Assembly: GCA_001823065.1 (NCBI GenBank)
Contig: MHTJ01000003.1
Location: forward strand, 253,283-317,282
Length of the DNA stretch: 64,000 nucleotides
Source: Candidatus Vogelbacteria bacterium RIFOXYD1_FULL_44_32
Lineage (GTDB): Bacteria > Patescibacteriota > Minisyncoccia > Phycocordibacterales > XYD1-FULL-46-19
Direction of reading: 5' to 3'
Positions 1-64,000 of this stretch are shown one piece after another. The translations under genes and the position numbers were made by a program. Within the stretch, counting starts at the first letter, position 1. Each line of letters starts with the position of its first letter. The notes under the pieces are model-generated. The model did not search any database. It worked only from the letters and a program-made list of their open reading frames with translations, and had not been told where the DNA came from.

Positions 1-1
1 A

Positions 2-529
2 CTAGCCACATTTTCCGCTATCAACGATGCGCTGACTAAATATTCAGATTTCGTTATTTTAGATATTAGTGGAGAAATTACTGACATCATAATTGTCCGA
101 CATCATACTATTGCTACGATTGCTTCCATCCCAATCGGCACTTACACGGTCGCTAGACGTTTGGCTAAAAAGACTGGTCAAAATGTAGTTAGTGCTTATT
201 CCTCACTAAAATTACTTGGTGAAAATATTCTCCAAAATCATTCTCACCACGATTTTGATACCCTGGTCGCCGATGTAAAGCAAGAATGGCTGTATGACTT
301 AATGACTGTTTTAAATTCCTACGAAACAAAAGATGAAAATTTACCCCTAGTTGTTGTTGGCGATGACAAAAGCGCGACAGTTTTGGGGGATTGGGCCAAA
401 TTTGCGGGTAGTCGAGAATCAATGATAGCTGATGAAGAATTACTAGCTGATCTATACCCTAGTAGGCGGTCACCGTCAAGAGTGACTGGGCACCTTGTTG
501 GCCAGTTGTTTGCTCAGAAATACTTGTGA
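2..529 (+). CDS. C-terminal portion of an FtsA/PilM-family actin-fold protein (gene starts upstream of window)
   Basis: Frame is open from the window edge to TGA at 527-529. Motif VILDISGEITDIIIV resembles the nucleotide-binding Gly/Thr-rich motif of FtsA/PilM/MreB-type ATPases. The ORF track begins at an internal TTG (161). Confidence 0.4.
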   Translation, partial: LATFSAINDALTKYSDFVILDISGEITDIIIVRHHTIATIASIPIGTYTVARRLAKKTGQNVVSAYSSLKLLGENILQNHSHHDFDTLVADVKQEWLYDLMTVLNSYETKDENLPLVVVGDDKSATVLGDWAKFAGSRESMIADEELLADLYPSRRSPSRVTGHLVGQLFAQKYL

Positions 530-570
530 TATACTAGATTGAGTATTATCGGAGGTTAAATAATAATGCT

Positions 571-1905
571 GTGTCAGAAGAACTTACCAATAATCATAAG
601 AAGAGTTTGCGCGAAATTTTACCAAAAGGGAACGGTCGATCATATCGCCGTTCTATCCCTTTTAATCCTGGCACAATTGGCCAAGAGGAAGAGGGAGTTA
701 ATAACCATATTGCGGGGGATGCGGAAGCTATCCTTCGCTCACGCCGTATGCCAAAAATTCCAAAATATCTGATTTGGGGGCTAGGACTTGCCTTCATCAT
801 AATTATAGTTTTTGTGGTTAGCTCTGTTTTTGCTCAAGCGACTGTCTATATATCACCCAAACAAGCCAAAATAAATTTGACAGAGACTTTTACGGCCTAT
901 CAATCGGCCGCCGCGGGCGAGTTGGAATTCGGAACAATTACCAATTCAATTTCAGAAGCAGTCGTTGTTAAAGCTTCAGGAACTAAAGATGTAGCTGAAA
1001 AAGCGACTGGTCAAATAACAATTTTCAATGATTTTAGCTCGGAACCACAAACTCTAATCGCCAAGACCCGTTTTGAGACTAGTGATGGTAAAATTTTTCG
1101 CATTACTAAAGAAGTAGTGGTTCCGGGCCAAAAGATTGAAACTGGTAAATCTACCCCCGGGCAGGTTACCACTACTGTTGTAGCCGATGTCGCCGGAGCT
1201 GAATATAATGTCGGTCCAGCGGAATTTACTATTCCAGGGTTTAAAGACACTCCTCGTTATGATAAATTCTCCGCTCGCTCCAAAACAGCCATGGTTGGCG
1301 GGTTGGTTGGCAAAACTAGTACTATTTCCGAAACTGATCGCCAGGACGCAGAGGCTGAATTAAAACAAAAATTAGCTACAAAATCTGGCGACAAATCAGC
1401 TATTACGGTCCCGTCTGGACAAATCCTATTCAAAGATTCTTTGTTGACCAGCACCACCTTTGAAACAAAAGCTGGATCAAAAAGTGGTGAAGCCCAAGTC
1501 GTCGGCACACTGACCTATACTGGGATTGTGTTTAATGAAGAAAAGTTGGCTGGCTATCTCGCTTCTCGCTATATTCCTGATTATGATGATGAGCCAGTTA
1601 CAATTGCCAATGAAGATGCCTTAAATTTAACTATTGTTGATAAAGATAAAATTGACCCTCAAGCACTAACTGAAATAAACATTAAAGCGGGCGGAACTGC
1701 ATACCTAATTTGGCAGGTTGATATTGCTGGGTTTAAAAAAGCTTTGACTGGCTACAATAAAGGAAATTTTGAAATGGCCTTGGCCGATTTTCCAGCCATT
1801 GAGAGCGCTAAACTAAAGCTATCTCCACCGTGGGCCTCATCCATACCAGATGATACTGAAAAAATTACGATTGAGGAGGTGCTTCAAGGTGAAACAGCTA
1901 AATAA
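571..1905 (+). CDS. hypothetical bitopic membrane protein (about 60-aa cytoplasmic N-terminus, one TM helix, about 370-aa extracytoplasmic domain); possibly pilus-assembly related given the upstream PilM-like gene
   Basis: 444-aa ORF with GTG start. Hydrophobic segment YLIWGLGLAFIIIIVFVVSSVF. A GGAGG lies about 15 nt upstream, so the exact start is uncertain. Confidence 0.55.
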   Translation: MSEELTNNHKKSLREILPKGNGRSYRRSIPFNPGTIGQEEEGVNNHIAGDAEAILRSRRMPKIPKYLIWGLGLAFIIIIVFVVSSVFAQATVYISPKQAKINLTETFTAYQSAAAGELEFGTITNSISEAVVVKASGTKDVAEKATGQITIFNDFSSEPQTLIAKTRFETSDGKIFRITKEVVVPGQKIETGKSTPGQVTTTVVADVAGAEYNVGPAEFTIPGFKDTPRYDKFSARSKTAMVGGLVGKTSTISETDRQDAEAELKQKLATKSGDKSAITVPSGQILFKDSLLTSTTFETKAGSKSGEAQVVGTLTYTGIVFNEEKLAGYLASRYIPDYDDEPVTIANEDALNLTIVDKDKIDPQALTEINIKAGGTAYLIWQVDIAGFKKALTGYNKGNFEMALADFPAIESAKLKLSPPWASSIPDDTEKITIEEVLQGETAK

Positions 1906-1971
1906 TAGTTATTCCTATCGACATCTTGACTAATATTACCAAAATCTGCTACTATATATCGGGTATCAAAA

Positions 1972-2205
1972 ATGAATACCAATAAAGAAGGCTCGACACC
2001 AAAAAGTGGCGAGCAGATAGTGTCTGGTGTGGTTTTGGAGGCATTGCCTAACACCCACTTTAAAATAAAGGTGGGTGATAATGTTTTGCTTTCATATCTC
2101 GCTGGCAAGATGCGTTTACACCGAATTAGAGTCTTGGTTGGCGACAAAGTAGAGGTTCTCCTCGATTCATATGGTGGCAAAGGCAGAATTATAAAACGGT
2201 TGTAA
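1972..2205 (+). CDS. infA: translation initiation factor IF-1
   Basis: 77 aa. S1-like OB fold sequence GVVLEALPNTHFKIKVGDNVLLSYLAGKMRLHRIRVLVGDKVEV is typical of IF-1. It lies immediately upstream of rpmJ as in the conserved cluster. Confidence 0.9.
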   Translation: MNTNKEGSTPKSGEQIVSGVVLEALPNTHFKIKVGDNVLLSYLAGKMRLHRIRVLVGDKVEVLLDSYGGKGRIIKRL

Positions 2206-2222
2206 TTTATTGTTTATATAAG

Positions 2223-2339
2223 ATGAAAGTTCGGTCAACAATCAAGCAACGTTGTCCACAGTGCAAGATGGTAAAGCGTCGTGGTCATCTATACATAATT
2301 TGTAAGAATAAGCCTCGACATAAGCAGAAGCAGGCTTAA
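2223..2339 (+). CDS. rpmJ: 50S ribosomal protein L36
   Basis: 38-aa ORF MKVRSTIKQRCPQCKMVKRRGHLYIICKNKPRHKQKQA with CxxC...C...H zinc-ribbon pattern. It is too short for the ORF track and was found by reading the infA-rpsM spacer. Confidence 0.9.
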   Translation: MKVRSTIKQRCPQCKMVKRRGHLYIICKNKPRHKQKQA

Positions 2340-2352
2340 TTTAATTTATTAT

Positions 2353-2733
2353 ATGTTACGTATTTCTGGTATTACAATTCCTGATAATAAAAGACTAGAG
2401 ATCGGTCTGACCGCTATTTATGGTATTGGGCGTAATCGCGCTAAATCCATTCTTAATAATCTCAAAATTGAACACGGTCGCCGTCCCGCCGAACTTTCAG
2501 CTGGTGAGGAAAACGATATTCGTAAAGCTGTCGAAATATTTAAAATTGAGGGTGACCTAAAACGAGAGGTTAGTGGCAATATTAAAAGATTGAAGGATAT
2601 TAAATCCTATGTCGGCATTCGACACACTCGTGGGTTACCAGTCAGAGGCCAAAGAACCAAAACCAATGCGCGGACTCGTAAAGGTCCTAAAAAGACTATG
2701 GGTTCAGGTAAAAAGAAAGTTGATAAAAAATAA
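2353..2733 (+). CDS. rpsM: 30S ribosomal protein S13
   Basis: 126 aa with a lysine/arginine-rich C-terminal tail. The family match (MLRISGITIPDNKRLEIGLTAIYGIGRNRA) is unambiguous. Confidence 0.95.
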   Translation: MLRISGITIPDNKRLEIGLTAIYGIGRNRAKSILNNLKIEHGRRPAELSAGEENDIRKAVEIFKIEGDLKREVSGNIKRLKDIKSYVGIRHTRGLPVRGQRTKTNARTRKGPKKTMGSGKKKVDKK

Positions 2734-2740
2734 TTAATTT

Positions 2741-3172
2741 ATGGGAAAAAAACGAATTATTAAGCAAGGCGGTCATGATTCAGGGGGAGCAAAAACCCGG
2801 GCTCTTGGTCGAGTGTCAAAAAAGAAAATTGAGCTGGGGATTTTGCACGTCAAGGCCACCTACAACAATACGGCCCTCCTCCTCACCGATGCCACAGGCA
2901 ATGCCATTTTGGCCTCATCGAGTGGGGCGCTAGGTTACAAAGGTTCTAAGAAAGGAACGCCCTACGCGGCTGGTAAAGTCGGTGAGCTCCTAGCCGAAAA
3001 GGCTCAAGCGATGGGTTTAAAGGAGGTTGATGTGATTATTAGGGGTGTCGGTTCGGGTCGAGAATCATCCGTTCGGTCTTTTATTGCTAAAGGAATAAAT
3101 ATTTTGTCGATAAAAGATAAAACACCGGTGCCGTTTAATGGCCCGAAGGCTCCGAAGCCAAGACGGGTTTAA
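2741..3172 (+). CDS. rpsK: 30S ribosomal protein S11
   Basis: 143 aa. Conserved S11 core GILHVKATYNNTALLLTDATGN...GYKGSKKGTPYAA. Confidence 0.95.
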   Translation: MGKKRIIKQGGHDSGGAKTRALGRVSKKKIELGILHVKATYNNTALLLTDATGNAILASSSGALGYKGSKKGTPYAAGKVGELLAEKAQAMGLKEVDVIIRGVGSGRESSVRSFIAKGINILSIKDKTPVPFNGPKAPKPRRV

Positions 3173-3196
3173 TTTTAATTTAATTTTTTTAATACT

Positions 3197-3817
3197 ATGG
3201 GACTTCGCATTGGACCAAAATATAAAATTGCTCGCCGGTTAGAAGAAAAAATATTTTCTAAAACCCAGACGACTAAATTTGCCATCTCTGGTTCGGAAAA
3301 AAGCGGTAAACAAGGTGGTCGGAAAAAAACTGTTAGTGAATACGGCCGACAGCTTTTAGAGAAGCAAAAAGCTAAATACACTTATGGTGTCAATGAAAGG
3401 CAGTTTTCAAATTATGTCAAAGAGGTGAGGGGTCTTAAAAATATTAATACCTCATCTGAAATGTTTAGACTACTTGAGTCCCGCTTAGATAATATTGTCT
3501 TTCGGCTTGGTTTAGCTAACTCACGCCTTTTGTCGCGGCAGATGGTCTCCCATGGGCATATTCTCGTCAATGGTCGGCGGGTCACAGTACCTTCGGCGCG
3601 GGTGCGAATCGGCGACAAAATTTCGGTCCGAGTTCAAAGCCAGCAAAAAGGAATGTTTGCCAGTTTAGCAGAAAGATTAAAAACCTATACCACACCAAAT
3701 TGGCTAATATTTGATGATAAGAGTATGGCCGGTGAAGTGAAGGGTAGTCCGGAGTATGGAGGAAACGAATCCAATCTTAATTTCGCTTCAATCCTGGAGT
3801 TTTACAGCCGGGTTTAA
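3197..3817 (+). CDS. rpsD: 30S ribosomal protein S4
   Basis: 206 aa. S4 N-terminal region and S4 RNA-binding domain (LESRLDNIVFRLGLANSRLLSRQMVSHGHILVNGRRV). Confidence 0.95.
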   Translation: MGLRIGPKYKIARRLEEKIFSKTQTTKFAISGSEKSGKQGGRKKTVSEYGRQLLEKQKAKYTYGVNERQFSNYVKEVRGLKNINTSSEMFRLLESRLDNIVFRLGLANSRLLSRQMVSHGHILVNGRRVTVPSARVRIGDKISVRVQSQQKGMFASLAERLKTYTTPNWLIFDDKSMAGEVKGSPEYGGNESNLNFASILEFYSRV

Positions 3818-3859
3818 AACGATTTATTTTATTTATTAGTATAGCCTAGAAACCCAACT

Positions 3860-4843
3860 ATGCCTGATTTTAATATCATTTTGCCATCCAAACCAATCAT
3901 CGTCTCCGAAGGGGACAATTTTGGGGTGTATGAAATTGAGGGCCTTTATCCCGGATACGGTCATACCTTAGGTAACTCTCTGCGCCGGATTATTTTGTCC
4001 TCCCTACCCGGCTTTGCTGTTACAGCAGTAAAAATAGACGGGGCCAATCATGAGTTTGCGACCCTCGATGGTGTTAAAGAAGATGTGATTTCGATTGTGC
4101 TAAATCTCAAAAAATTAAGATTTAAGGTAGTAGGTGATGATAAAAAAATTGTTACTATTGACTGTTCTGGTATTAAGGAAGTAACCGCCGGTGATATTAA
4201 AACCAGTGGTGATGTTGAAATAGTCAATCCAGATTTGTATATTGCTTCAGTAACTGAAAAGACCGCTAGCCTAAAGATTGAATTAACTCTAGAAAAAGGG
4301 ATGGGGTATGTGCCGAAAGAAGTGCTCCAAAAAGAAAAAGTAGATATCGGAACTATTGCGCTTGATGCTATCTTTACACCTATTCGTCGCGCTAGTTATG
4401 AGGTTGAACAGATGCGGGTTGGTAATCGTACTGATTATAATAAACTTAGGGTTTCGATTGAAACTAATGGCGATGTTTCCCCTCGGGAGGCACTTGAACA
4501 ATCTATTGCTATTATGATCAATCAGCTTAAAGCAATTGTTGGCTTTAAAGAGGACATCGAAGATTTAATAGTGGAAAATGCTGGCACCAATTCTGATGTG
4601 GAAAAGGAAATGGAGGGTGCCCTAAATTCCGAACCGGAAGATGAGGATGTACTAAAGACAAGAATTGACGATTTGAACCTTTCCGGCCGAACTCAAAAAG
4701 CCCTAGCCAATGCTAGTATTCGAACTGTCGGTGGGTTGATTCGCAAAAAAGAAAATGATTTACTAGACATCGAAGGTTTGGGGGATAAGGGTGTACAGGA
4801 GATAAAACGGGCCTTATCAAACTTTGGCATTTTGCTTAAATAA
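3860..4843 (+). CDS. rpoA: DNA-directed RNA polymerase subunit alpha
   Basis: 327 aa. N-terminal dimerisation domain (GVYEIEGLYPGYGHTLGNSLRRIILSSLPGFAV) and C-terminal alpha-CTD helix-hairpin-helix (DLNLSGRTQKALANASIRTVGGL). Confidence 0.95.
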   Translation: MPDFNIILPSKPIIVSEGDNFGVYEIEGLYPGYGHTLGNSLRRIILSSLPGFAVTAVKIDGANHEFATLDGVKEDVISIVLNLKKLRFKVVGDDKKIVTIDCSGIKEVTAGDIKTSGDVEIVNPDLYIASVTEKTASLKIELTLEKGMGYVPKEVLQKEKVDIGTIALDAIFTPIRRASYEVEQMRVGNRTDYNKLRVSIETNGDVSPREALEQSIAIMINQLKAIVGFKEDIEDLIVENAGTNSDVEKEMEGALNSEPEDEDVLKTRIDDLNLSGRTQKALANASIRTVGGLIRKKENDLLDIEGLGDKGVQEIKRALSNFGILLK

Positions 4844-4851
4844 TCCTAAAT

Positions 4852-5202
4852 ATGCAACACCACGGACATACCAGTAAATTAGGGCGAAAAAGCGGCCCGC
4901 GCGAGGCGCTTATTCGTGGTCTCGCTAAAAGTCTAATCGAAAAAGGTCGGATCAAAACGACCGAAGCCAGAGCCAAAGCTTTACGACCATATGTTGAAAA
5001 ATTGGTGACCATAGCCAAAAATAATACAGTCACCGCCAAACGAACTGTGACCGCCCGTTTGGGTGGGGAGGTAAAACTAGAAAAATTGTTCAATGAAATT
5101 GGCCCCCGCTATAAAGAAAGAGCGGGGGGCTTTACCCGTATTATAAAAATGCCCGCCCGCGCTGGTGACGCTAGCCCGCAAGCTATTATTGAATTTGTCT
5201 AA
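4852..5202 (+). CDS. rplQ: 50S ribosomal protein L17
   Basis: 116 aa. Pattern RKLGRKSGPREALIRGLAKSLIEKGRIKTTEARAKALRPYVEKL is typical of L17. Confidence 0.95.
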   Translation: MQHHGHTSKLGRKSGPREALIRGLAKSLIEKGRIKTTEARAKALRPYVEKLVTIAKNNTVTAKRTVTARLGGEVKLEKLFNEIGPRYKERAGGFTRIIKMPARAGDASPQAIIEFV

Positions 5203-5210
5203 ATTATTAT

Positions 5211-5555
5211 ATGGAACACATTCTTGACGCTAGCAATATTAGTTTAGGTCGAATCGCGAGTTCGGCGGCAGTCCTTTTGCGTGGCAAAAACACCCCGGCC
5301 TTCGAGCGGTACGAAAAACCCACTAATAAAGTCAAAATAATAAATGCCTCCAAAATGACAGTGACGGGGCGTAAAATGTCGGATAAAATTTATCTAACTC
5401 ACAGTGGCTATCCCGGTGGCCAAAAGGCTCGCACCTTGACCCAGGTTATTGCCAAAAAAGGTGTTGACGAGGCGATTCGCCAAGCTATTTATGGTATGTT
5501 GCCAGATAATAAGTTGCGAGCAATTATGATGAAAAATTTAGTTATTACTGAATAA
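5211..5555 (+). CDS. rplM: 50S ribosomal protein L13
   Basis: 114 aa with L13 family similarity. The usual rplM-rpsI pair follows directly after rplQ. Confidence 0.93.
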   Translation: MEHILDASNISLGRIASSAAVLLRGKNTPAFERYEKPTNKVKIINASKMTVTGRKMSDKIYLTHSGYPGGQKARTLTQVIAKKGVDEAIRQAIYGMLPDNKLRAIMMKNLVITE

Positions 5556-5560
5556 ACCTT

Positions 5561-5968
5561 ATGGCTACTGAAACTACTAAAAATAAATATATTGAAGCCG
5601 TGGGGCGCCGAAAGACGGCGGTGGTTCGCGTCCGACTTACTGCGGCTAGTAAAAGTTCGTACATTGTAAATGGTAAACCATTGACTACTTATTTTCCGGT
5701 CAAAGAATTGCAGGTGATTGTGCAAAAACCTATGATTGATGCCGCGACCAAGGATTATAGTGTGTCTATTGTAGCCAGAGGTGGGGGTATTCATGCTCAA
5801 GCCGAGGGCGCAGCCATGGGAATAGCTCGGGCCCTAACCAAAGCCGATGCCCTATTACGTTTACCACTTAAAAAAGCTGGCCATCTTACCCGTGACCCGC
5901 GCGCCAAAGAACGCCGTAAATTTGGCCTTAAGAAAGCAAGAAAGGCTCCCCAGTGGAGCAAACGGTAG
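5561..5968 (+). CDS. rpsI: 30S ribosomal protein S9
   Basis: 135 aa. GRRKTAVVRVRL...GGGIHAQAEGAAMGIARAL, with a C-terminal KR-rich tail ending in R. Confidence 0.95.
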   Translation: MATETTKNKYIEAVGRRKTAVVRVRLTAASKSSYIVNGKPLTTYFPVKELQVIVQKPMIDAATKDYSVSIVARGGGIHAQAEGAAMGIARALTKADALLRLPLKKAGHLTRDPRAKERRKFGLKKARKAPQWSKR

Positions 5969-6045
5969 TCCGTGCTCCACTGGGGCTAGGAAAAGGGTCG
6001 GGAAGACTACGAGTTTTCCCGTGGAGGAAGGATTGGGAAAACCGA

Positions 6046-6125
6046 GGGTTTCCCAGACCGCAAGCGGTGCAAGCGGTAGTCCTTTTTTCAATCAAAAAAT
6101 GCCGACTTTGCTGGTCGGTATTTTT
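6046..6125 (+). terminator. tandem hairpins with U-runs downstream of rpsI (intrinsic terminator GCCGAC-TTTGCT-GGTCGG + T-run at 6101-6125)
   Basis: Second hairpin GCCGACTTTGCTGGTCGG is followed by TATTTTT. The first GC-rich hairpin (CCGCAAGCGG...) is followed by TTTTTT at 6084-6089. Confidence 0.6.
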
Positions 6126-6174
6126 AAATTATGAGTCCTTGACCTCTGGCTCTAATATTGTAATATAACCACAT

Positions 6175-6768
6175 ATGGATACTGAACAAACATCATTTCG
6201 CGATGAAGTATCGCGCAACGAGCCAAATAATGAATGGCGCAGTTTAGTCATAACCGCAATCATCGGCATCATTCTTGGCTTTATTATTGGTTATTTTGTG
6301 TTTATTAAAAATATTTTTAACCCCTTGGCCAACAACCCAGCCAATACCGCTACATCAACCTTAGAAGATCTAACTACTAAAACGAGTACTTCGACCGCCA
6401 CAACCAAAACCAATGGGCTGATGACAGTGGAAGTACCAGACCAAACACCTAGTTTGCGCACCAAGATTACCAAACTTGTTTTAAGCGAGGGGGCATGGGT
6501 TGTCACCTTTAGTTCAACCGAAGATATGAGCCGACCTAATTTGATTATTGGCGCCCAATATTTTAACCCGGGGACCTATACCGATATTACCTCATATTTG
6601 GCCCAAGGTTTAGTTGCTGGTGAAAAATATTTTGTGGCATTGTATCAAGACGACGCCGCTGGTTCAACCGAACATGTTTTTGATAGTGTGAAGGATAAGC
6701 CATTTACCAAGGGTGCTTATTGGATAATGGATTCGTTTGAGGTTACAGCTGTTGGAGCACGAGGTTAA
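6175..6768 (+). CDS. hypothetical membrane-anchored protein (N-terminal TM helix, Thr/Ser-rich linker, soluble domain)
   Basis: 197-aa ORF. TM segment LVITAIIGIILGFIIGYFVFI. No recognisable family. Confidence 0.55.
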   Translation: MDTEQTSFRDEVSRNEPNNEWRSLVITAIIGIILGFIIGYFVFIKNIFNPLANNPANTATSTLEDLTTKTSTSTATTKTNGLMTVEVPDQTPSLRTKITKLVLSEGAWVVTFSSTEDMSRPNLIIGAQYFNPGTYTDITSYLAQGLVAGEKYFVALYQDDAAGSTEHVFDSVKDKPFTKGAYWIMDSFEVTAVGARG

Positions 6769-6814
6769 CTAGCTGAATATATTTAGTTTTGCCCTTTAGC
6801 AAATAATTTTTGTT

Positions 6815-7378
6815 GTGATGATTAAAAAGCCCTCAACAGATAGCCATAATAGCGATGACTTTACCTTTGAAGATGAGGAAGCCAGCGCTGATATTGCCAA
6901 AAAACTAAAACAGCTACGGGACAAACTAAAAAACAGCGAGGAAGAAAAGATGACCAACCTGGCCGGTTGGCAGAGAGCCCAAGCCGACTACTCTAATTTA
7001 AAAGCCAATAGTGAAAAAGAGCGACAGGTACTAGCGGAAATAATTAAAGCCGGGCTAATTGATGATTTTATTCCGCTGGCCGACAGCTTTGCTATGGCGA
7101 TGGCCAACCACGAGGCTTGGGAGGCCGTGCCGGCCAATTGGCGCAAAGGAGTTGAACATATTTACAGTCAATTAGGAAATATTTTAGCTAATCAAGGTGT
7201 AGAAGTTATTGACCCGATTGGTAAAATATTTGACCCGATTTGGCATGAGTCGGTTGGGCTAGTGACCACCACTAAACCAGACGAGGATCATATGGTTTTA
7301 GAAGTTATTAAGAAGGGTTATCGTTTAGGTGAGAGGATTATTCGCCCCGCGCAGGTCAAAATAGGGGAGTACAAGTAA
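6815..7378 (+). CDS. grpE: nucleotide exchange factor GrpE
   Basis: 187 aa. Coiled-coil N-terminus then a GrpE C-terminal beta-domain (LADSFAMAMAN...GVEVIDPIGKIFDPIWHESV). It sits immediately upstream of dnaK. Confidence 0.9.
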   Translation: MMIKKPSTDSHNSDDFTFEDEEASADIAKKLKQLRDKLKNSEEEKMTNLAGWQRAQADYSNLKANSEKERQVLAEIIKAGLIDDFIPLADSFAMAMANHEAWEAVPANWRKGVEHIYSQLGNILANQGVEVIDPIGKIFDPIWHESVGLVTTTKPDEDHMVLEVIKKGYRLGERIIRPAQVKIGEYK

Positions 7379-7430
7379 AATATGTTAAAATTAAATTCAG
7401 TCATTAATAATCTAAATTAAATAATACGCT

Positions 7431-9320
7431 ATGGCAAAAATACTTGGCATTGATTTGGGAACTACCAACTCCGCAATGGCGTACGTGGAGGGTGGCCAAC
7501 CAAAAATTATCGAAAATAGCGAGGGGGCGCGAACGACGCCTTCGATTGTCGCTCAATCAAAAACCGGTGAACGCCTCGCCGGCCTTTTGGCCAAACGCCA
7601 AGCTGTGACCAACCCACAAAACACTATTTATGGGGTCAAGCGCCTTATGGGTCACAAATTTGAAGACCCCCATGTGCAAAAAGACAAGGGGCTGGTTTCT
7701 TATACTATTGAACGCTCCGACGATGGTGGGGTCAAAGTGGGTATGGGCGACAAAAAATACCGGCCCGAGGAAATTTCGGCCATGATCTTGTCTAAGTTAA
7801 AGCGTGATGCTGAAGCTCATCTCGGTGAAAAAATCGAGGAGGCGGTTATTACCGTGCCAGCTTATTTTGATGACTCACAACGCAAAGCCACTAAAGATGC
7901 CGGTGAAATCGCTGGTTTCAAGGTCCGCCGGATTATCAACGAACCTACTGCCGCCGCACTTGCCTACGGCCTCAACAAAAAGAAAGATGAAAAAGTTGTA
8001 GTTTATGACTTTGGGGGTGGGACTTTTGATGTATCAGTCCTTGATATTACTGGCGAAGGTGGTGAGCAATCGATCGAAGTAAAGTCAACCGACGGTGATT
8101 CGCATATGGGCGGTGAAGATATTGACCAAAAAATTATTGAATGGCTATTGCACGAATTTAAGGCCGAAACCGCTCTCGACATTTCCAAAGACCACCTCGC
8201 TTTACAACGACTCAAAGAAGCCGCCGAAAAAGCTAAACACGAGCTTTCTAGTGCCGTAGATTCGGAAATTAATATTCCCTTTATTACATCCGATGTCTCT
8301 GGCCCCCAGCATCTAGTCAAAAAAATGACCAGAGCCAAGCTCGAAGAAATCGCTGATGAATTTATCAAAAAATCAATTGAGATTACTAAGCGAGCGGTAG
8401 ACGCATCGGGCTATAAACTTGGTGATATCAACGAGATTATTTTAGTCGGTGGTCAAACACGGATGCCTGGTATTCAGGAGGCGGTGAAAAATCTGTTTGG
8501 CAAAGAGCCAAACCGCTCCATTAACCCCGACGAAGTGGTGGCGATTGGCGCCGCCGTGCAGGCTGGTATTTTCCAAGGTGATGTGAAAGATGTGCTTCTA
8601 CTTGATGTCACCCCGCTTTCTTTGGGGATTGAAACTCTCGGTGGAGTCGCCACTAAGCTGATTGACCGCAATACTACTATTCCCACCTCGCGCAGCCAGA
8701 CTTTCTCCACCGCCGCCGACAACCAGACTTCGGTCGAGATTCATATTGTCCAAGGCGAAAGGGAGATGGCCGCCGATAACAAGACATTGGGGCGCTTTAT
8801 TTTAGACGGTATTCCACCCTCACCTCGCGGTCTACCGCAAGTTGAGGTAAGCTTTGATATCGACGCCAATGGTATTTTGTCAGTCAAAGCCAAGGACAAA
8901 ACTTCTGGTAAAGAACAGTCTATTCGCATTGAGGCCCAATCCTCATTATCTAAAGAGGATATTGAAAAAATGAAGGCCGAGGCACAAACACATGCCGACG
9001 AAGATAAGAAAAAACGCGAAATTGTTGATGCTAAAAATACCGCCGAGCAGATGATTTACACCGCCGAAAAATCACTTCGTGATGCAGGAGATAAAATCAC
9101 AGCCGAAATAAAGGCGGAGGTTGAGGAAAAAATAAAAAATCTTCGTGAGGCCAAAGATAAAGAAGACTTAGAATTGATAAAAAATACCACCCAAGAACTT
9201 TCCACCGCGATGATGAAAATTGGCGAAGCGATGGCTAAAGCGGGTGAGGCCGATAAAACTGCGCCAGAAAACAAGGAGGGGGAGGTGCGGGAGGCGGAGA
9301 CGGAAGAGAAGAAAGATTGA
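7431..9320 (+). CDS. dnaK: molecular chaperone DnaK (Hsp70)
   Basis: 629 aa. Hsp70 signatures [20 protein letters not shown] and [15 protein letters not shown], plus an EEVD-like acidic C-terminus. Confidence 0.97.
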
Positions 9321-9356
9321 GTAAATTAAGGAGCGGGGCGACTATAATTTACCAAA

Positions 9357-9455
9357 CCCGCCCTGTTCTGATACTGACTGTCGGTGAACATTTCAAATAA
9401 AATTGCCGATCGCCAGTTGAGAGGAAGATTAAAGTGAGTATCAGAACAGGGCGGG
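9357..9455 (+). repeat. 19-bp perfect inverted repeat (CCCGCCCTGTTCTGATACT ... AGTATCAGAACAGGGCGGG) enclosing 61 nt in the dnaK-dnaJ spacer
   Basis: Read directly from the sequence. Arms at 9357-9375 and 9437-9455. Confidence 0.8.
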
Positions 9456-9496
9456 GTGAAGAAAAATATATTCACTCCATTCATTATTTTTCATTC

Positions 9497-10579
9497 ATGG
9501 CTAAAAACTATTACGAAATTTTAGGAATTGACAAGAAAGCGTCGAAAGACGATATTAAAAAACAGTTCCGTAAATTGGCCCATAAATATCACCCCGACAA
9601 GGAAGGGGGGGATGAAGCCAAGTTTAAGGAAATCAGCGAGGCTTACCAAACCCTCTCTGACGACAAAAAACGCTCCGAATACGATATGTATGGCCGAGCT
9701 TTTGCTGGTGGAGGCAACCCAGGAGCGGGCCAGGGTTTTAATGGTTTTGGTGCCGAGGGTTTTGATTTTTCCAATTTCGCTGGTGGCCAAGGTTTTGAGT
9801 TTGACCTCGGAGATATTTTTGGTGATATTTTTGGCGGTGGGAGGCAACAACAAAAGCGCGGTCGAGATATTTCTGTTGATATTCAAATTTCGTTTGAAGA
9901 ATCAATCTTTGGCGTCGAGCGAAAAATACTTATCAACAAAGTTGGCACCTGTGAAAGTTGTGCTGGTTCCGGCGCGGAAAAGGGTAGCAAAACTAAGACT
10001 TGTCCCACTTGCAACGGTAAAGGAAAAGTCCACGAAACTCGCCGGTCTTTTTTGGGTTCGGTTTCGGTCAACAAAATTTGTGAAGCCTGTCATGGTAAAG
10101 GTGAAATACCCGAAAAAGCTTGTGCAACCTGTCGGGGCGAAGGAGTGCGCAAAAAAAGTGAGGAAATTAAAATTCAAATTCCCTCTGGGATTGAGTCAGG
10201 TGAAATGATCCGCCTGTCTGGTAAAGGTGAGGCTGTACCTGGTGGCCAAACTGGTGATTTATATATCAAGGTTTATGTGGAGGCCCACAAAATCTGGAAG
10301 CGGGAGGGTGCTGATTTGCGGATGGATTTAAATGTTAAACTAACCGACGCTCTTTTGGGCGCCGAATATAATATTAAAACTTTAGAGGGCGGGGATTTAC
10401 AGATAAAAATTCCGGCGGGTATTTCTTTTGGCGAGATATTGCGGGTCAAAGAGAAAGGGGTACCCATCGACGGCAAACATCGGGGCAATCTGCTTATCCG
10501 CGTCATAATTAACACCCCCCAAAAACTTACCAAAAAGGCCCAGAAACTAGTGGAAGAGCTAAAGGAGGAAGGGGTGTAA
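9497..10579 (+). CDS. dnaJ: molecular chaperone DnaJ
   Basis: J-domain with HPD ([11 protein letters not shown]), a G/F-rich region, four CxxCxGxG zinc-finger repeats and a C-terminal domain. ATG at 9497 ([11 protein letters not shown]) is preferred over the ORF-track start at 9434. Confidence 0.95.
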
Positions 10580-10582
10580 AAG

Positions 10583-10609
10583 TTTGATTTTATTTTGATT
10601 CGGTATAAT
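10583..10609 (+). promoter_or_regulatory. putative sigma70-type promoter (TTGATT-N14-TATAAT) driving a non-coding transcript
   Basis: TATAAT at 10604-10609; TTGATT at 10584-10589 (short spacer). Immediately after the dnaJ stop. Confidence 0.4.
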
Positions 10610-10615
10610 ATATCG

Positions 10616-10945
10616 CCTAGGTGGATGTAGTTAGGTTATGTGGCCAGCTACAGGATATCCACCTTCTTGAGTTCTTTTTTGTGCGGAGGATTTGCTGTGG
10701 GTAATACTTCCTAGCTCCTAGGGCTTGCTTACCGGTTGGTAAGCCCGGATCACGACACAGGTCTTTTGCTACCTTGTGCGTGATCTATTTTAACCGGCGT
10801 CAAAGAGGGCGCATCAAGCCCCAGGGTAGTCTGTTGCTGATTTAAAGCCACCTCACCTCAATGAGCTCTGGACTACTTCAAAACAGTAACCACCCCACCA
10901 TCTTGCCCGAGAGGGAGGATTTGATTCCTCCCCCGGGCCTTTTTA
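10616..10945 (+). ncRNA. candidate structured non-coding RNA of unknown family (about 330 nt) ending in an intrinsic terminator
   Basis: No ORF of 60 aa or more on either strand. Multiple nested hairpins (GGTGGAT...ATCCACC, GCTTACCGGTTGGTAAGC, GATCACG...CGTGATC). Terminator GCCCGAGAGGGAGGA-TTTGA-TTCCTCCCCCGGGC + TTTTT at 10905-10945. Confidence 0.4.
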
Positions 10946-11108
10946 TTTGACAAAAAATTTAGGTATAGTATAGATATAATATGAATCAGTTTTATCACAA
11001 GCGAGATATGGCCACTCTATCCGTCATCGACAACGGCGATTTTTGCCTTTTTCCTAGCTGTGATAATTCTAAAACTATCTAAATAACCCCTCAATCCTGA
11101 TTTAGAAT

Positions 11109-11147
11109 CACCTCAGCTGGGCAAAAGCACCACTGAGGTGATTTTGT
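11109..11147 (+). terminator. intrinsic terminator (CACCTCAG ... CTGAGGTG + ATTTTGTT) just upstream of the GNAT gene
   Basis: 8-bp stem, 16-nt loop, T-run. Confidence 0.55.
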
Positions 11148-11178
11148 TGCAGTTTGGTCTTTGACAAGGAGATTAATC

Positions 11179-11727
11179 ATGGAAAGAGTAATGTGCTTGG
11201 TTGGAAAAGTGGTCTCGCTTGGGCTTTTAACGATTGATGACGTGGACACGCTCACTCGTTGGATAAATCAGGAGGAGATGAGGGAATATCTCTCCACCTA
11301 CCTGCCAATGTATGCGAGCCAAGAGAAAGAGTGGATCGAAAAGTTACCGAGCCGAATGCCAAATGATTTTGTCTTCGGAATCATCGATAACGAGACCAAA
11401 ACATTACTAGGCAACATCGGACTTCATCGGGTAAAGCAAAAGGACGGCCTAGCCCACGCTGGCATATTTATCGGCGATAGGCAAAACCGCAAAAAAGGGG
11501 TAGCAACCGAGGCGGGACAACTACTCTTGAAGTATGCCTTCGACACCCTGAACCTTCGCAAGGTGATACACGAAGCTTTTGCTCACAATGAGGCAAGTAT
11601 TGCCCTGGGTAAAAAGTTGGGAGCCAAACAAGAAGGGGTGATGAAAAGTCACCTCTTCATTAACGGTCGCTATGTCGATGTGGTGATCATGTCTTACTTC
11701 CGACCTGGTTGCGAACCAAAAGATTAG
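11179..11727 (+). CDS. GNAT-family N-acetyltransferase (RimJ/RimL-like)
   Basis: 182 aa from the ATG preceded by AAGGAG. GNAT acetyl-CoA motif region IGLHRV...GIFIGDRQNRKKGVATEAGQLLLKYAFDTLNLRKVIHEAFAHNEASIALGKKLGAKQEG. Confidence 0.85.
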   Translation: MERVMCLVGKVVSLGLLTIDDVDTLTRWINQEEMREYLSTYLPMYASQEKEWIEKLPSRMPNDFVFGIIDNETKTLLGNIGLHRVKQKDGLAHAGIFIGDRQNRKKGVATEAGQLLLKYAFDTLNLRKVIHEAFAHNEASIALGKKLGAKQEGVMKSHLFINGRYVDVVIMSYFRPGCEPKD

Positions 11728-11773
11728 AAAGCCATCTCTGCTACGCCATGGTTGCAAATGCCAGTGTCTCTGC

Positions 11774-11808
11774 GCCGCCTACCCCCACCAGGGAGAGGCG
11801 GCTTTTTT
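11774..11808 (+). terminator. intrinsic terminator (GCCGCCT-loop-AGGCGGC + TTTTTTG)
   Basis: Follows the GNAT stop. Confidence 0.7.
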
Positions 11809-11873
11809 GTTTCAAAATCTACGGTACAGTCAAAATAATTGATTTAAACCCCTTATTTAATATACTAAACTAT

Positions 11874-12872
11874 ATGGAAAAATTTTTATCGCCAGAAAAT
11901 GAACAAAACAATTTTGTCGAAACAAAACTAGATGCTGACCCCAAGCCTGAGTATGATGAAGATATCAATCCTGATGAGATATTTAGAAAAGCGGGAATAG
12001 AAATACAAGAAAATGAGGTTCGGGCAGAAATCATTCAAATAGTTGAGCAGTGGTTTGCCGAAAAAGAATCTCAATTTAAAGAAAAATTGACTGGCTTTGG
12101 CATGAGTGAAAAGGACATCAATCTTAAATTAAGTGTGACAAAAAGTATTTTATTTAACGAACTGCGCACAATCGGCCAATCGTTTAGTGATATAAAGAAA
12201 AAATTACCTGAGATAAAAGACCAATTAAAGAAAACGGCTGATGTAGAATCGGTATACAGCTGGCTGGAAGTGTCTTCACCACTGGCCCTTCTGATATTAT
12301 TTAAACGCAAACTAACAGGCGATATCAATGAGCAGGATAGGAAGATTTTAGCAATAATAGACCACCTTATTCACAATCAAGTGAAAGGGAGCTACAACTC
12401 AATTACAGAAGAGCTAACAATTTCATTTTTTAATGACAGCCCGTTTGAAGACTGGAACAAAACCTTGACCCATGAATTGACTCACTGCGGTCTTAGTCAC
12501 GCCGTACCAGAGGCAACAGATATTTCGTTTAATCAAAGCCTAAAAGCTCGAACTACAGAAAATAACAGAACCAATCAAGTGGCTATTAATAGTTATTTAC
12601 GATTACTACTGGCTATAGACGAATCGGCGGCCCACTTAGCCGAAGGTAGGTCGCCCTCCTATAAATCTTATGCCAATAAAATTAGCCCTCGGACTTTTGC
12701 AATGATTTATGAAGCGCTAAAAAATATTACTGACGGCAAAGATAAAAAAGAAGCCGACCAAATTTTTGTCAAAATCTATAAAGAAATCACTAGTCGATGG
12801 CACGAGGACATAACCCTAGAAGAAGTCGCCGGAATGATTATTGACATCAAAAACAATAAGATAATTCTATAG
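11874..12872 (+). CDS. hypothetical protein with an HExxH (HELTH) metallopeptidase-like motif
   Basis: 332 aa from ATG 11874 (MEKFLSPENEQ...). The longer ORF-track start at 11709 overlaps the upstream terminator. Motif LTHELTHCGLSH. No confident family assignment. Confidence 0.55.
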   Translation: MEKFLSPENEQNNFVETKLDADPKPEYDEDINPDEIFRKAGIEIQENEVRAEIIQIVEQWFAEKESQFKEKLTGFGMSEKDINLKLSVTKSILFNELRTIGQSFSDIKKKLPEIKDQLKKTADVESVYSWLEVSSPLALLILFKRKLTGDINEQDRKILAIIDHLIHNQVKGSYNSITEELTISFFNDSPFEDWNKTLTHELTHCGLSHAVPEATDISFNQSLKARTTENNRTNQVAINSYLRLLLAIDESAAHLAEGRSPSYKSYANKISPRTFAMIYEALKNITDGKDKKEADQIFVKIYKEITSRWHEDITLEEVAGMIIDIKNNKIIL

Positions 12873-12911
12873 GTTTTCAGATATTTGAATTCGCGGTATA
12901 ATCTAAAAACT

Positions 12912-13886
12912 ATGTCTACTAAAAAAATTCTTCTGTCGGGTATCAAACCCACCGGTCGGCCCCATATTGGTAATTATTTTGGGGCGATGAAGCAGTTTGT
13001 CGAGCTCCAGGACGCCCACGACAGCTTCTATATGATCGCCAACTATCATGGACTTAACTATATCCAAAATGGCCCAGAAATGGCCGATTTGACCCTAAAT
13101 CTGGCTATTGACTACCTAGCCGTCGGTCTTGACCCAGCTAAATCAGTTATTTTCAAACAATCCGATATTCCCGAGCATACCGAGTTGGCTTGGATTTTTG
13201 ACACTATTACCACGATGCCTTACCTAATGCGAGCGCATGCCTTTAAGGATGCGGAAGCTAAAAACAAGGAAATCAGCGTGGGCGCATTTAATTATCCCAT
13301 GCTAATGGCGGCCGACATTTTAATTTACGATACCGATGTCGTACCAGTGGGCCAAGATCAAAAACAGCATGTCGAATATGCCCGCGACACCGCCGAAAAA
13401 TTTAACCGCATTTTTGGTGAGACTTTTAAATTACCAGAGCCGAAAATTTTAGAAGATGTTGCCGTGGTACCCGGTCTCGACGGTCAGAAAATGTCTAAAA
13501 GTTATAACAATACCATTCCACTTTTTGCGGAGGACAATGAGATCCGCGCCTTGTGTATGAAAATAGTGACCGACTCTAAATCGCCCGACGAACCCAAAGA
13601 CCCAAGTACCGACAATATATTTGCCCTTCATAAATTATTTGCTCTCGATAATTTAGCCGAGATAGAAACTCGTTATCGCGAAGGTAAAATATCCTACAAG
13701 GAATCTAAAGAAATTTTAGCCGATAATATTATTAAATTTGTTACTCCACTACGAGAGAAAAGAAAAGCTATTGCCACTGACCCAGCTAAAGTCAAAGCGA
13801 TACTAGCCGAAGGCGGGGAAAAAGCCCGTGCTCGCGCTGTCGCCAAAATGAAAGACGTGAAAGAAAAAACTGGGCTTAGTTTCTAA
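12912..13886 (+). CDS. trpS: tryptophanyl-tRNA synthetase
   Basis: Class I HIGH-like motif (KPTGRPHIGN) and KMSKS (GQKMSKS). Length about 324 aa, typical of TrpRS. ATG at 12912 (MSTKKILLSGIKPTG). Confidence 0.92.
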   Translation: MSTKKILLSGIKPTGRPHIGNYFGAMKQFVELQDAHDSFYMIANYHGLNYIQNGPEMADLTLNLAIDYLAVGLDPAKSVIFKQSDIPEHTELAWIFDTITTMPYLMRAHAFKDAEAKNKEISVGAFNYPMLMAADILIYDTDVVPVGQDQKQHVEYARDTAEKFNRIFGETFKLPEPKILEDVAVVPGLDGQKMSKSYNNTIPLFAEDNEIRALCMKIVTDSKSPDEPKDPSTDNIFALHKLFALDNLAEIETRYREGKISYKESKEILADNIIKFVTPLREKRKAIATDPAKVKAILAEGGEKARARAVAKMKDVKEKTGLSF

Positions 13887-13906
13887 TTATTAATAACACC
13901 TAACCA

Positions 13907-15697
13907 ATGGCCAAAAAGAAAACTCTCACTAAAGAGGACTATTTAAAAGGTCTCAAGACTATTTTCCATTACCTAGCCGAACACCGCCAAGCCATGAAAA
14001 TATTGATTGGCGTGGCTTTGGTTTTGTCAGTGACTAACCCGCTTATCCCGTACATCACGGGGAAAATGCTAGATACTATTCTCAAGACTGAAACATTCCA
14101 TTTTGGCTCGTTTGGTTTTCAGGCTGTATATGGCTGGCTCTTGGTTTGGCTTTTAGTTCAACTAATTACCTACACCCTCGAGCAGGTGCGCAGTTTCCAA
14201 ACTGGTGTATTAGATATGACCTTATACGCTAGATACGTGGCCAATGGCTACAACCATCTATTAAATTTACCCCTTTCCTTTCACAAAAAGAAAAAAATGG
14301 GGCCACTTTTAAACTCGATTCAACGTAGTGCCAATATGTTTTCGGATATTTCCACTCGAGTCATCATCAATCTAGCACCACAATTTTTAAGTATTTTAGT
14401 GGCAATCTCTATTACTATTACCGTCAACGCCCAGATTGCTGGCCTGATGCTCTGTGGTGTTTTGGCCTATATTTTAGTACTGATGCGCACGATTGCTCCC
14501 GGCACAGTTATCCAAAGGAAAATCCAAGCGGGGTGGATGAAAGCCTGGCGCGCTGGTCACGATAGTCTAGACAACCTAATGGCTGTCAAGCAGATGACTG
14601 CTGAAAGTTATGAGCAACGAAAAAATATCCGCAATTTCCTGACTGGTGCTCTAGGCAACAATATTCTAATGGTCCAGTTGATGAAAAAAATAGGTTTTTA
14701 CCAAAAACTTATTATTTTGGTCACGCAGACGATCGTCTTTGTCTTGGCTATTATTTTTATTCAAAGAGGTGAGATGACGATTGGCCAGCTGATCGCAATT
14801 ACTAGCTACACAGGTATGCTTTTTGCCCCATTCATAACCCTCGGTGACTACTGGCGCACCGTGCAAAACGGTTTCATTTCTCTAGAAGAGTCTGAAAAAA
14901 TCCTTAAGGCCGTACCCGAGGAATATGAGCCAGCTGGGGCTATCTCCTTACCAAGTATTAAAGGGAAAATTAGTTTTCAAAATGTTCACTTTTCTTATGA
15001 ACCCAAGACACCAGTCCTAAAAAATATTAATTTTGAAATTAAAGCCGGCGAAGTGATTGCTCTAGTGGGAAAATCTGGTGAAGGTAAGAGCACCTTGATA
15101 GATTTACTGTCGGGCTATAATTTTGTCAACAAAGGAAAAATTCTAATTGATGATGTTGATGTCAAAAAAATAAATCTAAAATTCTTGCGTTCCCATATTG
15201 GCATCGTGCCCCAAGAAGTTGTGCTTTTTAATGACACCATCGGCACTAATATAAAGTATGGCAACTTTGAGGCAACTGAGAAAGCGATGTCCCTAGCCGC
15301 CGAAAAAGCCCACGCTCTAGAATTTATTACTAAGTTTCCCAAAAAATGGAAGCAAGTTGTGGGGGATAGAGGGGTAAAACTGTCGGTCGGTCAAAAACAA
15401 AGAGTGGCGATTGCGCGGGCCATTCTCCGTAATCCAGCAATTCTAATTTTAGATGAGCCCACATCGGCCCTCGATGCCGAATCAGAACACTTTATTACCA
15501 ACTCGCTAGAAGAACTAATGCGGGGGCGAACTACCTTTATTATTGCTCACCGCCTTTCTACGGTCCGCCGCGCCGACAAAATTTTTGTTTTTCAGGGAGG
15601 TGAGATTGTCGAAACCGGTAAACACGACGAACTTATTACTAGAGAAAACGGTGTCTACCGCCACCTCTACGAACTTCAGATTGGGCTACATAAATAA
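13907..15697 (+). CDS. ABC transporter, fused permease/ATP-binding protein (type I exporter, MsbA-like)
   Basis: 596 aa with six predicted TM helices. Walker A GKSGEGKST, ABC signature LSVGQKQRVAIARA, Walker B ILILDEPTSALD. Confidence 0.9.
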   Translation: MAKKKTLTKEDYLKGLKTIFHYLAEHRQAMKILIGVALVLSVTNPLIPYITGKMLDTILKTETFHFGSFGFQAVYGWLLVWLLVQLITYTLEQVRSFQTGVLDMTLYARYVANGYNHLLNLPLSFHKKKKMGPLLNSIQRSANMFSDISTRVIINLAPQFLSILVAISITITVNAQIAGLMLCGVLAYILVLMRTIAPGTVIQRKIQAGWMKAWRAGHDSLDNLMAVKQMTAESYEQRKNIRNFLTGALGNNILMVQLMKKIGFYQKLIILVTQTIVFVLAIIFIQRGEMTIGQLIAITSYTGMLFAPFITLGDYWRTVQNGFISLEESEKILKAVPEEYEPAGAISLPSIKGKISFQNVHFSYEPKTPVLKNINFEIKAGEVIALVGKSGEGKSTLIDLLSGYNFVNKGKILIDDVDVKKINLKFLRSHIGIVPQEVVLFNDTIGTNIKYGNFEATEKAMSLAAEKAHALEFITKFPKKWKQVVGDRGVKLSVGQKQRVAIARAILRNPAILILDEPTSALDAESEHFITNSLEELMRGRTTFIIAHRLSTVRRADKIFVFQGGEIVETGKHDELITRENGVYRHLYELQIGLHK

Positions 15698-15734
15698 TTT
15701 GCGAGCCATACGCTTGTTTGCTAGACTCTAAACT

Positions 15735-17054
15735 ATGAATGAACGAACTCTAATTGGCGATTTAAACCAAAAAATTGGGGAAGAGGTACTCATTAAAGGC
15801 TGGGTAGATGTCCGGCGTGACCAAGGAAAAATGGTGTTTTTTGATTTCCGCGATCGTAGCGGTAAAGTCCAGGGAGTGGTCCTGCCTAATAGTCCAGCCA
15901 TTGATATTGCCAAAGAAACCCGCAATGAATTTGTAGTGGCTGTTACTGGTCTTGTTAATAAACGACCAGAAAAAAATATCAAAATTAGCGTCCAAAACGG
16001 CGATATTGAATTGGAAATAATTGGTATCGATGTTTTAGCGGAAGCCGAGGCTCTACCATTTGATATGTCGGCTGATGGTTTTAATCTAGACCTCGTGACT
16101 GAACTAGAGCACCGGGCACTATCGCTCCGCCACCCCAAACTGCAAGCGATTTTTAAAGTGCAAGCAGTTATTATTGATTCCTTCCGTGAGTTTATGAAAT
16201 CTCAAGATTTTTTCGAATTTCAAGCACCAGCGATTGTCCCAGCCACCGCTGAAGGGGGAGCGGAGGTTTTCAAAATAGACTACTTTGACAAAAAAGCTTA
16301 TCTTAGCCAGTCACCTCAGCTTTACAAACAAATTGTTATGACCGCCTTTGAGCGTGTTTTTTCCGTAAATAAAATTTTTCGCGCCGAACCCAGTGCCACC
16401 ACTCGCCACCTCACTGAAGTTGTATCACTCGATGCCGAGATGGCGTTTATTGATTCTTGGCGTGATGTTCGCGATATGTCAGAAAGCTGCGTGCGCCATA
16501 TATTGGAACAAGTAAAAACAAAATGTGAACATGAATTAACTTTTCTAGAAGCCGAGCTACCGGTTATGATAAAAGAAACTCCGACTCTCTCTCTAACAGA
16601 AGCGTTAGAAAAATTAGGAGCACCCACCGACAAAGACCTAAACCCGGAACAAGAGCGTAAACTCTGTGAAATGATTAAAACTGAAACCGGCTCGGACTTT
16701 GTTTATGTTTACGGCTACCCAACCAAACAAAAACCTTTTTATGTTTATCCCAACCCAGCCAACCCTGAATTTAACGAAGGTATGGACCTTCTTTGTCGCG
16801 GTGTTGAGTGGCTTTCTGGTGGCCGGCGTATTAATGACTTCAAACAATTAATGAATCACGTCGAGGAGTGGGGGATGGACCCAGCTAAGATAGAAATGTT
16901 CCTAGAGGCCTTTCGTTATGGTGCCCCTCCCGAAGGGGGGTTTGCCTTTGGCGCCGAGCGGATGACCATGCAGATTTTGGGCCTAAAAAATGTGCGCGAA
17001 GCATGTATGTTCCCGCGTGACCTCAACCGTATTGACGGCCTTTTGTCAAAATAG
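15735..17054 (+). CDS. aspS: class IIb aminoacyl-tRNA synthetase, archaeal-type aspartyl- (or asparaginyl-) tRNA synthetase
   Basis: 439 aa. N-terminal OB anticodon-binding domain, motif 2 FRAEPSATTRHLTEVVSLDAEMAF, motif 3 GGFAFGAERMTMQILGLKNVREACMFPRD. AspRS and AsnRS cannot be separated by eye. Confidence 0.85.
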   Translation: MNERTLIGDLNQKIGEEVLIKGWVDVRRDQGKMVFFDFRDRSGKVQGVVLPNSPAIDIAKETRNEFVVAVTGLVNKRPEKNIKISVQNGDIELEIIGIDVLAEAEALPFDMSADGFNLDLVTELEHRALSLRHPKLQAIFKVQAVIIDSFREFMKSQDFFEFQAPAIVPATAEGGAEVFKIDYFDKKAYLSQSPQLYKQIVMTAFERVFSVNKIFRAEPSATTRHLTEVVSLDAEMAFIDSWRDVRDMSESCVRHILEQVKTKCEHELTFLEAELPVMIKETPTLSLTEALEKLGAPTDKDLNPEQERKLCEMIKTETGSDFVYVYGYPTKQKPFYVYPNPANPEFNEGMDLLCRGVEWLSGGRRINDFKQLMNHVEEWGMDPAKIEMFLEAFRYGAPPEGGFAFGAERMTMQILGLKNVREACMFPRDLNRIDGLLSK

Positions 17055-17058
17055 AGTA

Positions 17059-17086
17059 TTGACAAAAAACTCCTATCTGCTATAAT
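17059..17086 (+). promoter_or_regulatory. consensus sigma70 promoter TTGACA-N16-TATAAT
   Basis: TTGACA at 17059-17064 and TATAAT at 17081-17086, directly after the aspS stop. Confidence 0.7.
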
Positions 17087-17093
17087 ATTTGGT

Positions 17094-17297
17094 AGATGCT
17101 CATTCCTGCCTTGGGACCGTGGCCGAGAGCGGTTGGTAGAGTAGGACCTCCAAGCCTACCTTTACTCCAAACGCCCTAGTGCCGACCGTGATCGCCATGG
17201 TCCCAAGCAGCTGTCTCATAGGGGGCTATCATAATTTCATCTGCCCCCGTTTTATTCCCGAGGCCGACACACCCAGTGTTGGCCTCCTTTTTGTTTT
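17094..17297 (+). ncRNA. candidate small RNA (about 200 nt): long imperfect hairpin closed by an 18-bp stem, then two intrinsic terminators
   Basis: Closing stem CCTGCCTTGGGACCGTGG / CCATGGTCCCAAGCAG. Terminator 1 GGGGGC...GCCCCC + GTTTTATT (17221-17256). Terminator 2 GAGGCCGACA...TGTTGGCCTC + CTTTTTGTTTT (17260-17297). No coding potential. Confidence 0.5.
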
Positions 17298-17324
17298 AAA
17301 GGAAAAAAGTTACAATATAAAAAT

Positions 17325-18053
17325 ATGACAGCCTCCTTTGCCTTAAAACTTGATGATTTTGAGGGACCACTTGACCTATTACTACAACTTATTGAAAAAA
17401 GGAAATTGCATATTAGTAAGGTTAATATTGCCGCTGTTACCGACGATTATATTGCCTATCTTTCACAATTTGAGCATCTACCTAAACACGAGACCGCCGA
17501 TTTTTTGGTGGTGGCTTCAACTTTAATGTTGATAAAATCGTCATCACTACTACCAAATCTAAATCTAACTACCGAAGAAGAAACCGATGCCGCCGAATTA
17601 GAAAGACGATTAAAACTCTATCAATATATTCAAGAAGTAGCCCAGAAACTTAAAAATATTTATGGTCAAAATTCTTTGTATTTTCGAGAACCAAATAAAA
17701 ATATTGTACCCGTCTTTGTCACTACACCAGAAATTACCACACCAAACCTTTTAATGGCAGTAAAAACCGTCCTTCAATCACTTCCTAAACTAGAACTCAC
17801 CCCCCAAGTCATTGTTAAAAAAATACGGAGTTTACAAGAAACGATTGATGACCTGGCGAGCCGGATTCAGCGAGCGATCTCGCTAAAATTTAGTGAGTTT
17901 GCTCCCCGTGACAAAGCGGAAAAAGTAAATGTCATTGTTAGTTTTTTGGGTATGCTGGAATTGGTTAAACAAGGAATGATCGAAGTCGAGCAACATACCC
18001 ACTATGCCGATATAGATATGCAGAGCACTAGACCGGGAATGCCTAGGTATTAA
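17325..18053 (+). CDS. scpA: segregation and condensation protein A
   Basis: 242 aa. N-terminal FEGPLDLLLQLIEKRKLHISKVNIAAVTDDY is the ScpA signature. Confidence 0.88.
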   Translation: MTASFALKLDDFEGPLDLLLQLIEKRKLHISKVNIAAVTDDYIAYLSQFEHLPKHETADFLVVASTLMLIKSSSLLPNLNLTTEEETDAAELERRLKLYQYIQEVAQKLKNIYGQNSLYFREPNKNIVPVFVTTPEITTPNLLMAVKTVLQSLPKLELTPQVIVKKIRSLQETIDDLASRIQRAISLKFSEFAPRDKAEKVNVIVSFLGMLELVKQGMIEVEQHTHYADIDMQSTRPGMPRY

Positions 18054-18057
18054 AAAT

Positions 18058-18084
18058 CCGCGAGCAGGCTAGGCCTGCTCGCGG
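18058..18084. terminator. perfect 12-bp palindromic hairpin (CCGCGAGCAGGC-TAG-GCCTGCTCGCGG) between convergent scpA (+) and the lipoprotein gene (-)
   Basis: A T-run follows on the minus strand and an A-run precedes on the plus strand, so it may act bidirectionally. Confidence 0.6.
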
Positions 18085-18105
18085 TATCGAAGAAATTAGA
18101 AATTT

Positions 18106-18456
18106 TCATTCCTTTTTCTCCGGTGGAATTGACTCGGTTTTGATATGGTAAACCACATCACCCCCGACCTGTTCGGCGACCTCGAGTTTGACTCGGTCAC
18201 CAAATCGGATATTTTCACCAATAGGCATATCCACCGTCACCAGACGGGTAATTGCCCGCCCTCCGCCATCAAACACCACCACACAGACACCGGTCTGCGC
18301 CCCTTTGAAGGCGGTGGGCTTGGTGGTGACCACCCCCTCGGTCATTACCACCCGAAAACCAACTTCAAGTGGGGTGTTGGGGGTTTCGTTTGTGTCTATA
18401 GTGGCACAGCCACAAACAAACCCGGCAAGCACCCCGGCAATAAAAAATCTATTCAT
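18106..18456 (-). CDS. putative lipoprotein (signal peptide with lipobox-like FVCGC)
   Basis: Start assigned at MNRFFIAGVLAGFVCGCATID. No family recognised. Confidence 0.5.
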   Translation of the reverse strand: MNRFFIAGVLAGFVCGCATIDTNETPNTPLEVGFRVVMTEGVVTTKPTAFKGAQTGVCVVVFDGGGRAITRLVTVDMPIGENIRFGDRVKLEVAEQVGGDVVYHIKTESIPPEKKE

Positions 18457-18575
18457 CTCTTTCCTTTTCCTTTCTTGTTCAAACCCGCTTTTTTTTATCA
18501 TATTTAGACCAACGTGTCAATGTTTAACATAACCCCAAGTTTTGATTGGTCAAGATGGTTTTTAAACGGTATAAT

Positions 18576-19148
18576 ATGCCTATTATGAATCTCGCATGCC
18601 AAATAGAGGCGGTGCTTTTTTATAAGGCCGAACCGATGTTATTTTCGGTTTTGGCTAAAATGCTTAGTATCAGTGAAGGCGAACTAAAAGAAGCGGGCGC
18701 TGATTTAGAAAAAAACCTAGCGGGGCGGGGAATAAGGTTGCTATCCACCGAAAGCAGCTACGCCTTAGTAACCGCTGGCGACGCTAGCGAGCTAATTGAA
18801 AAAATTACCAAAGACGAATTAGCTAGAGATATAGGTAAAGCGGGTCTCGAAACCCTGGCGATAATCCTATATCGGGGCCAAGTCAGCCGAGCGGAGATCG
18901 ACTATATCCGAGGAGTTAATTCCAGTTTTATTTTACGTCACCTATTAATTCGCGGTTTAATCTTAAGGGAGACGAGTCCCACCGACCAACGTAGTTTTCT
19001 TTATCAGCCTTCGACTGAACTTATGGCCACCCTTGGTATTGAAAAAGCTCAACAACTGCCAGACTTTGCGGAAATCGAGGAAAAAATTAAAATATTTATG
19101 TCCACCCAAGAGGAAATAGAAGCTAAGGCCACGGAAAATGAGAAATAA
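18576..19148 (+). CDS. scpB: segregation and condensation protein B
   Basis: Winged-helix pair typical of ScpB (IEAVLFYKAEPM..., LETLAIILYRGQVSRAEIDYIRGVNSSFILRHL). Start at MPIMNLACQIEAVLF. Confidence 0.85.
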   Translation: MPIMNLACQIEAVLFYKAEPMLFSVLAKMLSISEGELKEAGADLEKNLAGRGIRLLSTESSYALVTAGDASELIEKITKDELARDIGKAGLETLAIILYRGQVSRAEIDYIRGVNSSFILRHLLIRGLILRETSPTDQRSFLYQPSTELMATLGIEKAQQLPDFAEIEEKIKIFMSTQEEIEAKATENEK

Positions 19149-20061
19149 TTTTAAGCATCCAAAAATTTTAACACGCTTGATTGTTGGTACTATTAGTTTA
19201 GTTCTATTATTTTTTTTGGCCTTATTAATTTGGCCGGCCTGGCAAAATACAAAAAGATTAGAGAGCCAAGTGAGGGCCCAGGTAACAGTGCCTCCTAAAA
19301 TTTTCCCTGCCCTAGAGCTAGAAGCTGATGGCGCCATAATTATGGAAGCCAGAACTGGTAAAATTATTTTTGCCAAAAATTCAACTGCCAAACTACCACT
19401 AGCCTCGATTACTAAGCTGATGACAGCTTATACCGCCAACCAAATATTAGGGGAAACTGAAATTATTCCTATCACCAATTTGGCGCTAGCAGGAGGAAGT
19501 AATGCTGGTCTCTTGGCTGGAGACAGCTGGACAGTGCGCAATTTGACCGACTATATGCTAACCACTTCAAGCAATGGTGCAGCCACCGCTTTAGCGGAGG
19601 CAGTCAACCAACGTGGCTTAAATTTTGAAATTGCGATGAATGATAATGCCGCCAAATTGGGGTTAAGCGCCACCCGCTTTATGAACGAAACAGGGCTCGA
19701 TTTAGCCCAAAATTTTGGGGGCTCATTTGGTTCGGCGGTCGATATTGCCAACCTAATGAAATATATTCTATATAATAATTCGACCTTGCTGGCCACCACT
19801 GTTAAGCCGGTTATATCTGCCACTTCTGCTTCTGGTTTAACCTATTTTGGTAATAATACCAATGATATTGTGAGTAAGATCCCCGGTCTAATCGCTTCTA
19901 AAACCGGTTATACTGATAGTGCAGGAGGAAATTTAGTGATTGCTTTTGATGCTGGCCTCGCTCAACCAGTAATAGTAGTAGTATTGGGTTCGACCAAGGA
20001 TGGGCGCTTTACCGATGTACTAGCCCTGACCCGAGCCACCATTGATTATTATTCCGAATAA
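19138..20061 (+). CDS. D-alanyl-D-alanine carboxypeptidase (S11 peptidase, PBP5/6-like)
   Basis: N-terminal TM anchor. Active-site SxxK (ASITKLMT), SxN (TTSSNGAA) and KTG (ASKTGYT). Confidence 0.85.
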   Translation: MRNNFKHPKILTRLIVGTISLVLLFFLALLIWPAWQNTKRLESQVRAQVTVPPKIFPALELEADGAIIMEARTGKIIFAKNSTAKLPLASITKLMTAYTANQILGETEIIPITNLALAGGSNAGLLAGDSWTVRNLTDYMLTTSSNGAATALAEAVNQRGLNFEIAMNDNAAKLGLSATRFMNETGLDLAQNFGGSFGSAVDIANLMKYILYNNSTLLATTVKPVISATSASGLTYFGNNTNDIVSKIPGLIASKTGYTDSAGGNLVIAFDAGLAQPVIVVVLGSTKDGRFTDVLALTRATIDYYSE

Positions 20062-20076
20062 TATAATGATTATAAA

Positions 20077-21138
20077 ATGATTCTCTCTGTCATAAAGGTT
20101 TTTGCCCCGACCGCCATGGCCTTTTTTGCTGGTATCGCTATTACCCCAATCCTGACTCACTATTTATATAAACATCGGATGTGGAAAAAGAAGGCGGGGA
20201 AAATTGCCCCCGACGGGCGAGCCACTCCAATTTTTGATAAACTCCATGCCCACAAGGAAACTGGCACACCGCGGATGGGTGGAATAATAATCTGGACTAG
20301 TGCATTACTGACGATTGCCCTGATTTGGCTTATCGCGCAAGTTTGGCCAACTGATGTCACCACAAAATTAGACTTTCTCTCCCGTAATCAAACCTGGCTA
20401 CCCCTTTTTACCTTAATTATTGCCTCACTCCTCGGCTTGCTAGACGATGTTTTACAAATTAGAGAACCAAAGGATGGGCGCCCTAATGGTGGTTTGCCGT
20501 TTTGGAATCGATTGGGAATTGTCATTACTCTCGGCCTGGTTGGTGGTTGGTGGTTTTATGCCAAGCTAGGGGTGAGTGCTATTCACATTCCATTTTGGGG
20601 CGATTTAACCATCGGCCTGTGGATTATTCCGCTATTTATATTTGTAATGTCGGTCTTATTTTCCAGTGGTGTCATTGACGGTCTCGATGGTTTGTCAGGG
20701 GGAGTAATGGCCATTATTTTCACCGCCTACGCGGGGATTGCCTTCTTCCAAAATCAAATTGACCTAGCGGCCTTTTGTGCCGTGGTCGCCGGTGGCACCT
20801 TGGCCTTTTTATGGTTTAATATTCCGCCGGCTCGTTTTTATATGTCGGAAACGGGGATTTTGGGCCTCACTACCACCCTAACTGTCGTAGCTTTTCTAAC
20901 CGATTCTGTTTTATGGTTACCGCTAATTGCTTTTCCACTATTAGCCACCTCCGCTTCAGTCGTAATACAACTGACATCAAAAAAACTTCGTCAGGGCAAG
21001 AAAGTTTTTCTAGTCGCACCACTACACCACCATTTTGAGGCCATCGGCTGGCCAGCCTATAAAGTGGTTATGCGCTATTGGATTATTGGCCTCATTACCG
21101 CGATTATTGGTATGATTTTAATTTTACTTGATAAATAA
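20077..21138 (+). CDS. mraY: phospho-N-acetylmuramoyl-pentapeptide transferase
   Basis: 353 aa with 10 TM helices. Conserved GLLDD and PLHHHFE motifs. Confidence 0.93.
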   Translation: MILSVIKVFAPTAMAFFAGIAITPILTHYLYKHRMWKKKAGKIAPDGRATPIFDKLHAHKETGTPRMGGIIIWTSALLTIALIWLIAQVWPTDVTTKLDFLSRNQTWLPLFTLIIASLLGLLDDVLQIREPKDGRPNGGLPFWNRLGIVITLGLVGGWWFYAKLGVSAIHIPFWGDLTIGLWIIPLFIFVMSVLFSSGVIDGLDGLSGGVMAIIFTAYAGIAFFQNQIDLAAFCAVVAGGTLAFLWFNIPPARFYMSETGILGLTTTLTVVAFLTDSVLWLPLIAFPLLATSASVVIQLTSKKLRQGKKVFLVAPLHHHFEAIGWPAYKVVMRYWIIGLITAIIGMILILLDK

Positions 21139-22244
21139 TGCAGACGGCCGCCAAAAATCAAAGTCGTTTTTTTTTATTTTTAGTGGCCCTATTGGCAGGC
21201 TTTGGTTTTTTTATCTTTTTGTCAGCTTCTTTAGGGATGATTGGTACCAATATGGCTGGTTTTATTCATATTGGACTAAAACAATTGGCCGTTCTCGCTG
21301 GTAGTCTAGTCCTAATGCTGGTTTTAGCCAATATTCCATACCGGCTTTGGCGTGAATATTCACTACCCATCTTGATTGCTGGCATAATTGCAACCGCGAT
21401 TATTTTTATTCCTGGTCTAGGCATATCAGCTGGTGGCGCCACCCGTTGGCTAAATTTAGGTTTGTTTTCTATCCAACCAGCCGAACTATTAAAGCTAGGT
21501 CTGGTTATGTACTATGCCGCCTGGCTTACTAGGGCCAAGGATAAAGCGGGGACCCTGTGGTCAGGCCTCGCCCCAATGCTTGTCCTCCTCGGCATAGCTG
21601 GGATTTTACTTATTCAACAGCCAGATATTGGTACATTTATTGTTATTGCTTCTGCCCTCGCTACCCAATATTTTGTGGCCGGTGGAAAATGGCGACATTT
21701 TTTGGGGCTATTCTTTGTGGCTATTTTGGTTTTAGGGTGCCTGGCGATTGCTATGCCCTATGTTCGCGATCGCATAACAACTTTTTTTAATTCCGACAAA
21801 GATGTTTTAAACTCGGCCTATCAAATAAACCAATCACTGATTGCCATCGGTTCAGGCGGACTGTCTGGGCGGGGGTTCGGGCAAAGCCTGCAGAAATTTA
21901 ATTTTTTGCCTCAACCAATCGGCGACTCAATTTTTGCGGTTGCCGGTGAGGAGTTTGGTTTTATTGGTACGATGATTATTTTAATTTTATTTTTACTATT
22001 TGCAGTTTATGGTCTAAAAATTGCCAGTGGTAGTCGTGACAGCTTTGGTGGACTCCTGGCAACTGGTCTTGTTATACTAATAATAAGCCAGTCATTTGCC
22101 AACATTGGAGCCATGCTTGGTTTGATCCCACTAACCGGGGAACCTCTCATATTTGTCTCCCAAGGTGGTAGTGCTCTTTTGTTTGGCTTGTCGGCAGTTG
22201 GGATAATTTTAAATATTTCCCGTTATCAAAAACACTCTAATTAA
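21138..22244 (+). CDS. ftsW: SEDS-family peptidoglycan glycosyltransferase FtsW (FtsW/RodA)
   Basis: 368 aa. SEDS core IFAVAGEEFGFIGTMIILILF. It lies between mraY and murG as in dcw clusters. Confidence 0.88.
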   Translation: MQTAAKNQSRFFLFLVALLAGFGFFIFLSASLGMIGTNMAGFIHIGLKQLAVLAGSLVLMLVLANIPYRLWREYSLPILIAGIIATAIIFIPGLGISAGGATRWLNLGLFSIQPAELLKLGLVMYYAAWLTRAKDKAGTLWSGLAPMLVLLGIAGILLIQQPDIGTFIVIASALATQYFVAGGKWRHFLGLFFVAILVLGCLAIAMPYVRDRITTFFNSDKDVLNSAYQINQSLIAIGSGGLSGRGFGQSLQKFNFLPQPIGDSIFAVAGEEFGFIGTMIILILFLLFAVYGLKIASGSRDSFGGLLATGLVILIISQSFANIGAMLGLIPLTGEPLIFVSQGGSALLFGLSAVGIILNISRYQKHSN

Positions 22245-22246
22245 AA

Positions 22247-23374
22247 ATGAAAATTGCACTGACCGGTGGGGGAACAGGGGGACATTTTTATCCAATTATT
22301 GCTGTAGCCGAGGAACTACGAGATGTTATTTTTGACCAGAAATTAATAGGCACCAAATATTATTTTTTTTCCGACCACCCCTACAGTCCGAAACTACTAG
22401 CGGACAATGAATTAATATTTATCAAAATACCAGCTGGTAAGTGGCGCCGCTATTTTTCGCTCAAAAACTTTACCGACCTTTTTGTATTAGCTTTCGGTTT
22501 TATTGTGGCCCTCTGGAAAATGTTTTGGATTTATCCCGATGTTCTTTTTTCTAAAGGTGGCTATGCTAGTATACCCGCCGTTATGGCCGCCCGAATCTTG
22601 GGCATCCCAATATTTATTCATGAGTCCGACTCACACCCCGGTCGAGCCAATCTTTGGGCGAGCAAGTTTGCTACCCGAGTTGCCCTATCCTACCCCGATG
22701 CCACAACTTTTTTCCCGCCAGAAAAAACCGCCGTGGTTGGCAACCCCCTAAGGCGCGAGATCATGAATCCAGTGCCCGAAGGTGCTAAACGATTTTTGAA
22801 ATTAGAAGAAAATCTACCAATACTTTTTGTCTTGGGGGGTTCCCTCGGTTCTCAGTCTATCAACAATGCTCTCCTAGAAACTCTGCCCGATTTGGTCCAA
22901 AAATATCAGATTATTCACCAGACGGGACGACAAAATTATGATGATGTAGTGGCGAGAGCTGGTGTTATTTTAGCCGGTGATGCTTATCAGGGACATTATC
23001 AAGCCTTTCCCTATTTAGAAAGTTTGGCAATGCGAATGGCGGCTGGTGTCGCCGACTTAGTGATTTCCCGCGCTGGTTCAGCTATATTTGAAATTGCTCA
23101 TTGGGGTATTCCCGCCATAATTATTCCCATCCCTGAAACTGTCAGCCACGACCAGCGCTCCAATGCTTTTGCTTATGCCCGCACAGGGGGAGCAGTGGTA
23201 ATTGAGGAAAATAATCTTGCTCCATCTATTTTAATCGCTGAAATAGATCGTATTTTAAATAATCCGGAGCTAAAAACAAAAATGAGAACCGCGACCAAAA
23301 GCTTTGCCCAACCCGAAGCTGGTCATAAAATTGCCACCGAAATTGTGCAGATGGCCCTCCAACATGAAAGCTAA
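22247..23374 (+). CDS. murG: undecaprenyldiphospho-muramoylpentapeptide beta-N-acetylglucosaminyltransferase
   Basis: 375 aa. N-terminal GGGTGGHFYP motif (LTGGGTGGHFYPIIAVAEEL). Confidence 0.93.
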   Translation: MKIALTGGGTGGHFYPIIAVAEELRDVIFDQKLIGTKYYFFSDHPYSPKLLADNELIFIKIPAGKWRRYFSLKNFTDLFVLAFGFIVALWKMFWIYPDVLFSKGGYASIPAVMAARILGIPIFIHESDSHPGRANLWASKFATRVALSYPDATTFFPPEKTAVVGNPLRREIMNPVPEGAKRFLKLEENLPILFVLGGSLGSQSINNALLETLPDLVQKYQIIHQTGRQNYDDVVARAGVILAGDAYQGHYQAFPYLESLAMRMAAGVADLVISRAGSAIFEIAHWGIPAIIIPIPETVSHDQRSNAFAYARTGGAVVIEENNLAPSILIAEIDRILNNPELKTKMRTATKSFAQPEAGHKIATEIVQMALQHES

Positions 23375-24659
23375 TATCGTCACTCGCTTTGCCCCCAGCC
23401 CCACTGGGCTACTCCATGCCGGCAACTATCGCACGGCGGTTTTTTCCTATCTCTTTGCTCGCCAAAATGGTGGTAAATTTATTTTACGCATTGAGGATAC
23501 CGACCGCGAGCGGAGTAAACCAGAATACGAAGCCAATATTTTAGAATCGCTGGCTTGGCTGGGTTTAGATTTTGATGAAAAATATCGCCAATCGGAAAAT
23601 GCGCCGGTGCACCGTGAATATTTAGAAAAAATGATTGCCTCCGGCCACGCCTATATTTCTAAAGAAACTCCTGTTAAAGAAGGAGACCGGAGTGAGGTCA
23701 TCCGCTTTAAAAACCCCAACAAAGTCGTAACCTTTTCCGACCTTATTCGCGGTGAAATTTCCTTTGACACCACCGAGCTGAAAGACTTCGTGATTGCCAA
23801 GTCCCTAGACGAGCCGGTCTTTCACCTCGCGGTGGTGGTAGACGATTTTACCGAAGGGATGACCCATATTATTCGCGGGGAAGACCATATTTCCAATACT
23901 CCTAGGCAAATCCTCATCCAAGAGGCCATCGGGGCTCCACGGCCTATTTATGCCCATTTACCGCTAGTTTTGGCCCCTGATCGGTCTAAGCTGTCTAAAA
24001 GAAAGGGGGCCTTGGCCCTGACCGAGTACCGCGACCGCGGGTACCTACCCCAAACCCTTTTAAACTTTATGGCCATGCTCGGTTGGAATCCGGGTACCGA
24101 AGAAGAAGTTTTTACTCTGGACCAACTAATTGAAAAGTTTGATTTGGCTAAAGTTCAAAAATCAGGTGCCATTTTCAATGACGAAAAACTCTTGTGGTAC
24201 AACCGCGAGCATCTAAAAAAATTGTCACTCTCCGAGCTAACAAATATTGCCACCGAACGCATTCCCGATTTAGCCCAATTAAATAGCAACCAACTGAAAA
24301 TTTTGGTCCCAGTTATTTTCGAACGTTTAAGTACTTTAGCCGAGCTAGATGAAATGCGCGAGGGCGGGGAGTGGGACTACTTGTTCACCGCCCCCGCTGT
24401 TTCAAAAGAGCTTTTGGGGGAGACCAAATATTTAGCCGAAACGATCGCCCTGCTTGAGAATATTTCAGCCGATAAATTTGTTCCCGAAAAAATAAAAGAT
24501 GCTATTTGGGATTTTGCCACAGAGAAGGGGAGGAAGGAGGTGCTGTGGCCAATGCGCGTGGCCCTAACTGGGAAGGAAAAATCTCCCGACCCTTTTACTG
24601 TCGCCGCGATTTTAGGGAAGGAGGAAACCAAAACTCGACTTTTGGCTAAACTTGACTAA
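23364..24659 (+). CDS. gltX: glutamyl-tRNA synthetase
   Basis: ATG at 23364 (MKANIVTRFAPSPTGLLHAGNYRTAV) overlaps the murG end by 11 nt. HIGH-like HAGN and KMSKS-like KLSKRKG. Confidence 0.9.
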   Translation: MKANIVTRFAPSPTGLLHAGNYRTAVFSYLFARQNGGKFILRIEDTDRERSKPEYEANILESLAWLGLDFDEKYRQSENAPVHREYLEKMIASGHAYISKETPVKEGDRSEVIRFKNPNKVVTFSDLIRGEISFDTTELKDFVIAKSLDEPVFHLAVVVDDFTEGMTHIIRGEDHISNTPRQILIQEAIGAPRPIYAHLPLVLAPDRSKLSKRKGALALTEYRDRGYLPQTLLNFMAMLGWNPGTEEEVFTLDQLIEKFDLAKVQKSGAIFNDEKLLWYNREHLKKLSLSELTNIATERIPDLAQLNSNQLKILVPVIFERLSTLAELDEMREGGEWDYLFTAPAVSKELLGETKYLAETIALLENISADKFVPEKIKDAIWDFATEKGRKEVLWPMRVALTGKEKSPDPFTVAAILGKEETKTRLLAKLD

Positions 24660-24707
24660 GTGTAATATTTAATGCTATAATACAGAAAGAAAGGAGGTGA
24701 CACGGTA

Positions 24708-24851
24708 TGCCCAGACAGAACAAACTAAGGCTTAGCCCGCAGCTAGTCATTAAAGCATACGCTGAAGTGGCTAAAGAATTTGCTGATGCCACAAGAAGAA
24801 CCCTGCCGACACTCACGGAAACCAAAAAACCACCACCCATCCGCAAGTAAG
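24708..24851 (+). CDS. candidate small protein (47 aa, Lys/Pro-rich C-terminus)
   Basis: ATG preceded by the strongest Shine-Dalgarno in the window (AAAGGAGGTG, 7-nt spacer) and a TATAAT at 24677-24682. Below the ORF-track size cutoff. Confidence 0.35.
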
Positions 24852-24922
24852 ACCAGCTCGAGCTGGTCTTTAATTTTAATCACCCTTAATTATTGAACAC
24901 CGAGTGTTCAATAATTAAGGGG
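24852..24922. repeat. two consecutive perfect palindromes: GACCAGCTCGAGCTGGTC (24852-24869) and CCCTTAATTATTGAACAC-CGA-GTGTTCAATAATTAAGGG (24884-24922)
   Basis: Read directly from the sequence. The first is followed by TTTAATTTT (terminator-like). The second, with 18-bp arms, sits about 45 bp upstream of the -10 of the M23 peptidase gene. Confidence 0.8.
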
Positions 24923-24974
24923 TTGAAAAATTTTTAAAATAGACCAAAAGGTTAAAAAAAACTATAATTAACTG

Positions 24975-26258
24975 ATGAATGAAAGGCCTCTACAACTAGC
25001 CACAGTTTTTTTGATTCTAATATCTTTATTTTTGTCATACAACCAAGTTCGCGCCCAATCGGTGGATGAACTGAAAAACCAAATCACTTCTAAAAATAGT
25101 GAAATCGCCCAACTGGAAAAAGAGATTGCCGAATATCAAGTCAAACTAACAGCGACTAAAGGCCAGTCTTCGACCCTAAAAACCGAGCTAGCGCGCCTGG
25201 AGGCCACCAAGAAAAAGCTTGAGACTGATGTAGTTTTGACCAAGAAAAAAATTGATTCCACCACCCTGACCATCAAAAAACTAGGGGGCGAGATAGTCAC
25301 CAGTAGCCAGAAAATTACTAAAAGCGAGTTAGCGGTAGCCGAGGCAATCCGCGCCATTAGTTTTTCTGATAAAGACAATTTGGCAGTGGCCTTACTGGAA
25401 TATGAAAGTTTATCTACTTTTCTCGGTAATACTTTTTCTCTCCAAACTCTCCAACAAAAACTAGGTGACCATATTAAAGAGCTCCGGCAAGCGAAATCTT
25501 CCTATGAAGCCGAAAAAACTGCCTCTGAAAAAGAAAAAGACCGTTTGGCTGGCCTGCAGGTCAAGTTGGCTGACCAAAAGAAAATTGTTGCCCAAAACCA
25601 AAGTCAGAAAAGTACATTATTAACCCAAACCCAAAACCAAGAACAAACCTACCAGCAAATTTTGGCCGACCGTATTGCCAAGAAAAATGCCGTCGAGGCC
25701 GAAATCAAAAATGCAGAAAGTAAATTAAATTTAATTGTGAACCCAAGTGCCCTACCAACCACAGGTAGTGGGGTAATCAAGTGGCCGATGGATAAAGTTA
25801 TCATTACTCAATATTTCGGCAACACCCCTTTTGCCACCGCCAATGCCCAAATTTACCAAGGCAAAGGTCATAACGGGATTGATTTAGCAGCCGCGGTAGG
25901 TACCCCAATTAAAGCTGTTCTCGATGGGGTAGTGCTAGGAGTAGGTGACACCGACACCGCCTGCAAAGGGGCCTCTTATGGTAAGTGGGTAATGATAAAG
26001 CACCCCAATGGCCTGTCGAGCGTTTATGCCCACTTATCACTCGCTAAAGTAAGTGAAAGTCAAACCGTGAAAACAGGGGAGGTGGTCGCTTATAGCGGCG
26101 CCACCGGCTATGTCACCGGTCCGCATTTACACTTCACCCTTCTTGCATCCGACGGTTCACAAGTTGGAACCCTGCAGTCGGCTGTCCCCGGTTGTGGCGT
26201 CTATCGCTTACCCCTAGCCAAACGGGAAGCTGTACTTAATCCATTATCTTATTTATAA
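24975..26258 (+). CDS. M23-family metallo-endopeptidase with N-terminal coiled-coil (EnvC/NlpD-like peptidoglycan hydrolase activator/hydrolase)
   Basis: Signal/TM segment, about 230 aa of heptad-rich coiled coil, then the LytM domain (HNGIDLAA...HLHFTL). Confidence 0.85.
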   Translation: MNERPLQLATVFLILISLFLSYNQVRAQSVDELKNQITSKNSEIAQLEKEIAEYQVKLTATKGQSSTLKTELARLEATKKKLETDVVLTKKKIDSTTLTIKKLGGEIVTSSQKITKSELAVAEAIRAISFSDKDNLAVALLEYESLSTFLGNTFSLQTLQQKLGDHIKELRQAKSSYEAEKTASEKEKDRLAGLQVKLADQKKIVAQNQSQKSTLLTQTQNQEQTYQQILADRIAKKNAVEAEIKNAESKLNLIVNPSALPTTGSGVIKWPMDKVIITQYFGNTPFATANAQIYQGKGHNGIDLAAAVGTPIKAVLDGVVLGVGDTDTACKGASYGKWVMIKHPNGLSSVYAHLSLAKVSESQTVKTGEVVAYSGATGYVTGPHLHFTLLASDGSQVGTLQSAVPGCGVYRLPLAKREAVLNPLSYL

Positions 26259-26265
26259 TTAATTT

Positions 26266-26547
26266 ATGAGAAAAAAAACTTCTTCTGGTTTTATTCAGCT
26301 TGTTGTTATTGTTGTCGTGGTAATAATTCTCCTGGCATATTTTCAAGTCAATCTGCGTGAATTATGGGGATCGGAGACTACGCAAAATAATTTAGATTTT
26401 CTAAAAACAATAGGGGAGAAGGTTTGGGCTGGTTTAGTCTACCTTTGGACCAACTTTATCCGCGAACCAGCCACCTGGATATGGGAAAATTGGATTTTGG
26501 GCTGGGCCTGGCCATTGGTCTCGGGCTGGTTCGCGTCCCAGACTTAG
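26266..26547 (+). CDS. small Trp-rich membrane protein, hypothetical
   Basis: 93 aa. TM helix FIQLVVIVVVVIILLAYF. Confidence 0.5.
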   Translation: MRKKTSSGFIQLVVIVVVVIILLAYFQVNLRELWGSETTQNNLDFLKTIGEKVWAGLVYLWTNFIREPATWIWENWILGWAWPLVSGWFASQT

Positions 26548-26593
26548 CCAAAATACCCTTATTTTAAGCCATAGTTTCACGGACTAAAAATGC

Positions 26594-26622
26594 TTGACAG
26601 CCAATATGGCCTCTGCTATAAT
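26594..26622 (+). promoter_or_regulatory. consensus sigma70 promoter TTGACA-N17-TATAAT
   Basis: TTGACA 26594-26599, TATAAT 26617-26622. Confidence 0.7.
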
Positions 26623-26628
26623 ATTGAC

Positions 26629-26702
26629 GGTTATATATTGTGTGTGTGATAATATATAACCTCAAACAATAATCACGCAAAACACTGCCAAGTGTTTTTT
26701 TG
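26629..26702 (+). ncRNA. short hairpin RNA / leader: 11-bp (TA)-rich hairpin (GGTTATATATT-GTGTGTGTGA-TAATATATAACC) followed by a weak terminator (ACACT-GCCA-AGTGT + T7)
   Basis: Lies between the consensus promoter and the lysozyme-like gene 90 nt downstream. Confidence 0.35.
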
Positions 26703-26795
26703 GTTAAAGTCAGTCGTTCCCACTACAAGTTTCGACTGGCTCTGGCCAATTAAAATCTAGCCCAACGGCTTATATTACGTACTTTACAAATAGGC

Positions 26796-27257
26796 ATGGC
26801 AAGCCTGATAGCTTTCTCGAATATTACTCCCACCGTCGCTGAAGGTCCGGTTTCGACCAGACCCGACGCCCAGGTGGCAGTTGTGCAAATAGTCCAAACA
26901 CCAGCAGTAAGTAAGACTGACAAAAATAATTTGATTCCTGAGCTAATTAATCAAAAAAGCAAGGAACAAGCAGTTGACCCAAACCTGGCCCAAGCTATTG
27001 CATTCTGTGAAAGCACCTACCAGCAATTTAATGCTGATAGTGGGACAGTCCTCCGCGGAATTCATAATCCGCTCGATGTGGGTATTTTCCAAATCAATGA
27101 AAAATACCACTTGGAAAAAAGCCAAACCCTCGGTTTCGATATTTATACGGCTGAAGGAAATATCGACTATGCTTTGTGGCTCATGAGTCACGAAGGCGCC
27201 GGCCATTGGAAATGGAGCAAGCCGTGCTGGTCCCAAAAAATAAACCCTGCTGTTTAA
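26796..27257 (+). CDS. lysozyme-like / lytic transglycosylase-like protein
   Basis: 153 aa. Motifs AFCESTYQQFN ... DVGIFQINEKYH resemble the catalytic Glu and GLMQI-type motifs of SLT/goose-type lysozyme folds. Confidence 0.55.
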   Translation: MASLIAFSNITPTVAEGPVSTRPDAQVAVVQIVQTPAVSKTDKNNLIPELINQKSKEQAVDPNLAQAIAFCESTYQQFNADSGTVLRGIHNPLDVGIFQINEKYHLEKSQTLGFDIYTAEGNIDYALWLMSHEGAGHWKWSKPCWSQKINPAV

Positions 27258-27311
27258 ACCCAGCGGGGTTTATTTTATAAAAATTATCCACAAGGGGAGT
27301 CAGGCACAATT

Positions 27312-27320
27312 TGGTATAAT
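27312..27320 (+). promoter_or_regulatory. extended -10 element TGgTATAAT
   Basis: TGGTATAAT at 27312-27320, upstream of a 41-aa hydrophobic ORF. Confidence 0.4.
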
Positions 27321-27372
27321 AGAGGAGTCGCAATTTACGCGATTTTAATTTTTCAAATTTCCGCCTCACCAT

Positions 27373-27498
27373 ATGGAGCAACTGCAAAGTGATCTGGTTG
27401 AACTTTTTTGGCACCTACCAGCTATTATGCTCTGGGTGCTTTATTTATTATTTAAAAAAGCTAAAACTACCCTGATCAAGGTTAAAGTTGAGGAATAA
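27373..27498 (+). CDS. candidate 41-aa small membrane protein
   Basis: MEQLQSDLVELFWHLPAIMLWVLYLLFKKAKTTLIKVKVEE. No Shine-Dalgarno. Confidence 0.25.
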   Translation: MEQLQSDLVELFWHLPAIMLWVLYLLFKKAKTTLIKVKVEE

Positions 27499-27634
27499 TA
27501 TAAATATATTAATTAAATATTTAAAAAGTAATTTGACTCCCCTGATTTTTGATGAAAAAAGGGGAGGTCTAGCTATTTGGACCATACCAGCCAGCCAAAG
27601 GGATTTTTTATTATAAAGAGACAAAGGTGAGAGG

Positions 27635-27826
27635 ATGACGGGTACATTGGTGCCAGTCCAATACCTAACTTTCGTCTCCGGCGATTTTAGAGGCCAAGAA
27701 ATTAGTGCTCTCAGATTGATTATTAAGATGAGGGCGGAACTGGTTTATTATATAGGCCGTGTCGCAAAAGGTATATTGTGCGACACTATATTCACCAAAC
27801 CTCTGACCTTGACATATACCTATTAA
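27635..27826 (+). CDS. hypothetical small protein (63 aa)
   Basis: ORF-track entry. RBS-like AAGGTGAGAGG precedes the ATG. Lies inside the gene-poor region. Confidence 0.3.
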   Translation: MTGTLVPVQYLTFVSGDFRGQEISALRLIIKMRAELVYYIGRVAKGILCDTIFTKPLTLTYTY

Positions 27827-27921
27827 TATTAAAATTGGGTGGGTTTTTTGTCTCTCCTCTCCCCTTGTTTAACTCACTAATAATTTAAAATATACAAAAT
27901 TATAAATATTATTTCCTCCCT

Positions 27922-27960
27922 CTCCCCCGCGGGTCCACTGGGGGAGTCACTTGCTTTTTT
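27922..27960 (+). terminator. hairpin CTCCCCC-GCGGGTCCACT-GGGGGAG followed by a T-run (GCTTTTTT)
   Basis: One of three hairpins in this region that share the CTCCCC/GGGGAG stem. Confidence 0.45.
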
Positions 27961-28047
27961 ACTAAATTTGTGGAAAATTAAAGGTTGGTGCGCACCTCGA
28001 AAAACCTAACTCTCCTCCCCCAGCGGGAGGAATAGGAGACGGTGACT

Positions 28048-28221
28048 ATGAAGAGCTTTGGCGACAGGCGGTCTCGTTTTTCTCATGAATACCGTTCCTG
28101 CGGAGGGACCAATCCTCCGCCTGCGCTCGTGCACTCCGTGCACATGCTCATGCACAGCAAAATGTTGCCGTGCCAAAAGCGACATCCGAATCCGGAGATT
28201 GAAACCTCCGAAATCTGATTT
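28048..28221 (+). CDS. candidate 57-aa His/Cys-rich peptide inside a GC-rich, highly structured block (could alternatively be non-coding)
   Basis: AGGAGA lies 11 nt upstream of the ATG. The block contains hairpins GCGGAGG...CCTCCGC, GTGCAC-TCC-GTGCAC and CGAAATC-TG-ATTTCG, and ends in the terminator at 28246-28276. Confidence 0.25.
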
Positions 28222-28245
28222 CGCTTTTCGTTCCTGAGTCCCAAG

Positions 28246-28276
28246 CCCCGCAAGCGCACCGCGGGGCTTTTTTTTG
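28246..28276 (+). terminator. intrinsic terminator CCCCGC-AAGCGCAC-CGCGGGG + T9
   Basis: Canonical GC stem with a long U-tract. Confidence 0.7.
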
Positions 28277-28398
28277 TGATAATATAATTTGGATCACCTA
28301 CAAACCCAATGGCAGGATTTCAGCCCTCTTGTCAGCTGGTAAAAGTACGGCCTTTTGAAGCCTGTCGCCAGAAAGACCGTTCCTAGTAGGTGGTCTTT

Positions 28399-28872
28399 TT
28401 ATATTCCCGAGCAATTGGCCGCTGGCGTATAGCCCGCTGACTTGGCCTCGTCGATAGTATTAAACCAAACTTTGTTTTCTTCTTTTATTCGCTTTACCCC
28501 CGAGCAAGTGGGCAAATAATATCTTGTCCCTGATTTAGACGCGACATATTTGGCCTGGGAGGCTAACGGCTGACCAATAGAACTCTCCACCGCTTTAGCT
28601 CCCGCCTTATTATTAGCCAAGATAGCCCCAGCTAATGATCCCGTCACCAGCGCCGGTTGGGTAATTTTGATCGGTTCCCTCTCCCCCACTATTTTAGTCA
28701 GACGACCGAGACCAAAAAATAGGCCAGCAACTAAAATCACCACTAGTAAAATCCAAATGTCTTTTTCGTTTTGCCGAAGCTTTTCAACTAGGGCCAAGGG
28801 CCGGTCCCCCACCCCGCCCAAGCCGACCCTGACTCGGCCCTTGATTTTTTCAGTGATTTCTCTTATACTCAT
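28399..28872 (-). CDS. membrane-anchored protein with a C-terminal Ada-like zinc-binding domain
   Basis: TM helix ILLVVILVAGLFFGL. C-terminus YVASKSGTRYYLPTCSGVKRIKEENKVWFNTIDEAKSAGYTPAANC matches the Ada_Zn_binding pattern (Y..K.....Y....C....I...N...F.S..EA..AGY.PC). Confidence 0.5.
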   Translation of the reverse strand: MSIREITEKIKGRVRVGLGGVGDRPLALVEKLRQNEKDIWILLVVILVAGLFFGLGRLTKIVGEREPIKITQPALVTGSLAGAILANNKAGAKAVESSIGQPLASQAKYVASKSGTRYYLPTCSGVKRIKEENKVWFNTIDEAKSAGYTPAANCSGI

Positions 28873-28903
28873 ATAGTTATTTTAAACACATTATAGTCAT
28901 AAT

Positions 28904-29185
28904 ATGGCCCATCGAAAAGCGGGCGGTACCGCTAAAAACCTCCGCGACTCCAATCCAAAATATTTAGGCACCAAGCTCTATGATGGCGAAGACGCCAAAC
29001 CGGGTGCAATTATTGTCCGTCAGCGTGGCACCAAAGTGCTCGCCGGCGCCAATGTGAAAATTGGCAAAGACCACACATTGTTTGCGGTGGCCCCCGGCCA
29101 AGTCAAGTTTACCCAAAAACGCAAACTCTCCTTCACTGGCAAAACCAAGGTGCACAAGGTGGTGAGTGTGGTTACTAAACAATAA
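28904..29185 (+). CDS. rpmA: 50S ribosomal protein L27
   Basis: 93 aa. [29 protein letters not shown]... is typical of L27. Confidence 0.95.
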
Positions 29186-29203
29186 ATTTTGATTAGAAAA
29201 AAC

Positions 29204-29227
29204 CCGGACCTCTAGTCCGGTTTTTTC
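29204..29227 (+). terminator. intrinsic terminator CCGGAC-CTCTA-GTCCGG + T7
   Basis: Follows the rpmA stop. Confidence 0.75.
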
Positions 29228-29263
29228 TTGCTACTAATATTTTATTACTCCTATTTTCTGAGC

Positions 29264-30067
29264 TTATTTCCGCCAAAAAGCAAGCTTGCCAAAAGTTTTT
29301 TTGAGGAAACCAGCTGGTTTGTTATTGTCTTCATTAGAAGAAACACTACTAGATGTTGAGCGAGCATTTTCAATCTCTTGCTTAAGCATTATTCGCACCT
29401 TACCCCTAATACCCGAGTCATGTGGAATATCTTTGACCAAAGAATCAAGCTCTACCTCATGAGAATCTAGAGGCATCTGCACCCATTTTTTATCATTAAG
29501 TAAAATGCGAAGATTGTCTCGCACTTGATTTATTTTATCAATTGTGGCTGGAGCAGATAGAAATGGCTCCTCATTTTCCCTGCCTAAGTTAACCTGCTTA
29601 AATTGCCCAACTACTTTATAGAGGGTATCAAAGGTCCTTGACTCAGCTACTGCTCCAGTTACATATTCCTTTCGGTTATTTTCGAAAGATTGAGCCATTT
29701 CTTTCTTTAATAGTTCTTTAACTTCAGCTCTAATCCTCTGATCAGCAATCTGGTCTAGATGTTGGCCCAAGGCATTGCGATAGTTATCATTACCGCCATT
29801 TAAAACTCCAATTTGTATCTCCCTCATATGTTGATCAAGATATTTTTTGGTCTCACCGATAGCCTGAGCCGTGGCCTCATCTGATTCACTTAAAATAGCT
29901 TCGAGCGACCGGCTTTGGTTATCAACTGGAACCACTGTTTCTAAAACTGGCTCGGTTGGTTTTGACAGTTCTGTTTCCACCGCCACTGGACCATTTTCTT
30001 TCTCAGTCACTGCTGGTAATTCAGCCGGAACAACTTCTGGTAATCCTTCAAATTTGGGAGACGACAT
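29264..30067 (-). CDS. hypothetical protein (267 aa, acidic N-terminus, no TM segment)
   Basis: Long ORF with no recognisable motifs. Confidence 0.55.
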   Translation of the reverse strand: MSSPKFEGLPEVVPAELPAVTEKENGPVAVETELSKPTEPVLETVVPVDNQSRSLEAILSESDEATAQAIGETKKYLDQHMREIQIGVLNGGNDNYRNALGQHLDQIADQRIRAEVKELLKKEMAQSFENNRKEYVTGAVAESRTFDTLYKVVGQFKQVNLGRENEEPFLSAPATIDKINQVRDNLRILLNDKKWVQMPLDSHEVELDSLVKDIPHDSGIRGKVRIMLKQEIENARSTSSSVSSNEDNNKPAGFLKKTFGKLAFWRK

Positions 30068-30123
30068 AGTTTAAAATAATTATCTGGTTAATTAGATTAA
30101 GTATACTAAATCCTGTTAAAAAT

Positions 30124-30163
30124 ATAACCCCCGCGGCCTTCGGCCGCGGGGGTTATATTTTTG
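30124..30163. terminator. bidirectional intrinsic terminator ATAACCCCCGCGGCC-TTCG-GGCCGCGGGGGTTAT flanked by A/T runs
   Basis: Lies downstream of rplI (-). Confidence 0.75.
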
Positions 30164-30174
30164 TCTATTTAAAT

Positions 30175-30609
30175 TTACTCCGCTTCGACAACCACTATCA
30201 GCTTGTTCCCCTCCCCTATTTCTATCTCGTGCGAACCAGTCGATTTTAGAGCGTGGCCTAAATGAATTTCCGTCGTATCAACTTCAATACCAAGTTGGGT
30301 TTTGATCGCTTCAGCCACTACATCCTTACCCAGACCAGCAAACAAATGCCCATCTTCATTGGCTTTACCAGCCAAAACTATTTTTTTGTCTTCTAGTGCG
30401 CCAAAAATAGCGGTCAATTCGGCGAGGCGATTGGCGGCTGCGTGTAGATGTTTGTCTTGCAAGGCCTTTAGTTTGTCTGCCGAAAAAGACTCGGGTGCAA
30501 CCGCTTTCCCTGAAGGTAGAAGGAAATTACGCGCAAAACCAGACGCGACCTCCTTGACCTCATATTTTTTACCTACCTTGGCCACATCTTGCATCAATAA
30601 TACTTTCAT
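30175..30609 (-). CDS. rplI: 50S ribosomal protein L9
   Basis: 144 aa. MKVLLMQDVAKVGKKYEVKEVASGFARNFLLPSGKAV is the L9 N-domain signature. Confidence 0.9.
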   Translation of the reverse strand: MKVLLMQDVAKVGKKYEVKEVASGFARNFLLPSGKAVAPESFSADKLKALQDKHLHAAANRLAELTAIFGALEDKKIVLAGKANEDGHLFAGLGKDVVAEAIKTQLGIEVDTTEIHLGHALKSTGSHEIEIGEGNKLIVVVEAE

Positions 30610-30686
30610 ATATTTTATTATTTATAGGTTAAAGACCTGTCGATAATATCCTTTTTCAGCCAATTTGTCCAGAGTAAAAATAGGAA

Positions 30687-30717
30687 CACCGCCTCGTGGG
30701 TAGACCACGAGGCGGTG
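30687..30717 (-). terminator. 13-bp perfect hairpin CACCGCCTCGTGG-GTAGA-CCACGAGGCGGTG with a downstream U-run on the minus strand
   Basis: Lies 3' of the minus-strand gene 30723-31082. Confidence 0.6.
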
Positions 30718-30722
30718 AGTTT

Positions 30723-31082
30723 CTAAGCAACAGCAAGTTTCTCGATGGCCATTTGCACCCAGCCATTTTGGGCAGTGGCGTGCTCATAGACCATCGGGTG
30801 GTGAAAATTAGGCACCAGCAAACGTACTGTGACCAATCCTTCCGTGGGAATAATTTCATCGGTCACAATTCCGACAATGCCAGTCCCATTACTGATACCT
30901 TTATAAAGGATAACGAACAAACTCGTCCCAACCGCAACGTAAGGGTAGGTACACCCCACATCGTAGCCCATATATTCGGGCGGTCGAAGCCGAAGCTCGC
31001 ACTCATTTACAAAAATATCCTCACCACACATTAAAACCGTTGTCGCTCTTTCGGTGAGCGAGGGTCTGCCGTCTTCTGGCAT
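30723..31082 (-). CDS. hypothetical protein (119 aa)
   Basis: Start assigned at MPEDGRPS because AAAGGAGAGAGGT precedes that ATG. The longer ORF-track N-terminus would run through a 10-bp hairpin. Confidence 0.5.
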   Translation of the reverse strand: MPEDGRPSLTERATTVLMCGEDIFVNECELRLRPPEYMGYDVGCTYPYVAVGTSLFVILYKGISNGTGIVGIVTDEIIPTEGLVTVRLLVPNFHHPMVYEHATAQNGWVQMAIEKLAVA

Positions 31083-31104
31083 ACCTCTCTCCTTTCCGCC
31101 TTTT

Positions 31105-31130
31105 AGAAGCAAGGCCAATCCTTGCTTCTT
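31105..31130. repeat. perfect 10-bp hairpin AGAAGCAAGG-CCAATC-CCTTGCTTCT between ctpA and the downstream gene
   Basis: On the plus strand it is followed by CCTTCTTTTTTTA. On the minus strand it sits between two co-directional genes. Confidence 0.6.
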
Positions 31131-31176
31131 CCTTCTTTTTTTATCTTAAACCTAAATATTTGGCCTGGCAAATTTA

Positions 31177-32421
31177 CTATTTTTTCAAAAGTTCCACTGC
31201 CTTTTCCAGTTGAGTGTCTCGCCCCTTCTTAAAGGCCTCCACATCCAATTCAACCGGCACGGCCGGCCTCAAACCGGCTTTGGAAATAGACACTCCTTTT
31301 GGTGTCAGCCAGCGGGCAATAGTCACCTTTAGTGAGGTATCAGCGGTCACTGGTACTAATTCCTGCACCGAACCCTTACCAAAAGTAGTCTCCCCGACCA
31401 AGGTCGCAATGTTATATTCGGCCAAGGCCCCTGCCAAAATCTCGGAGGCCGAAGCGGAACCACGATCAACCAAAATAATCATCTTTAGATTTTTATTAAA
31501 GACATTATAGCCCTTGCTCCGATAAGCAGTGTCGGCTTGTTTGTCCCCTTGGTGCTCCCAAACTACCACCTTGCCCTTGGGTAAAAACCAACTGGCCATA
31601 TCCACCGCAGATTCTAAATACCCACCTGGGTTCCCCCGTAAATCTAGGATTAAACGATTGGTCTGGGCTTTAGAAAATTCATTTAAGGCACTGGCAAATA
31701 ATTCCGCTGAATTGGCACTAAAATTATACAAGCGAATAACAAAAACTTTATCGGAACGTAATTCAGTTTCAATAGTTGGGATAGCAATTATCGCCCGCAC
31801 AATTGCCACCTCGCGGGGTAATTTTTCAGCTTCACCCACCGTTAGTGGTGACAGCACCGTCAATTTTATAACACTACCTTCGGGGCCACGAATTTTACTG
31901 ATGGCTTCATCAATCGTCATCTCGGCGGCAATCGCCCCATTTATTTCTAAAATTTTATCCCCCGCCAAAATACCGGCTTTTTTAGCTGGACTATTGGCCA
32001 AAGGCGCCACCACGGTCAAAACCCCATCTTTCACCCCCAGTTCCATTCCCACGCCACTAAAATTCCCGGCAATATCATCTTCAAATTGTTTTTTTTCTTC
32101 TGGTGGCAGAAAAACAGTGTAGGGGTCACCCAAGGCCCCCACCATCCCAGAAATGGCCCCCCAAACTTTTTCTTCATTTTTGACTGCAGTCGTTGAGGTG
32201 CTATTACCATTGACATATTTTTCATTTATAATATTCCACGCTTGCCAAAACGGCGTAAAGTCGACTTCGGCTGGCTTCAACGCTTCTTTATTGGCAACAC
32301 CAACCACTTGCTCAATCTCTGGACGAGAATTAAAACCAATATAAACCCCGCCAAAAAATGCCCCCCCTAAAGCGCAAAGGGCAACTACCACCATCACAAA
32401 AGTTCCCGAGAAACGATTCAT
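31177..32421 (-). CDS. ctpA: carboxyl-terminal processing protease (S41 family, PDZ domain)
   Basis: 414 aa. N-terminal TM anchor, PDZ domain, S41 catalytic region LILDLRGNPGGYLESAV and DRGSASASEILAGAL. Confidence 0.9.
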   Translation of the reverse strand: MNRFSGTFVMVVVALCALGGAFFGGVYIGFNSRPEIEQVVGVANKEALKPAEVDFTPFWQAWNIINEKYVNGNSTSTTAVKNEEKVWGAISGMVGALGDPYTVFLPPEEKKQFEDDIAGNFSGVGMELGVKDGVLTVVAPLANSPAKKAGILAGDKILEINGAIAAEMTIDEAISKIRGPEGSVIKLTVLSPLTVGEAEKLPREVAIVRAIIAIPTIETELRSDKVFVIRLYNFSANSAELFASALNEFSKAQTNRLILDLRGNPGGYLESAVDMASWFLPKGKVVVWEHQGDKQADTAYRSKGYNVFNKNLKMIILVDRGSASASEILAGALAEYNIATLVGETTFGKGSVQELVPVTADTSLKVTIARWLTPKGVSISKAGLRPAVPVELDVEAFKKGRDTQLEKAVELLKK

Positions 32422-32478
32422 ATTTATGTCTTAATTTTAGCACGAGCTAGGCACTAGTGCACGCTTCTTGTAGTTAAA

Positions 32479-33429
32479 ATGCTGACAGGATATAATTTAA
32501 CCCATATGATAAGACAATTTAAACATCGCGAAACAACTTGGATCGATGTCACTTCACCAGCCAAGGAGGAATTAGCCACCCTGGCCCGTGATTATGGCTT
32601 GCATTCGCTAGTAGAAAATGAACTTGGCTCTCCTTCCACCAGAGCTCATGCCGACCTTTATGATAATTATATTTATTTGGTGCTACATTTTCCTCATTGT
32701 GATTTTAGTTTAGGCCCAAATAAAGACGAAGGCGACCAAGAAGTAGATTTTATTGTCGGCAAGGATTTTCTTATTACTATTCACTACGAACCAATTCAAT
32801 CATTAGATGAATTTGGTCAAATTTTTGAAGCCAATTTAGTCAACGAAGATACTAGTAAGAAAAATCAGGCCGGTATTCTTTTCTATCACATTGCCTTATC
32901 TATCTACAAATCACTAGACGCTGGCCTGCTAACGATTAGTGATGAATTACGAAAAGCCGAAAAAGAAATATTTAATGGTAAAGAAAAAGAGATGGTGGTA
33001 GTTTTGTCTAATATTAATCACAAATTGTTTGATTATAGCTGGGCCCTAAAAAATCACGCCGATATATTATTATCCTTTGATGCAGCCTCCGCCACTTTAT
33101 TTGGTAACGATTATAGTCGCTATACTAAAAAAATCTACCATACCTACCGCCGGATCTACTCGACACTAGAGAGTCTAAAGGAAATGTTCGATGATTTACA
33201 GACTACCAATGACTCGCTTTTGTCGATTAAAACCAATGAAATTATGAAGGTGTTAACTATCATGGCTTTTACTACTTTCCCTTTAACAGTCCTGACTTCG
33301 ATGTTTGGGATGAATACTATTCACAACCCAATTCTCGGTATGCGCTACGATTTCTGGGTTATTGTCGCTATGATGCTGGGCGCCGTCGGCGCAATGTTTA
33401 TTTTCTTCCGTTATAAACGTTGGTTTTAA
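32479..33429 (+). CDS. corA: magnesium/cobalt transporter CorA
   Basis: 316 aa. Two C-terminal TM helices and the signature FGMN (MFGMNTIHNP). Confidence 0.9.
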   Translation: MLTGYNLTHMIRQFKHRETTWIDVTSPAKEELATLARDYGLHSLVENELGSPSTRAHADLYDNYIYLVLHFPHCDFSLGPNKDEGDQEVDFIVGKDFLITIHYEPIQSLDEFGQIFEANLVNEDTSKKNQAGILFYHIALSIYKSLDAGLLTISDELRKAEKEIFNGKEKEMVVVLSNINHKLFDYSWALKNHADILLSFDAASATLFGNDYSRYTKKIYHTYRRIYSTLESLKEMFDDLQTTNDSLLSIKTNEIMKVLTIMAFTTFPLTVLTSMFGMNTIHNPILGMRYDFWVIVAMMLGAVGAMFIFFRYKRWF

Positions 33430-33432
33430 GGA

Positions 33433-34836
33433 ATGATGAATCAGCAACCATTATATTTTTTAAATACTCTTTCCCGCCAAAAAGAGGAGTTTGTGCCAAT
33501 TAATCCCAACCTGGTTGGTTTATATTCTTGTGGCCCCACTGTGTATAACTATGCCCATATTGGCAATATGCGTTCGTATCTTTTGTCAGATATTGTCAGA
33601 CGAACCCTCGAACAAAACGGCTACCCAGTTAGGCAAATTATAAATATCACTGATGTCGGCCACCTGGTGGGCGACGCTGACAATGGTGAAGACAAGGTCG
33701 AACAAGCCGCTCGCGCCAGCAACCATACCGTTGCCGATATTATTACCCAATACAAATCGGCTTTTTTGAGTGATTTGAGTGGTTTAAATATCAAGACCAC
33801 CGAGACTATTTTTCCCCATGCCAGCCAACATATTGCCGAACAAATCGAGCTCATTAAAAAATTAGAAAACAAAGGTTTTGTTTACCACCTCGATGATGGT
33901 ATTTATTTTGATACAAAGTTATATGACAAGTATCCCGAGTTGGGCCACCTAAATCTAGACGGACAAACAGCCGGCACTCGCATTGAAGAAAATGCCCAAA
34001 AAAGAAGTCCGGCCGATTTTGCCTTGTGGAAATTTTCTGGTTTGCAATCAACCCGTCTGCAAGAATGGGATTCCCCTTGGGGTGTTGGTTTCCCCGGCTG
34101 GGCTATCGAGTGTTCGGCTATGAGTATCAAATATCTTGGTGCCCATTTTGATATTCACACTGGTGGTGAAGACCATATCCCCGTCCACCACACCAATGAG
34201 CGCGCCCAATCAGAATGTGCCACTGGTGAGACTTTCGTCAATTATTGGCTTCATAATGCTTTTATTACAGTTGACGGTAAAAAAATGGCCAAGTCTGAAC
34301 AAAATTTTTATACCATCACTGATCTAGTCGCCAAGGGCTATTCTCCTCTGGCCTACCGCTATTTTATTTTGGGCGCTCATTATCGTAGTCCGCTTAATTT
34401 TACTTTTGAGGCTCTAGCTGGGGCCAAACGCGCGTGGCAGAAAATCAATAACATGGTTTGGGCTTGGCCTAGTGGTGGACAATGTGATGAGCAATTGCTC
34501 ACTACTTTTATGACCGCCATCAATAATGATTTAAATACTGCCAAGGCCCTAGCAATACTCCACGAAACAATGAATGCCAACTTGGAACCAAGTACTAAAA
34601 GAGCAACAATTGAAAAATTTGACGAGGTGCTAGGTATTTTAAATGAAGCTGAAGTGCTTTCTGCCAGTGAATTGACTCCTATCCCAGAAGAAATTCTCTC
34701 TTTGGTTCAAGACCGCGAAATTGCCCGCGAGCGAGCTGATTGGGGCCGAGCCGACCTTATTCGAGCTGAAATCGAGGCCAAAGGTTATGAAGTAGAAGAC
34801 ACCCCCGAGGGGCCAGCCATAAAATCCAGGAACTAA
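33433..34836 (+). CDS. cysS: cysteinyl-tRNA synthetase
   Basis: 467 aa. HIGH-like HIGN (YNYAHIGNMRSY), KMSKS-like KMAKS and zinc-binding Cys residues. Confidence 0.93.
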   Translation: MMNQQPLYFLNTLSRQKEEFVPINPNLVGLYSCGPTVYNYAHIGNMRSYLLSDIVRRTLEQNGYPVRQIINITDVGHLVGDADNGEDKVEQAARASNHTVADIITQYKSAFLSDLSGLNIKTTETIFPHASQHIAEQIELIKKLENKGFVYHLDDGIYFDTKLYDKYPELGHLNLDGQTAGTRIEENAQKRSPADFALWKFSGLQSTRLQEWDSPWGVGFPGWAIECSAMSIKYLGAHFDIHTGGEDHIPVHHTNERAQSECATGETFVNYWLHNAFITVDGKKMAKSEQNFYTITDLVAKGYSPLAYRYFILGAHYRSPLNFTFEALAGAKRAWQKINNMVWAWPSGGQCDEQLLTTFMTAINNDLNTAKALAILHETMNANLEPSTKRATIEKFDEVLGILNEAEVLSASELTPIPEEILSLVQDREIARERADWGRADLIRAEIEAKGYEVEDTPEGPAIKSRN

Positions 34837-34860
34837 TCCCTAGGTTATCCCCTACTAATA

Positions 34861-34890
34861 CCCAAAATGACAATTTTGGGACTTTTAGAT
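34861..34890 (+). terminator. hairpin CCCAAAAT-GACA-ATTTTGGG followed by a T-rich tract
   Basis: Follows the cysS stop. Confidence 0.5.
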
Positions 34891-34932
34891 AGGATTGTTT
34901 ACCCCAACTTCAGTGTTAGAATATAGTTACCT

Positions 34933-36300
34933 ATGTCTGAAACCGCCACCAAACAAGGCTTTGTTCAATCTCCCCTTAAAATTCCGCCCCAAGATATTGG
35001 AGCGGAGCAAGCTTTGTTGGGGGCAATTATGATCAAGCCCGACTCTATTCATGAAATTCTCGACTTGATCTCAGCTGACAGTTTTTACTCCAACAAACAC
35101 CGTCTTATTTTTAAGGCAATGGTTGATTTAAAGGAAAAAAATGAACCAATCGATGTGGTCACCATGACTTCCTACCTCCGAGGAAAAAAACAATTGGAGC
35201 AGATTGGTGGTGGTAGTTATTTGGCGGAACTAATCTCGGTTGTACCCTCGGCAGCCAATATTGGCTCATACGCTGAAAATGTCAGTAAAAAATCGGCCCT
35301 CCGTAAATTAATTGACTCCGCTGATCGTATTTTAGAACTGGGCTACAATGAATCAGAGTCAATCGACACTATTTTTGATAAAGCCGAGCAACTTATTTTT
35401 AGTCTCGGTTCTTTTGGTCGCAAAACCTATACTGCTCTAAAGGATACCTTAGCCGATGCCTGGGAGCGTTTTGACAAGCTCCACAAATCTCCCGATGGGC
35501 ACCGTGGTATTCCGTCTGGATTTCGCGATTTAGACAATTTGCTGTCCGGTTTTCAAAATTCCGACCTTATAATTTTAGCCGCCCGTCCTTCGGTTGGTAA
35601 AACTTCACTCGCCCTTGATTTTGTCCGTCATGCTGCCTGCAAAGAAAACATTCCAGTTGCTGTTTTTTCACTAGAAATGAGCTCTCAACAGCTAGTTGAC
35701 CGCATCCTCGCCGCCGAAAGCCGAGTCGATTCCTGGAAGATGCGCACAGGGAAAGTCACGGCTCAAGAAGATTTTGACCGTATTCGTGATGCGCTTGAAA
35801 GTTTATCCAAAGCCCCGATTTTTATTGATGACGAACCGGGTAATAATATTATGAAGATGAAGACAGTAGCTAGACGACTAAAGGCTGAGCACGGTTTAGG
35901 TCTAATAGTGGTCGACTATCTCCAACTCATGGTTCCTCGGCGCGAGTCCGACTCAATGGTGCAAATGGTCACCGAAATTTCCCGTTCGCTAAAAGGTTTA
36001 GCTCGTGAGCTTGAGGTGCCGGTTATTGCTCTGTCTCAGCTCTCTCGAGCAGTGGAACAACGCGGGGGTAAACCACGTCTGTCGGACTTGCGTGACTCGG
36101 GTTCGATTGAGCAAGACGCAGATGTGGTAATGTTTATTCACCGGGAAGACCGTTTTGACGAATCGTCGGAAAGAAAAAATATTGCCGAAATTTTGGTCGA
36201 AAAGCACCGCAACGGTCCGGTTGGCAAAGTCGATTTGTATTTTGATGAACACCGTGTCTCCTTTAACACGATTGAAAAAGGTGACTTTGGTTCTTTCTAA
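34933..36300 (+). CDS. dnaB: replicative DNA helicase DnaB
   Basis: 455 aa. N-terminal DnaB domain (QDIGAEQALLGAIMIKPDS). Walker A AARPSVGKTSLAL, Walker B LIVVDYLQLM and the H4 motif. Confidence 0.93.
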   Translation: MSETATKQGFVQSPLKIPPQDIGAEQALLGAIMIKPDSIHEILDLISADSFYSNKHRLIFKAMVDLKEKNEPIDVVTMTSYLRGKKQLEQIGGGSYLAELISVVPSAANIGSYAENVSKKSALRKLIDSADRILELGYNESESIDTIFDKAEQLIFSLGSFGRKTYTALKDTLADAWERFDKLHKSPDGHRGIPSGFRDLDNLLSGFQNSDLIILAARPSVGKTSLALDFVRHAACKENIPVAVFSLEMSSQQLVDRILAAESRVDSWKMRTGKVTAQEDFDRIRDALESLSKAPIFIDDEPGNNIMKMKTVARRLKAEHGLGLIVVDYLQLMVPRRESDSMVQMVTEISRSLKGLARELEVPVIALSQLSRAVEQRGGKPRLSDLRDSGSIEQDADVVMFIHREDRFDESSERKNIAEILVEKHRNGPVGKVDLYFDEHRVSFNTIEKGDFGSF

Positions 36301-36311
36301 TCTAGTCCTTT

Positions 36312-36938
36312 ATGGGAGGTAATTCTTTTGACCAATTAGTAGAAATATTTATTCGTTTTCCGGGAATTGGTCCCCGCCAAGCTCGGCGGTTTGTTTATTT
36401 TCTTTTGGCCCTAGACGCTAGTAGCCTACTGCGCCTAACCAATGCCATCAACTCTCTCCGAGAAGAGTCTGCGCGCTGTGAGCGTTGTGGCTACCACTTT
36501 CTCAAAAAAGGAGGTAAGACTAATCTCTGTCAAATTTGCGCTGACCCTCATCGCAATCGGGAACAATTAATGATTGTGGAAAAAGATTTAGATGTCGATA
36601 GCTTTAAAAAAACTGATTCTTACAACGGTCTTTTTTATATTCTAGGTGGGCTTGTTCCTATTTTAGAAAAGGACCCAAATAAAAAAGTTCGATTGGTACC
36701 CCTCCAGAAAATAGTCAAAGAGGAAACAACAAATAGTAAGCTTAAAGAAATTATTATTGCCCTATCGGCCAACCCCGAGGGTGACTACTCCACACAATAT
36801 ATAAAGGAATTACTGGCACCCCTATTGACCAATACTGCCACTAAAATTTCGATCCTTGGTCGGGGGCTCTCGACCGGTACTGAGGTAGAATATTCCGACC
36901 CCGATACCCTGCGTAGCGCTTTAGAAAATAGACATTAA
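36312..36938 (+). CDS. recR: recombination protein RecR
   Basis: 208 aa. HhH FPGIGPRQARRFVYFLL, C4 zinc finger CERCGY...CQIC and a Toprim domain. Confidence 0.92.
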   Translation: MGGNSFDQLVEIFIRFPGIGPRQARRFVYFLLALDASSLLRLTNAINSLREESARCERCGYHFLKKGGKTNLCQICADPHRNREQLMIVEKDLDVDSFKKTDSYNGLFYILGGLVPILEKDPNKKVRLVPLQKIVKEETTNSKLKEIIIALSANPEGDYSTQYIKELLAPLLTNTATKISILGRGLSTGTEVEYSDPDTLRSALENRH

Positions 36939-36941
36939 AAA

Positions 36942-36980
36942 TTAACCCCCGCCGGCGTAAGCCGGCGGGGGTTAATTTTA
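36942..36980. terminator. bidirectional intrinsic terminator TTAACCCCCGCCGGC-GTAA-GCCGGCGGGGGTTAA
   Basis: Lies between convergent recR (+) and rplU (-). Confidence 0.8.
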
Positions 36981-36981
36981 C

Positions 36982-37299
36982 TTAAGCATTTATTTTTAAA
37001 ATCTTTACTTTCGTATATGGCTGGCGGTGGCCTTTTAGTTTACGGTAATTTACTTTGTTTTTATAGCGGAGAACAAGCTTTTTAGCACCTTTGCCCTCCT
37101 CCACAAATTCTGCGTCCACTGTTACCCCCTTGATAGTTGGGGTACCAATAGTGGCTTTGCCACCGGCTTCCACCAAAAGAACTTCGTCAAATTTTAGTTT
37201 GCCATTATCCTTAAAATCTGGCAGTTTTTCCACGGTCAAAATATCGCCCTCGGCGACCTTATATTGCTTCCCACCTGTCTTAATAACAGCAAAATTCAT
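36982..37299 (-). CDS. rplU: 50S ribosomal protein L21
   Basis: Start at MNFAVIKTGGKQYKVAEGD (105 aa), typical of L21. It is not adjacent to rpmA here. Confidence 0.9.
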   Translation of the reverse strand: MNFAVIKTGGKQYKVAEGDILTVEKLPDFKDNGKLKFDEVLLVEAGGKATIGTPTIKGVTVDAEFVEEGKGAKKLVLRYKNKVNYRKLKGHRQPYTKVKILKINA

Positions 37300-37325
37300 A
37301 CCCGAGTATTGTACTAAAATATATA

Positions 37326-37376
37326 AAAAAAGCAAGAAAAAAGCCCCGGGGCGCGTCTAAACGCGCGCCCCAGGGC
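37326..37376 (-). terminator. GC-rich hairpin GCCCCGGGGCGCGT-CTAA-ACGCGCGCCCCAGGGC with a downstream U-run on the minus strand
   Basis: Follows the gmk stop on the minus strand. Confidence 0.65.
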
Positions 37377-37385
37377 CACAGTCCC

Positions 37386-38153
37386 CTAATACTGCCTCTT
37401 CATCTTGGAGATGACGTGGGCCAGCTCCTTGACGACAGGCAACAAAATGTCGTGGTGGCAGTTCTCGATCCGCCAGAAACCGATGCCGGAATGTGCCACC
37501 ATTGTGTCCCAGCGCTTGTTCCGCGCTTCGCGGAACTCGAGCTCAGATTCGGTCAACCCCCCACGCAATCCCATCCACTCGACCCGGTGGGGCGAGTCGA
37601 TATACAGAGGCACAATGTCCCCCTGGTCAATCCAGGTCACCTCGAGACACTGGAGGATCGTCTCGGGGGTGGCAGTCAAGATACCCACCACCGGCTGAGT
37701 AATAGCCAGGTGGATATCCTCGACAGTGGTACCGTAGAGATACTGTCCCACTGTCACCACCCAAGCAAACTCCCCTTGGGCGGACAAAGCCTTGAACTCC
37801 GCCTCAGTGTGGTGGATATACTCCCCACGGAAGTCGCCCGCCCGCTCTGGCCGAGTGGTATGGCTCGGTATGAGCCGAAACTTGGGCGCCAACCCATAGT
37901 GGGCGGACAACAGATCATCCTCGAAGTACCGGCTCGCTGCCCGCAGGGTATCCTCGTCGATACTGGACCCGTTGTACTCCCGGAGGAGGATACGGAGGAC
38001 AGTGGACTTCCCAGAGCCCATCGTCCCGCTGGGGATCAGGATATGACCCTTGCGAGGCCAATCTTTCTCCGGGTGCCAGCGAAAGCGCTTGGGCTGAGCC
38101 ATCTGAGCCACTTCCCCCACTTGGATCATTTCCCTCATTGTTGTCGGCGGCAT
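37386..38153 (-). CDS. gmk: guanylate kinase, compositionally atypical (about 58% GC)
   Basis: Start at MPPTTM, preceded by AAGGAGA. P-loop GTMGSGKST, guanylate-kinase signature SHTTRPERAGDFRGEYIHH and the YGT motif. Strong G/C bias at third codon positions. Confidence 0.75.
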   Translation of the reverse strand: MPPTTMREMIQVGEVAQMAQPKRFRWHPEKDWPRKGHILIPSGTMGSGKSTVLRILLREYNGSSIDEDTLRAASRYFEDDLLSAHYGLAPKFRLIPSHTTRPERAGDFRGEYIHHTEAEFKALSAQGEFAWVVTVGQYLYGTTVEDIHLAITQPVVGILTATPETILQCLEVTWIDQGDIVPLYIDSPHRVEWMGLRGGLTESELEFREARNKRWDTMVAHSGIGFWRIENCHHDILLPVVKELAHVISKMKRQY

Positions 38154-38276
38154 GTTTTTCTCCTTCTTTTGCCGATGTAAACAAAAAAAGACCACCGAGC
38201 AACAGGCTCGTGTCTGTTTATAACCTTACCACACATAGCCACTTTAAGCTAGGGTAAAATCGCCCAGCTCAGGACT

Positions 38277-39353
38277 TTACTCTTCATCCACTGGTTTATC
38301 TAAAATCAGGGTCTCTACCCCCGCCGACTCGCCCGCAATGCGAAACACATCTTTATCAATCTTTTTAAATTCTTTGTAGGCATTGTTATAGTGGCTCACG
38401 GTCGTCCCTAAAGAACCGCCCATTTTCTGCATAAAGCTGTCATAAACGCCAATATGTTTACCGAGCTCCTCTACCCTCTTCCTTATCTCTTTGGCCGATT
38501 CTTCAATCTGTAGTGCTTTTAGCCCCTGCAAGACTGTTTGTAAATAGGCCAAGAAGGAAGTGGGCGAAACAATAATGACATGGTACTTGTTGGCGGCGCG
38601 CTGGATGAGGTTTTCGGTATCGTCCGTGATGGCGCCAATTTTGTTGACCAACAGGTCGTAGTAAATGGCCTCGTGGGGAATAAACATAAAAGCAAAGTCT
38701 AGTGTCCCCTCGCTTGGGCGAATATATTTGGCTGTTTCTTGAATCCGATTTTTCAGGTCGTTTACAAACAGTTTTTCCAGCCGGTCGCGCTCGGCTTCGT
38801 TTTTCTCTTCCGCCACACGGTTGTAGTTTTCCAGTGAAAACTTAGAGTCCACGGGAATAATTTTATCTTTCACAAACACCGCCGCGTCCACTATTTCCCC
38901 ATCGGCAAACTTGTACTGCATTTGAAAACCCGTCGGCGGTAAAATATTTTTTAGCAAAGTTTCCAAATAATATTCACCTAGTATCCCCCGCTGTTTGGGG
39001 TTCTTCAAAATATCTTGCAAGTCTTTTAGCTGGTCGGTAAAGTTCATGACTTGGCGGTTGGTCTCGTCGAGCTTGGTGAGACGCTCGGTGACATCGGTCA
39101 CTATTTTCATGGAGTCGGAAAATTGGGTCCGCATGGAGTCTTGCATAAAACGCGACGACTCTTTTAGCTCGGTCCGGACATGACCCATACCGTCATCCAT
39201 TCGACGCAACATCTCATTCAGTTGGTTTTGCATTAGCACCAAAGATTCACTATTCCCCTCAGTCGGCTTTTTTCCCCGCGCTAAAAATATAGTGATTATA
39301 GCCACCAAGGAGCCCCCCACCACTACGCCTGCAACGATATAGACAATTTCCAT
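38277..39353 (-). CDS. rmuC: DNA recombination protein RmuC
   Basis: 358 aa. N-terminal TM helix, coiled coil, and the RmuC C-terminal nuclease-like region (GEYYLETLL..., FAFMFIPHEAIYYDL). Confidence 0.88.
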   Translation of the reverse strand: MEIVYIVAGVVVGGSLVAIITIFLARGKKPTEGNSESLVLMQNQLNEMLRRMDDGMGHVRTELKESSRFMQDSMRTQFSDSMKIVTDVTERLTKLDETNRQVMNFTDQLKDLQDILKNPKQRGILGEYYLETLLKNILPPTGFQMQYKFADGEIVDAAVFVKDKIIPVDSKFSLENYNRVAEEKNEAERDRLEKLFVNDLKNRIQETAKYIRPSEGTLDFAFMFIPHEAIYYDLLVNKIGAITDDTENLIQRAANKYHVIIVSPTSFLAYLQTVLQGLKALQIEESAKEIRKRVEELGKHIGVYDSFMQKMGGSLGTTVSHYNNAYKEFKKIDKDVFRIAGESAGVETLILDKPVDEE

Positions 39354-39533
39354 TTGTTTATAATATCAGTAAGCTAGGATTAAATCTAATCACCAAAAAG
39401 ACCACCGTGAGGTGGCCTTTAGGACATCCGAAGATTTGATTCAAAGGATGTCTAATAATTCTAGACCTCTGACAAATAATTAAAATAGCAACTAATAAAT
39501 ATCTGTGGACAAGTCCAAAATCCCCTTTACTGG

Positions 39534-39788
39534 CTAGGATAAATCGCTGTCTATTTTCACCTCCTCAGCTTCGGCACTGGTCGCCAAGTCCAGGATGTCA
39601 GCTGGGGCCCTTGAGGCACTTTTTTCGGTACCATTTTTACCATTACTCCCACTTCTATACTTAGCCGGTAAAAGCTCTTGGGCTAGCTCAAAATCCTTGT
39701 CCTCGGCCTCTTTGACGAGTCTCCTACCCTCTTCATCGAAAATAGGAGTCGGTTTCATCGCTGGGTTTTCTATACCAAATTTTTTCAT
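39534..39788 (-). CDS. hypothetical small protein (84 aa)
   Basis: ORF-track entry. A U-run terminator follows on the minus strand. Confidence 0.4.
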   Translation of the reverse strand: MKKFGIENPAMKPTPIFDEEGRRLVKEAEDKDFELAQELLPAKYRSGSNGKNGTEKSASRAPADILDLATSAEAEEVKIDSDLS

Positions 39789-39902
39789 ATACCCCTTATT
39801 ATACGCCTAAAAAAATTAAACGGAATATATTTGCAAATTTTCATAATCGGGCTAAGATGCAAGCAGAGTATTTCTCACCAACCCAAGAAAGGGGGTACCG
39901 CG

Positions 39903-40001
39903 ATGAATGCCATGTTTTATTTGTTGGAATTTCTCCAGCAAGTTGCCCAGTGGTTGTTGGCCATCTTCGACTTGTACGAGTTGGTCTTGGGGTTCTTTTA
40001 A
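39903..40001 (+). CDS. candidate 32-aa hydrophobic peptide immediately upstream of the BNR lipoprotein gene
   Basis: RBS GAAAGGGGG lies 7 nt upstream of the ATG. Peptide MNAMFYLLEFLQQVAQWLLAIFDLYELVLGFF. Confidence 0.3.
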   Translation: MNAMFYLLEFLQQVAQWLLAIFDLYELVLGFF

Positions 40002-40017
40002 CTGAAGGGGTCTAATC

Positions 40018-40554
40018 GTGAAGAACATATTTGCCTTTATTTTCATCCTCCTCGCCTGTGGCTGCGCTCCAACGGTCAGCCACGAGGCGACATCCGGTAA
40101 CGCCCAATTCCGGATTGAGGGCACAACCCTCCAACGCCAAATTGACGGCGGCGGCTGGGAAAACCTGCAAGAAGCCACGGCCGTAAGTGCCGACCAAGGC
40201 AAGGTGTACATGATTAGTGCTGGCAATGTCTACGAGTCAACTGACCTCGGCGACACCTGGCAAGCAATCTTTTCGCCCTATGACCCCGCCACCGATGTTG
40301 AGGCGGTTGGTGGTTACCTGTGGGTTAGCGTCGCTAGCTGGGGTACATCGTCGGGTATCAACCGCCGTGATTCAAACGGCAATTGGGAAAACCTGCTTTG
40401 GAACAGCTGCTATGCGGTGGACGTCAACCCACGCCACCCAGACAAGCGAGCCAAAGCTCTGGTCAAAGAGGGTGGCTATGACCGCTACTGGGTGTACGCC
40501 CCCCTCTTTCCACCATACCTTTGGGTCAAGCTGTGGCCAGCGTTTACGCCATAG
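40018..40554 (+). CDS. lipoprotein with BNR/Asp-box repeat (STDLGDTW), compositionally atypical (about 55% GC)
   Basis: GTG start after AAGGGG. Signal peptide with lipobox LLACGC. Asp-box SxDxGxTW. Confidence 0.6.
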   Translation: MKNIFAFIFILLACGCAPTVSHEATSGNAQFRIEGTTLQRQIDGGGWENLQEATAVSADQGKVYMISAGNVYESTDLGDTWQAIFSPYDPATDVEAVGGYLWVSVASWGTSSGINRRDSNGNWENLLWNSCYAVDVNPRHPDKRAKALVKEGGYDRYWVYAPLFPPYLWVKLWPAFTP

Positions 40555-40575
40555 CGTCAGAGTCCACCCGTTCCC

Positions 40576-40610
40576 ATGTCCCCCGAAGAATCGGGGGACA
40601 TTTTTCATTT
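40576..40610 (+). terminator. intrinsic terminator ATGTCCCCCG-AAGAAT-CGGGGGACAT + TTTTT
   Basis: Follows the lipoprotein stop. Confidence 0.75.
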
Positions 40611-40651
40611 TAGAATTTTTTAGGTTAGCATATTAAACCTTAAACTATTTG

Positions 40652-40723
40652 TGACCCTACAGAGAATCGAACTCTGATTTAAACCTTGAGAAGGCCTTGT
40701 CCTAACCGTTAGACGATAGGGCC
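40652..40723 (-). tRNA. tRNA-Glu (anticodon CUC)
   Basis: Cloverleaf folded by hand: acceptor GGCCCTA/TAGGGTC, D-arm GTCT-AACGGTTA-GGAC, anticodon stem AGGCC/GGTTT with loop TTCTCAA, T-arm CAGAG-TTCGATT-CTCTG, discriminator A. CCA is not encoded. Confidence 0.85.
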
Positions 40724-40863
40724 AAATAATTGTTAACATCGTGAGTATAGCGAAAAAAATATTTAAAGACAATTGTATTCTATTGTCTACCATAATCCCT
40801 CGATTAGCCGCCTTTTACTTTTACTACCCAATCCGCTAATATTTTTATAGAAAGGAGGCCCCT

Positions 40864-41046
40864 ATGCGCCAAAGATCAGACTTAGAGCTCTCCGCCGAGA
40901 GTGGAGAGTTCCGGCCGTTCATGACCGCCGAGGAATACTACGACTTTCAGGACAGGTTTCAAAAACAGGTTGGCCCCGAGCTCGACCGCCACGCTGAAGC
41001 CAGGCAAGCCAGTGAGAAAGTGGCGAGAGAACATTATGTCCACTAA
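40864..41046 (+). CDS. hypothetical 60-aa acidic protein whose 3' end is duplicated about 760 bp downstream
   Basis: Strong RBS AAAGGAGG. GC-rich. Confidence 0.5.
   Translation: MRQRSDLELSAESGEFRPFMTAEEYYDFQDRFQKQVGPELDRHAEARQASEKVAREHYVH
40974..41039 (+). repeat. direct repeat copy 1 (66 bp; also the 3' coding end of the 60-aa ORF)
   Basis: 63/66 identical to 41738-41803. Confidence 0.85.
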
Positions 41047-41125
41047 CCTCTGTTCGCCCCCTACCCGCGTCTGCTCCCCCGAGCCGGCGCGGATTTTTTA
41101 TTGGGACAGGAGCGCAAACAAGTTT

Positions 41126-41677
41126 TTAGATTAGTTTAGTTTCTAAAAATTTAACGATATGACTAACAAGCAAATAATAATAGTTTGCAATAATTGTCGA
41201 AATAGCTAAAACGCTGAAAATTATAGTCGAGACTGATAGAAATCCATATTTTTGAGCAAAAAAATAAATAACTAGGGCATATCCTGCACAGACAACCAAA
41301 GATATCGCAATCATTTTATGTTTTGTCTTAATAATCAAATCGGCCCCAAATCGTTTATACCACCATTTTTCTACAAAATAAACTATCAAGGTGATAAATA
41401 AGTAAGCATACCAAAAAAAATTTTCTAAATGATAAGTTCTTTGATACTCACCATCAGCAATTGAGAATCCTTGAATTAAAAAATTAAGAATGTTTATAAG
41501 GAAGTCACCAGAATTTACCAAGACAAGCGATATTAAAGCTCCAAATCCTAAGAAAATTGATACGACATTTAATGTGTAGACAAAACTAAATTGACTGGCC
41601 TTAAATAGAAGTAACAATTCTCGCCAAATCATTCTGACAAGATCGGGTTTTTTGTTCACATCTGGAACGATGGACAT
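41126..41677 (-). CDS. hypothetical polytopic membrane protein, AT-rich (about 32% GC), bracketed by the 66-bp direct repeats
   Basis: 183 aa with about 5 TM helices. Composition differs sharply from its GC-rich flanks. Confidence 0.55.
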   Translation of the reverse strand: MSIVPDVNKKPDLVRMIWRELLLLFKASQFSFVYTLNVVSIFLGFGALISLVLVNSGDFLINILNFLIQGFSIADGEYQRTYHLENFFWYAYLFITLIVYFVEKWWYKRFGADLIIKTKHKMIAISLVVCAGYALVIYFFAQKYGFLSVSTIIFSVLAISTIIANYYYLLVSHIVKFLETKLI

Positions 41678-41737
41678 AATAGGCTTATTATAACAATTTT
41701 TATGTTAACTACCCAAAAAAAAGTAAGCTAACCTCTC

Positions 41738-41810
41738 CCCCGAGCTCGACCGCCACGCTGAAGCCAGGCAAGCCAGTGAGAAAGCGGCGAGGGATCATTA
41801 TGTGTCCTGA
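41738..41810 (+). repeat. direct repeat copy 2 (66 bp) and a remnant 3' gene fragment (encodes PELDRHAEARQASEKAARDHYVS*) with its own terminator at 41822-41850
   Basis: Three mismatches against copy 1. Reads in frame to a TGA. Confidence 0.8.
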
Positions 41811-41934
41811 CACTGCTCCCCGCTCAATCCCCGCGCCTACGGCGCGGGGATTTTACTATTTACAATTTACATTTTTTATGTTAGATATATTGCCAGTAAA
41901 ACTGAACCAAAACAACTGAAGAAAGGAAAACCAA

Positions 41935-43191
41935 ATGCGTGATCGGTTGAAGTTTGACGTCACCAGACTCCCAAACGGCATTACTATCTACGCGATGCCT
42001 TGGGATGTCCCCTTTGCCGACATTCGTTTACTTGTCCCCGTCGGACATATAAACAACGTTGGTAAATATTTACCAGGTTCCGCTCACATGCTGGAACACT
42101 TGGTATTTCAACGTTCCGAGGCATTCCCCAAGCCCAGATCTTTTTCTCAAACAATCGAAATGGATGGGGGCGATGCCAGTGCTGGTACATCATTTTCGGT
42201 CACATCGTATGAAATGACGATTGCTGCCGAAGATGTTGACGAAAAACTTGCTTCTTTTATTGAGCATATCTTCCATCCCGTTATCGTCACCGCCGACATC
42301 ATGCATGAAGTCGGCATCATTAGTAACGAAAGACGGAGAGCAATGTCACCTTGGTACCCCGGTGAAGACAAGACCGAGCAACATTGTCGCCTGTATTGGA
42401 AACGCGACTCAGCCCTTTCTATTCGCCAAAGGTTTGGCGACGATCAGGACTTGGCCTTAATGGGGGAAAAGGATCTCCTGTCCTTGCACCAGAACTATTC
42501 TTCCCCAGACACCGTATTGTTTGTGGGCGGAAATTTCCATTTGGACACGATTGTGCGTGTAATGGAAAAAATCAAAACCACACCCCAACGGTTGGAGGAA
42601 AATTTTGAACACCTAAGCTGGGTCAACCCGGAGTATCACGAGGTGTTATGTGAAGAATCAAATCGGTTTTTTTACCACCTTGGTGGAATTGCCGAACCAT
42701 TCTCACCCTTGAGATTTTTTGGGACAAAATTCTTAGGTACCCTACTGACCAATACCGTACAAGGTACATTGTCAGACTGGCTCCGCCACGAACGGGGCTG
42801 GGTCTACAACATAGGGTTTACTGTCAACCGGTCACCAAAACAACGGGCCAACGACTGGGAACTGTATATCCCCCTCAGTGAGTATGAACAAGTGAAGGTG
42901 GTGAGAGGAGAAATTCATGACCGAATACTGAGGGCGATCTCGGATCGTGATCTAATCAACCGAGAGTTGCACCGACAACTTTCAGCCCAGCTCTTCAGCT
43001 ACCAGACATTGGGTTCGGCGATCGATGAGGGAATTTACAATCTCTTAGCCTTTGGCCAACCAATTTCAGAGACAAAAAAGCAAGACATTCTCTGCCAAGC
43101 GGCCAATTCCGAATTTCTCACAGTATTGTACGAGGAATCCTGGATACCCGGCGCCTCCGGAGAATTTCTGGCCCTGCCGGAAAATGTTTGA
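41935..43191 (+). CDS. M16-family (insulinase/pitrilysin-like) zinc peptidase
   Basis: 418 aa. Inverted zinc motif HxxEH (SAHMLEHLVFQRSE). Confidence 0.8.
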   Translation: MRDRLKFDVTRLPNGITIYAMPWDVPFADIRLLVPVGHINNVGKYLPGSAHMLEHLVFQRSEAFPKPRSFSQTIEMDGGDASAGTSFSVTSYEMTIAAEDVDEKLASFIEHIFHPVIVTADIMHEVGIISNERRRAMSPWYPGEDKTEQHCRLYWKRDSALSIRQRFGDDQDLALMGEKDLLSLHQNYSSPDTVLFVGGNFHLDTIVRVMEKIKTTPQRLEENFEHLSWVNPEYHEVLCEESNRFFYHLGGIAEPFSPLRFFGTKFLGTLLTNTVQGTLSDWLRHERGWVYNIGFTVNRSPKQRANDWELYIPLSEYEQVKVVRGEIHDRILRAISDRDLINRELHRQLSAQLFSYQTLGSAIDEGIYNLLAFGQPISETKKQDILCQAANSEFLTVLYEESWIPGASGEFLALPENV

Positions 43192-43200
43192 TCCACAAGT

Positions 43201-43238
43201 CCCGGGCGCTCCCAAGCGCCCGGGCTAAATTTTTATAT
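43201..43238 (+). terminator. intrinsic terminator CCCGGGCGCT-CCCA-AGCGCCCGGG + AAATTTTTAT
   Basis: Follows the M16 peptidase stop. Confidence 0.7.
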
Positions 43239-43322
43239 TTAATTTTTATTTTTGTCACTATATCCCATCAACAGCGTTCTAAAATAGACGCACAGTCTGG
43301 TTTATCTTATAATCATAAGTAT

Positions 43323-43694
43323 ATGAAAAAACTTCAAATATTTTTAGCCCTTGGTATTACTATTCCATATATATTAGCCTCCCTATATGGATTATATGCC
43401 TACGGAAATGATATGGATCCTGGTGATTGGGATGGTATCGAAATTATAATGTTTCTTATGTTGATTGCTTGGCCACTTATAGCGATTTGCTTCCTCTCTT
43501 TTATCTCTAGAATGATTTATTTGAAAGTAAAACAAAGACCGGTCTGGCCTGAATTTATCTGCTTTACAAAATCACTAATAATATTAGGGGTAATAGCAAT
43601 CGGCCTCTGGAATTTTGCTGGTTATTGTAATAAAAATAAATGTGGTTTTTTACCAACAAGAGAAATTCCTAAAAATTCAATGTACGATAATTAA
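43323..43694 (+). CDS. hypothetical membrane protein, AT-rich (about 33% GC)
   Basis: Start at MKKLQIFLALGITIPYIL. Three TM helices and a Cys-rich C-terminus. Confidence 0.45.
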   Translation: MKKLQIFLALGITIPYILASLYGLYAYGNDMDPGDWDGIEIIMFLMLIAWPLIAICFLSFISRMIYLKVKQRPVWPEFICFTKSLIILGVIAIGLWNFAGYCNKNKCGFLPTREIPKNSMYDN

Positions 43695-43716
43695 CTTTTC
43701 CCCGCCTCTCTCTTTG

Positions 43717-43973
43717 GCGCTAATCCAGAAAATTTTGATTATTGCGAGAAGGATAGTAAAAATTAATGAGCCAAGTCGAAAAATTAAACTGTTTGACCCT
43801 GTGGAATAAAAACTTTAGATTTTAGAGAAATAACCTATCACAACACCTATTTTTTTAGTTTGTATTACTTTCAACTTACCTATTCCACGGGGGAGTTTTT
43901 AATTTTTCGCAAACGAGGTGAATATAATTTTCCTAGACTGAAGCATACTAATCAAAATTTTCTGGATTAGCGC
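43717..43973. mobile_element. MITE-like element: 257 bp bounded by perfect 25-bp terminal inverted repeats (GCGCTAATCCAGAAAATTTTGATTA / TAATCAAAATTTTCTGGATTAGCGC), no ORF inside
   Basis: Read directly from the sequence. The right repeat overlaps the murF stop codon (43967-43969). No clear target-site duplication. Confidence 0.55.
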
Positions 43974-45280
43974 TTCAGCCACTCCTCTTCTTGCCGGCAC
44001 AACAGCTCCTCGGCTCTAAGCGGCTCGGCCATTATTTCCACCACCGCTTTTTCCATCCGCATCCCCTGCGACCCTTTTATTAGCACCACATCCCCGGCTT
44101 CAATTATTTTATCCAGCGCCTCACCAGCCTCGCTCGAATTATCAAAATGTTTGATAGCCTCTTCGGCCAAACCTATTTCTCTGGCTTTTTCTTCTATAAA
44201 TTTTGAGCGCAAGCCAACCGTCAGCAACATATCACAATTTTTCGCAACTAGCTCCCCGGCCGCGCGGTGAGCCTCGATCGTATGTTCCCCCAGCTCGAGC
44301 ATATCGCCCAGCACCGCAATTTTTCGGCCCGTAGACTTGATTCCCCCAACTGTAAGCAGAGCAGCCTCGAGCGCGGCTGGCGACGAATTGTAGGTATCAT
44401 CGAGAATAACTGAATTTTTGACTCCCGCCAAAAGGCGCAAGCGCCCCGGTGGAGTTTCGTGTAAATTTTGAATGGTTTCAGCGACCACCACAATATTTAA
44501 ACCCTCGGCGATAGCCACGGCAATGGCGCCTAAAACCGAATATATTTGATGCTTGCCTAATACGCCCCTCACTCTAATCGGGATAATTTGCCCTCGATAA
44601 TCGACCTTAAATGACAACCCGATTGGTAAATCTAGGCCATCTTTATTTTCATACAAAATTTGGGCATTAGATGCTCTAAGGTCGGCCGGCTCATTAAAAC
44701 CATAAGTAATTTTAGCGTGGGGTAAAATACTGATTTTGTCATGCAAAGTAGTATCATCGGAATTGTAAATAATATAGCCATCTTTCCTCACCCCTTGCGC
44801 GAGTGCTATTTTTTCCCTGACCACAGCTTCCCGGTCAGAAAAGAACTCAATATGAGCGGGAATATTAGGTAAGCGGGTCAACACCCCAATATCGGGCTTT
44901 AGCCATTTGGTCATTTTCCGGATATCCCCCGGTCGGTCGGCCCCCACTTCTAGTACCAGCCGTTCGGGGTAAAGGTCATGTTTTAGGCCCTCCAGAGCCC
45001 CTAGAACAATGATTTTCAGCCACCCTAGAGGATTTAGCCAGGCCGATTTTAGACCTAGGATCGTCAGGGGTATACCCATTTCACTGTTATAGCTTTTTTG
45101 GCTTTTACGAGTCCGGAAATGCCCCGCGAGAACGGTAAAAATAGCATCCTTGGTCGAGGTTTTGCCCACACTACCAGTAATGGCAATAATTTTAGGCCGA
45201 TTCTTTTTCAGCACTAAAATCGACTCCTTAATTAGAATCGCCGAAATAATTTGTTTAAAAATATCCTTGACAGCTGACAT
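43967..45280 (-). CDS. murF: UDP-N-acetylmuramoyl-tripeptide--D-alanyl-D-alanine ligase
   Basis: 437 aa. Mur ligase P-loop ITGSVGKTSTKDAI and MurF-like DDTYNSSPAALEAAL. It is the last gene of a minus-strand mraZ-rsmH-ftsL-ftsI-murF array. Confidence 0.85.
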   Translation of the reverse strand: MSAVKDIFKQIISAILIKESILVLKKNRPKIIAITGSVGKTSTKDAIFTVLAGHFRTRKSQKSYNSEMGIPLTILGLKSAWLNPLGWLKIIVLGALEGLKHDLYPERLVLEVGADRPGDIRKMTKWLKPDIGVLTRLPNIPAHIEFFSDREAVVREKIALAQGVRKDGYIIYNSDDTTLHDKISILPHAKITYGFNEPADLRASNAQILYENKDGLDLPIGLSFKVDYRGQIIPIRVRGVLGKHQIYSVLGAIAVAIAEGLNIVVVAETIQNLHETPPGRLRLLAGVKNSVILDDTYNSSPAALEAALLTVGGIKSTGRKIAVLGDMLELGEHTIEAHRAAGELVAKNCDMLLTVGLRSKFIEEKAREIGLAEEAIKHFDNSSEAGEALDKIIEAGDVVLIKGSQGMRMEKAVVEIMAEPLRAEELLCRQEEEWLKR

Positions 45281-45301
45281 ATTTTATTTTCCGTCCGATC
45301 A

Positions 45302-47011
45302 TTAGCGGTCCGGGGGGATTTCGTAATAGTTTAGCAGAAATTCTGCTGTTTCCATAAAGGGCCGAGATAAGCTATCGGAAGAAAACTGAACGCCTTTGGG
45401 ATTAATAATATAGACAAAGGTGATAAACCGAGGCTTGTAAGCCGGGTAATAACCGAAAAAGGAGTGGAGATACTGGTCCTCTAAATAACGACCCTTACCA
45501 TCAGACATCTGGGCCGTACCAGTTTTGGCGGCCACCGTCCAGTTGGCCAGCTTGAGTGAGCCCCCGAGGAGAGCCGTGTCCACCGCCTCAATCAACATCT
45601 CTGTCACGGCTTCGGTGGTCTCACGCTTTAAAACTGGTTTAGTATTAATGTCCGGTTTAATAGTTTTTACTGTCCCCACCGCGTAGCGGATTTCCTTGAC
45701 TACGTGGGGACGGACCATTTTCCCCCCATTGGCCAAAACGGCAAATGCTCGGGTAATACCAATGGGTGTGAGCGCAATCCCCTGACCAAAGGCCGCAGTC
45801 GCGTATTCAATATCCCGCGGGCTGCGTAAATTACTAATGAGACCCGCCACTTCACCCGGTAAATCGATACCCGTTTTTTCACCTAGCCCATAAGACAGCA
45901 TATAGCGGCGAAAACTATCCTTACCTAGCTTTTGCATAATAAACACCGCCCCCGTATTGAGCGAATTATTTATTACTTCTTGCATATTCACCACTCCCAT
46001 CGCTTTTTGGTCATGATTCATAATCGTGCGGTTGTTGAGAACAACCGAACCAGTATCATTGTAGGTGGTAGCCGGATTGACTACCCCCTTATCAATCCCC
46101 GCTGCCAAGGTGAGTGGCTTCACCACACTACCCATCTCAAACACCCTTTCCACGAGGGGGTTGGGTAAAGCGATAATATCTTTTTGTCTTTCCCCAGGAT
46201 TAAAATTGGGCAAAGCCACCATAGCGATTATTTCTCCGGTATGTGGGTCCATCACAACAGCACCTCCAGCATCGGCCTTATATTTGGTCACCGTCTCGGC
46301 CAACATTTTTTCAATCTGATTTTGAACGACAGGCTCAATTGTGAGTACAATATCACCCTCGCCACCCACCGCATCGGTGGACACTGCACTTTTGGCATTT
46401 AAAAATATCTCGGCAAAAAAGCTAGCAAATGAGCCACTACCGCGATGAGTCAGAACATTATTATATTCCCGTTCTAAGCCATAAAGACCAGTATATTCGT
46501 CGTCGCGATAGCCCATAAAGCCCAGTACATGCGAGGCCGTCCGCCCCACTGGGTAATAACGTTTTTTTTCCTTAAAAACGGAAATCCCTTTTATATTTAA
46601 GTTCTGAATTTTTTCGGCTTCGGTAGCTGTTAGTCCACTTTTTATTTCGACATATACTTTTTTCTTATTACCAACCTGAGCTAAAAACTCATCCTTATCT
46701 AGACCGGACAAAATTGGCAGCAAGAGTTTAGCCACTTCATCTGGTTTGGCAATATGTTGGGGATTAGCGGTTAGTAAAAATTCTTGTTTGAGTGACGCGG
46801 CCGGTACCACATTACCGTTTTTACCAGTAAAATAAATTGACCCCCGATCAAAAAAAGTGCGGGCCGAACGCAAATATTGGCGATCGGCCTGGTCATTGTA
46901 TTCCGAGCCCTTAACAATTTGTAAATAAAAAAGTCGGACCGCAAATATGGCCACCACTAAAAAAATTGCTCCACCAATCAACCGTAGGCGCCAAACCGAC
47001 CTAGATTTCAT
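45302..47011 (-). CDS. ftsI: peptidoglycan D,D-transpeptidase FtsI (class B PBP)
   Basis: 569 aa. N-terminal TM helix, SxxK (GSVVKPLT) and KTG (AAKTGTAQ). Confidence 0.9.
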   Translation of the reverse strand: MKSRSVWRLRLIGGAIFLVVAIFAVRLFYLQIVKGSEYNDQADRQYLRSARTFFDRGSIYFTGKNGNVVPAASLKQEFLLTANPQHIAKPDEVAKLLLPILSGLDKDEFLAQVGNKKKVYVEIKSGLTATEAEKIQNLNIKGISVFKEKKRYYPVGRTASHVLGFMGYRDDEYTGLYGLEREYNNVLTHRGSGSFASFFAEIFLNAKSAVSTDAVGGEGDIVLTIEPVVQNQIEKMLAETVTKYKADAGGAVVMDPHTGEIIAMVALPNFNPGERQKDIIALPNPLVERVFEMGSVVKPLTLAAGIDKGVVNPATTYNDTGSVVLNNRTIMNHDQKAMGVVNMQEVINNSLNTGAVFIMQKLGKDSFRRYMLSYGLGEKTGIDLPGEVAGLISNLRSPRDIEYATAAFGQGIALTPIGITRAFAVLANGGKMVRPHVVKEIRYAVGTVKTIKPDINTKPVLKRETTEAVTEMLIEAVDTALLGGSLKLANWTVAAKTGTAQMSDGKGRYLEDQYLHSFFGYYPAYKPRFITFVYIINPKGVQFSSDSLSRPFMETAEFLLNYYEIPPDR

Positions 47012-47321
47012 TATTAGAGGTAAAAGCCACGGTTGGTTTGGCTACTACCGCCACTGTCAGCCCAGCTGGAGCATCGACAAAACCCCGCTCGCGGGCCAGC
47101 TCCATCGTCACCTTCTGCGACAGGTCCATATACTGCGAAACCAAACCGGTAATTTCGGTTTCGGTCAGTGAAATCATTTCCTCGGCTTCTTTTCTGACAA
47201 CCACATTATAAATAGAATTATTAACCAAATAAATATAGACGAAGGCCTCGAGTAAAAGCACCGCACCAAAAACCAAAATAATTTTCTGTTCAAAATTTCT
47301 GAGGGCAAGAGACCTAGTCAT
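47001..47321 (-). CDS. ftsL: cell division protein FtsL-like (small bitopic protein)
   Basis: 106 aa with a single TM helix. Position between rsmH and ftsI. Confidence 0.6.
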   Translation of the reverse strand: MTRSLALRNFEQKIILVFGAVLLLEAFVYIYLVNNSIYNVVVRKEAEEMISLTETEITGLVSQYMDLSQKVTMELARERGFVDAPAGLTVAVVAKPTVAFTSNNEI

Positions 47322-47338
47322 CGCTATATATTTAATTA

Positions 47339-48241
47339 TTAATTTTTACTTATTACTCGAAGCTCGGCACTACGACTGCGGGGATTTGCTTTGACCTCGT
47401 CCCGAGTTGGCTTGATCGCATGTTTATTGATTAAAGTACCAATGCCTGCCTGTTTTTTACTCACAAAAAACTTTTTTACTATCCGTGCCTCTAAACTATG
47501 AAATGAAATGACGGCCAATCGACCAGAGACAGACAGGAGATCCCAAGCACCGGCCAATCCATCTTCTAAGGCCCCTAGTTCATCGTTGACGGCAATCCGT
47601 AATGCTTGAAAGGTTTTGGTGGCCGGATGAATTTTACGTTTGGTATACCAAACCGGTACTGCCCCTTCAATAATCTGCGTCAGGCGACCAGTGGTCGTGA
47701 TTGGCCCTCCGTCCGACCGGGCTTTGACGATGGCGTCGGCAATTTGACGAGAAAAACTTTCTTCACCGTAGCCATAAATGATCCCCGCCAACGCTTCGCT
47801 TCCTAAAGTATTGACCAAATCAGCTGCGGTCAGATTTTTTTTATCTGGGCTATCATCTAGAGTCATCAGTAGAGGTTCATCACGGCGGAAAGAAAACCCA
47901 CGCCCCGACAAATCCAATTGGCTAGAATTGACCCCCAAATCAAGCAGGATAGCGTTCGCACTTTCAATCTCGAGATCACGACACAAGCTTTTCAGCTGGC
48001 GAAAATTGCCTTTAACCAACAACTGTCGACATGGCTGGTTGGCTAGATTTTTTTCCGCTTGGTGCAAAGCCGTCGCATCGGCATCGATACCCACTAGCGT
48101 TCCGGTCGGACCGATTTCGTCACAAATTTTGGTCGCGTGCCCCCCAAAACCAAGCGTGCCATCGACTACGGTCGAGCCGATTGTCAAATTCAAATTTGCT
48201 ATAACTTCATTTAAAAGAACAGGCGTGTGGAGCTTTTCCAT
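47339..48241 (-). CDS. rsmH: 16S rRNA (cytosine1402-N4)-methyltransferase RsmH (MraW)
   Basis: 300 aa. HTPVLLNEV...VDGTLGFGGHA SAM-binding signature. Confidence 0.93.
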   Translation of the reverse strand: MEKLHTPVLLNEVIANLNLTIGSTVVDGTLGFGGHATKICDEIGPTGTLVGIDADATALHQAEKNLANQPCRQLLVKGNFRQLKSLCRDLEIESANAILLDLGVNSSQLDLSGRGFSFRRDEPLLMTLDDSPDKKNLTAADLVNTLGSEALAGIIYGYGEESFSRQIADAIVKARSDGGPITTTGRLTQIIEGAVPVWYTKRKIHPATKTFQALRIAVNDELGALEDGLAGAWDLLSVSGRLAVISFHSLEARIVKKFFVSKKQAGIGTLINKHAIKPTRDEVKANPRSRSAELRVISKN

Positions 48242-48244
48242 ATT

Positions 48245-48679
48245 TTAGATGGCTCCAATCTCACCCAATTTTTCGGCCAACATATCGGCCTGTTTTTTGA
48301 TCCGGCCGGTATACTCTTTCCACCGGTCCTCATCCCAAATTTCGAGCCGAGAGTGAATACCCGCGACAACCACCTTGGTGGAGAGTCCTGCAAACTCTCG
48401 CTGGAAGTCGGGTATGAGAATACGTCCCATGGCATCAACGTCTGTCTCCACTGCGCCTCCAAGTATAAAACGATTGAAGTCGCGAGTACTCGCCTGGCCG
48501 AAGGAGAGAGCAGCGAGCCCTTGCGCTACTTCTCCCCACTCCTTTAGGGGATAAACAAAAAGACAGTTATCGAGTCCATAAGTGACTACCACCTTTTTGC
48601 CTAACTCCTGCCTAAACTTTGCGGGTAAAGATAACCGATTTTTGGCATCAATTGTGTGTCGGTGTTCGCCAATTAGCAT
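48245..48679 (-). CDS. mraZ: transcriptional regulator MraZ
   Basis: 144 aa. Duplicated MraZ domain with the DAKNRLSLP motif. Confidence 0.92.
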   Translation of the reverse strand: MLIGEHRHTIDAKNRLSLPAKFRQELGKKVVVTYGLDNCLFVYPLKEWGEVAQGLAALSFGQASTRDFNRFILGGAVETDVDAMGRILIPDFQREFAGLSTKVVVAGIHSRLEIWDEDRWKEYTGRIKKQADMLAEKLGEIGAI

Positions 48680-48701
48680 GATAGTTTTCGGTTAATTATT
48701 A

Positions 48702-48748
48702 CCCCACTTCTTCCCACTACATAGATAGTATATCCCACCTCCCGCCAC
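48702..48748 (-). promoter_or_regulatory. MraZ-box-like direct repeats (GTGGG-N5-GTGGG plus additional GTGGG/GTGGCGGG copies) in the mraZ promoter region
   Basis: Minus-strand reading GTAGTGGGAAGAAGTGGGG, and upstream GGAGGTGGGAT. A TATACTAT -10-like element lies between them. Confidence 0.5.
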
Positions 48749-48775
48749 TTTACCAAATCAAGTTATCCACATCCG

Positions 48776-48841
48776 GTAGTGAATTTTGACCTCGCTGGAC
48801 TGTGAATTCAGCGCGCTAAGCGCAAGGTCAAAATTCACTAC
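48776..48841. repeat. 17-bp perfect inverted repeat (GTAGTGAATTTTGACCT / AGGTCAAAATTCACTAC) with a 32-nt spacer containing the GCGCGCTAAGCGC palindrome
   Basis: Read directly. Located about 100-160 bp upstream of mraZ. Confidence 0.8.
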
Positions 48842-48911
48842 TGGATTCACATAAAATAGGTCAAAAAAAGAAAACCGCCCCCAACAGTTTTCTTGTCGGA
48901 AGACGGCTAGA

Positions 48912-49547
48912 CTAAACCCACGCTCGCATTGCCCCAATTAGTTCCTCCGGATGTGTGACGACCGGAAAATTATATCGTGACAATTGAGAGTGGGTCGAAA
49001 AACCACTGGTTATTGCCACCACCTTGGTGAGACCAGCTAAAACTGCTTCATCCAAATCACGCTCCATGTCTGTGATGAAAGCAATCTGGTCAAGAGGTAT
49101 TTGGAAGCGCTCGGCCAACTCGGTAAACACTGCCGATTTCTTTTCCCCACCATGAATTTCAGCGAAAAAATCACGCAACCCAGCATGGTAGGAAATTTTC
49201 GCCTCTGTCACCTCAACACTACACGCACTAGCAAGATGGATAAGCACACCATACTGCTGGAGCAAAGATAAGATCGAGCGAATTCCCGGTCTTTCTTTAT
49301 AGCGCCAGGCTTGAGCAAATAACTCGTGGATATACCCATCAAAAGCCCCTAAATCCTCTTCGAGAACACCTTGGTTAAGGAGAAAATCCCGATGAGAACC
49401 GAGGGTATTTTTTTGGTACCAATCATACCCAATTACTTGCCCACGAAAGTTAAGGAAACCCTCGTTAAGGGCATCGACAACGCCAAAATGGGAATCAAGA
49501 ATGACCCCATCAACATCAAAGACGGCAAGTGCTATTTCCCCAGACAC
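48912..49547 (-). CDS. HAD-superfamily hydrolase (phosphatase)
   Basis: 211 aa. Motif I AVFDVDGVILDS and a later motif IV-like DMERD region. Confidence 0.75.
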   Translation of the reverse strand: MSGEIALAVFDVDGVILDSHFGVVDALNEGFLNFRGQVIGYDWYQKNTLGSHRDFLLNQGVLEEDLGAFDGYIHELFAQAWRYKERPGIRSILSLLQQYGVLIHLASACSVEVTEAKISYHAGLRDFFAEIHGGEKKSAVFTELAERFQIPLDQIAFITDMERDLDEAVLAGLTKVVAITSGFSTHSQLSRYNFPVVTHPEELIGAMRAWV

Positions 49548-49651
49548 TGTAAATCACCTCCTTTCAGTTTTTCTATTTAAATTACTACAACAAAAAAATA
49601 CTCACGTCAAGAGTTTTTAATTGGGAACTATATACTTAATTACCCTAGGGA

Positions 49652-49840
49652 TTAATATGACCTATCAGGGCTACCAACAACTTCTCTGGCATCCAGGTAC
49701 TGATTACATTCATATTCAGAAAAACCATAACAAGTTCCTCCTTCGTCATATAAACCAGGTTCTTGGCGAATAAACATTCCATAGATTACGGCTCCAATTA
49801 AAAGCGCTAGCGCTAATAAAAGTCCTAATCCGTCTTTCAT
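49652..49840 (-). CDS. IS passenger: 62-aa membrane peptide with a Cys-containing tail (GGTCYGFSEYECNQY)
   Basis: Its ATG overlaps the stop of the upstream 45-aa ORF (ATGA), and its stop lies next to the left IR. Confidence 0.45.
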   Translation of the reverse strand: MKDGLGLLLALALLIGAVIYGMFIRQEPGLYDEGGTCYGFSEYECNQYLDAREVVGSPDRSY

Positions 49841-49974
49841 TTTTTCTTGGACTTAACTTTTAATGTTTTCTTATCCTTATACCCAGAACCAGCAATAGCC
49901 CCTAAGACTTGGTCAAAGGAGGCTGGTACTGGTTCGTGTTTCTTTGGTTTTCGTCCCCTAGTTTCTTTTTTCAT
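49837..49974 (-). CDS. IS passenger: 45-aa highly basic peptide
   Basis: MKKETRGRKPKKHEPVPASFDQVLGAIAGSGYKDKKTLKVKSKKK. Overlaps the end of the 170-aa ORF and is coupled to the next ORF by ATGA. Below the ORF-track cutoff. Confidence 0.4.
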   Translation of the reverse strand: MKKETRGRKPKKHEPVPASFDQVLGAIAGSGYKDKKTLKVKSKKK

Positions 49975-50470
49975 CAGGTTTATCTAAGTCTTCTGGCTTA
50001 AAGTTGTATTTCTCTAATAAAATATCTCTGAAATAAATACCCCCTATCCTACGCATTGTTTCAATACTCCAACCATACAAGAAAGAACTTTGCTTTATTT
50101 TTTCGTTGAAATCTCCAAAATCCACAGAGTCGAATAATTTAAAAGCACATTCTTGAATGTTGTATTGATTTTGTATATCATTTTTTGTCTCACATTCCAT
50201 AAGTAGTTTTCCTTTATTTTTGTCTATCCAGTCTTTTAGTCCACTTTCTTCTAATGCTTTAATCCCAGTTGGTTTTAATGCAATGGGAGAAGCGTTAGCA
50301 AAAGCATCATTCATTCTTCCTTCAAGTTTTGTAATACTTTCTTTAATCCAAGTTATCGAAGTTTCTATAGCAGAAAAACGACTGCCTGATTTCCACGCAA
50401 TAACAATGAGAGCACCCATTATGCCCAAAAAATAAATCCAGTCTATTTGTATTACAAGAGGCTCAGTCAT
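49958..50470 (-). CDS. IS passenger: 170-aa protein with an N-terminal TM helix, no recognisable family
   Basis: Lies 20 nt downstream of the transposase stop on the same strand. Confidence 0.55.
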   Translation of the reverse strand: MTEPLVIQIDWIYFLGIMGALIVIAWKSGSRFSAIETSITWIKESITKLEGRMNDAFANASPIALKPTGIKALEESGLKDWIDKNKGKLLMECETKNDIQNQYNIQECAFKLFDSVDFGDFNEKIKQSSFLYGWSIETMRRIGGIYFRDILLEKYNFKPEDLDKPDEKRN

Positions 50471-50490
50471 AAATATATTATAACAGATAA

Positions 50491-51375
50491 CTAAGCAGTT
50501 AATTGTTTATATAATAATTTATCACTTTTTGCAATTTTTAGTGTCACTAGGTCGAATTTCTCGGCTAGACTATCTTGACGGTTATTGAAGCGAAAGGTTA
50601 TTTCATCAATGTAGCGCTGTAAGTGCTTTTTACTCATTGAGTGATAGGTACCGTGATAATTACGCTTAAACAAAGCCCAGAAGCTCTCGATTGAGTTGGT
50701 GTGGACATTGCCACGGACATACTGCTTGCGACTGTGTTTAATTGAATCGTGCTTAAAGCCAATCCGAACTAGTTTACGATAAACACCAGCGTCATCGGTC
50801 ATTAGATAGGCTTTAGGATTAACATTTTTTGTTACCGCATTAAGAACGGTGTGTGTCTGACGGTCTGGGATTTGGAAAGCTCGAAGTTTACCGCCTCGCT
50901 CTGTCATTCCCATAACAGCCGACTTTTTTGAGAAGCCGTGTTTGCGATTATGCTTTCCACCTAGATAGGTTTCGTCAATTTCTACAGTACCAATCAGTTT
51001 ACCTTTATTTTGCTTTAGAGCTTCACGAATACGCATATCCATAAACCAAGCGGTCTTTTGGGTTACGCCGACTTGCTCGGATAAGTAAATTGAAGAAACT
51101 CCCTTTTTAGAAGTTGTCAGAAGATAAATGGCAATAAACCATTTTTGCATCGGGATTTTGCTTTCACCAAAGAGGGTGCCTGTCTTAACAGTGAAGTCTC
51201 GTTTACAGCTATCACAACGAAAGCGTTTACCGTCTTTGAAACGGAAAATCTTATTGTGCTTACAGTGAGGGCAATAGTCCCCACCAGCAAAGCGCACATC
51301 CTCAAAGTGCTTTCGACAGACTTCCTCGTTGTGGAAGTGGGATATAAATTCGGCTAAGGTCTTAAAGTTTGTCAT
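50491..51375 (-). CDS. IS1595-family (ISXO2-like) DDE transposase
   Basis: 294 aa. N-terminal zinc ribbon CPHCKHNKIFRF...FRCDSCKRDF, then IPMQKWFIAIYLLTTSKKGVSSIYLSEQVGVTQKTAWFMDMRIREA and the DDE core (TVEIDETYLGGK...). Confidence 0.92.
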   Translation of the reverse strand: MTNFKTLAEFISHFHNEEVCRKHFEDVRFAGGDYCPHCKHNKIFRFKDGKRFRCDSCKRDFTVKTGTLFGESKIPMQKWFIAIYLLTTSKKGVSSIYLSEQVGVTQKTAWFMDMRIREALKQNKGKLIGTVEIDETYLGGKHNRKHGFSKKSAVMGMTERGGKLRAFQIPDRQTHTVLNAVTKNVNPKAYLMTDDAGVYRKLVRIGFKHDSIKHSRKQYVRGNVHTNSIESFWALFKRNYHGTYHSMSKKHLQRYIDEITFRFNNRQDSLAEKFDLVTLKIAKSDKLLYKQLTA

Positions 51376-51814
51376 ATTTATAGCTTATACCTATTCGATA
51401 GGGTTGTCAAGTTCCTTAAATAAATAGGGGTAGGTTGACAGCTTTTCTAGATTTGGTATTATTTACGGTAGCCTTTCACAATAAGTGGGACTGGTACTCC
51501 CCAATAAGAAGCAAACCAAAGACAGAAACCTGTCTCAAGTGTGGCGTGGGTATCTAAAAGTACCATACGCCTAGTGCGTATTCCCGAAAGGGTTTGCTCA
51601 CCTACGTCACACTTGGAACGGGTTTTTTCTGTAAACGAAAACACCCCCGTGAGGGGGCGGTAAGGTGACTGGAAGCCGGAAACTATCAAAATGGGGATAA
51701 GGGAGAGACAGACTCCCAAAACTTGTACAAGGTCCCAAGTCCTACTGCAGTAGGGCGAACTAAAGCTTCGAAGCGTGTCACTTTAATTCCTCCTCCTTGG
51801 GGGTGTTTTTGTAA

Positions 51815-51900
51815 GCGCCGATGACGAAAATGGTATCCGTCCTCGTTCTGTAAACGAGGGTTCCTCCCAGAACTTACGGGTTCGAATCCCGTTCGACGCA
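51815..51900 (+). tRNA. class II tRNA-like element (long variable arm), possibly a pseudo-tRNA, inside the IS
   Basis: Canonical T-arm ACGGG-TTCGAAT-CCCGT. Acceptor GCGCCGA/TCGACGC has one C-A mismatch. 3-bp D-stem with an 11-nt D-loop as in tRNA-Leu/Ser/Tyr. 17-nt variable arm. The anticodon loop TCTGTAA has C at position 33, so identity is unclear. Confidence 0.3.
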
Positions 51901-52085
51901 CAGAGTATTGACGAAAAGCGTCATCTGTATCCTAGCAGGATATGGGGACTTTGTCAATATTCAAAGTATAACACTTGGGGAGTTGTCCACGCCAACATTT
52001 TTATCAATTTTTCTGTTGATAAGGTGTACAGGGGCTATAATGGCAGCTTTTTATTATGGTAGGCGTAGTATGTTATAGTTAAGAA

Positions 52086-52244
52086 ATGACAATTATACCC
52101 TATATTATATTGGCAGTTTTGCTTTTTGGTTTGTTTAATGCCTACAGAGATTTTAAGAGTCAAATCGGATGGCTACATAGAAGGTTGGAGAAATTGGAGA
52201 AGAAAGTTGGTATTAGTGAGAAGGAAACTCAAGATTTACTCTAG
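52086..52244 (+). CDS. IS-internal small membrane peptide (52 aa)
   Basis: MTIIPYIILAVLLFGLFNAY... N-terminal TM helix and a charged C-terminus. Confidence 0.35.
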   Translation: MTIIPYIILAVLLFGLFNAYRDFKSQIGWLHRRLEKLEKKVGISEKETQDLL

Positions 52245-52293
52245 GGTAACGGATATAAATTTTAGAAAACATTAAAAGGTATAAAAATAAAAA

Positions 52294-52458
52294 ATGACAT
52301 TAATAATTATATTAGCTTTGGCTGTAATAATCTTTGGCCTTTTTGTTATAAGTAAGCAGTTAGGTGATACTTATAAATTACTTGACGGAAAGTTTAATAA
52401 TAATAAAGACGAGTCAGAAATTGTTGGTAAAAAGCATAAAATTGATTTAGAAGCCTAG
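52294..52458 (+). CDS. IS-internal small membrane peptide (54 aa), paralogous in architecture to 52086-52244
   Basis: MTLIIILALAVIIFGLFVIS... Its stop lies inside the right terminal repeat. Confidence 0.35.
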   Translation: MTLIIILALAVIIFGLFVISKQLGDTYKLLDGKFNNNKDESEIVGKKHKIDLEA

Positions 52459-52595
52459 GGTAATTAAGTATATAGTTCCCTTTTAATTTGTATTTTTCCC
52501 AACTTAGAGAGCTTCCTTCCTTTCCGACCACTGTAAAGGGATAGTAAAAATCAAGGGGTGAATAAACAGGCCGGTGGTCAATGATATTTTTTCTA

Positions 52596-52991
52596 CTAAT
52601 ATTTAGCCACCTTAGATTTTAGGTTAAACTGAAATATTATCTCAAATAAAGATAAAGCTATGGGCAGAATAATGTATGGCATCCATAATATATAATATAC
52701 AAAATCAGTTAAAAGTAGATAAATAAGCCAAATTAAATCAATAATAAATAAAATGTTCAATAAATAAGGCACTAGAGCGATATTTAATTTTTTAAAAATA
52801 CATATTGATATGTAAATTCTATTTGCAAACAAAAGAATAAAAACACCTACCCACAAGAAAAAGCGTAGTGGTACCGAATTTATATTAGCAAAACTACTAA
52901 TAAATAAAAATAAAAAAGAAAAATATAAAAAAATGACAAAATAAGCAAGATTAGAAATTATAAGATAATCTTTATTTATTATATTTATCAT
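52596..52991 (-). CDS. hypothetical polytopic membrane protein in an extremely AT-rich (about 22% GC) block
   Basis: 131 aa, very hydrophobic (Ile/Leu/Phe-rich). Lies between the IS and lysS. Confidence 0.4.
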   Translation of the reverse strand: MINIINKDYLIISNLAYFVIFLYFSFLFLFISSFANINSVPLRFFLWVGVFILLFANRIYISICIFKKLNIALVPYLLNILFIIDLIWLIYLLLTDFVYYILWMPYIILPIALSLFEIIFQFNLKSKVAKY

Positions 52992-53004
52992 AAAAATTTA
53001 TTTT

Positions 53005-54471
53005 CTAATTAAGGTCTTTCGGTCGCATTAAGGGGAAAATCTGCGTCTCACGAAGAGGTTTATCAAGCAAAATCGCTAATAAACGCTCCCCAAAACCATT
53101 ACCAAAGGCTGGGGGCATACCATGTTCCAACATTTCCACAAATTCCCAATCGGGCATCATGGCTTCTTTGTCCCCGCGGTCAATTAATTGTTGTTGAAGT
53201 TCAAACCGTGCCCGCTGGTCGAGTGGATTGTTAAGTTCCGAAAAACCATTGGTTGCTTCCGCCCCCGCCAAAATAAGCTGGACTCGGTTGGTCAGATCAG
53301 GATTGTCTATACGGGCCTTGGCTAAAGGCGAGACTAATTTAGGGTGTCCAACCAACCAAGCCGGCCCAGCAATCTGCTTGCGACAATATTTCCACAGAGT
53401 GTCGGTAAGACGCTCGCGATTGTCGCCGGTGTATTTAACCCCCAATTCATCTAGTTTATCTTTCATCTCCTCTTCACTGGCACTAAGCACATCAAGACCT
53501 GTCATTTCTTTAACTTTCGCCACATATTCAATTCGTGGCCATGCTCCGACGGGAAATTCAAAAGTAAAACCACGGGTAGAAAAAACTGTTTTACCAAAAA
53601 CATCACGAACCAAGCCGCGAATTAATTCTTCGGTTAATTTTATACCCCCCTCCAAATCCATATAAGCGGCATAAAACTCTAGATTAGTAAATTCTTGGGC
53701 ATGGTCAGGACTGGTGCCTTCATTGCGATAGACGCGCCCGATTTCAAAAGTCCGAGGTAAACCAGCCGCCAAAAGCTTTTTTTGCCACAACTCCCCCACT
53801 GAAATACGTAAATACACATCTAAATCATAATCATCGTGATGGGTTTTAAACGGATTCGCTTCAGCCCCGCCAGTGGTAATCTCCAGAGTCGGTGTTTCTA
53901 CTTCAATAAAACCAGCTTGAACCAAATAATTGCGCGTAAATTGCCAAAACTTGGCTTTGAGTTCGATCATTTCCCGCACCGCCGGATTCATTAAAATATC
54001 CAAATAGCGCTTGCGGAAACGCGCTTCTTCATCGGTTAAGCCGTGCCACTTTTCTGGTAGTGGCAACAAAGTTTTGGTCAGCATTTTCCAAGTTTTCACT
54101 TTCACGGTTTTTTCACCGCGATTGGTAACAAACAATAATCCAGATAATTCAACAAAGTCACCAATATCTACGGTGTCGGTAAACAAGTTAAAAACCGCTT
54201 CCTCCATCTCATCTTGTTTTAAAAGACCCTGGATCGTGGCGGTACCATCAAAAATATTGATAAAAACTATCGCCCCTTGGCCCCGAATCGCCATTACCCG
54301 GCCAGCCACAGTCACCGCTTCGCCAGCAGCGAGGCGGTCATCAAAATTGGCAAAAATAGTTTTTAAATCAGCGGTCCGCAAAGTGGCACCAGGATATGGG
54401 TCAATCCCAGTCTCTTTTAGTTTTCCTAACTTTTCCAGTCGCTCAGATTTTATTTCATCGAGAGATGCCAT
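53005..54471 (-). CDS. lysS: lysyl-tRNA synthetase (class II)
   Basis: 488 aa. N-terminal OB fold. Motif 2 FEIGRVYRNEG and motif 3 GFGERLLAILLDKPLRETQIFP. Confidence 0.93.
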   Translation of the reverse strand: MASLDEIKSERLEKLGKLKETGIDPYPGATLRTADLKTIFANFDDRLAAGEAVTVAGRVMAIRGQGAIVFINIFDGTATIQGLLKQDEMEEAVFNLFTDTVDIGDFVELSGLLFVTNRGEKTVKVKTWKMLTKTLLPLPEKWHGLTDEEARFRKRYLDILMNPAVREMIELKAKFWQFTRNYLVQAGFIEVETPTLEITTGGAEANPFKTHHDDYDLDVYLRISVGELWQKKLLAAGLPRTFEIGRVYRNEGTSPDHAQEFTNLEFYAAYMDLEGGIKLTEELIRGLVRDVFGKTVFSTRGFTFEFPVGAWPRIEYVAKVKEMTGLDVLSASEEEMKDKLDELGVKYTGDNRERLTDTLWKYCRKQIAGPAWLVGHPKLVSPLAKARIDNPDLTNRVQLILAGAEATNGFSELNNPLDQRARFELQQQLIDRGDKEAMMPDWEFVEMLEHGMPPAFGNGFGERLLAILLDKPLRETQIFPLMRPKDLN

Positions 54472-54499
54472 ATAAACAGAAAGGCTAATTGCCCTTCTT

Positions 54500-54970
54500 T
54501 TATTTTATATCAACAATCGAATATTGAACATCCCCTTTGGGGGTACTGACCAACACCTTGTCACTCTTTTTTTTATTGAGCAAGGCCGAGCCCAGTGGTG
54601 ACTGATGGGAAATTTTACCCATAGCGGCATTGGCTTCTTCCGAACCAACAATTTGATATTCTATTTTATCACCACCCGCTTTTTGAATTAAAACTTTTGA
54701 TCCAACTACCACTTTATCTTTAGTAGCGGAGCCAGAAATAATAACCGCATTTTTAAGCATCACTTCCAAATCGGCAATCCGATCCTCAATATCAGCTTGT
54801 TTATCACGCGCTTCGTGGTATTCGGCATTTTCTGACAGATCGCCAAGAGATTTGGCATATTCCAGTTGACCAGCAATGTTTTTCCGTTCCACCATTTTTA
54901 AATTTAAAAGTTCAGCCTCTAGTTCCTTTCTTTTTTGTTCACTTAAATATGCCGGGTCGATATTTGTCAT
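54500..54970 (-). CDS. greA: transcription elongation factor GreA
   Basis: 156 aa. N-terminal coiled coil (DLSENAEYHEARDKQ) and a C-terminal FKBP-like domain. Confidence 0.9.
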   Translation of the reverse strand: MTNIDPAYLSEQKRKELEAELLNLKMVERKNIAGQLEYAKSLGDLSENAEYHEARDKQADIEDRIADLEVMLKNAVIISGSATKDKVVVGSKVLIQKAGGDKIEYQIVGSEEANAAMGKISHQSPLGSALLNKKKSDKVLVSTPKGDVQYSIVDIK

Positions 54971-55187
54971 TGTAAATATAATATTGGCTTGATAATACCC
55001 GCCTGTCTAAAAAAGCACGAGTATTATAGCGTCCGGAGCTTCCAAATGCAAGTTGAAAATATTGCCCTACCAACATACCAATAACACGCAAACTCACTAT
55101 TAATATACAAATAAATTCAGCAAATGATACTAATTGGATGCATTATATTTGTTAAATTCGTATGTATTCGGATATTGGTATCGCCTA

Positions 55188-56864
55188 TTATTTTAGATAT
55201 TCTGGGGCATACACCACCATCCAATCTAATAATCGCCTCATCACCATCCCACCCCCAGCATTGGTCGAAAGTGGCCCATTTTCCATTACCACCACAAAAG
55301 AGTAACGCGGTTGGTCGTAAGGGAAAAAACCACTAATCCAAGCATTGATTCGGCTTTTACCCGCCCCCACTTGAGCCGTGCCCGACTTGGCTGCCACGGC
55401 TACCTGTGAAGTATTTAAGACAATGGCCGTACCATTGGTCACTGTCTGCCTCATCCCCTCTCTAATTACTTGAAAATCTTCGGACTTAATATTTATTTTT
55501 TGGGCCACACGGGATTCGGTTGGTCTAGCCCGCAAAGTGGGTTTAAACAATAGCCCATCACTGGCAATCACCGCCACGGCGCGGGCCACCTGTAGGGGTG
55601 TGACCAAATAGCCATATTGACCAATCGCGGTGTGATAGGTGTCGCCTAAACGCCACGGCTCACCATTAAAATTTAACTCTTTCCATTCGGGGTTGGGGAT
55701 AACTCCGGCCTCCTCGGCATTTAGTTCAATGCCCGTTTTTTGGCCAAAACCAAATAATCTTGAATATTTTTCAATTTTTTTAATTCCCAAACCCTTTTGA
55801 CCACCAAAACCACCACCAATAGTATAAAAATAAACATTAGAGGAAACGGCCAAGGCCCGTTTCATATCCACGGCCCCATGGGCCTTATTGTCTTTAAAAA
55901 TACTGGGGCTCTCCGGATGATAGGGATTGGGCACCACCAATTGGCCAGTCGAAACAATAGTTTTAGTCGGACTGATCAGATTTTCCGCCAGGGCCCCAAT
56001 CGCAATATAAAGCTTCATGGTTGAACCAGGGGCATAAAGACCAGACACCGGCCGATTTAAAAATAGGTTACGATTATCATTTAACTGCTGGCGAATGCCC
56101 GCTCCGTCACCGCTGGCCATAATATTAGAATCAAATTCGGGGTATGACACAAGGGCCAATACTTCACCCGTAGTGACATCCATAATAGCGGCCGCCCCAC
56201 CGCTAAAGCCATGTTCATCGGCTAAGTCCTTAATTATTTTATAGAGTTCAGCCTGGACTCGTGAGTCAATGGATATGGCCACACTTTCACCTGGTTTTGC
56301 AATTTTTAAAACATAATCTGACTCAATTTTTCCTAAAGCATTAATCTCTTCAATTTTTACCCCCTTGGCTCCCATTAAAATATCATTAAAAATATTTTCC
56401 ACTCCATTTTTACCAATATATTCTTTAGGATTGAAATCCTTATCTTTTAATTCTAATTCATTGGGAAAACCAATATAACCGAGAATCTGACTAAAACCAG
56501 CGGTCGGAATATATTCTCTCTTGGGGTCATTCCAAGCTAAAGGTACACCATTTCGATCATAGATTATCCCCCGATCGGCAAAAACCAGAGTTTGACGCAG
56601 GCGATTTTGATTACTGCGTTTGGCAAAAACTTCTCCCTCAACCACCTGCAGATATAAAAGTCGACCTAAAAAAAATAAGGCTAAAATAAAAAAAACGGCT
56701 AAAACAATAGTAATTGCCTTTTTACCAATTGGTTTTTCAATTACGCCCTCAAACTGTTGCGTATTAAATGATGGTAAATTACGGGAATCTAAAAAAATTT
56801 CATCCGGATCCAGAATTTGCCTCCGCCTGTAGCCTAACCACATCTTGCGCCATAAGTTCCACAT
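55188..56864 (-). CDS. mrdA: penicillin-binding protein 2 (elongasome transpeptidase)
   Basis: 558 aa. SxxK, SxN and KSGT (AAKSGTAQV). Lies downstream of mreBCD. Confidence 0.88.
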   Translation of the reverse strand: MWNLWRKMWLGYRRRQILDPDEIFLDSRNLPSFNTQQFEGVIEKPIGKKAITIVLAVFFILALFFLGRLLYLQVVEGEVFAKRSNQNRLRQTLVFADRGIIYDRNGVPLAWNDPKREYIPTAGFSQILGYIGFPNELELKDKDFNPKEYIGKNGVENIFNDILMGAKGVKIEEINALGKIESDYVLKIAKPGESVAISIDSRVQAELYKIIKDLADEHGFSGGAAAIMDVTTGEVLALVSYPEFDSNIMASGDGAGIRQQLNDNRNLFLNRPVSGLYAPGSTMKLYIAIGALAENLISPTKTIVSTGQLVVPNPYHPESPSIFKDNKAHGAVDMKRALAVSSNVYFYTIGGGFGGQKGLGIKKIEKYSRLFGFGQKTGIELNAEEAGVIPNPEWKELNFNGEPWRLGDTYHTAIGQYGYLVTPLQVARAVAVIASDGLLFKPTLRARPTESRVAQKINIKSEDFQVIREGMRQTVTNGTAIVLNTSQVAVAAKSGTAQVGAGKSRINAWISGFFPYDQPRYSFVVVMENGPLSTNAGGGMVMRRLLDWMVVYAPEYLK

Positions 56865-56876
56865 GGGCGGATTATA

Positions 56877-57164
56877 TCACGGTTGGAAGAAAAGACGGGA
56901 ATGAATCATTGTGCCAAATTTCATGGCAATGATTAGCAAAACTGTGCCTAGCCAGGCCCATGGGTGCCACCAAGGGCCAGCCGTAGCAGTAATAATTTGA
57001 TATAAAAAAAATAAAACTATTCCTTCCATATACCACGGGAAAATAACTACCCCCACTAAAGCCACCCCCCACAACCAAATTCCTGGCAAATAAAAAGCGG
57101 TCAGGAATAGCGTCAGACCTAAAATAATTCTAGCGCACAATAATAGCGGCGTATCGTAATTCAT
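56877..57164 (-). CDS. mreD: rod shape-determining protein MreD-like
   Basis: 95-aa polytopic membrane protein between mreC and mrdA. Confidence 0.6.
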   Translation of the reverse strand: MNYDTPLLLCARIILGLTLFLTAFYLPGIWLWGVALVGVVIFPWYMEGIVLFFLYQIITATAGPWWHPWAWLGTVLLIIAMKFGTMIHSRLFFQP

Positions 57165-57975
57165 ATATATTTACCGGCGGTTTAATATAAATTTTTTGAA
57201 AAGGGGTTTCCTCATTTTTTCTCACCGTTCCCACCACACCAAGAATATATTCTTGACCATTTTTTTCTGTGCGCACTAAATCATTGTGTAAGACGAGCGA
57301 CGCTGAGGGTAAATTTACTAGGTAATTACCACCACCTAAACCCTCGGCCAGAGCGGGAATATTTTTATTACCAATACGCACCGCTGTTTTGCGCCCCGCC
57401 GCCGAATAAAGTTTAGCTTTAGCTGTCTGGCTATAAACCGCAATAATCTCACCTAGGAGAATATTAGGGCCCGTAATTACCAATTGCCCCGGTTTGATTA
57501 GAGTTGAACTCCCTGTTTTACCCTGGTCGAGAAAAAAATTATCAAAGGAAAAGTAACCCGTCTTTAATATTATTTTACCCGCCACTAGTGAATTGTTTAT
57601 CTCTCCCGTCTGACCTAGTTCTTGTTCAAGAGTTTTTAGCGCTTCAATCCTAGCTTGAGCTGAAATGAGCTCGAGATTTAATAACTTAATTTCACGGCGT
57701 AATTTTTCATTTTCGCTGACAATAGCCGCCCGCCTAGTAAATGGCTGAAACTTCGCCTCAGGCCAGGCAAAAGTCGTCGCCGCCAGACCAATAGCTTGCG
57801 CCACTCTCCCCCCCACAGGACTTGAAATATTGAGCAATATCCCACCCCCAAGAATTAGAATCAAAATTAAAAAAAAATAACCAAAAGGGCCTCCGGTCTT
57901 AGGCCTAGGCCGGTTAGAAAATACCGTTTTCTTATCGAGGAGGTAATTCATCTTCATTGTCGAGGAGAATATCAC
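57130..57975 (-). CDS. mreC: rod shape-determining protein MreC
   Basis: 281 aa. TM helix, coiled coil (LELISAQARIEALKTLEQE) and a C-terminal beta domain. Confidence 0.85.
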   Translation of the reverse strand: MIFSSTMKMNYLLDKKTVFSNRPRPKTGGPFGYFFLILILILGGGILLNISSPVGGRVAQAIGLAATTFAWPEAKFQPFTRRAAIVSENEKLRREIKLLNLELISAQARIEALKTLEQELGQTGEINNSLVAGKIILKTGYFSFDNFFLDQGKTGSSTLIKPGQLVITGPNILLGEIIAVYSQTAKAKLYSAAGRKTAVRIGNKNIPALAEGLGGGNYLVNLPSASLVLHNDLVRTEKNGQEYILGVVGTVRKNEETPFQKIYIKPPVNIYELRYAAIIVR

Positions 57976-58984
57976 GATAATTGGCTAAATTTTCAAGCAC
58001 AATACCTGTCCCACGCACTACAGCAGTATAGGGCTCATCGACCAGGTGAATCGGTATTCGTATTTCCCTTTCCAGTAGGTCCTTCATCCCCAAAAGCTGG
58101 GCCGCCCCGCCGACCAAAACTATTCCCCGATGCATAATATCGGACACTACTTCCGGCGGTGTCGCTTCGAGCACTTCTTTTATTGCTTCGATCAATTGCA
58201 TTATTGAGTCTTGGATCGCTTCTCGAATATCTGAATCAGTAATAATCACTTCCCGCGGTAAACCAGTAACCAAATCCCGTCCGCGAATCGCCGCCTCTAA
58301 GGGTTCGGGCAATTTTTGGGCCGAACCAATGGCCACTTTTACTTCTTCGGCCGTGCGCTCGCCTAATAGAATTTTAAATTCATCGCGAACATAACTAATA
58401 ATATCTTGGTTCAATTTTTCGCCCGCAATATGTAGATTTTTAGCAATAACCACCCCACCCAAAGAAATAACGGCAATATCAGTCGTCCCCCCACCCATAT
58501 CAATAATCATATTACCAACCGGGTCATGCACTGGCAGACGAATCCCAATCGCGGCCGCCATCGGCTCTTCAATAATATGGACTTCCCCGGCCCCAGCATT
58601 TTTGACGGCATCTCTCACCGCTCGCCTTTCCACATTAGTAATACCGGAAGGAACACCAATCACCACCCGCGGGCGGAAAAATTTGCGAGGCATATTTAAA
58701 ATCGCTTTCCGCAAAAAATAAGCCAACATTTCTTCGGCCACTTCAAAATTAGAAATCACACCGTTTTCTAGGGGCCGAATCGCCGTAATATGAGCCGGGG
58801 TCCGACCAATCATTTGACTCGCATCTTCACCCACAGCCACCACCCGACCAGTTTTCTGATTGAGGGCCACAATCGATGGTTCAATCGCCACAATGCCACT
58901 ACCTCGCACATAAATTAAGGTGCTAGCGGTCCCTAGGTCAATGCCAATATCATTCGACATTATTTCGCGCAGACGATCGAGCAT
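57932..58984 (-). CDS. mreB: rod shape-determining protein MreB
   Basis: 350 aa. Actin-fold phosphate motifs GIDLGTASTLIYV and DMGGGTTDIAVIS. Confidence 0.93.
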   Translation of the reverse strand: MLDRLREIMSNDIGIDLGTASTLIYVRGSGIVAIEPSIVALNQKTGRVVAVGEDASQMIGRTPAHITAIRPLENGVISNFEVAEEMLAYFLRKAILNMPRKFFRPRVVIGVPSGITNVERRAVRDAVKNAGAGEVHIIEEPMAAAIGIRLPVHDPVGNMIIDMGGGTTDIAVISLGGVVIAKNLHIAGEKLNQDIISYVRDEFKILLGERTAEEVKVAIGSAQKLPEPLEAAIRGRDLVTGLPREVIITDSDIREAIQDSIMQLIEAIKEVLEATPPEVVSDIMHRGIVLVGGAAQLLGMKDLLEREIRIPIHLVDEPYTAVVRGTGIVLENLANYRDILLDNEDELPPR

Positions 58985-59000
58985 GGCAATTTAGCTTAAA

Positions 59001-60248
59001 TTATTTAATCAACGCTATTATTTCGGTCGCACCGGCAAAACTTGTTTCGCCACTTCGGCGGTTTTTAACTTCAAACTGACCACTCGCGATGGTTTTATCA
59101 CTGACAATTACCCGATAGGGTAACCCAAGTAAGTCGGCATCGGCTAATTTTTCCCCTGCCGATAGCCCCCGATCATCATATAAAACTTCCACACCTTGTT
59201 TCGTCAAATCTTCATACAAATTATCAGCGCCAGTTATCACAGCTGGTGTATTACCTAGCGCCACCAAGTGAATCTGAAACGGGGCAATCGCAAGTGGCCA
59301 AACCAAACCGCCATCGTCGGCATAAATTTCCACAATAGTGCCCATTAAGCGGGAAGGTCCAAGACCATAACAACCCATTATGACCGGCATAGACTTGCCA
59401 GCCTCATCTTGATAAACAAGTCCGAGCGCTTCCGAAAATTTAGTTCCCAGGTGAAAAATATTACCCACTTCAATTGATCTTTTTTCCACCAGCGATTTTC
59501 GGTCAAGCCCGAGCTCAGCCACTACTTCGTCGGACAAAACCTCTTTGTTTATTGCTACCTTTTTTTGCTCATCTAGATAAATTGTATCTTCGCCGGCTTC
59601 ACTCTCAGTCTGAAATTCTTCGGAAAATTTACTAAAAATACCGCCGGAAGCAAAAGTGATATGGGTCTCGTCCCCTAAACCAACTCGCTGGAAGATTTTG
59701 ACATAAGCGGAGCGGGCTTGGGCGTAAAAATTTTGGTGGTCAGCTTCGGTCGCCGAAAAAGAATACAAATCTTTCATTAAAAATTCCCGCCCGCGCATAA
59801 TACCGGCCTTGGCCCGCAATTCATTGCGAAACTTAGTTTGAAATTGATAAGCATAAACCGGTAGATCGCGATAAGACGAAATATGGTCTTTCATAATCTG
59901 AGTCAGTGGCTCTTCGTGAGTAATACCCAAGCCGACCTCCGAACCATTTTTTAGCTTCGTCTTAAACCAGTTATCGACTTTAATGTCATCCCAGCGATCA
60001 GTCTTTTCCCACAGCTCTTTGTCCTGCAAAGCGGTCAACATGATTTCTTGGCCACCAATAGCATTCACTTCCTCCCGAATAATATTTTTTATTTTTTCCA
60101 ATACCCGTAAGCCAAGTGGTAAAAAAGAATAAACCCCGGCCATTTCTTTGTGGATATAGCCAGCACGAATAAGTAGTTTGGCATTTTTGGCTACTTCGTC
60201 CGCCGGGTCCTCCCGCCTGGTTTTGGTAAAGAGTTTAGTTTGTCTCAT
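59001..60248 (-). CDS. proS: prolyl-tRNA synthetase lacking the large editing (INS) domain
   Basis: 415 aa. Class II motifs, bacterial-type N-terminus MRQTKLFTKTRREDPADEVAKNAKLLIRAGYI, and a C-terminal anticodon-binding domain. Confidence 0.88.
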   Translation of the reverse strand: MRQTKLFTKTRREDPADEVAKNAKLLIRAGYIHKEMAGVYSFLPLGLRVLEKIKNIIREEVNAIGGQEIMLTALQDKELWEKTDRWDDIKVDNWFKTKLKNGSEVGLGITHEEPLTQIMKDHISSYRDLPVYAYQFQTKFRNELRAKAGIMRGREFLMKDLYSFSATEADHQNFYAQARSAYVKIFQRVGLGDETHITFASGGIFSKFSEEFQTESEAGEDTIYLDEQKKVAINKEVLSDEVVAELGLDRKSLVEKRSIEVGNIFHLGTKFSEALGLVYQDEAGKSMPVIMGCYGLGPSRLMGTIVEIYADDGGLVWPLAIAPFQIHLVALGNTPAVITGADNLYEDLTKQGVEVLYDDRGLSAGEKLADADLLGLPYRVIVSDKTIASGQFEVKNRRSGETSFAGATEIIALIK

Positions 60249-60324
60249 AACTCTATCATAGACTAAAATACCGAGGGGGTCAAAATCATTTACAAATATT
60301 TATTTTATGTTATTATATAAAGTA

Positions 60325-60621
60325 GAGGAAGTGGGAATATCGGGATGACTTAGAGGAAGTCATTTAAGCTCCCCGTGCAAAGCCAGTGAAATTCTGGGGC
60401 AAAGTAATAGACGTCCGCGAGACTAGGCCAAACCGAGCGAGCTGGGCTAGACCCAGCTTTAAAGGTTGCTATTCCTTTCTGGCAATGGAAACATTGTTAT
60501 TTTGCTGAAAGGGTACCGGATGCAAGTACCCTGTCTATTACCAAGTCGGATTCCGTGATCCCGACGGTCTGGCACGGCCTTTAGCGGGCAGTTTGCGCAA
60601 GCAAACTGCCCGTCTTTTTTT
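60325..60621 (+). ncRNA. candidate structured non-coding RNA (about 295 nt) ending in a strong plus-strand intrinsic terminator (CGGGCAGTTTGC-GCAA-GCAAACTGCCCG + T7 at 60585-60621)
   Basis: No ORF of 60 aa or more. Hairpins GGGTACC...GTACCC, GTCGG...CCGAC and GGGCTAGACCCAGC. AT-rich promoter-like region at 60290-60320. The terminator's U-run is on the plus strand only. Confidence 0.4.
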
Positions 60622-61708
60622 AAAACAACCGCCAAATATCAAAGAAAGTTACCACCAGCATAAGACCGATGAGTAACAAAAAACCAACTAAATTGAAAAT
60701 ATTAGCAATTTTGGGCCGAATTGGTGAACCCTTGACCGCTTCAATTAAAAGGAAAAATAACCGCCCGCCGTCGAGGGCGGGAAAGGGCATTAAATTGATA
60801 ACAGCCAAATCCAGGGAAATAAAAGCGGCAAAAGTTAGCAGATAAACCCAGCCGAGGGAGCGGGCGTCCCCCACTAGACCAGCAATACCCACCGGCCCCA
60901 TCACCGTATCTTTAACACTGCCCCCCGCCCATAACCCTTGAACCATATCACCTAGCCCACTAAAAATCATTTTGGTCATTCCCCAAGTCTGGAAAAACCC
61001 CTTGCTGATAGCTTGTAGTGGTGGTAAGCGTAAGGTACCAATCCCACCCAGAGCAACCCCAATCGCTTTACCCTCTTCGATTAGGCCGGCTTCGGGAACT
61101 AATGATACTTGGCTTTTTTTATCACCGCGCTCATAGCCAATAGTGACTAGGTCAGGAGATTTTTTTATCACTTCTTGAAACCGCGCCACGGTCGGACGAT
61201 TTACATTTTGCCGACCAGAGGCAATATAAGTAATAACATCACCTGTTTTTAACCCCGCCTTGGCTGCGGGCGAACCAGCACTGACCTGAATAATAGCCGT
61301 CCGCACATCGGTCAATTGGACATCGGTCGCTTGGCTAGTGGCTAGTGGCAACCCCGACATAAAACCAATCGAAATAAACAACCACGCTAATAGCCAATTA
61401 AAAAAGACGCCCGCCACTAATATAGTCGCTTGTTGCCACTTCGGCCTAGCGGTCAGACTACGAGCGTGCTCTGGACCAGCTTCGGTATTGGCATCAGGGG
61501 TTTCACCAAAAATTTTTACGAAACCACCAAAAGGAATAAAATTGAGTGAATATTCAGTCTCTCCTAACCGGCGAGCATAAGCGCGGGGAGGAAAACCCAA
61601 ACCAAATTCATCGACGCGAACCCCAAAAAGCTTGGCCGCCAAAAAATGGCCGAGCTCATGGACAAATACCAAGACAGCAATAATAAAAATAAAAAGGACA
61701 ATAGTCAT
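60620..61708 (-). CDS. rseP: RIP metalloprotease RseP (site-2 protease)
   Basis: 362 aa. HExxH in TM1 (VFVHELGHFLAAK), a PDZ domain and the LDG motif (ALDGGRLFF). Confidence 0.9.
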   Translation of the reverse strand: MTIVLFIFIIAVLVFVHELGHFLAAKLFGVRVDEFGLGFPPRAYARRLGETEYSLNFIPFGGFVKIFGETPDANTEAGPEHARSLTARPKWQQATILVAGVFFNWLLAWLFISIGFMSGLPLATSQATDVQLTDVRTAIIQVSAGSPAAKAGLKTGDVITYIASGRQNVNRPTVARFQEVIKKSPDLVTIGYERGDKKSQVSLVPEAGLIEEGKAIGVALGGIGTLRLPPLQAISKGFFQTWGMTKMIFSGLGDMVQGLWAGGSVKDTVMGPVGIAGLVGDARSLGWVYLLTFAAFISLDLAVINLMPFPALDGGRLFFLLIEAVKGSPIRPKIANIFNLVGFLLLIGLMLVVTFFDIWRLF

Positions 61709-61730
61709 AAAATAGTGGTGACCAAATTAG

Positions 61731-62282
61731 TTATAAATTTATTTCTTTTTCCTTAGCCTCGGCCAGAGAAGTCAATTTGGCCGTCGAATTCTCCACTATC
61801 TTTTGCAAATCATCTTTAAATTGAAAACGATCATCTTCGCTTATTTCCTTATTTTTAGTCTTCTCCTCAATATCAATAATTATTTTTTCACGCTCTTTAC
61901 GAATAGAAACCTTACCCTCTTCGAGTTTTTCCTTAATCGCTTTGGCGAGCAGTAGACGCCGTTCACTAGTCAAATCAGGGAAAATTACCCTAATCCCCGT
62001 CGAGTCTGGGGCGGTGGACACTCCTAAATTGGCGGTCGCAATTGCTCCTTCAATATTTTTTACATGATTGCGGTCCCACGGCGTAATCCGTAAGGTTTTA
62101 GCATCTTCGGTCACAATTGTCGCAATATGTTTAATCGGCACCCGCGATCCAAAAGACTCGACCATTACTCCGTCTAATAAAAGGGGTGAGGCCTTACCGG
62201 TCCGGATCGAAGAAAATTCTTTTTTCAGCCAGTCTTCGATTTCAGCAGTGCGCAAATTAAATAGGGAAAAATTATAGCTCAT
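61731..62282 (-). CDS. frr: ribosome recycling factor
   Basis: 183 aa with RRF family similarity throughout. Confidence 0.93.
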   Translation of the reverse strand: MSYNFSLFNLRTAEIEDWLKKEFSSIRTGKASPLLLDGVMVESFGSRVPIKHIATIVTEDAKTLRITPWDRNHVKNIEGAIATANLGVSTAPDSTGIRVIFPDLTSERRLLLAKAIKEKLEEGKVSIRKEREKIIIDIEEKTKNKEISEDDRFQFKDDLQKIVENSTAKLTSLAEAKEKEINL

Positions 62283-62300
62283 AACTTAATTATATCATCA

Positions 62301-62957
62301 TCATTTGGTCTTGGAAAATTGAGGTAGAGCCACCGCTAGATATTCCAAAACCATTTTGGGGAGCAAGGCCCGGTCATAAATATAACGCCGAGCCTGAACT
62401 AAGGCCGAGAGACCAGAGCGATTGGCTTGGGCGACGATTGCTCTTTCAATATCATCAAGGAGACGCCCTAAAAATTCTTTGGATAATTGGTCTGCTTTGT
62501 GCCAGTCGGTGATTGTTTTTAGTCTTTGGGCTGGGCTTTGAATTAGAAATTCTGGCCAGCCAGTCGAGTCTAAAACCTCAGAGTCACTTACGAGTACGAG
62601 CTCACAACGAGAAAGAACTGTCGGTAAAAAAATCTTGGCCGAGCGCGCAATAATAAAAATATGCGCTTCCCCCGCCGGCTCTTCGAGCACCTTGAGCAAA
62701 GCATTTTGCGCTTCAGCGGAAGTCGAACCAATACTAATTAGGAAAAATTTCCGTCCGCCACCAAAAGCACGCGCATTGATCCGCTGTTTTAACTCTCGGC
62801 TGTCATCCACACCAAACAAGTCGTGGTCCGCCAAATAAAAATCAGGGTAACCAACTAATTCTAGACCTAAATTGGCAGTGATAGATTTTTTAATTAGCGC
62901 CACCGCCGCCTGTCGGTCACCAATGATCAGATATGAGTGATGGGCAAAAGAAATCAC
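62301..62957 (-). CDS. holB: DNA polymerase III delta-prime-like clamp-loader subunit (short form)
   Basis: 218 aa. AAA+ clamp-loader motifs NALLKVLEEP and LPTVLSRC. Confidence 0.7.
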   Translation of the reverse strand: MISFAHHSYLIIGDRQAAVALIKKSITANLGLELVGYPDFYLADHDLFGVDDSRELKQRINARAFGGGRKFFLISIGSTSAEAQNALLKVLEEPAGEAHIFIIARSAKIFLPTVLSRCELVLVSDSEVLDSTGWPEFLIQSPAQRLKTITDWHKADQLSKEFLGRLLDDIERAIVAQANRSGLSALVQARRYIYDRALLPKMVLEYLAVALPQFSKTK

Positions 62958-62963
62958 CGTCGG

Positions 62964-63977
62964 TTATTTTTTACTGATAATACTTTTTTTATAAGTATCC
63001 AAATGCTCCAACGCCACGCCGGTACCTTTGGCCACGCAAAATAAAGACTCATCGGCAAGCACCGCTTTCACACCAGTGCGCCGAAAAATAAGTTCGGGTA
63101 GGTTACGCAATTGGGACGAACCGCCAGTCATAATAATCCCTGACTCAATAATATCCCGCGACAGCTCCGGCGGTGTCTCTTGAAAAACATGTTTGATCGC
63201 TTTAATAATTTCCCGCAATTCATTGTCAATCGCTCGCACTATTTCATTGGTTTTTATTTCCGCGCCGCGGGGTAAACCGGTCATAAAGTCTCGCCCCTTG
63301 ATGGTGTAAGTCATTTCTTCCTCGGTCGGGATAGCCGAGCCAATGGCAATTTTTACTTCTTCGGCCGTTTTATCGCCAATCGCCAAGTTGAAAGTTTTTT
63401 TGATATAGTCGGCAATCGCTTGGTCGATTTTGTTGCCCGCATATTTGACGGAAGTGGACGCCACAATACCGCCGAGCGAAATTACCGCCACATCGGTCGT
63501 ACCCCCACCAATATCCACCACCATATGACCCTTGGCTTCATAAATCGGAATACCAGCCCCAATCGCCGCGAGGATCGGCTCTTTCACGACATAAGCATTT
63601 TTGGCGCCAGCTTTCATCGTTGCCTCAATCACGGCCCGTCGTTCGGTGGAAGTCACCCCGGCCGGCACCGAGACCATGACATCGGGTTTCCAAAAGTGCC
63701 ACGGCCCAAGTGCCTTGGCAATATAATATTTCAGCATCGCTTCGGTTACCCGATAATCAGCAATCACTCCATCTTTCATTGGTCGGTAGGCCCGAATATT
63801 ATCCGGCGTTTTACCAATCATTTCTTTCGCTTCATTACCCACCGCTACCACTTTATTATCAAATTCTGACACAGCTACCACCGACGGCTCATTTAAAACT
63901 ATCCCCTGCCCTGGCAAAAAAACCAAAGTATTGGCCGTACCCAAATCAATCCCCAATTTTTTAGTAAAAATTCCCAT
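62964..63977 (-). CDS. mreB: MreB-family actin-like protein (second paralogue)
   Basis: 337 aa. LGIDLGTANTLVFL and DIGGGTTDVAVIS. About 50% identical in the motifs to the MreB at 57932-58984. Confidence 0.88.
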   Translation of the reverse strand: MGIFTKKLGIDLGTANTLVFLPGQGIVLNEPSVVAVSEFDNKVVAVGNEAKEMIGKTPDNIRAYRPMKDGVIADYRVTEAMLKYYIAKALGPWHFWKPDVMVSVPAGVTSTERRAVIEATMKAGAKNAYVVKEPILAAIGAGIPIYEAKGHMVVDIGGGTTDVAVISLGGIVASTSVKYAGNKIDQAIADYIKKTFNLAIGDKTAEEVKIAIGSAIPTEEEMTYTIKGRDFMTGLPRGAEIKTNEIVRAIDNELREIIKAIKHVFQETPPELSRDIIESGIIMTGGSSQLRNLPELIFRRTGVKAVLADESLFCVAKGTGVALEHLDTYKKSIISKK

Positions 63978-64000
63978 ATTAAAAGGGTGTGGAGCTACTC

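Follow-up and report, generated by a model that had tools for sequence, protein, structure and literature searches.

Within the 64,000-nucleotide stretch of DNA analyzed here (hereafter the window), an insertion sequence of the IS1595 family carries a tRNA gene whose body and anticodon disagree, a class II tRNA of the tRNA-Leu type being combined with the threonine anticodon UGU. Based on comparative sequence evidence, we propose, with a probability only slightly above one half (about 0.55), that this element-encoded, anticodon-mismatched tRNA recodes, or renders ambiguous, one sense codon (ACA) in the element's own transposase gene, the amino acid inserted at ACA being possibly leucine, threonine or both.

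The insertion sequence, its tRNA and its leader RNA

The IS1595-family element measures 2858 bp (49623–52480, no strand assigned), occurs once in the window and is bounded by perfect 27-bp inverted repeats (GGGAACTATATACTTAATTACCCTAGG, 49623–49649 and 52454–52480), which are in turn flanked by an 8-bp target-site duplication (TTTTAATT, 49615–49622 and 52481–52488). Its transposase gene (50491–51375, minus strand) encodes a 294-amino acid protein with matches to Pfam DDE_Tnp_IS1595 (E = 6e-43) and Zn_ribbon_IS1595 (E = 3e-10), and the protein is 100% identical to one from 'Candidatus Vogelbacteria bacterium RIFOXYD1_FULL_44_32'. Inverted repeats, an 8-bp duplication and a DDE transposase whose N terminus forms a zinc ribbon are the features of the IS1595 family, and the perfect repeats, the target duplication and the intact transposase gene make the element look recently active. 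Directly 3′ of the transposase gene lies a small basic open reading frame of 45 amino acids (49837–49974, minus strand), which is kept in 9 of 15 elements examined. Related elements share the same inverted repeat core and carry varying cargo, including DUF5343/PDC-M34A, STAND ATPase, SLFN/AlbA_2, NYN nuclease and restriction-modification genes.

The tRNA-like fold described on the plus strand in the original prediction is real. ARAGORN called a tRNA with anticodon TGT at 51815–51901 (+) and no tmRNA in this region, and the Rfam tRNA model (RF00005) scored the window copy at 38.5 bits (E = 3e-6, permissive filters), above the gathering score of 29; a default filtered scan missed it, and the relatives L002 and L003 reached 50.2 and 53.4 bits, respectively. 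The gene (51815–51900, 86 nt) comprises an acceptor stem (GCGCCGA/TCGACGC) with one mismatch (C4–A69), a D arm made up of a 3-bp stem and 11-nt loop, the anticodon arm CTCGT-TCTGTAA-ACGAG with a C at position 33, a 17-nt variable arm (51859–51875), the T arm ACGGG-TTCGAAT-CCCGT (51876–51892) and the discriminator A73, with CCA not encoded. These features, as well as the GC hairpins, long-range pair and repeat discussed below, were all recovered where they had been described.

The same tRNA is carried by 18 distinct related elements, all in Patescibacteria (CPR), and is found in essentially every element whose transposase shares at least about 59% identity and whose contig is long enough; the more distant IS1595 relatives examined, about 130 in number, lack it. 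Among 17 aligned copies, pairing is kept in 98.1% of cells, and changes on both sides of the pair (compensatory changes) occur in 19 of the 22 pairs, a covariation value matched by none of 500 shuffles, and sliding of the 3′ partner lowers the pairing to 31–48%. The family retains a canonical 7/5 cloverleaf with a covarying variable-arm stem, G18–G19, a canonical T loop and an invariant A73, together with a freely variable acceptor stem. As in tRNA-Leu, the D loop is of the GAAYUGGUA type on a 3-bp D stem, and the variable region spans 13–22 nt, a long variable arm that sets these molecules apart from the class I tRNA-Thr with its short variable loop. The covariance model R1 assigned 62–96 bits to family members, 52–74 bits to tRNA-Leu from related loci (66–74 bits for those flanking the insertion sequence in L121 and L039), 45–46 bits to tRNA-Ser, 40 bits to tRNA-Tyr and only 38–49 bits to the ordinary tRNA-Thr genes of L056. 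Class II architecture, invariant A73 and model scores on a par with host tRNA-Leu genes thus identify the body as tRNA-Leu type on comparative grounds. Across the 18 Leu-type copies, the anticodon is UGU in 17 and UGA in one (L003); none is a leucine anticodon (NAG or NAA), and UGU is a threonine anticodon (NGU). Position 33 is U in 15 of the 17 aligned copies and position 37 is usually A, with G37 in three; L094 has an 8-nt anticodon loop and L098 a weak anticodon stem. C33, G37, the 8-nt loop and the weak stem are unusual features for an efficient elongator in some of the copies. Judged by its conservation, 51815–51900 is a conserved tRNA gene rather than a relic, and among the elements compared the tRNA is the hallmark cargo of one Patescibacteria-specific IS1595 subfamily.

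Upstream of the tRNA, a leader of about 345 nt completes a unit of about 430 nt. A predicted sigma-70-type promoter (51435–51462, plus strand; TTGACA, 16-nt spacer, TG-n-TATTAT), proposed from its consensus match only, agrees with the consensus at 11 of 12 positions, has an extended −10 and is the best in the region; it is directed into the leader and the tRNA, divergent from the transposase gene. The plus strand of 51465–51905 folds at −161.9 kcal/mol (z = −4.5 relative to 100 shuffles; minus strand z = −2.6), so that the structure originally noted exceeds chance. Leader domain 1 (51526–51625, plus strand) forms one long, imperfect hairpin; its arms measure 26 nt, and a U run comes directly after it. 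An nhmmer search with this domain returned no homologs beyond the query's own locus; the architecture alone recurs, relatives having an analogous 25–30-bp hairpin 5′ of the tRNA whose sequence is not alignable with it. Leader domain 2 (51636–51810, plus strand) is closed by a long-range pairing (51641–51669 with 51777–51806) that contains the complementary pair ACACCCCC (51641–51648) and GGGGGTGT (51799–51806), and encloses the hairpins GGGAG-AGACAGA-CUCCC (51701–51717), CCUAC-UGCA-GUAGG (51741–51754) and GCUUCGAAGC (51765–51774). As an alternative to the long-range helix, two G+C end hairpins could form at 51644–51657 (CCCCC-GTGA-GGGGG) and 51788–51803. An exact 12-nt repeat, TTCTGTAAACGA, occurs at 51627–51638 and, within the tRNA, at 51846–51857. 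Homologs of domain 2 were found in L096 (nhmmer E = 2e-27), L108 (E = 0.009) and, by eye, L120, and 16 of its 38 predicted pairs display compensatory changes across the four sequences.

An Rfam scan of 51000–52400 (E up to 10) returned the tRNA and weak chance matches only, with no family for the leader. A Twister-P5 match in the leader (20 bits, E = 0.22) was rejected since it relies on GGUCCCAAG, for which L096, L120 and L108 show no conservation. Four matches of the leader-motif pattern GAGACARAC...AAGTCCT...GGGCGA in viral contigs were treated as chance; the L117 match falls within a protein-coding region, and Rfam gave no match at any of the four loci. The minus-strand frames 51459–51719 and 51686–51901 are open, as listed originally, but lack support as genes, and the L096 leader has different open frames. 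In L001 and L002 a 255-amino acid DUF5343 open reading frame occupies the leader position; a decayed gene as the source of the leader was rejected, the DUF5343 proteins of both elements giving a best tblastn E value of 3.6 against the window element.

ACA codons in the transposase gene

We compared the codons of 17 transposase genes from UGU-type elements, the synonymous sites of which are saturated; the statistics given below ignore shared ancestry and rest on this saturation of the other synonymous sites. In the columns where ACA is the major codon, ACA occurs 84 times against 5 occurrences of other threonine codons, and in nine other conserved threonine columns the proportion is reversed (5 ACA versus 139 other threonine codons). 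ACA use in the same conserved threonine columns of tRNA-less relatives is about 20%, and neither about 130 such relatives nor the host gene dnaK displays the split. The major codon makes up 54% on average when 86 conserved four-fold columns are considered; a single codon reaches at least 95% in only five of these columns, and in four of the five it is ACA. Within the 10-member core clade, which has a third-base pairwise identity of 0.36, the fully locked columns consist of five ACA and one GGT.

In the window, codon 87 (51115–51117, minus strand, as for the following codons) is ACA, as in 18 of 18 UGU-type elements examined. ACA-locked codon 158 (50902–50904) corresponds to V, L, I, K or R in tRNA-less relatives, and codon 278 (50542–50544) to L, V or I, in both cases never to threonine; codon 174 (50854–50856) is ATG (Met) in the nearest tRNA-less relatives, and codon 182 (50830–50832) is CTT (Leu) in L121 and CTA (Leu) in L122. 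Overall, the four locked columns contain V, L, I, M or A in tRNA-less relatives, with threonine in 0, 4, 1 and 0 of 49. Singleton ACA codons likewise fall in L/I/V/F columns. By contrast, codons 6, 87 and 152 are T/S-type columns in relatives. Since five codons are locked as ACA and conserved threonine positions have lost it, we conclude that the transposase gene does not treat ACA as a synonym of ACC, ACG and ACT, its use being non-synonymous or at odds with its standard meaning. Elsewhere in the element ACA acts like any other threonine codon: in the small basic open reading frame, it is mixed with other threonine codons at the one conserved threonine. The DUF5343 cargo genes number only three and are too diverged for the ACA-lock test.

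Which amino acid ACA specifies was addressed with a Codetta-like score. Counted by instance, ACA scored +19 for valine, −3 for threonine and −63 for leucine, and counted by column +0.8 for threonine; all control codons decoded correctly, and no clear meaning emerged for ACA. A clean assignment of ACA to leucine is therefore not supported by the log-odds test, and leucine would be odd at the T/S-type columns 6, 87 and 152. A host-wide reassignment was likewise rejected: two of the five ACA codons of the host dnaK lie at threonine positions conserved in 87–96% of 119 homologs, and the host ACA share (15%) resembles that of other A-ending codons. As judged by these two observations, the host keeps the standard code.

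Four elements (L119, L120, L121 and L124) were fetched after the ACA pattern had been defined and hence served as an out-of-sample set. Codon 87 is ACA in all four, and ACA is avoided at their conserved threonine codons with one exception in L121; codons 158, 174 and 278 are ACA in L119, L120 and L121 and ordinary hydrophobic codons in L124. Two further elements carry variant anticodons, and in both the codon pattern differs as well. In L003 (anticodon UGA), codon 87 is TCA and codon 158 is TTG (Leu), and ACA appears at an ordinary threonine column where the other elements avoid it; the TCA could be an ordinary substitution, since ACA to TCA is the only one-step change from this threonine codon to serine. 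The tRNA of L122 is of the serine type (G73, 21-nt variable arm, only 39 bits with model R1) and has the leucine anticodon UAA; its transposase gene is without ACA locks (codon 87 is ACT) and uses TTA in an A/S column that is serine in its closest relatives, a case which amounts to one sequence. A cognate combination of body and anticodon was found in none of the elements examined.

Proposed mechanism and alternative explanations

According to our model, transcription from the tRNA's own predicted promoter would yield a structured precursor of about 430 nt with the tRNA at its 3′ end. LeuRS in model bacteria ignores the anticodon, although Patescibacteria may differ, and a tRNA with a Leu-type body is thus expected to carry leucine; leucine charging is also predicted from A73 and the body by E. 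coli identity rules. ThrRS might recognize G35–U36, possibly resulting in threonine charging alongside leucine. The UGU tRNA and the host tRNA-Thr would then compete in decoding ACA, and the transposase gene would have adapted to it by the ACA locks and by the purge of ACA from conserved threonine codons. If the element recodes or blurs its own codon in this manner, correct transposase would depend on the element's own tRNA, a potential benefit to the element being self-dependence or regulation of its transposase. Arguing against recoding, competition for ACA is to be expected from the host tRNA-Thr(UGU); moreover, a leucine-charged element tRNA would also mistranslate host ACA codons. We advance only tentatively, at somewhat less than even odds, the wider proposal that this family of insertion sequences in Patescibacteria possesses a private code dialect, in which anticodon-blind Leu or Ser bodies have borrowed anticodons (Thr UGU, Ser UGA, Leu UAA) and the transposase is made correctly only with the matching tRNA.

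The pattern could also arise with no change of amino acid, if ThrRS charged the tRNA with threonine (serine in L003) through the anticodon, so that the element merely supplies a cognate tRNA or exerts kinetic control; the fixed ACA codons would then mark sites where decoding speed or tRNA dependence matters, for example by tying transposase translation to tRNA expression. Such a role has a well-known precedent in phage-borne tRNAs fitted to phage codon usage, and it agrees with several of our observations: threonine is the best single fit when each ACA column counts once, codons 6, 87 and 152 are T/S-type in relatives, and ACA is commoner among the threonine codons of the insertion sequence genes (13/35) than of host genes (119/777). 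In addition, G1–C72 and C2–G71, which are ThrRS identity pairs in E. coli, occur together in 13 of 17 copies. However, these acceptor pairs vary (position 1–72 is G–C in 14 copies, G–U in two and C–G in L016; position 2–71 is C–G in 13, G–C in three and G–U in one). Cognate supply further leaves unexplained the purge of ACA (5/144 compared to about 20% in tRNA-less relatives), the four hydrophobic, threonine-free locked columns, and why the T/I/V columns 176, 243 and 293 use ACC, ACG or ACT and never ACA while the similar columns 158 and 278 use ACA only. The lack of a single element with a cognate pairing of body and anticodon, L122 even combining a Ser-type body (G73) with a leucine anticodon, speaks in the same direction, and we regard purely cognate supply as unlikely.

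Less probable still is a function outside translation, in keeping with the original suggestion of a regulatory or processing element: RNase P and RNase Z cuts at the tRNA could delimit the leader RNA or a cargo mRNA or act on stability, the tRNA could be an insulator separating divergent units, or its role could be that of a decoy or spare in the face of anticodon-directed nucleases. The tRNA does always follow a long hairpin or structured leader, often directly 3′ of a cargo open reading frame, leader/trailer pairing adds about 15 bp to the acceptor stem in several copies, the neighbouring cargo listed above is defence-like, and anticodon-loop details are more variable than in housekeeping tRNAs. 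A processing signal, though, needs neither a conserved anticodon nor an invariant A73, G18–G19 and a canonical T loop, and neither the partition of ACA in the transposase gene nor the link between this partition and the anticodon variants would be expected from it. The original idea of a larger RNA encoded by the insertion sequence is partly right, insofar as the tRNA forms the 3′ end of the unit with the predicted promoter and a leader covarying in L096, L120 and L108. That the tRNA is family-wide, Leu-type and equipped with a threonine anticodon, that it marks one IS1595 subfamily and that ACA codons of the transposase gene vary with it was not visible from the sequence alone. By far the least probable reading is a decaying, presently functionless pseudo-tRNA picked up at a former integration or insertion site, as originally considered. 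The window copy, with C4–A69 and C33 and passing Rfam only with relaxed filters, might suggest decay, and in L039 and L121 a distance of 80–90 nt separates the ends of the insertion sequence from host tRNA-Leu genes, which makes capture of a flanking tRNA-Leu a plausible origin. Yet the mismatch is unique to the window copy, C33 is shared with L119 only and the family stems are otherwise clean, with U33; the retention of 98% of pairs by compensatory changes in 17 diverged copies, together with the conserved anticodon and discriminator, refutes decay at the family level, and an element that looks recently active fits it poorly.

Significance and comparison with known systems

Natural changes of sense codons are known for whole genomes and organelles, and element-specific recoding is known for phage stop codons. 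If recoding of ACA by the element's tRNA is true, a mobile element only 3 kb long can alter the meaning of a sense codon locally, the trick of synthetic genetic firewalls (Leu or Ser bodies with foreign anticodons) is already natural, and standard-code annotation may mistranslate these elements at defined sites. If the private dialect also holds, the tRNA would serve transposition as a switch, based on self-dependence or on dosage, and would also cause host mistranslation at a low level. With one tRNA and one gene, the system is compact and directly testable. Even if the tRNA is cognate, a near-universal tRNA passenger of an insertion sequence subfamily and a conserved leader RNA of about 345 nt without an Rfam family would still be new. 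In the literature searched, neither a tRNA as near-universal passenger of IS1595 elements nor a structured leader RNA in them had been reported, and nothing relevant turned up on recoding tRNAs borne by insertion sequences or encoded by transposons.

With regard to the element itself, the ISNwi1-type group of ISfinder comprises IS1595-family elements with passenger genes, and the window element resembles it in its IS1595 transposase, zinc ribbon, inverted repeats, 8-bp duplication and variable passengers. Its tRNA shares class II structure, A73, the 3-bp D stem, the D-loop type and R1 scores with bacterial tRNA-Leu, which, however, has NAG or NAA anticodons, as opposed to UGU or UGA in a gene located inside an insertion sequence.

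Alternative decoding by mobile elements has precedent in Lak and crAss-like phages, which encode suppressor tRNAs and recode stop codons. As proposed here, the tRNA of a mobile element alters codon reading, and the element's own genes fit that tRNA. The differences are considerable: the phages recode a stop codon, whereas here a 2.9-kb insertion sequence would act on the sense codon ACA (UCA or UUA in variants) at a handful of codons in one gene, the host keeping the standard meaning, and the Codetta-like log-odds do not point to any one alternative amino acid for ACA. Mismatched bacterial tRNAs offer a second parallel. Streptomyces have tRNAPro with Ala, Thr or Asn anticodons plus ProRS-x, and Mukai et al. 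(2017) reportedly described allo-tRNAs, natural bacterial tRNAs with 8/4 or 9/3 structure. In these mistranslating tRNAs, as in the element tRNA, body and anticodon disagree, anticodon-tolerant synthetases are exploited and missense is predicted; the element tRNA differs in its canonical 7/5 structure, in coming without a dedicated synthetase and in being tied to co-evolved codons of a transposase gene.

A further likeness is to engineered Ser/Leu-swapped codes and code-locking, where Leu or Ser tRNA bodies, whose synthetases do not read the anticodon, are given foreign anticodons; these systems are synthetic, the competing host tRNA is removed and the genes in the altered code depend on the tRNA (PMC11099018, PMC12269064). 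L003, in which a Leu body bears the Ser anticodon UGA, and L122, in which a Ser body bears the Leu anticodon UAA, would be literal natural counterparts of the swapped codes. Since the host decoder is presumably present, unlike in the synthetic codes, decoding in the natural elements would be ambiguous rather than clean.

The IS1595-family element in the window and its tRNA

The window derives from a Patescibacteria (CPR) genome; its transposase and the host DnaK match proteins of 'Candidatus Vogelbacteria bacterium RIFOXYD1_FULL_44_32' at 100% identity. The tRNA-like fold lies inside an IS1595-family element (49623-52480) whose 27-bp inverted repeats match perfectly and which is flanked by a duplicated 8-bp target (TTTTAATT); the element occurs once within the window. 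Its transposase (294 aa; 50491-51375, minus strand) carries DDE_Tnp_IS1595 and Zn_ribbon_IS1595 domains, and several small ORFs inside the element gave no Pfam match. A lysine-rich ORF of 40-50 aa (49837-49974, minus strand; motif MKKETRGRKPK...FDxVLGAI...) is conserved in the window and in eight of the fetched loci with related elements (L003, L013, L016, L093, L094, L099, L102 and L108), either overlapping the transposase stop codon or directly 3' of it; in L004, a methyltransferase has this motif at its N-terminus. The right end of the element is adjoined externally by a very A+T-rich stretch (GC 0.19-0.31; 52500-53000), in which a multi-pass membrane ORF of 131 aa (52596-52991, minus strand) is found, without Pfam match.

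The original prediction of a tRNA-like fold was borne out: ARAGORN called an 87-nt tRNA with anticodon TGT (51815-51901), and the Rfam tRNA model, run with relaxed speed filters, scored 38.5 bits (cut-off 29); the default Rfam scan, with speed filters on, missed it. The C4-A69 mismatch, the UCUGUAA loop (C33), the 3-bp D stem, the 17-nt variable arm and the T arm are as originally described, at matching positions. This copy is slightly atypical, as its acceptor mismatch is found in no other copy and C33 elsewhere only in L119. An exact 12-nt repeat (TTCTGTAAACGA; 51627-51638 and 51846-51857) was also observed, whose upstream copy reproduces the anticodon loop and 3' stem, odd C33 included; no such copy is present in L096 or within the L119 locus, which also has C33.

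Leader RNA and promoter-like sites

The region's best match to a promoter (51435-51462; TTGACA, 16 nt, TG-n-TATTAT) is directed into a unit consisting of a leader of ~345 nt and the tRNA, and the plus-strand fold is much more stable than that of shuffled sequence (z = -4.5). The leader has two parts, namely a long imperfect hairpin followed by a U run (51526-51625), and a second domain closed by long-range pairing (51636-51810). The upstream motifs named in the original prediction are present at the positions given there, and the long-range complementary pair among them (ACACCCCC/GGGGGTGT) turned out to belong to this closing helix. Searching with nhmmer recovered homologs of domain 2 in L096 (E = 2e-27) and L108 (E = 0.009), inspection by eye added L120, and across the four sequences compensatory changes occur in 16 of the 38 predicted pairs. 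The Rfam scan returned no family matching the leader. Elements with a cargo ORF in the leader position retain only a 25-30-bp hairpin between ORF and tRNA. As a guess, the leader might control tRNA output or processing.

Three leader hairpins (51722-51731, 51741-51754 and 51765-51774) are perfect DNA palindromes (CTTGTACAAG, CCTACTGCAGTAGG and GCTTCGAAGC, respectively), which makes each loop complementary to itself; in homologs the leader also retains palindromes, of different sequence. These loops could serve loop-loop dimerisation or protein binding. Read on the minus strand, the first G+C hairpin of domain 2 (51642-51659) is followed by a T run, as is the case in L003, L013 and L108, and therefore resembles an intrinsic terminator that would stop transcripts running antisense to the tRNA. 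A minus-strand promoter-like site (51957-51929) is directed into the tRNA. Directly 3' of the tRNA, a conserved CTTGAC(Y) box (L001, L002, L016, L093, L098, L120 and L124) lies within the trailer pairing with the leader; given its distance from a TATNNT-like hexamer, it may be part of a promoter of the downstream small membrane-protein genes.

A conserved family of element-borne class II tRNAs

Among transposase relatives drawn from genomes, metagenomes, assemblies with exact homologs and viral contigs, 18 distinct elements carried a class II tRNA of this kind, and a covariance model trained on seven of the copies (R1) recovered the others at 62-96 bits. In a 17-sequence alignment, 98.1% of cells are paired and both sides have changed in 19 of 22 pairs, and no shuffle or register shift came near the observed pairing. 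Because of this pairing and its compensatory changes, the pseudo-tRNA option of the original prediction fails at the family level. A73 is invariant despite a freely changing acceptor stem. The next-best model matches are ordinary tRNA-Leu genes (52-74 bits), including tRNA-Leu(UAG) and tRNA-Leu(UAA) just outside the element in L121, followed by tRNA-Ser (45-46 bits) and tRNA-Tyr (40 bits). The anticodon is UGU in all family copies except that of L003 (UGA), usually within a YUUGUAA loop; none of the IS tRNAs examined combines a Leu-type body and a Leu anticodon. Variants exist: the anticodon loop of L094 (tRNA 2259-2346) has 8 nt (CUUUGUAU), position 37 is G rather than A in L096, L099 and L120, and the anticodon stem of L098 (2407-2488) pairs poorly.

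Essentially all elements with a transposase at least ~59% identical to that of the window and a long enough contig carry such a tRNA, and about 130 loci of more distant IS1595 relatives lack it. Its placement follows three arrangements: divergent from the transposase gene (window), upstream on the same strand, or downstream next to the inverted repeat. Neighbouring cargo is likewise variable (DUF5343/PDC-M34A; STAND ATPase; SLFN/AlbA_2 with HATPase; NYN nuclease; restriction-modification genes) and looks defence-like. In two unrelated loci a host tRNA-Leu gene lies 80-90 nt beyond the end of the element (L039, CAA, 4562-4643, end at 4472; L121, UAG, 2396-2476, end at 2317); capture of a flanking tRNA-Leu may be a simple origin of the cargo tRNA, or the flanking position may reflect target preference.

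Several further observations concern the surroundings of related elements. In L004/L018 (898-4292), the cargo is a Dam-like methyltransferase and a restriction endonuclease, and the element cuts a reverse-transcriptase gene in two (418-867 and 4175-4858). In L097 (1-2100), the tRNA-carrying element has phage-like surroundings, with a GP3_package gene nearby, and is adjoined by a second, truncated IS1595 transposase gene. Host flanks in two Saccharibacteria or CPR loci contain tRNA-Ile genes with anticodon UAU (L001, 6115-6187; L014, 7069-7142), a rare bacterial means of reading AUA. On the viral contig L153, which carries a distant IS1595 relative, two adjacent suppressor-type tRNAs (CUA, UUA; 7307-7484) suggest a stop-codon-recoded phage, unrelated to the element.

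ACA codons in the transposase genes and their decoding

In the first 15 transposase genes, Thr is conserved at 24% for ACA sites versus 49-70% for ACC/ACG/ACT sites, with no comparable gap for other A-ending codons; nor was the ACA gap seen in 49 tRNA-less relatives (36% versus 33-38%). Column by column, Thr-box codons split into two classes. The major codon averages only 54% over 86 conserved four-fold columns, so that synonymous sites are saturated. In five columns one codon makes up at least 95%; in four of these it is ACA, and a further ACA column reaches 12/14. Within the ten-member core clade (pairwise third-base identity 0.36), the fully locked columns are five ACA and one GGT. The ACA-locked codons are 87, 158, 174, 182 and 278 (window transposase numbering). 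Counted irrespective of phylogeny, the 17 UGU-type elements hold 84 ACA versus 5 other Thr codons at ACA-major columns, and 5 versus 139 at nine other Thr columns. In tRNA-less relatives, ACA makes up ~20% at conserved Thr columns; codon 87 uses all four Thr codons, while the other positions are V/L/I (158; Thr 0/49), M (174; 4/49), V/A/K (182; 1/49) and V/I/L (278; 0/49).

L119, L120, L121 and L124 were retrieved only after this pattern had been defined. Codon 87 is ACA in all four; codons 158, 174 and 278 are ACA in L119, L120 and L121 and ordinary hydrophobic codons in L124; codon 182 is CTT (Leu) in L121; and ACA is avoided at conserved Thr codons, except once in L121. In L003, the UGA variant, codon 87 is TCA where all UGU elements have ACA, codon 158 is TTG (Leu), and ACA occurs at one normal Thr column avoided by the others. 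Inside its element, L122 (transposase 63% identical) has a tRNA of another kind, with anticodon UAA (Leu), acceptor stem GGAAGUG, G73 and a 21-nt variable arm, which scores only 39 bits with R1 and was therefore classed as Ser-type. Its transposase gene has no ACA locks (codon 87 is ACT; ACA at one conserved Thr), and TTA occurs at an A/S column (Ser in the closest relatives) and two other polar columns, as well as at two conserved Leu positions.

The simplest account of these alignments would be that ACA is not synonymous with other Thr codons in tRNA-carrying transposase genes, because the element's own tRNA is proposed to read it. We favour, with a probability of roughly 0.55, a model in which this tRNA recodes ACA or renders it ambiguous in the transposase gene. 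LeuRS and SerRS of model bacteria ignore the anticodon, although CPR enzymes may differ, and each of the three body/anticodon combinations seen (Leu/Thr, Leu/Ser and Ser/Leu) would, by analogy, mis-assign a codon. Four of the locked columns fit a hydrophobic residue, as do several ACA codons that occur as singletons; codons 6, 87 and 152 appear T/S-like. A Codetta-like score gave no clear meaning for ACA and decoded every control codon correctly, and ACA is mixed with other Thr codons in the small ORF after the transposase gene. Host tRNA-Thr would compete with the element tRNA at ACA, resulting in mixed decoding, which we infer to be a reasonable compromise.

A codon-usage difference is the usual reason for a tRNA on a mobile element, and ACA accounts for 13 of 35 Thr codons in the element's genes versus 119 of 777 in host genes, where its share is unremarkable; a cognate-supply or kinetic role is regarded as rather unlikely. 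In host dnaK, Thr is conserved in 87-96% of 119 homologs at the positions of two of the five ACA codons; the host therefore decodes ACA as Thr, which makes the pattern element-specific. Non-translational roles of the tRNA-like element are viewed as improbable, and a dead relic, against which the covariation in the 17-sequence alignment argues at the family level, as very improbable indeed.

Engineered Ser/Leu swaps (PMC11099018, PMC12269064) are mirrored by the body/anticodon combinations of these elements. No IS-borne or transposon-encoded recoding tRNA was found in the literature searched. The nearest known kinds are suppressor tRNAs of alternatively coded phages and natural mismatched tRNAs, from which recoding by the element tRNA would differ in concerning a sense codon, in residing on an insertion sequence and in acting on codons that have co-evolved within a gene of the element itself.

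Follow-up and report, generated by a model that had tools for sequence, protein, structure and literature searches.

RNAs conserved to the degree described below have earlier proved to be ribozymes, riboswitches or the cores of RNA-protein complexes. The described systems that come closest to our candidate include several orphan bacterial RNAs with complex folds, namely the raiA motif RNA, OLE, ROOL and GOLLD, with which it shares a promoter and terminator of its own, multi-helix junctions and the lack of an obvious target gene, as well as conserved loops and junctions, covarying stems, GNRA tetraloops and possible long-range pairing or a pseudoknot. It is distinct from all four in that, with Rfam 15, it matches none of them in sequence or structure, and from OLE, ROOL and GOLLD also in size, these RNAs being much longer than the candidate (~260 nt plus terminator). 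Moreover, the four described RNAs span whole phyla or phages, whereas the candidate is known from two species within one genus-level clade of the CPR.

Other described RNAs share particular features with the candidate. As in sRNAs of the EutX/Rli55 type, a structured domain is followed by an intrinsic terminator with no coding gene downstream, but no match to a known aptamer and no antiterminator pairing is seen. Like 6S RNA and the Y RNA YrlA, the candidate is a stand-alone gene, the paired ends of which could form a long, conserved and irregular closing helix that would suit protein binding, a model considered below as the A:G rod. In contrast to 6S RNA, however, it does not form a rod with a central bubble, its centre being a branched domain of five hairpins, and in contrast to YrlA, it has no adjacent rsr, and a tRNA-like module was not detected with ARAGORN or Rfam. 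Type A RNase P RNA (RF00010) is alike in the size of its minimal forms, in its paired ends and in a purine-rich GAGGAAGU near the 5' end, and the RNase P specificity domain is alike in its hairpin-rich centre, A-rich junctions and modules of GAAAG plus a hairpin, whereas the candidate differs in helix order and topology and gives no covariance-model match.

To our knowledge, almost nothing is known of the non-coding RNAs of the Patescibacteria (CPR), which are host-dependent and have minimal genomes. Even housekeeping RNAs of CPR bacteria can be too diverged for default Rfam thresholds (PMC8172020), which leaves a small probability that the candidate is a very diverged known RNA. Within the window, by which we mean the whole 64-kb stretch of Candidatus Vogelbacteria DNA that was analysed, the spacer between rseP and proS is likely to contain an independently transcribed, non-coding RNA gene with a complex fold, which represents an uncatalogued family and is accessory within a small clade of Candidatus Vogelbacteria.

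The rseP–proS spacer is 371 nt long, with both flanking genes on the minus strand, and lies in the conserved block mreB-holB-frr-rseP-proS-mreB-mreC. RseP and ProS of the window are identical to the NCBI entries of Candidatus Vogelbacteria bacterium RIFOXYD1_FULL_44_32 (Patescibacteria, Paceibacteria), and several assemblies from the Rifle aquifer contain the DNA of the window as well. Several further RNA candidates are present in the same 64 kb.

The coordinates of the gene and its parts are collected in the table. Its promoter is of the sigma-70 type, with 10 of the 12 hexamer positions matching in addition to the TG of the extended -10, and predicts a start of transcription at about 60322-60324 on the plus strand. 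The expected transcript therefore runs from ~60322 to 60621 (roughly 300 nt), with a core of ~260 nt (60324-60582). An earlier note on this DNA had suggested that an RNA of ~295 nt is transcribed from the plus strand, divergently from proS, a proposal which the promoter, the terminator and a homologue in a second species now support, the two promoters standing back to back. It had also placed a terminator with a 12-bp stem across the rseP stop codon. The overlap holds, being 2 nt, since the complement of the rseP stop (60620-60622) takes in the last two U's, whereas 13 pairs, 8 of them G-C, are counted in the stem (GCGGGCAGTTTGC-GCAA-GCAAACTGCCCGT, 60584-60613). After the hairpin come a C and then seven T's (60615-60621), a tract which, as the note had stated, is confined to the plus strand, with none following the hairpin on the minus strand.

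The homologue lies in the 416-nt rseP-proS spacer of L086/L087 (GCA_964539475.1), below called L086. The promoter of this copy is identical to that of the window in hexamers, spacing and TG (TTTACA, 16 nt, TG, TATTAT), and its terminator (14 bp plus U7) is found at the equivalent position, although it is unrelated in sequence. In two relatives that do not carry the RNA, L001 and L088, the -10 element of the RNA gene is degraded.

Table. Features of the RNA gene and its immediate surroundings (coordinates of the window)
Feature	Position	Strand	Remarks
proS	59001..60248	-	prolyl-tRNA synthetase without editing domain; NCBIfam
proS promoter	60283->60255	-	TTGACC-17-TATGAT; back to back with RNA promoter, divergent
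RNA promoter	60289..60316	+	-35 TTTACA, 16-nt spacer, extended -10 TG-T-TATTAT
Block A, AGAGGAAGUGGGAAUAUCGGGAU	60324..60346	+	23/23 positions identical in L086
P1	AGAGG 60324-60328 with CCUUU 60578-60582	+	never varies; predicted
UCGGGAU strand	60340-60346	+	complementary to AUCCCGA 60558-60564 (block G); repeat I5
Hairpin H1, GACUU-AGAGG-AAGUC	60347..60361	+	sequence variable; 5/5 comparable pairs changed on both sides (helix 3)
Block B, CUCCCCGUGCAAAGC	60369..60383	+	invariant against L086
Helix 4	CCGUGC 60373-60378 with GCACGG 60572-60577	+	never varies; in the window MFE structure
Hairpin H2	60384..60396	+	2/3 pairs compensatory (helix 5); 7-nt loop UGAAAUU identical in L086
Central domain	60404..60541	+	closed by H3: GUAAUAGAC 60404-60412 with GUCUAUUAC 60533-60541
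Small hairpin	60413-60423	+	central domain
AAACCGA	60430-60436	+	central domain; invariant
Hairpin H5	60439-60459	+	central domain
Hairpin Hx, UUUAAAGG	60461-60478	+	central domain; never varies, so a predicted helix
GAAA-tetraloop hairpin	60483-60496	+	central domain; plain covarying stem without internal loops
GCUGAAAG		+	central domain
Hairpin H6	60512-60530	+	invariant 9-nt loop CGGAUGCAA
Block G, GUCGGAUUCCGUGAUCCCGACGGUCUGGCACGGCCUUU	60545..60582	+	36/38 identical in L086; holds AUCCCGA, GCACGG and CCUUU
Intrinsic terminator	60584..60621	+	13-bp stem, GCAA loop, C, U7
rseP	60620..61708	-	site-2 protease, convergent with the RNA gene; NCBIfam

Comparison of the window with L086 reveals an RNA body in which invariant blocks alternate with hairpins that differ in sequence but have kept their pairing. 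The MAFFT/RNAalifold alignments A1 and A3 misplace the centre, and pair counts therefore rest on the register-controlled alignment A5, which was fitted by hand to the structure. Within A5, 81 pairs are proposed in 12 helices, where 153 of 153 cells form standard pairs; in 29 pairs both partners have changed and no pair is broken, all of these covariation counts being derived from a single pair of sequences. When the 3' partner was slid by 1-3 columns as a control, 37-45 % of cells paired and 0-3 apparently compensatory pairs were obtained. The doubly changed pairs include 15 in helices 6-11 of the central domain (with none broken there; repeats I6 and I7) and seven in the terminator helix (helix 12), in addition to those of helices 3 and 5. 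The covariance model R1, built for the central domain, scores 135 bits on the window and 151 bits on L086.

The unpaired columns behave differently from the stems, with 105 of 132 (80 %) being identical between the two species versus 28 of 74 positions (38 %) in the peripheral helices, the latter being close to the 37 % observed at four-fold sites of proS. Thus, the stems have drifted to the neutral level with every cell remaining paired, whereas loops and junctions have been fixed. Seven peripheral helices are thereby shown, at the level of sequence comparison, to be maintained by compensatory change. The core helices P1, CCGUGC/GCACGG and UCGGGAU/AUCCCGA, together with Hx, are invariant and thus remain predictions to which covariation cannot contribute. 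About 110 nucleotides, or about 40 % of the RNA, are invariant in this two-species comparison. The fully or nearly invariant stretches comprise AGAGGAAGUGGGAAUAUCGGGAU, CUCCCCGUGCAAAGC, the UGAAAUU loop, AAACCGA, UUUAAAGGUU and the GAAA tetraloop, and further GCYGAAAG, the CGGAUGCAA loop and GUCGRAUUCCGYGAUCCCGACGGUCUGGCACGGCCU.

Folding energy contributes less to the argument. Against shuffled sequences, z is -4.7 for the plus strand and -4.1 for the minus strand, and of 15 further intergenic gaps of the window for which z was computed, 6 reach z < -5 on at least one strand. The z-score is therefore not distinctive, and the energy by itself does not prove that the RNA exceeds chance. Rather, it is the conservation in L086 together with the compensatory changes that establishes, as far as two aligned copies allow, a functional RNA that is not widespread.

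The plus strand is indicated as the functional one by the promoter, the U tract, the GAAA tetraloop and the G-U pairs, which become C-A mismatches on the other strand; in the paired columns of alignment A5 there are four G-U cells and zero A-C cells. That the minus strand functions instead, for example as a proS leader or another processing or regulatory element within an rseP-proS co-transcript, seems to us exceedingly improbable. The minus strand carries all flanking genes and also folds well, as its z-score indicates, and the helices are largely symmetric between strands, but the four G-U cells would there become C-A mismatches, the GAAA tetraloop would read UUUC, and the promoter and U tract suit the plus strand only. 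In addition, the conserved proS promoter is located immediately upstream of the ATG and, on the minus strand, downstream of the structured region, and relatives with spacers of 21-138 nt manage without the element.

A small protein-coding gene was considered and rejected. Open reading frames within the RNA gene reach at most 58 aa and have GTG or TTG as their start codon. None is shared between the window and L086 copies, which thus have no conserved ORF, and the substitutions are those expected to compensate pairs. One spurious ORF of 63 aa, placed on the RNA when TGA was read as sense, matched only itself among 5.8 billion proteins.

The invariant blocks A, B and G permit two core folds, which are mutually exclusive and both compatible with the two sequences. 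The first is a long irregular A:G helix, obtained with RNAalifold and also as the MFE structure of L086; the second, seen in the MFE structure of the window, combines GGGA/UCCC with CCGUGC/GCACGG and leaves UCGGGAU/AUCCCGA as a pseudoknot. The computed energies of the two differ within what a 7-bp pseudoknot would add. The 5' end of the RNA (AGAGG) would pair with its 3' end (CCUUU) just ahead of the terminator, and blocks A, B and G would form a core, either as the A:G rod or as a helix plus pseudoknot. The loop of H2 may resemble a T-loop, with U as its first and A as its fifth nucleotide and a G-C pair closing it, and we suggest that this hairpin and the GAAA tetraloop could engage in tertiary contacts that compact the fold. 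The palindrome GGCC->AGCU at 60426-60429 may allow the RNA to dimerise.

Known families were searched for with Rfam 15 (4227 models), which at gathering scores returned one tRNA only in the whole window. With E<=10 and lax filters, stretches of 601, 268 and 381 nt from both copies gave no RNase P, 6S, SRP, tmRNA, T-box or riboswitch; the earlier note had proposed such a search for RNase P, 6S, tmRNA and SRP, each of which is unmatched in either copy. What appears at E<=10 is noise, comprising Cupriavidus-1, mir-274 and DicF on the terminator, and sX14, and the L086 copy yields a different list, with no family common to both.

Several specific assignments were rejected on these and other grounds. 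With respect to tmRNA, the ARAGORN output for the window is limited to two tRNAs, and both ARAGORN and Rfam are negative for a tRNA-like domain and tag frame. SRP RNA is not matched at E<=10, and the GAAA hairpin is a plain stem without internal loops. For 6S RNA, there is no Rfam match, and the structure supported by covariation is branched, with five hairpins inside H3. A known riboswitch or T-box (for example cobalamin, RF00174, or T-box, RF00230) was rejected since Rfam match, downstream gene and covarying antiterminator are all lacking; we note that GGUGAAAUUCC in L086 presumably resembles a cobalamin motif, which we treat as a lead only, the order of the surrounding motifs being different. 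A lysine leader and a group I intron topology were likewise considered and rejected. A CsrA sponge was considered because the H6 loop resembles what we take to be a CsrA SELEX site, and was rejected since GGA sites are too scarce and the conservation elsewhere is too extensive. A search of the window for complements of the conserved loops as possible targets revealed no enrichment.

The identity that required most scrutiny is that of a highly diverged RNase P RNA (rnpB). Among 35 circular CPR genomes, 10 had no RNase P RNA match at default thresholds, and diverged CPR versions lacking P12-P14, P16-P18 or the UGG motif surfaced only at a bit score of ~5 (PMC8172020). That CPR RNase P RNAs can escape the default Rfam thresholds and miss several helices counts in favour of such an assignment. 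The start of block A, AGAGGAAGU, resembles CR-I, GAGGAAAGU, and by eye the S-domain of E. coli shares an order of short strings with the candidate, namely GUGCAA, CAAACCG plus a hairpin, GAAAG plus a hairpin, and UGGCACGG. The smallest bacterial RNase P RNAs are also near the ~260 nt of the candidate core, a further point on this side. The earlier note had pointed to two RNase-P-like strings, which are literally present (AGAGGAAGUC...GCUCC, 60352-60372, and GAAAGGGU, 60507-60514). Of the second, only GAAAG is conserved, while GGGU belongs to a covarying stem.

Several observations weigh against this identity. The 6-8-mers shared with E. coli rnpB are about as numerous as chance predicts for 265 x 377 nt (~6 shared 7-mers expected), and model R1 scores at most ~2 bits inside that gene. 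Neither RF00010 nor RF00011 matches stretches of 268-601 nt from either copy, even at E<=10. The clearest CR-I-like string, AGAGGAAGUC (60352-60360), aligns to UGUCACUACG in L086 and is thus not conserved; it is held by H1 as a duplicate, local and specific to the window, of the 5' end of the RNA (TAGAGGAAGT at 60323 and 60351; repeat D1). In RNase P, CR-I (GAGGAAAGUCC) is the 5' strand of P4 immediately after P3, and CR-V pairs with it leaving a bulged U. The conserved AGAGGAAGUGGG of the candidate is located 5' of a hairpin, not 3' as CR-I after P3 requires, and manual inspection of both copies found neither a conserved CR-V of the ACAGAA...GGCUUA type or conserved ACA-R-AA string, nor anything corresponding to P4 and its bulged U; where the invariant 3' block pairs with block A, no U is bulged. 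The long-range helices either cross (UCGGGAU/AUCCCGA versus CCGUGC/GCACGG) or form a single rod, neither of which corresponds to the nested P1-P2-P4-P5-P7. An essential gene would, moreover, need to have been relocated out of the slot in L001, which is as close a relative as L086. On balance, we regard an RNase P identity as very improbable, and the earlier note was right to withhold that name, given that AGAGGAAGUC lies in the variable H1, that Rfam is negative and that manual inspection revealed no conserved CR-V/P4 partner. A permuted RNase P, in keeping with the note's remark that the strings stand in the wrong order, was also rejected: H1 of the window looks like a self-closed P4, but is not conserved. 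Elsewhere in the 64-kb window, no rnpB was detected by a motif scan or by Rfam.

A different reading makes the RNA a leader that senses a ligand or a tRNA, in the manner of a riboswitch or T-box, and gates antisense transcription into rseP-frr, or alternatively a riboswitch sRNA of the EutX/Rli55 type. We consider this improbable, if somewhat less so than RNase P. It would account for a large conserved fold closed by P1 with an intrinsic terminator following 1-7 nt later, and for the presence of a T-loop-like hairpin; read-through past the terminator would indeed run antisense to rseP. The strings that recall tRNA-Pro, described below, in a gene adjoining proS would also suit this reading. An antiterminator is, however, not evident, since the terminator stems of the two species differ completely whereas block G is invariant, which leaves no covarying alternative pairing. 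Each of the two terminators is strong, with 13-14 bp and U7, the plus strand has no gene downstream up to the end of the window, and riboswitch models, T-box and cobalamin included, are without a match at E<=10. The proximity to proS is probably incidental, the same slot holding unrelated cargo elsewhere. The RNA is unlikely to function as a leader, as a messenger or by antisense pairing.

The distribution of the gene is consistent with an accessory role. A ProS-based scan of genome contigs yielded 80 Paceibacteria loci, in most of which the order frr-rseP-proS-mreB is kept, while the length of the rseP-proS spacer, measured in 64 loci, varies between 21 and 2880 nt and falls below 140 nt in 25 of them. 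Long spacers hold unrelated cargo, often a small ORF in the orientation of the candidate with its own terminator, and there are spacers that hold nothing; given this varied and unrelated cargo, the slot is a hot spot for accessory genes. In about 70 other Paceibacteria loci, among them that of an equally close relative, the slot does not contain the RNA gene. Protein searches with RseP and ProS indicate that only three species, those of the window, L001 and L086, stand at a genus-like distance from one another and are roughly equidistant, the identities to the window being 84 % (L086) versus 73 % (L001) for ProS, 75 % versus 81 % for RseP and 79 % versus 82 % for Frr. L001 has a spacer of 77 nt without the RNA. 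The loci L088, L092, L095, L096, L109 and L111 have short spacers or different cargo, the RNA gene being absent from the slot of L088 and L092.

The earlier note had set as a test that the RNA be doubted if Rfam assigned nothing and the spacer of relatives were short or absent. Rfam does remain empty, and the comparison of spacers goes against the RNA in most relatives (25 of 64 spacers below 140 nt, one of the two closest species being among them), yet goes in its favour in L086, and a rule of this kind is too strict.

Homologues were sought more widely. Searches of the 80 Paceibacteria proS loci with blastn and nhmmer, using the single sequence and a two-sequence profile, found no similarity to the RNA. 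Model R1, run against 86 sources (715 kb) and L109-L111, recovered the two known copies only, plus false positives in coding sequence; in total, nhmmer and the covariance model covered about 0.8 Mb of related DNA. One exact 19-mer, TCCCGACGGTCTGGCACGG, returned three chance matches only from metagenome contigs, and IMG/VR searched with blocks A, B+C, C-D-E, F-G and G gave only chance or coding matches, such as the phage protein motif IPTVWHKR. Distant blastn against phage and plasmid collections gave no match. The carriers known from these searches over related DNA, metagenome, IMG/VR, phage and plasmid sets are thus two species.

The patchy distribution and hypervariable slot, together with the internal 10-nt duplication specific to the window, might suggest that the gene has no function in the cell and is decaying and persists by chance, or that it was left behind or is being carried along by a mobile element. 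This we find hardly credible in view of purifying selection, evident as 80 % identity in unpaired columns and 29 compensatory pairs versus a neutral background of ~37 %. Nor are there direct or inverted repeats flanking the gene, a transposase or integrase nearby, another copy in the window or in the 86 other sources, or any match in phages, plasmids or IMG/VR. As other Paceibacteria have small cargo genes of different kinds in this spacer, the RNA would seem to be dispensable or lineage-specific.

How such an RNA might operate can be outlined from its fold. The amount and pattern of conservation would suit a function that depends on shape, such as the binding of protein, RNA or a ligand or, conceivably, catalysis. 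We propose an RNA that acts in trans and by virtue of its fold, the invariant core and loops (UGAAAUU and CGGAUGCAA) binding a protein, another macromolecule or a ligand. A more far-reaching reading, which we hold to be unlikely, would make it the founding member of a new RNA class specific to CPR/Patescibacteria, in which the ~110 invariant nucleotides form a possibly pseudoknotted core, with a T-loop and a GNRA tetraloop, that would be a catalyst or a specific receptor, for example a binder of tRNA-Pro or ProRS. The latter is suggested by the UCGGGA and CCCGA strings beside proS: UCGGGA is what we take to be the anticodon-loop sequence of tRNA-Pro(CGG), its partner AUCCCGA includes the Pro codons CCC and CCG, and the gene adjoins proS. 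If the receptor or catalyst reading were true, the RNA would be more than a simple regulatory sRNA.

The significance of the candidate is limited by its narrow known distribution in two species. Within these, selection is strong, with about 40 % of a ~300-nt RNA being invariant, which is more sequence information than a base-pairing sRNA requires. As the gene is short and has a defined 5' end and a terminator, the candidate family is tractable, and further members, if found, would add a family to the short list of bacterial RNAs with complex folds. More generally, annotation pipelines that are based on Rfam miss conserved RNA genes in the genomes of CPR bacteria.

The spacer between rseP and proS, which here harbours the ~300-nt plus-strand structured RNA, is a hypervariable slot that ranges from 21 to 2880 nt (comparison loci L001-L080, L088-L096 and L109-L111) and often holds one small gene with its own terminator, oriented opposite to both rseP and proS (L045, L008, L021/L029, L109 and L095 in the table). 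Because this slot carries unrelated cargo in other loci, the proline-related strings of the RNA gene, which adjoins proS, may be coincidental. These comprise UCGGGA within the invariant UCGGGAU (60340-60346), UCGGGA being the anticodon-loop sequence of tRNA-Pro(CGG), and the partner AUCCCGA (60558-60564), in which the Pro codons CCC and CCG both occur. Within a single-stranded junction of the RNA, GGCC at 60426-60429 is replaced by AGCU in L086, the homologue from a related species (GCA_964539475.1), such that one 4-nt palindrome is exchanged for another by a two-sided change. Judged from the two sequences, this swap could reflect a self-complementary contact, either dimer or kissing, but it could have arisen by chance.

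A 19-mer of block G, the near-invariant 3' block of the RNA (GATCCCGACGGTCTGGCAC), also occurs in the IMG/VR loci L093 (5514-5532) and L094 (8004-8022), where it falls within the stretch that encodes a conserved motif (..IPTVWHKR..) of a phage protein. We regard these occurrences as chance matches rather than RNA homologues, and the case cautions that short exact patterns from the RNA can match coding sequence. Across the RNA and its terminator (window 60485-60676, plus strand; locus L083 2859-3050), a public gene call (P0121) predicts a 63-aa 'protein'. This frame depends on TGA being read as sense, a search for relatives of the protein found none, and the call is an annotation artefact.

Elsewhere in the window, the ARAGORN call of tRNA-Thr(UGU) is not reported by the Rfam tRNA model at gathering score, and may be either a false call or a tRNA that carries a long extra arm or an intron. 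Two intergenic stretches with very low folding z and two short repeat pairs are listed in the table.

Features of the window and cargo of the rseP-proS spacer in comparison loci
Feature	Location	Strand	Description
Intergenic stretch	5969-6174	+	terminator-like end; folding z = -5.3
ORF-less unit	10585-10945	+	
Candidate sRNA	17055-17324	+	
Repeat pair	40974-41039 / 41738-41803		66 nt, 95 % identity; intergenic, near tRNA-Glu
Intergenic stretch	43695-43966	+	terminator-like end; folding z = -6.9
Inverted repeat pair	49617-49649 / 52454-52486		33 nt, 94 % identity; intergenic
tRNA-Thr(UGU) call	51815-51901	+	87 nt
Spacer cargo	L045		82 aa, Cys-rich
Spacer cargo	L008		84 aa, Cys-rich
Spacer cargo	L021/L029		small membrane protein
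Spacer cargo	L109		64 aa
Spacer cargo	L095	opposite to rseP/proS	further small gene
Spacer cargo	L056, L059, L079	other strand	CPBP-like membrane protease

The candidate sRNA has a perfect promoter (TTGACA-17-TATAAT), followed by ~150 nt of rod-like sequence (CCUUGGGACCGUGGC...GCCAUGGUCCCAAG) and then by two terminator-like hairpins; its folding z is -6.75 and Rfam returned no match at E<=10. The rod-like shape recalls SRP or 6S RNA, a likeness that is unproven. In the ORF-less unit, a promoter-like site (TTGATT...TATAAT) stands upstream of ~330 nt of strongly structured sequence, which ends in the terminator GCCCGAGAGGGAGGATTTGATTCCTCCCCCGGGCC followed by TTTTT. The folding-energy z-score of this gap against shuffled sequence is -5.8, and Rfam at E<=10 yielded only noise. 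The unit may represent another unclassified ncRNA.
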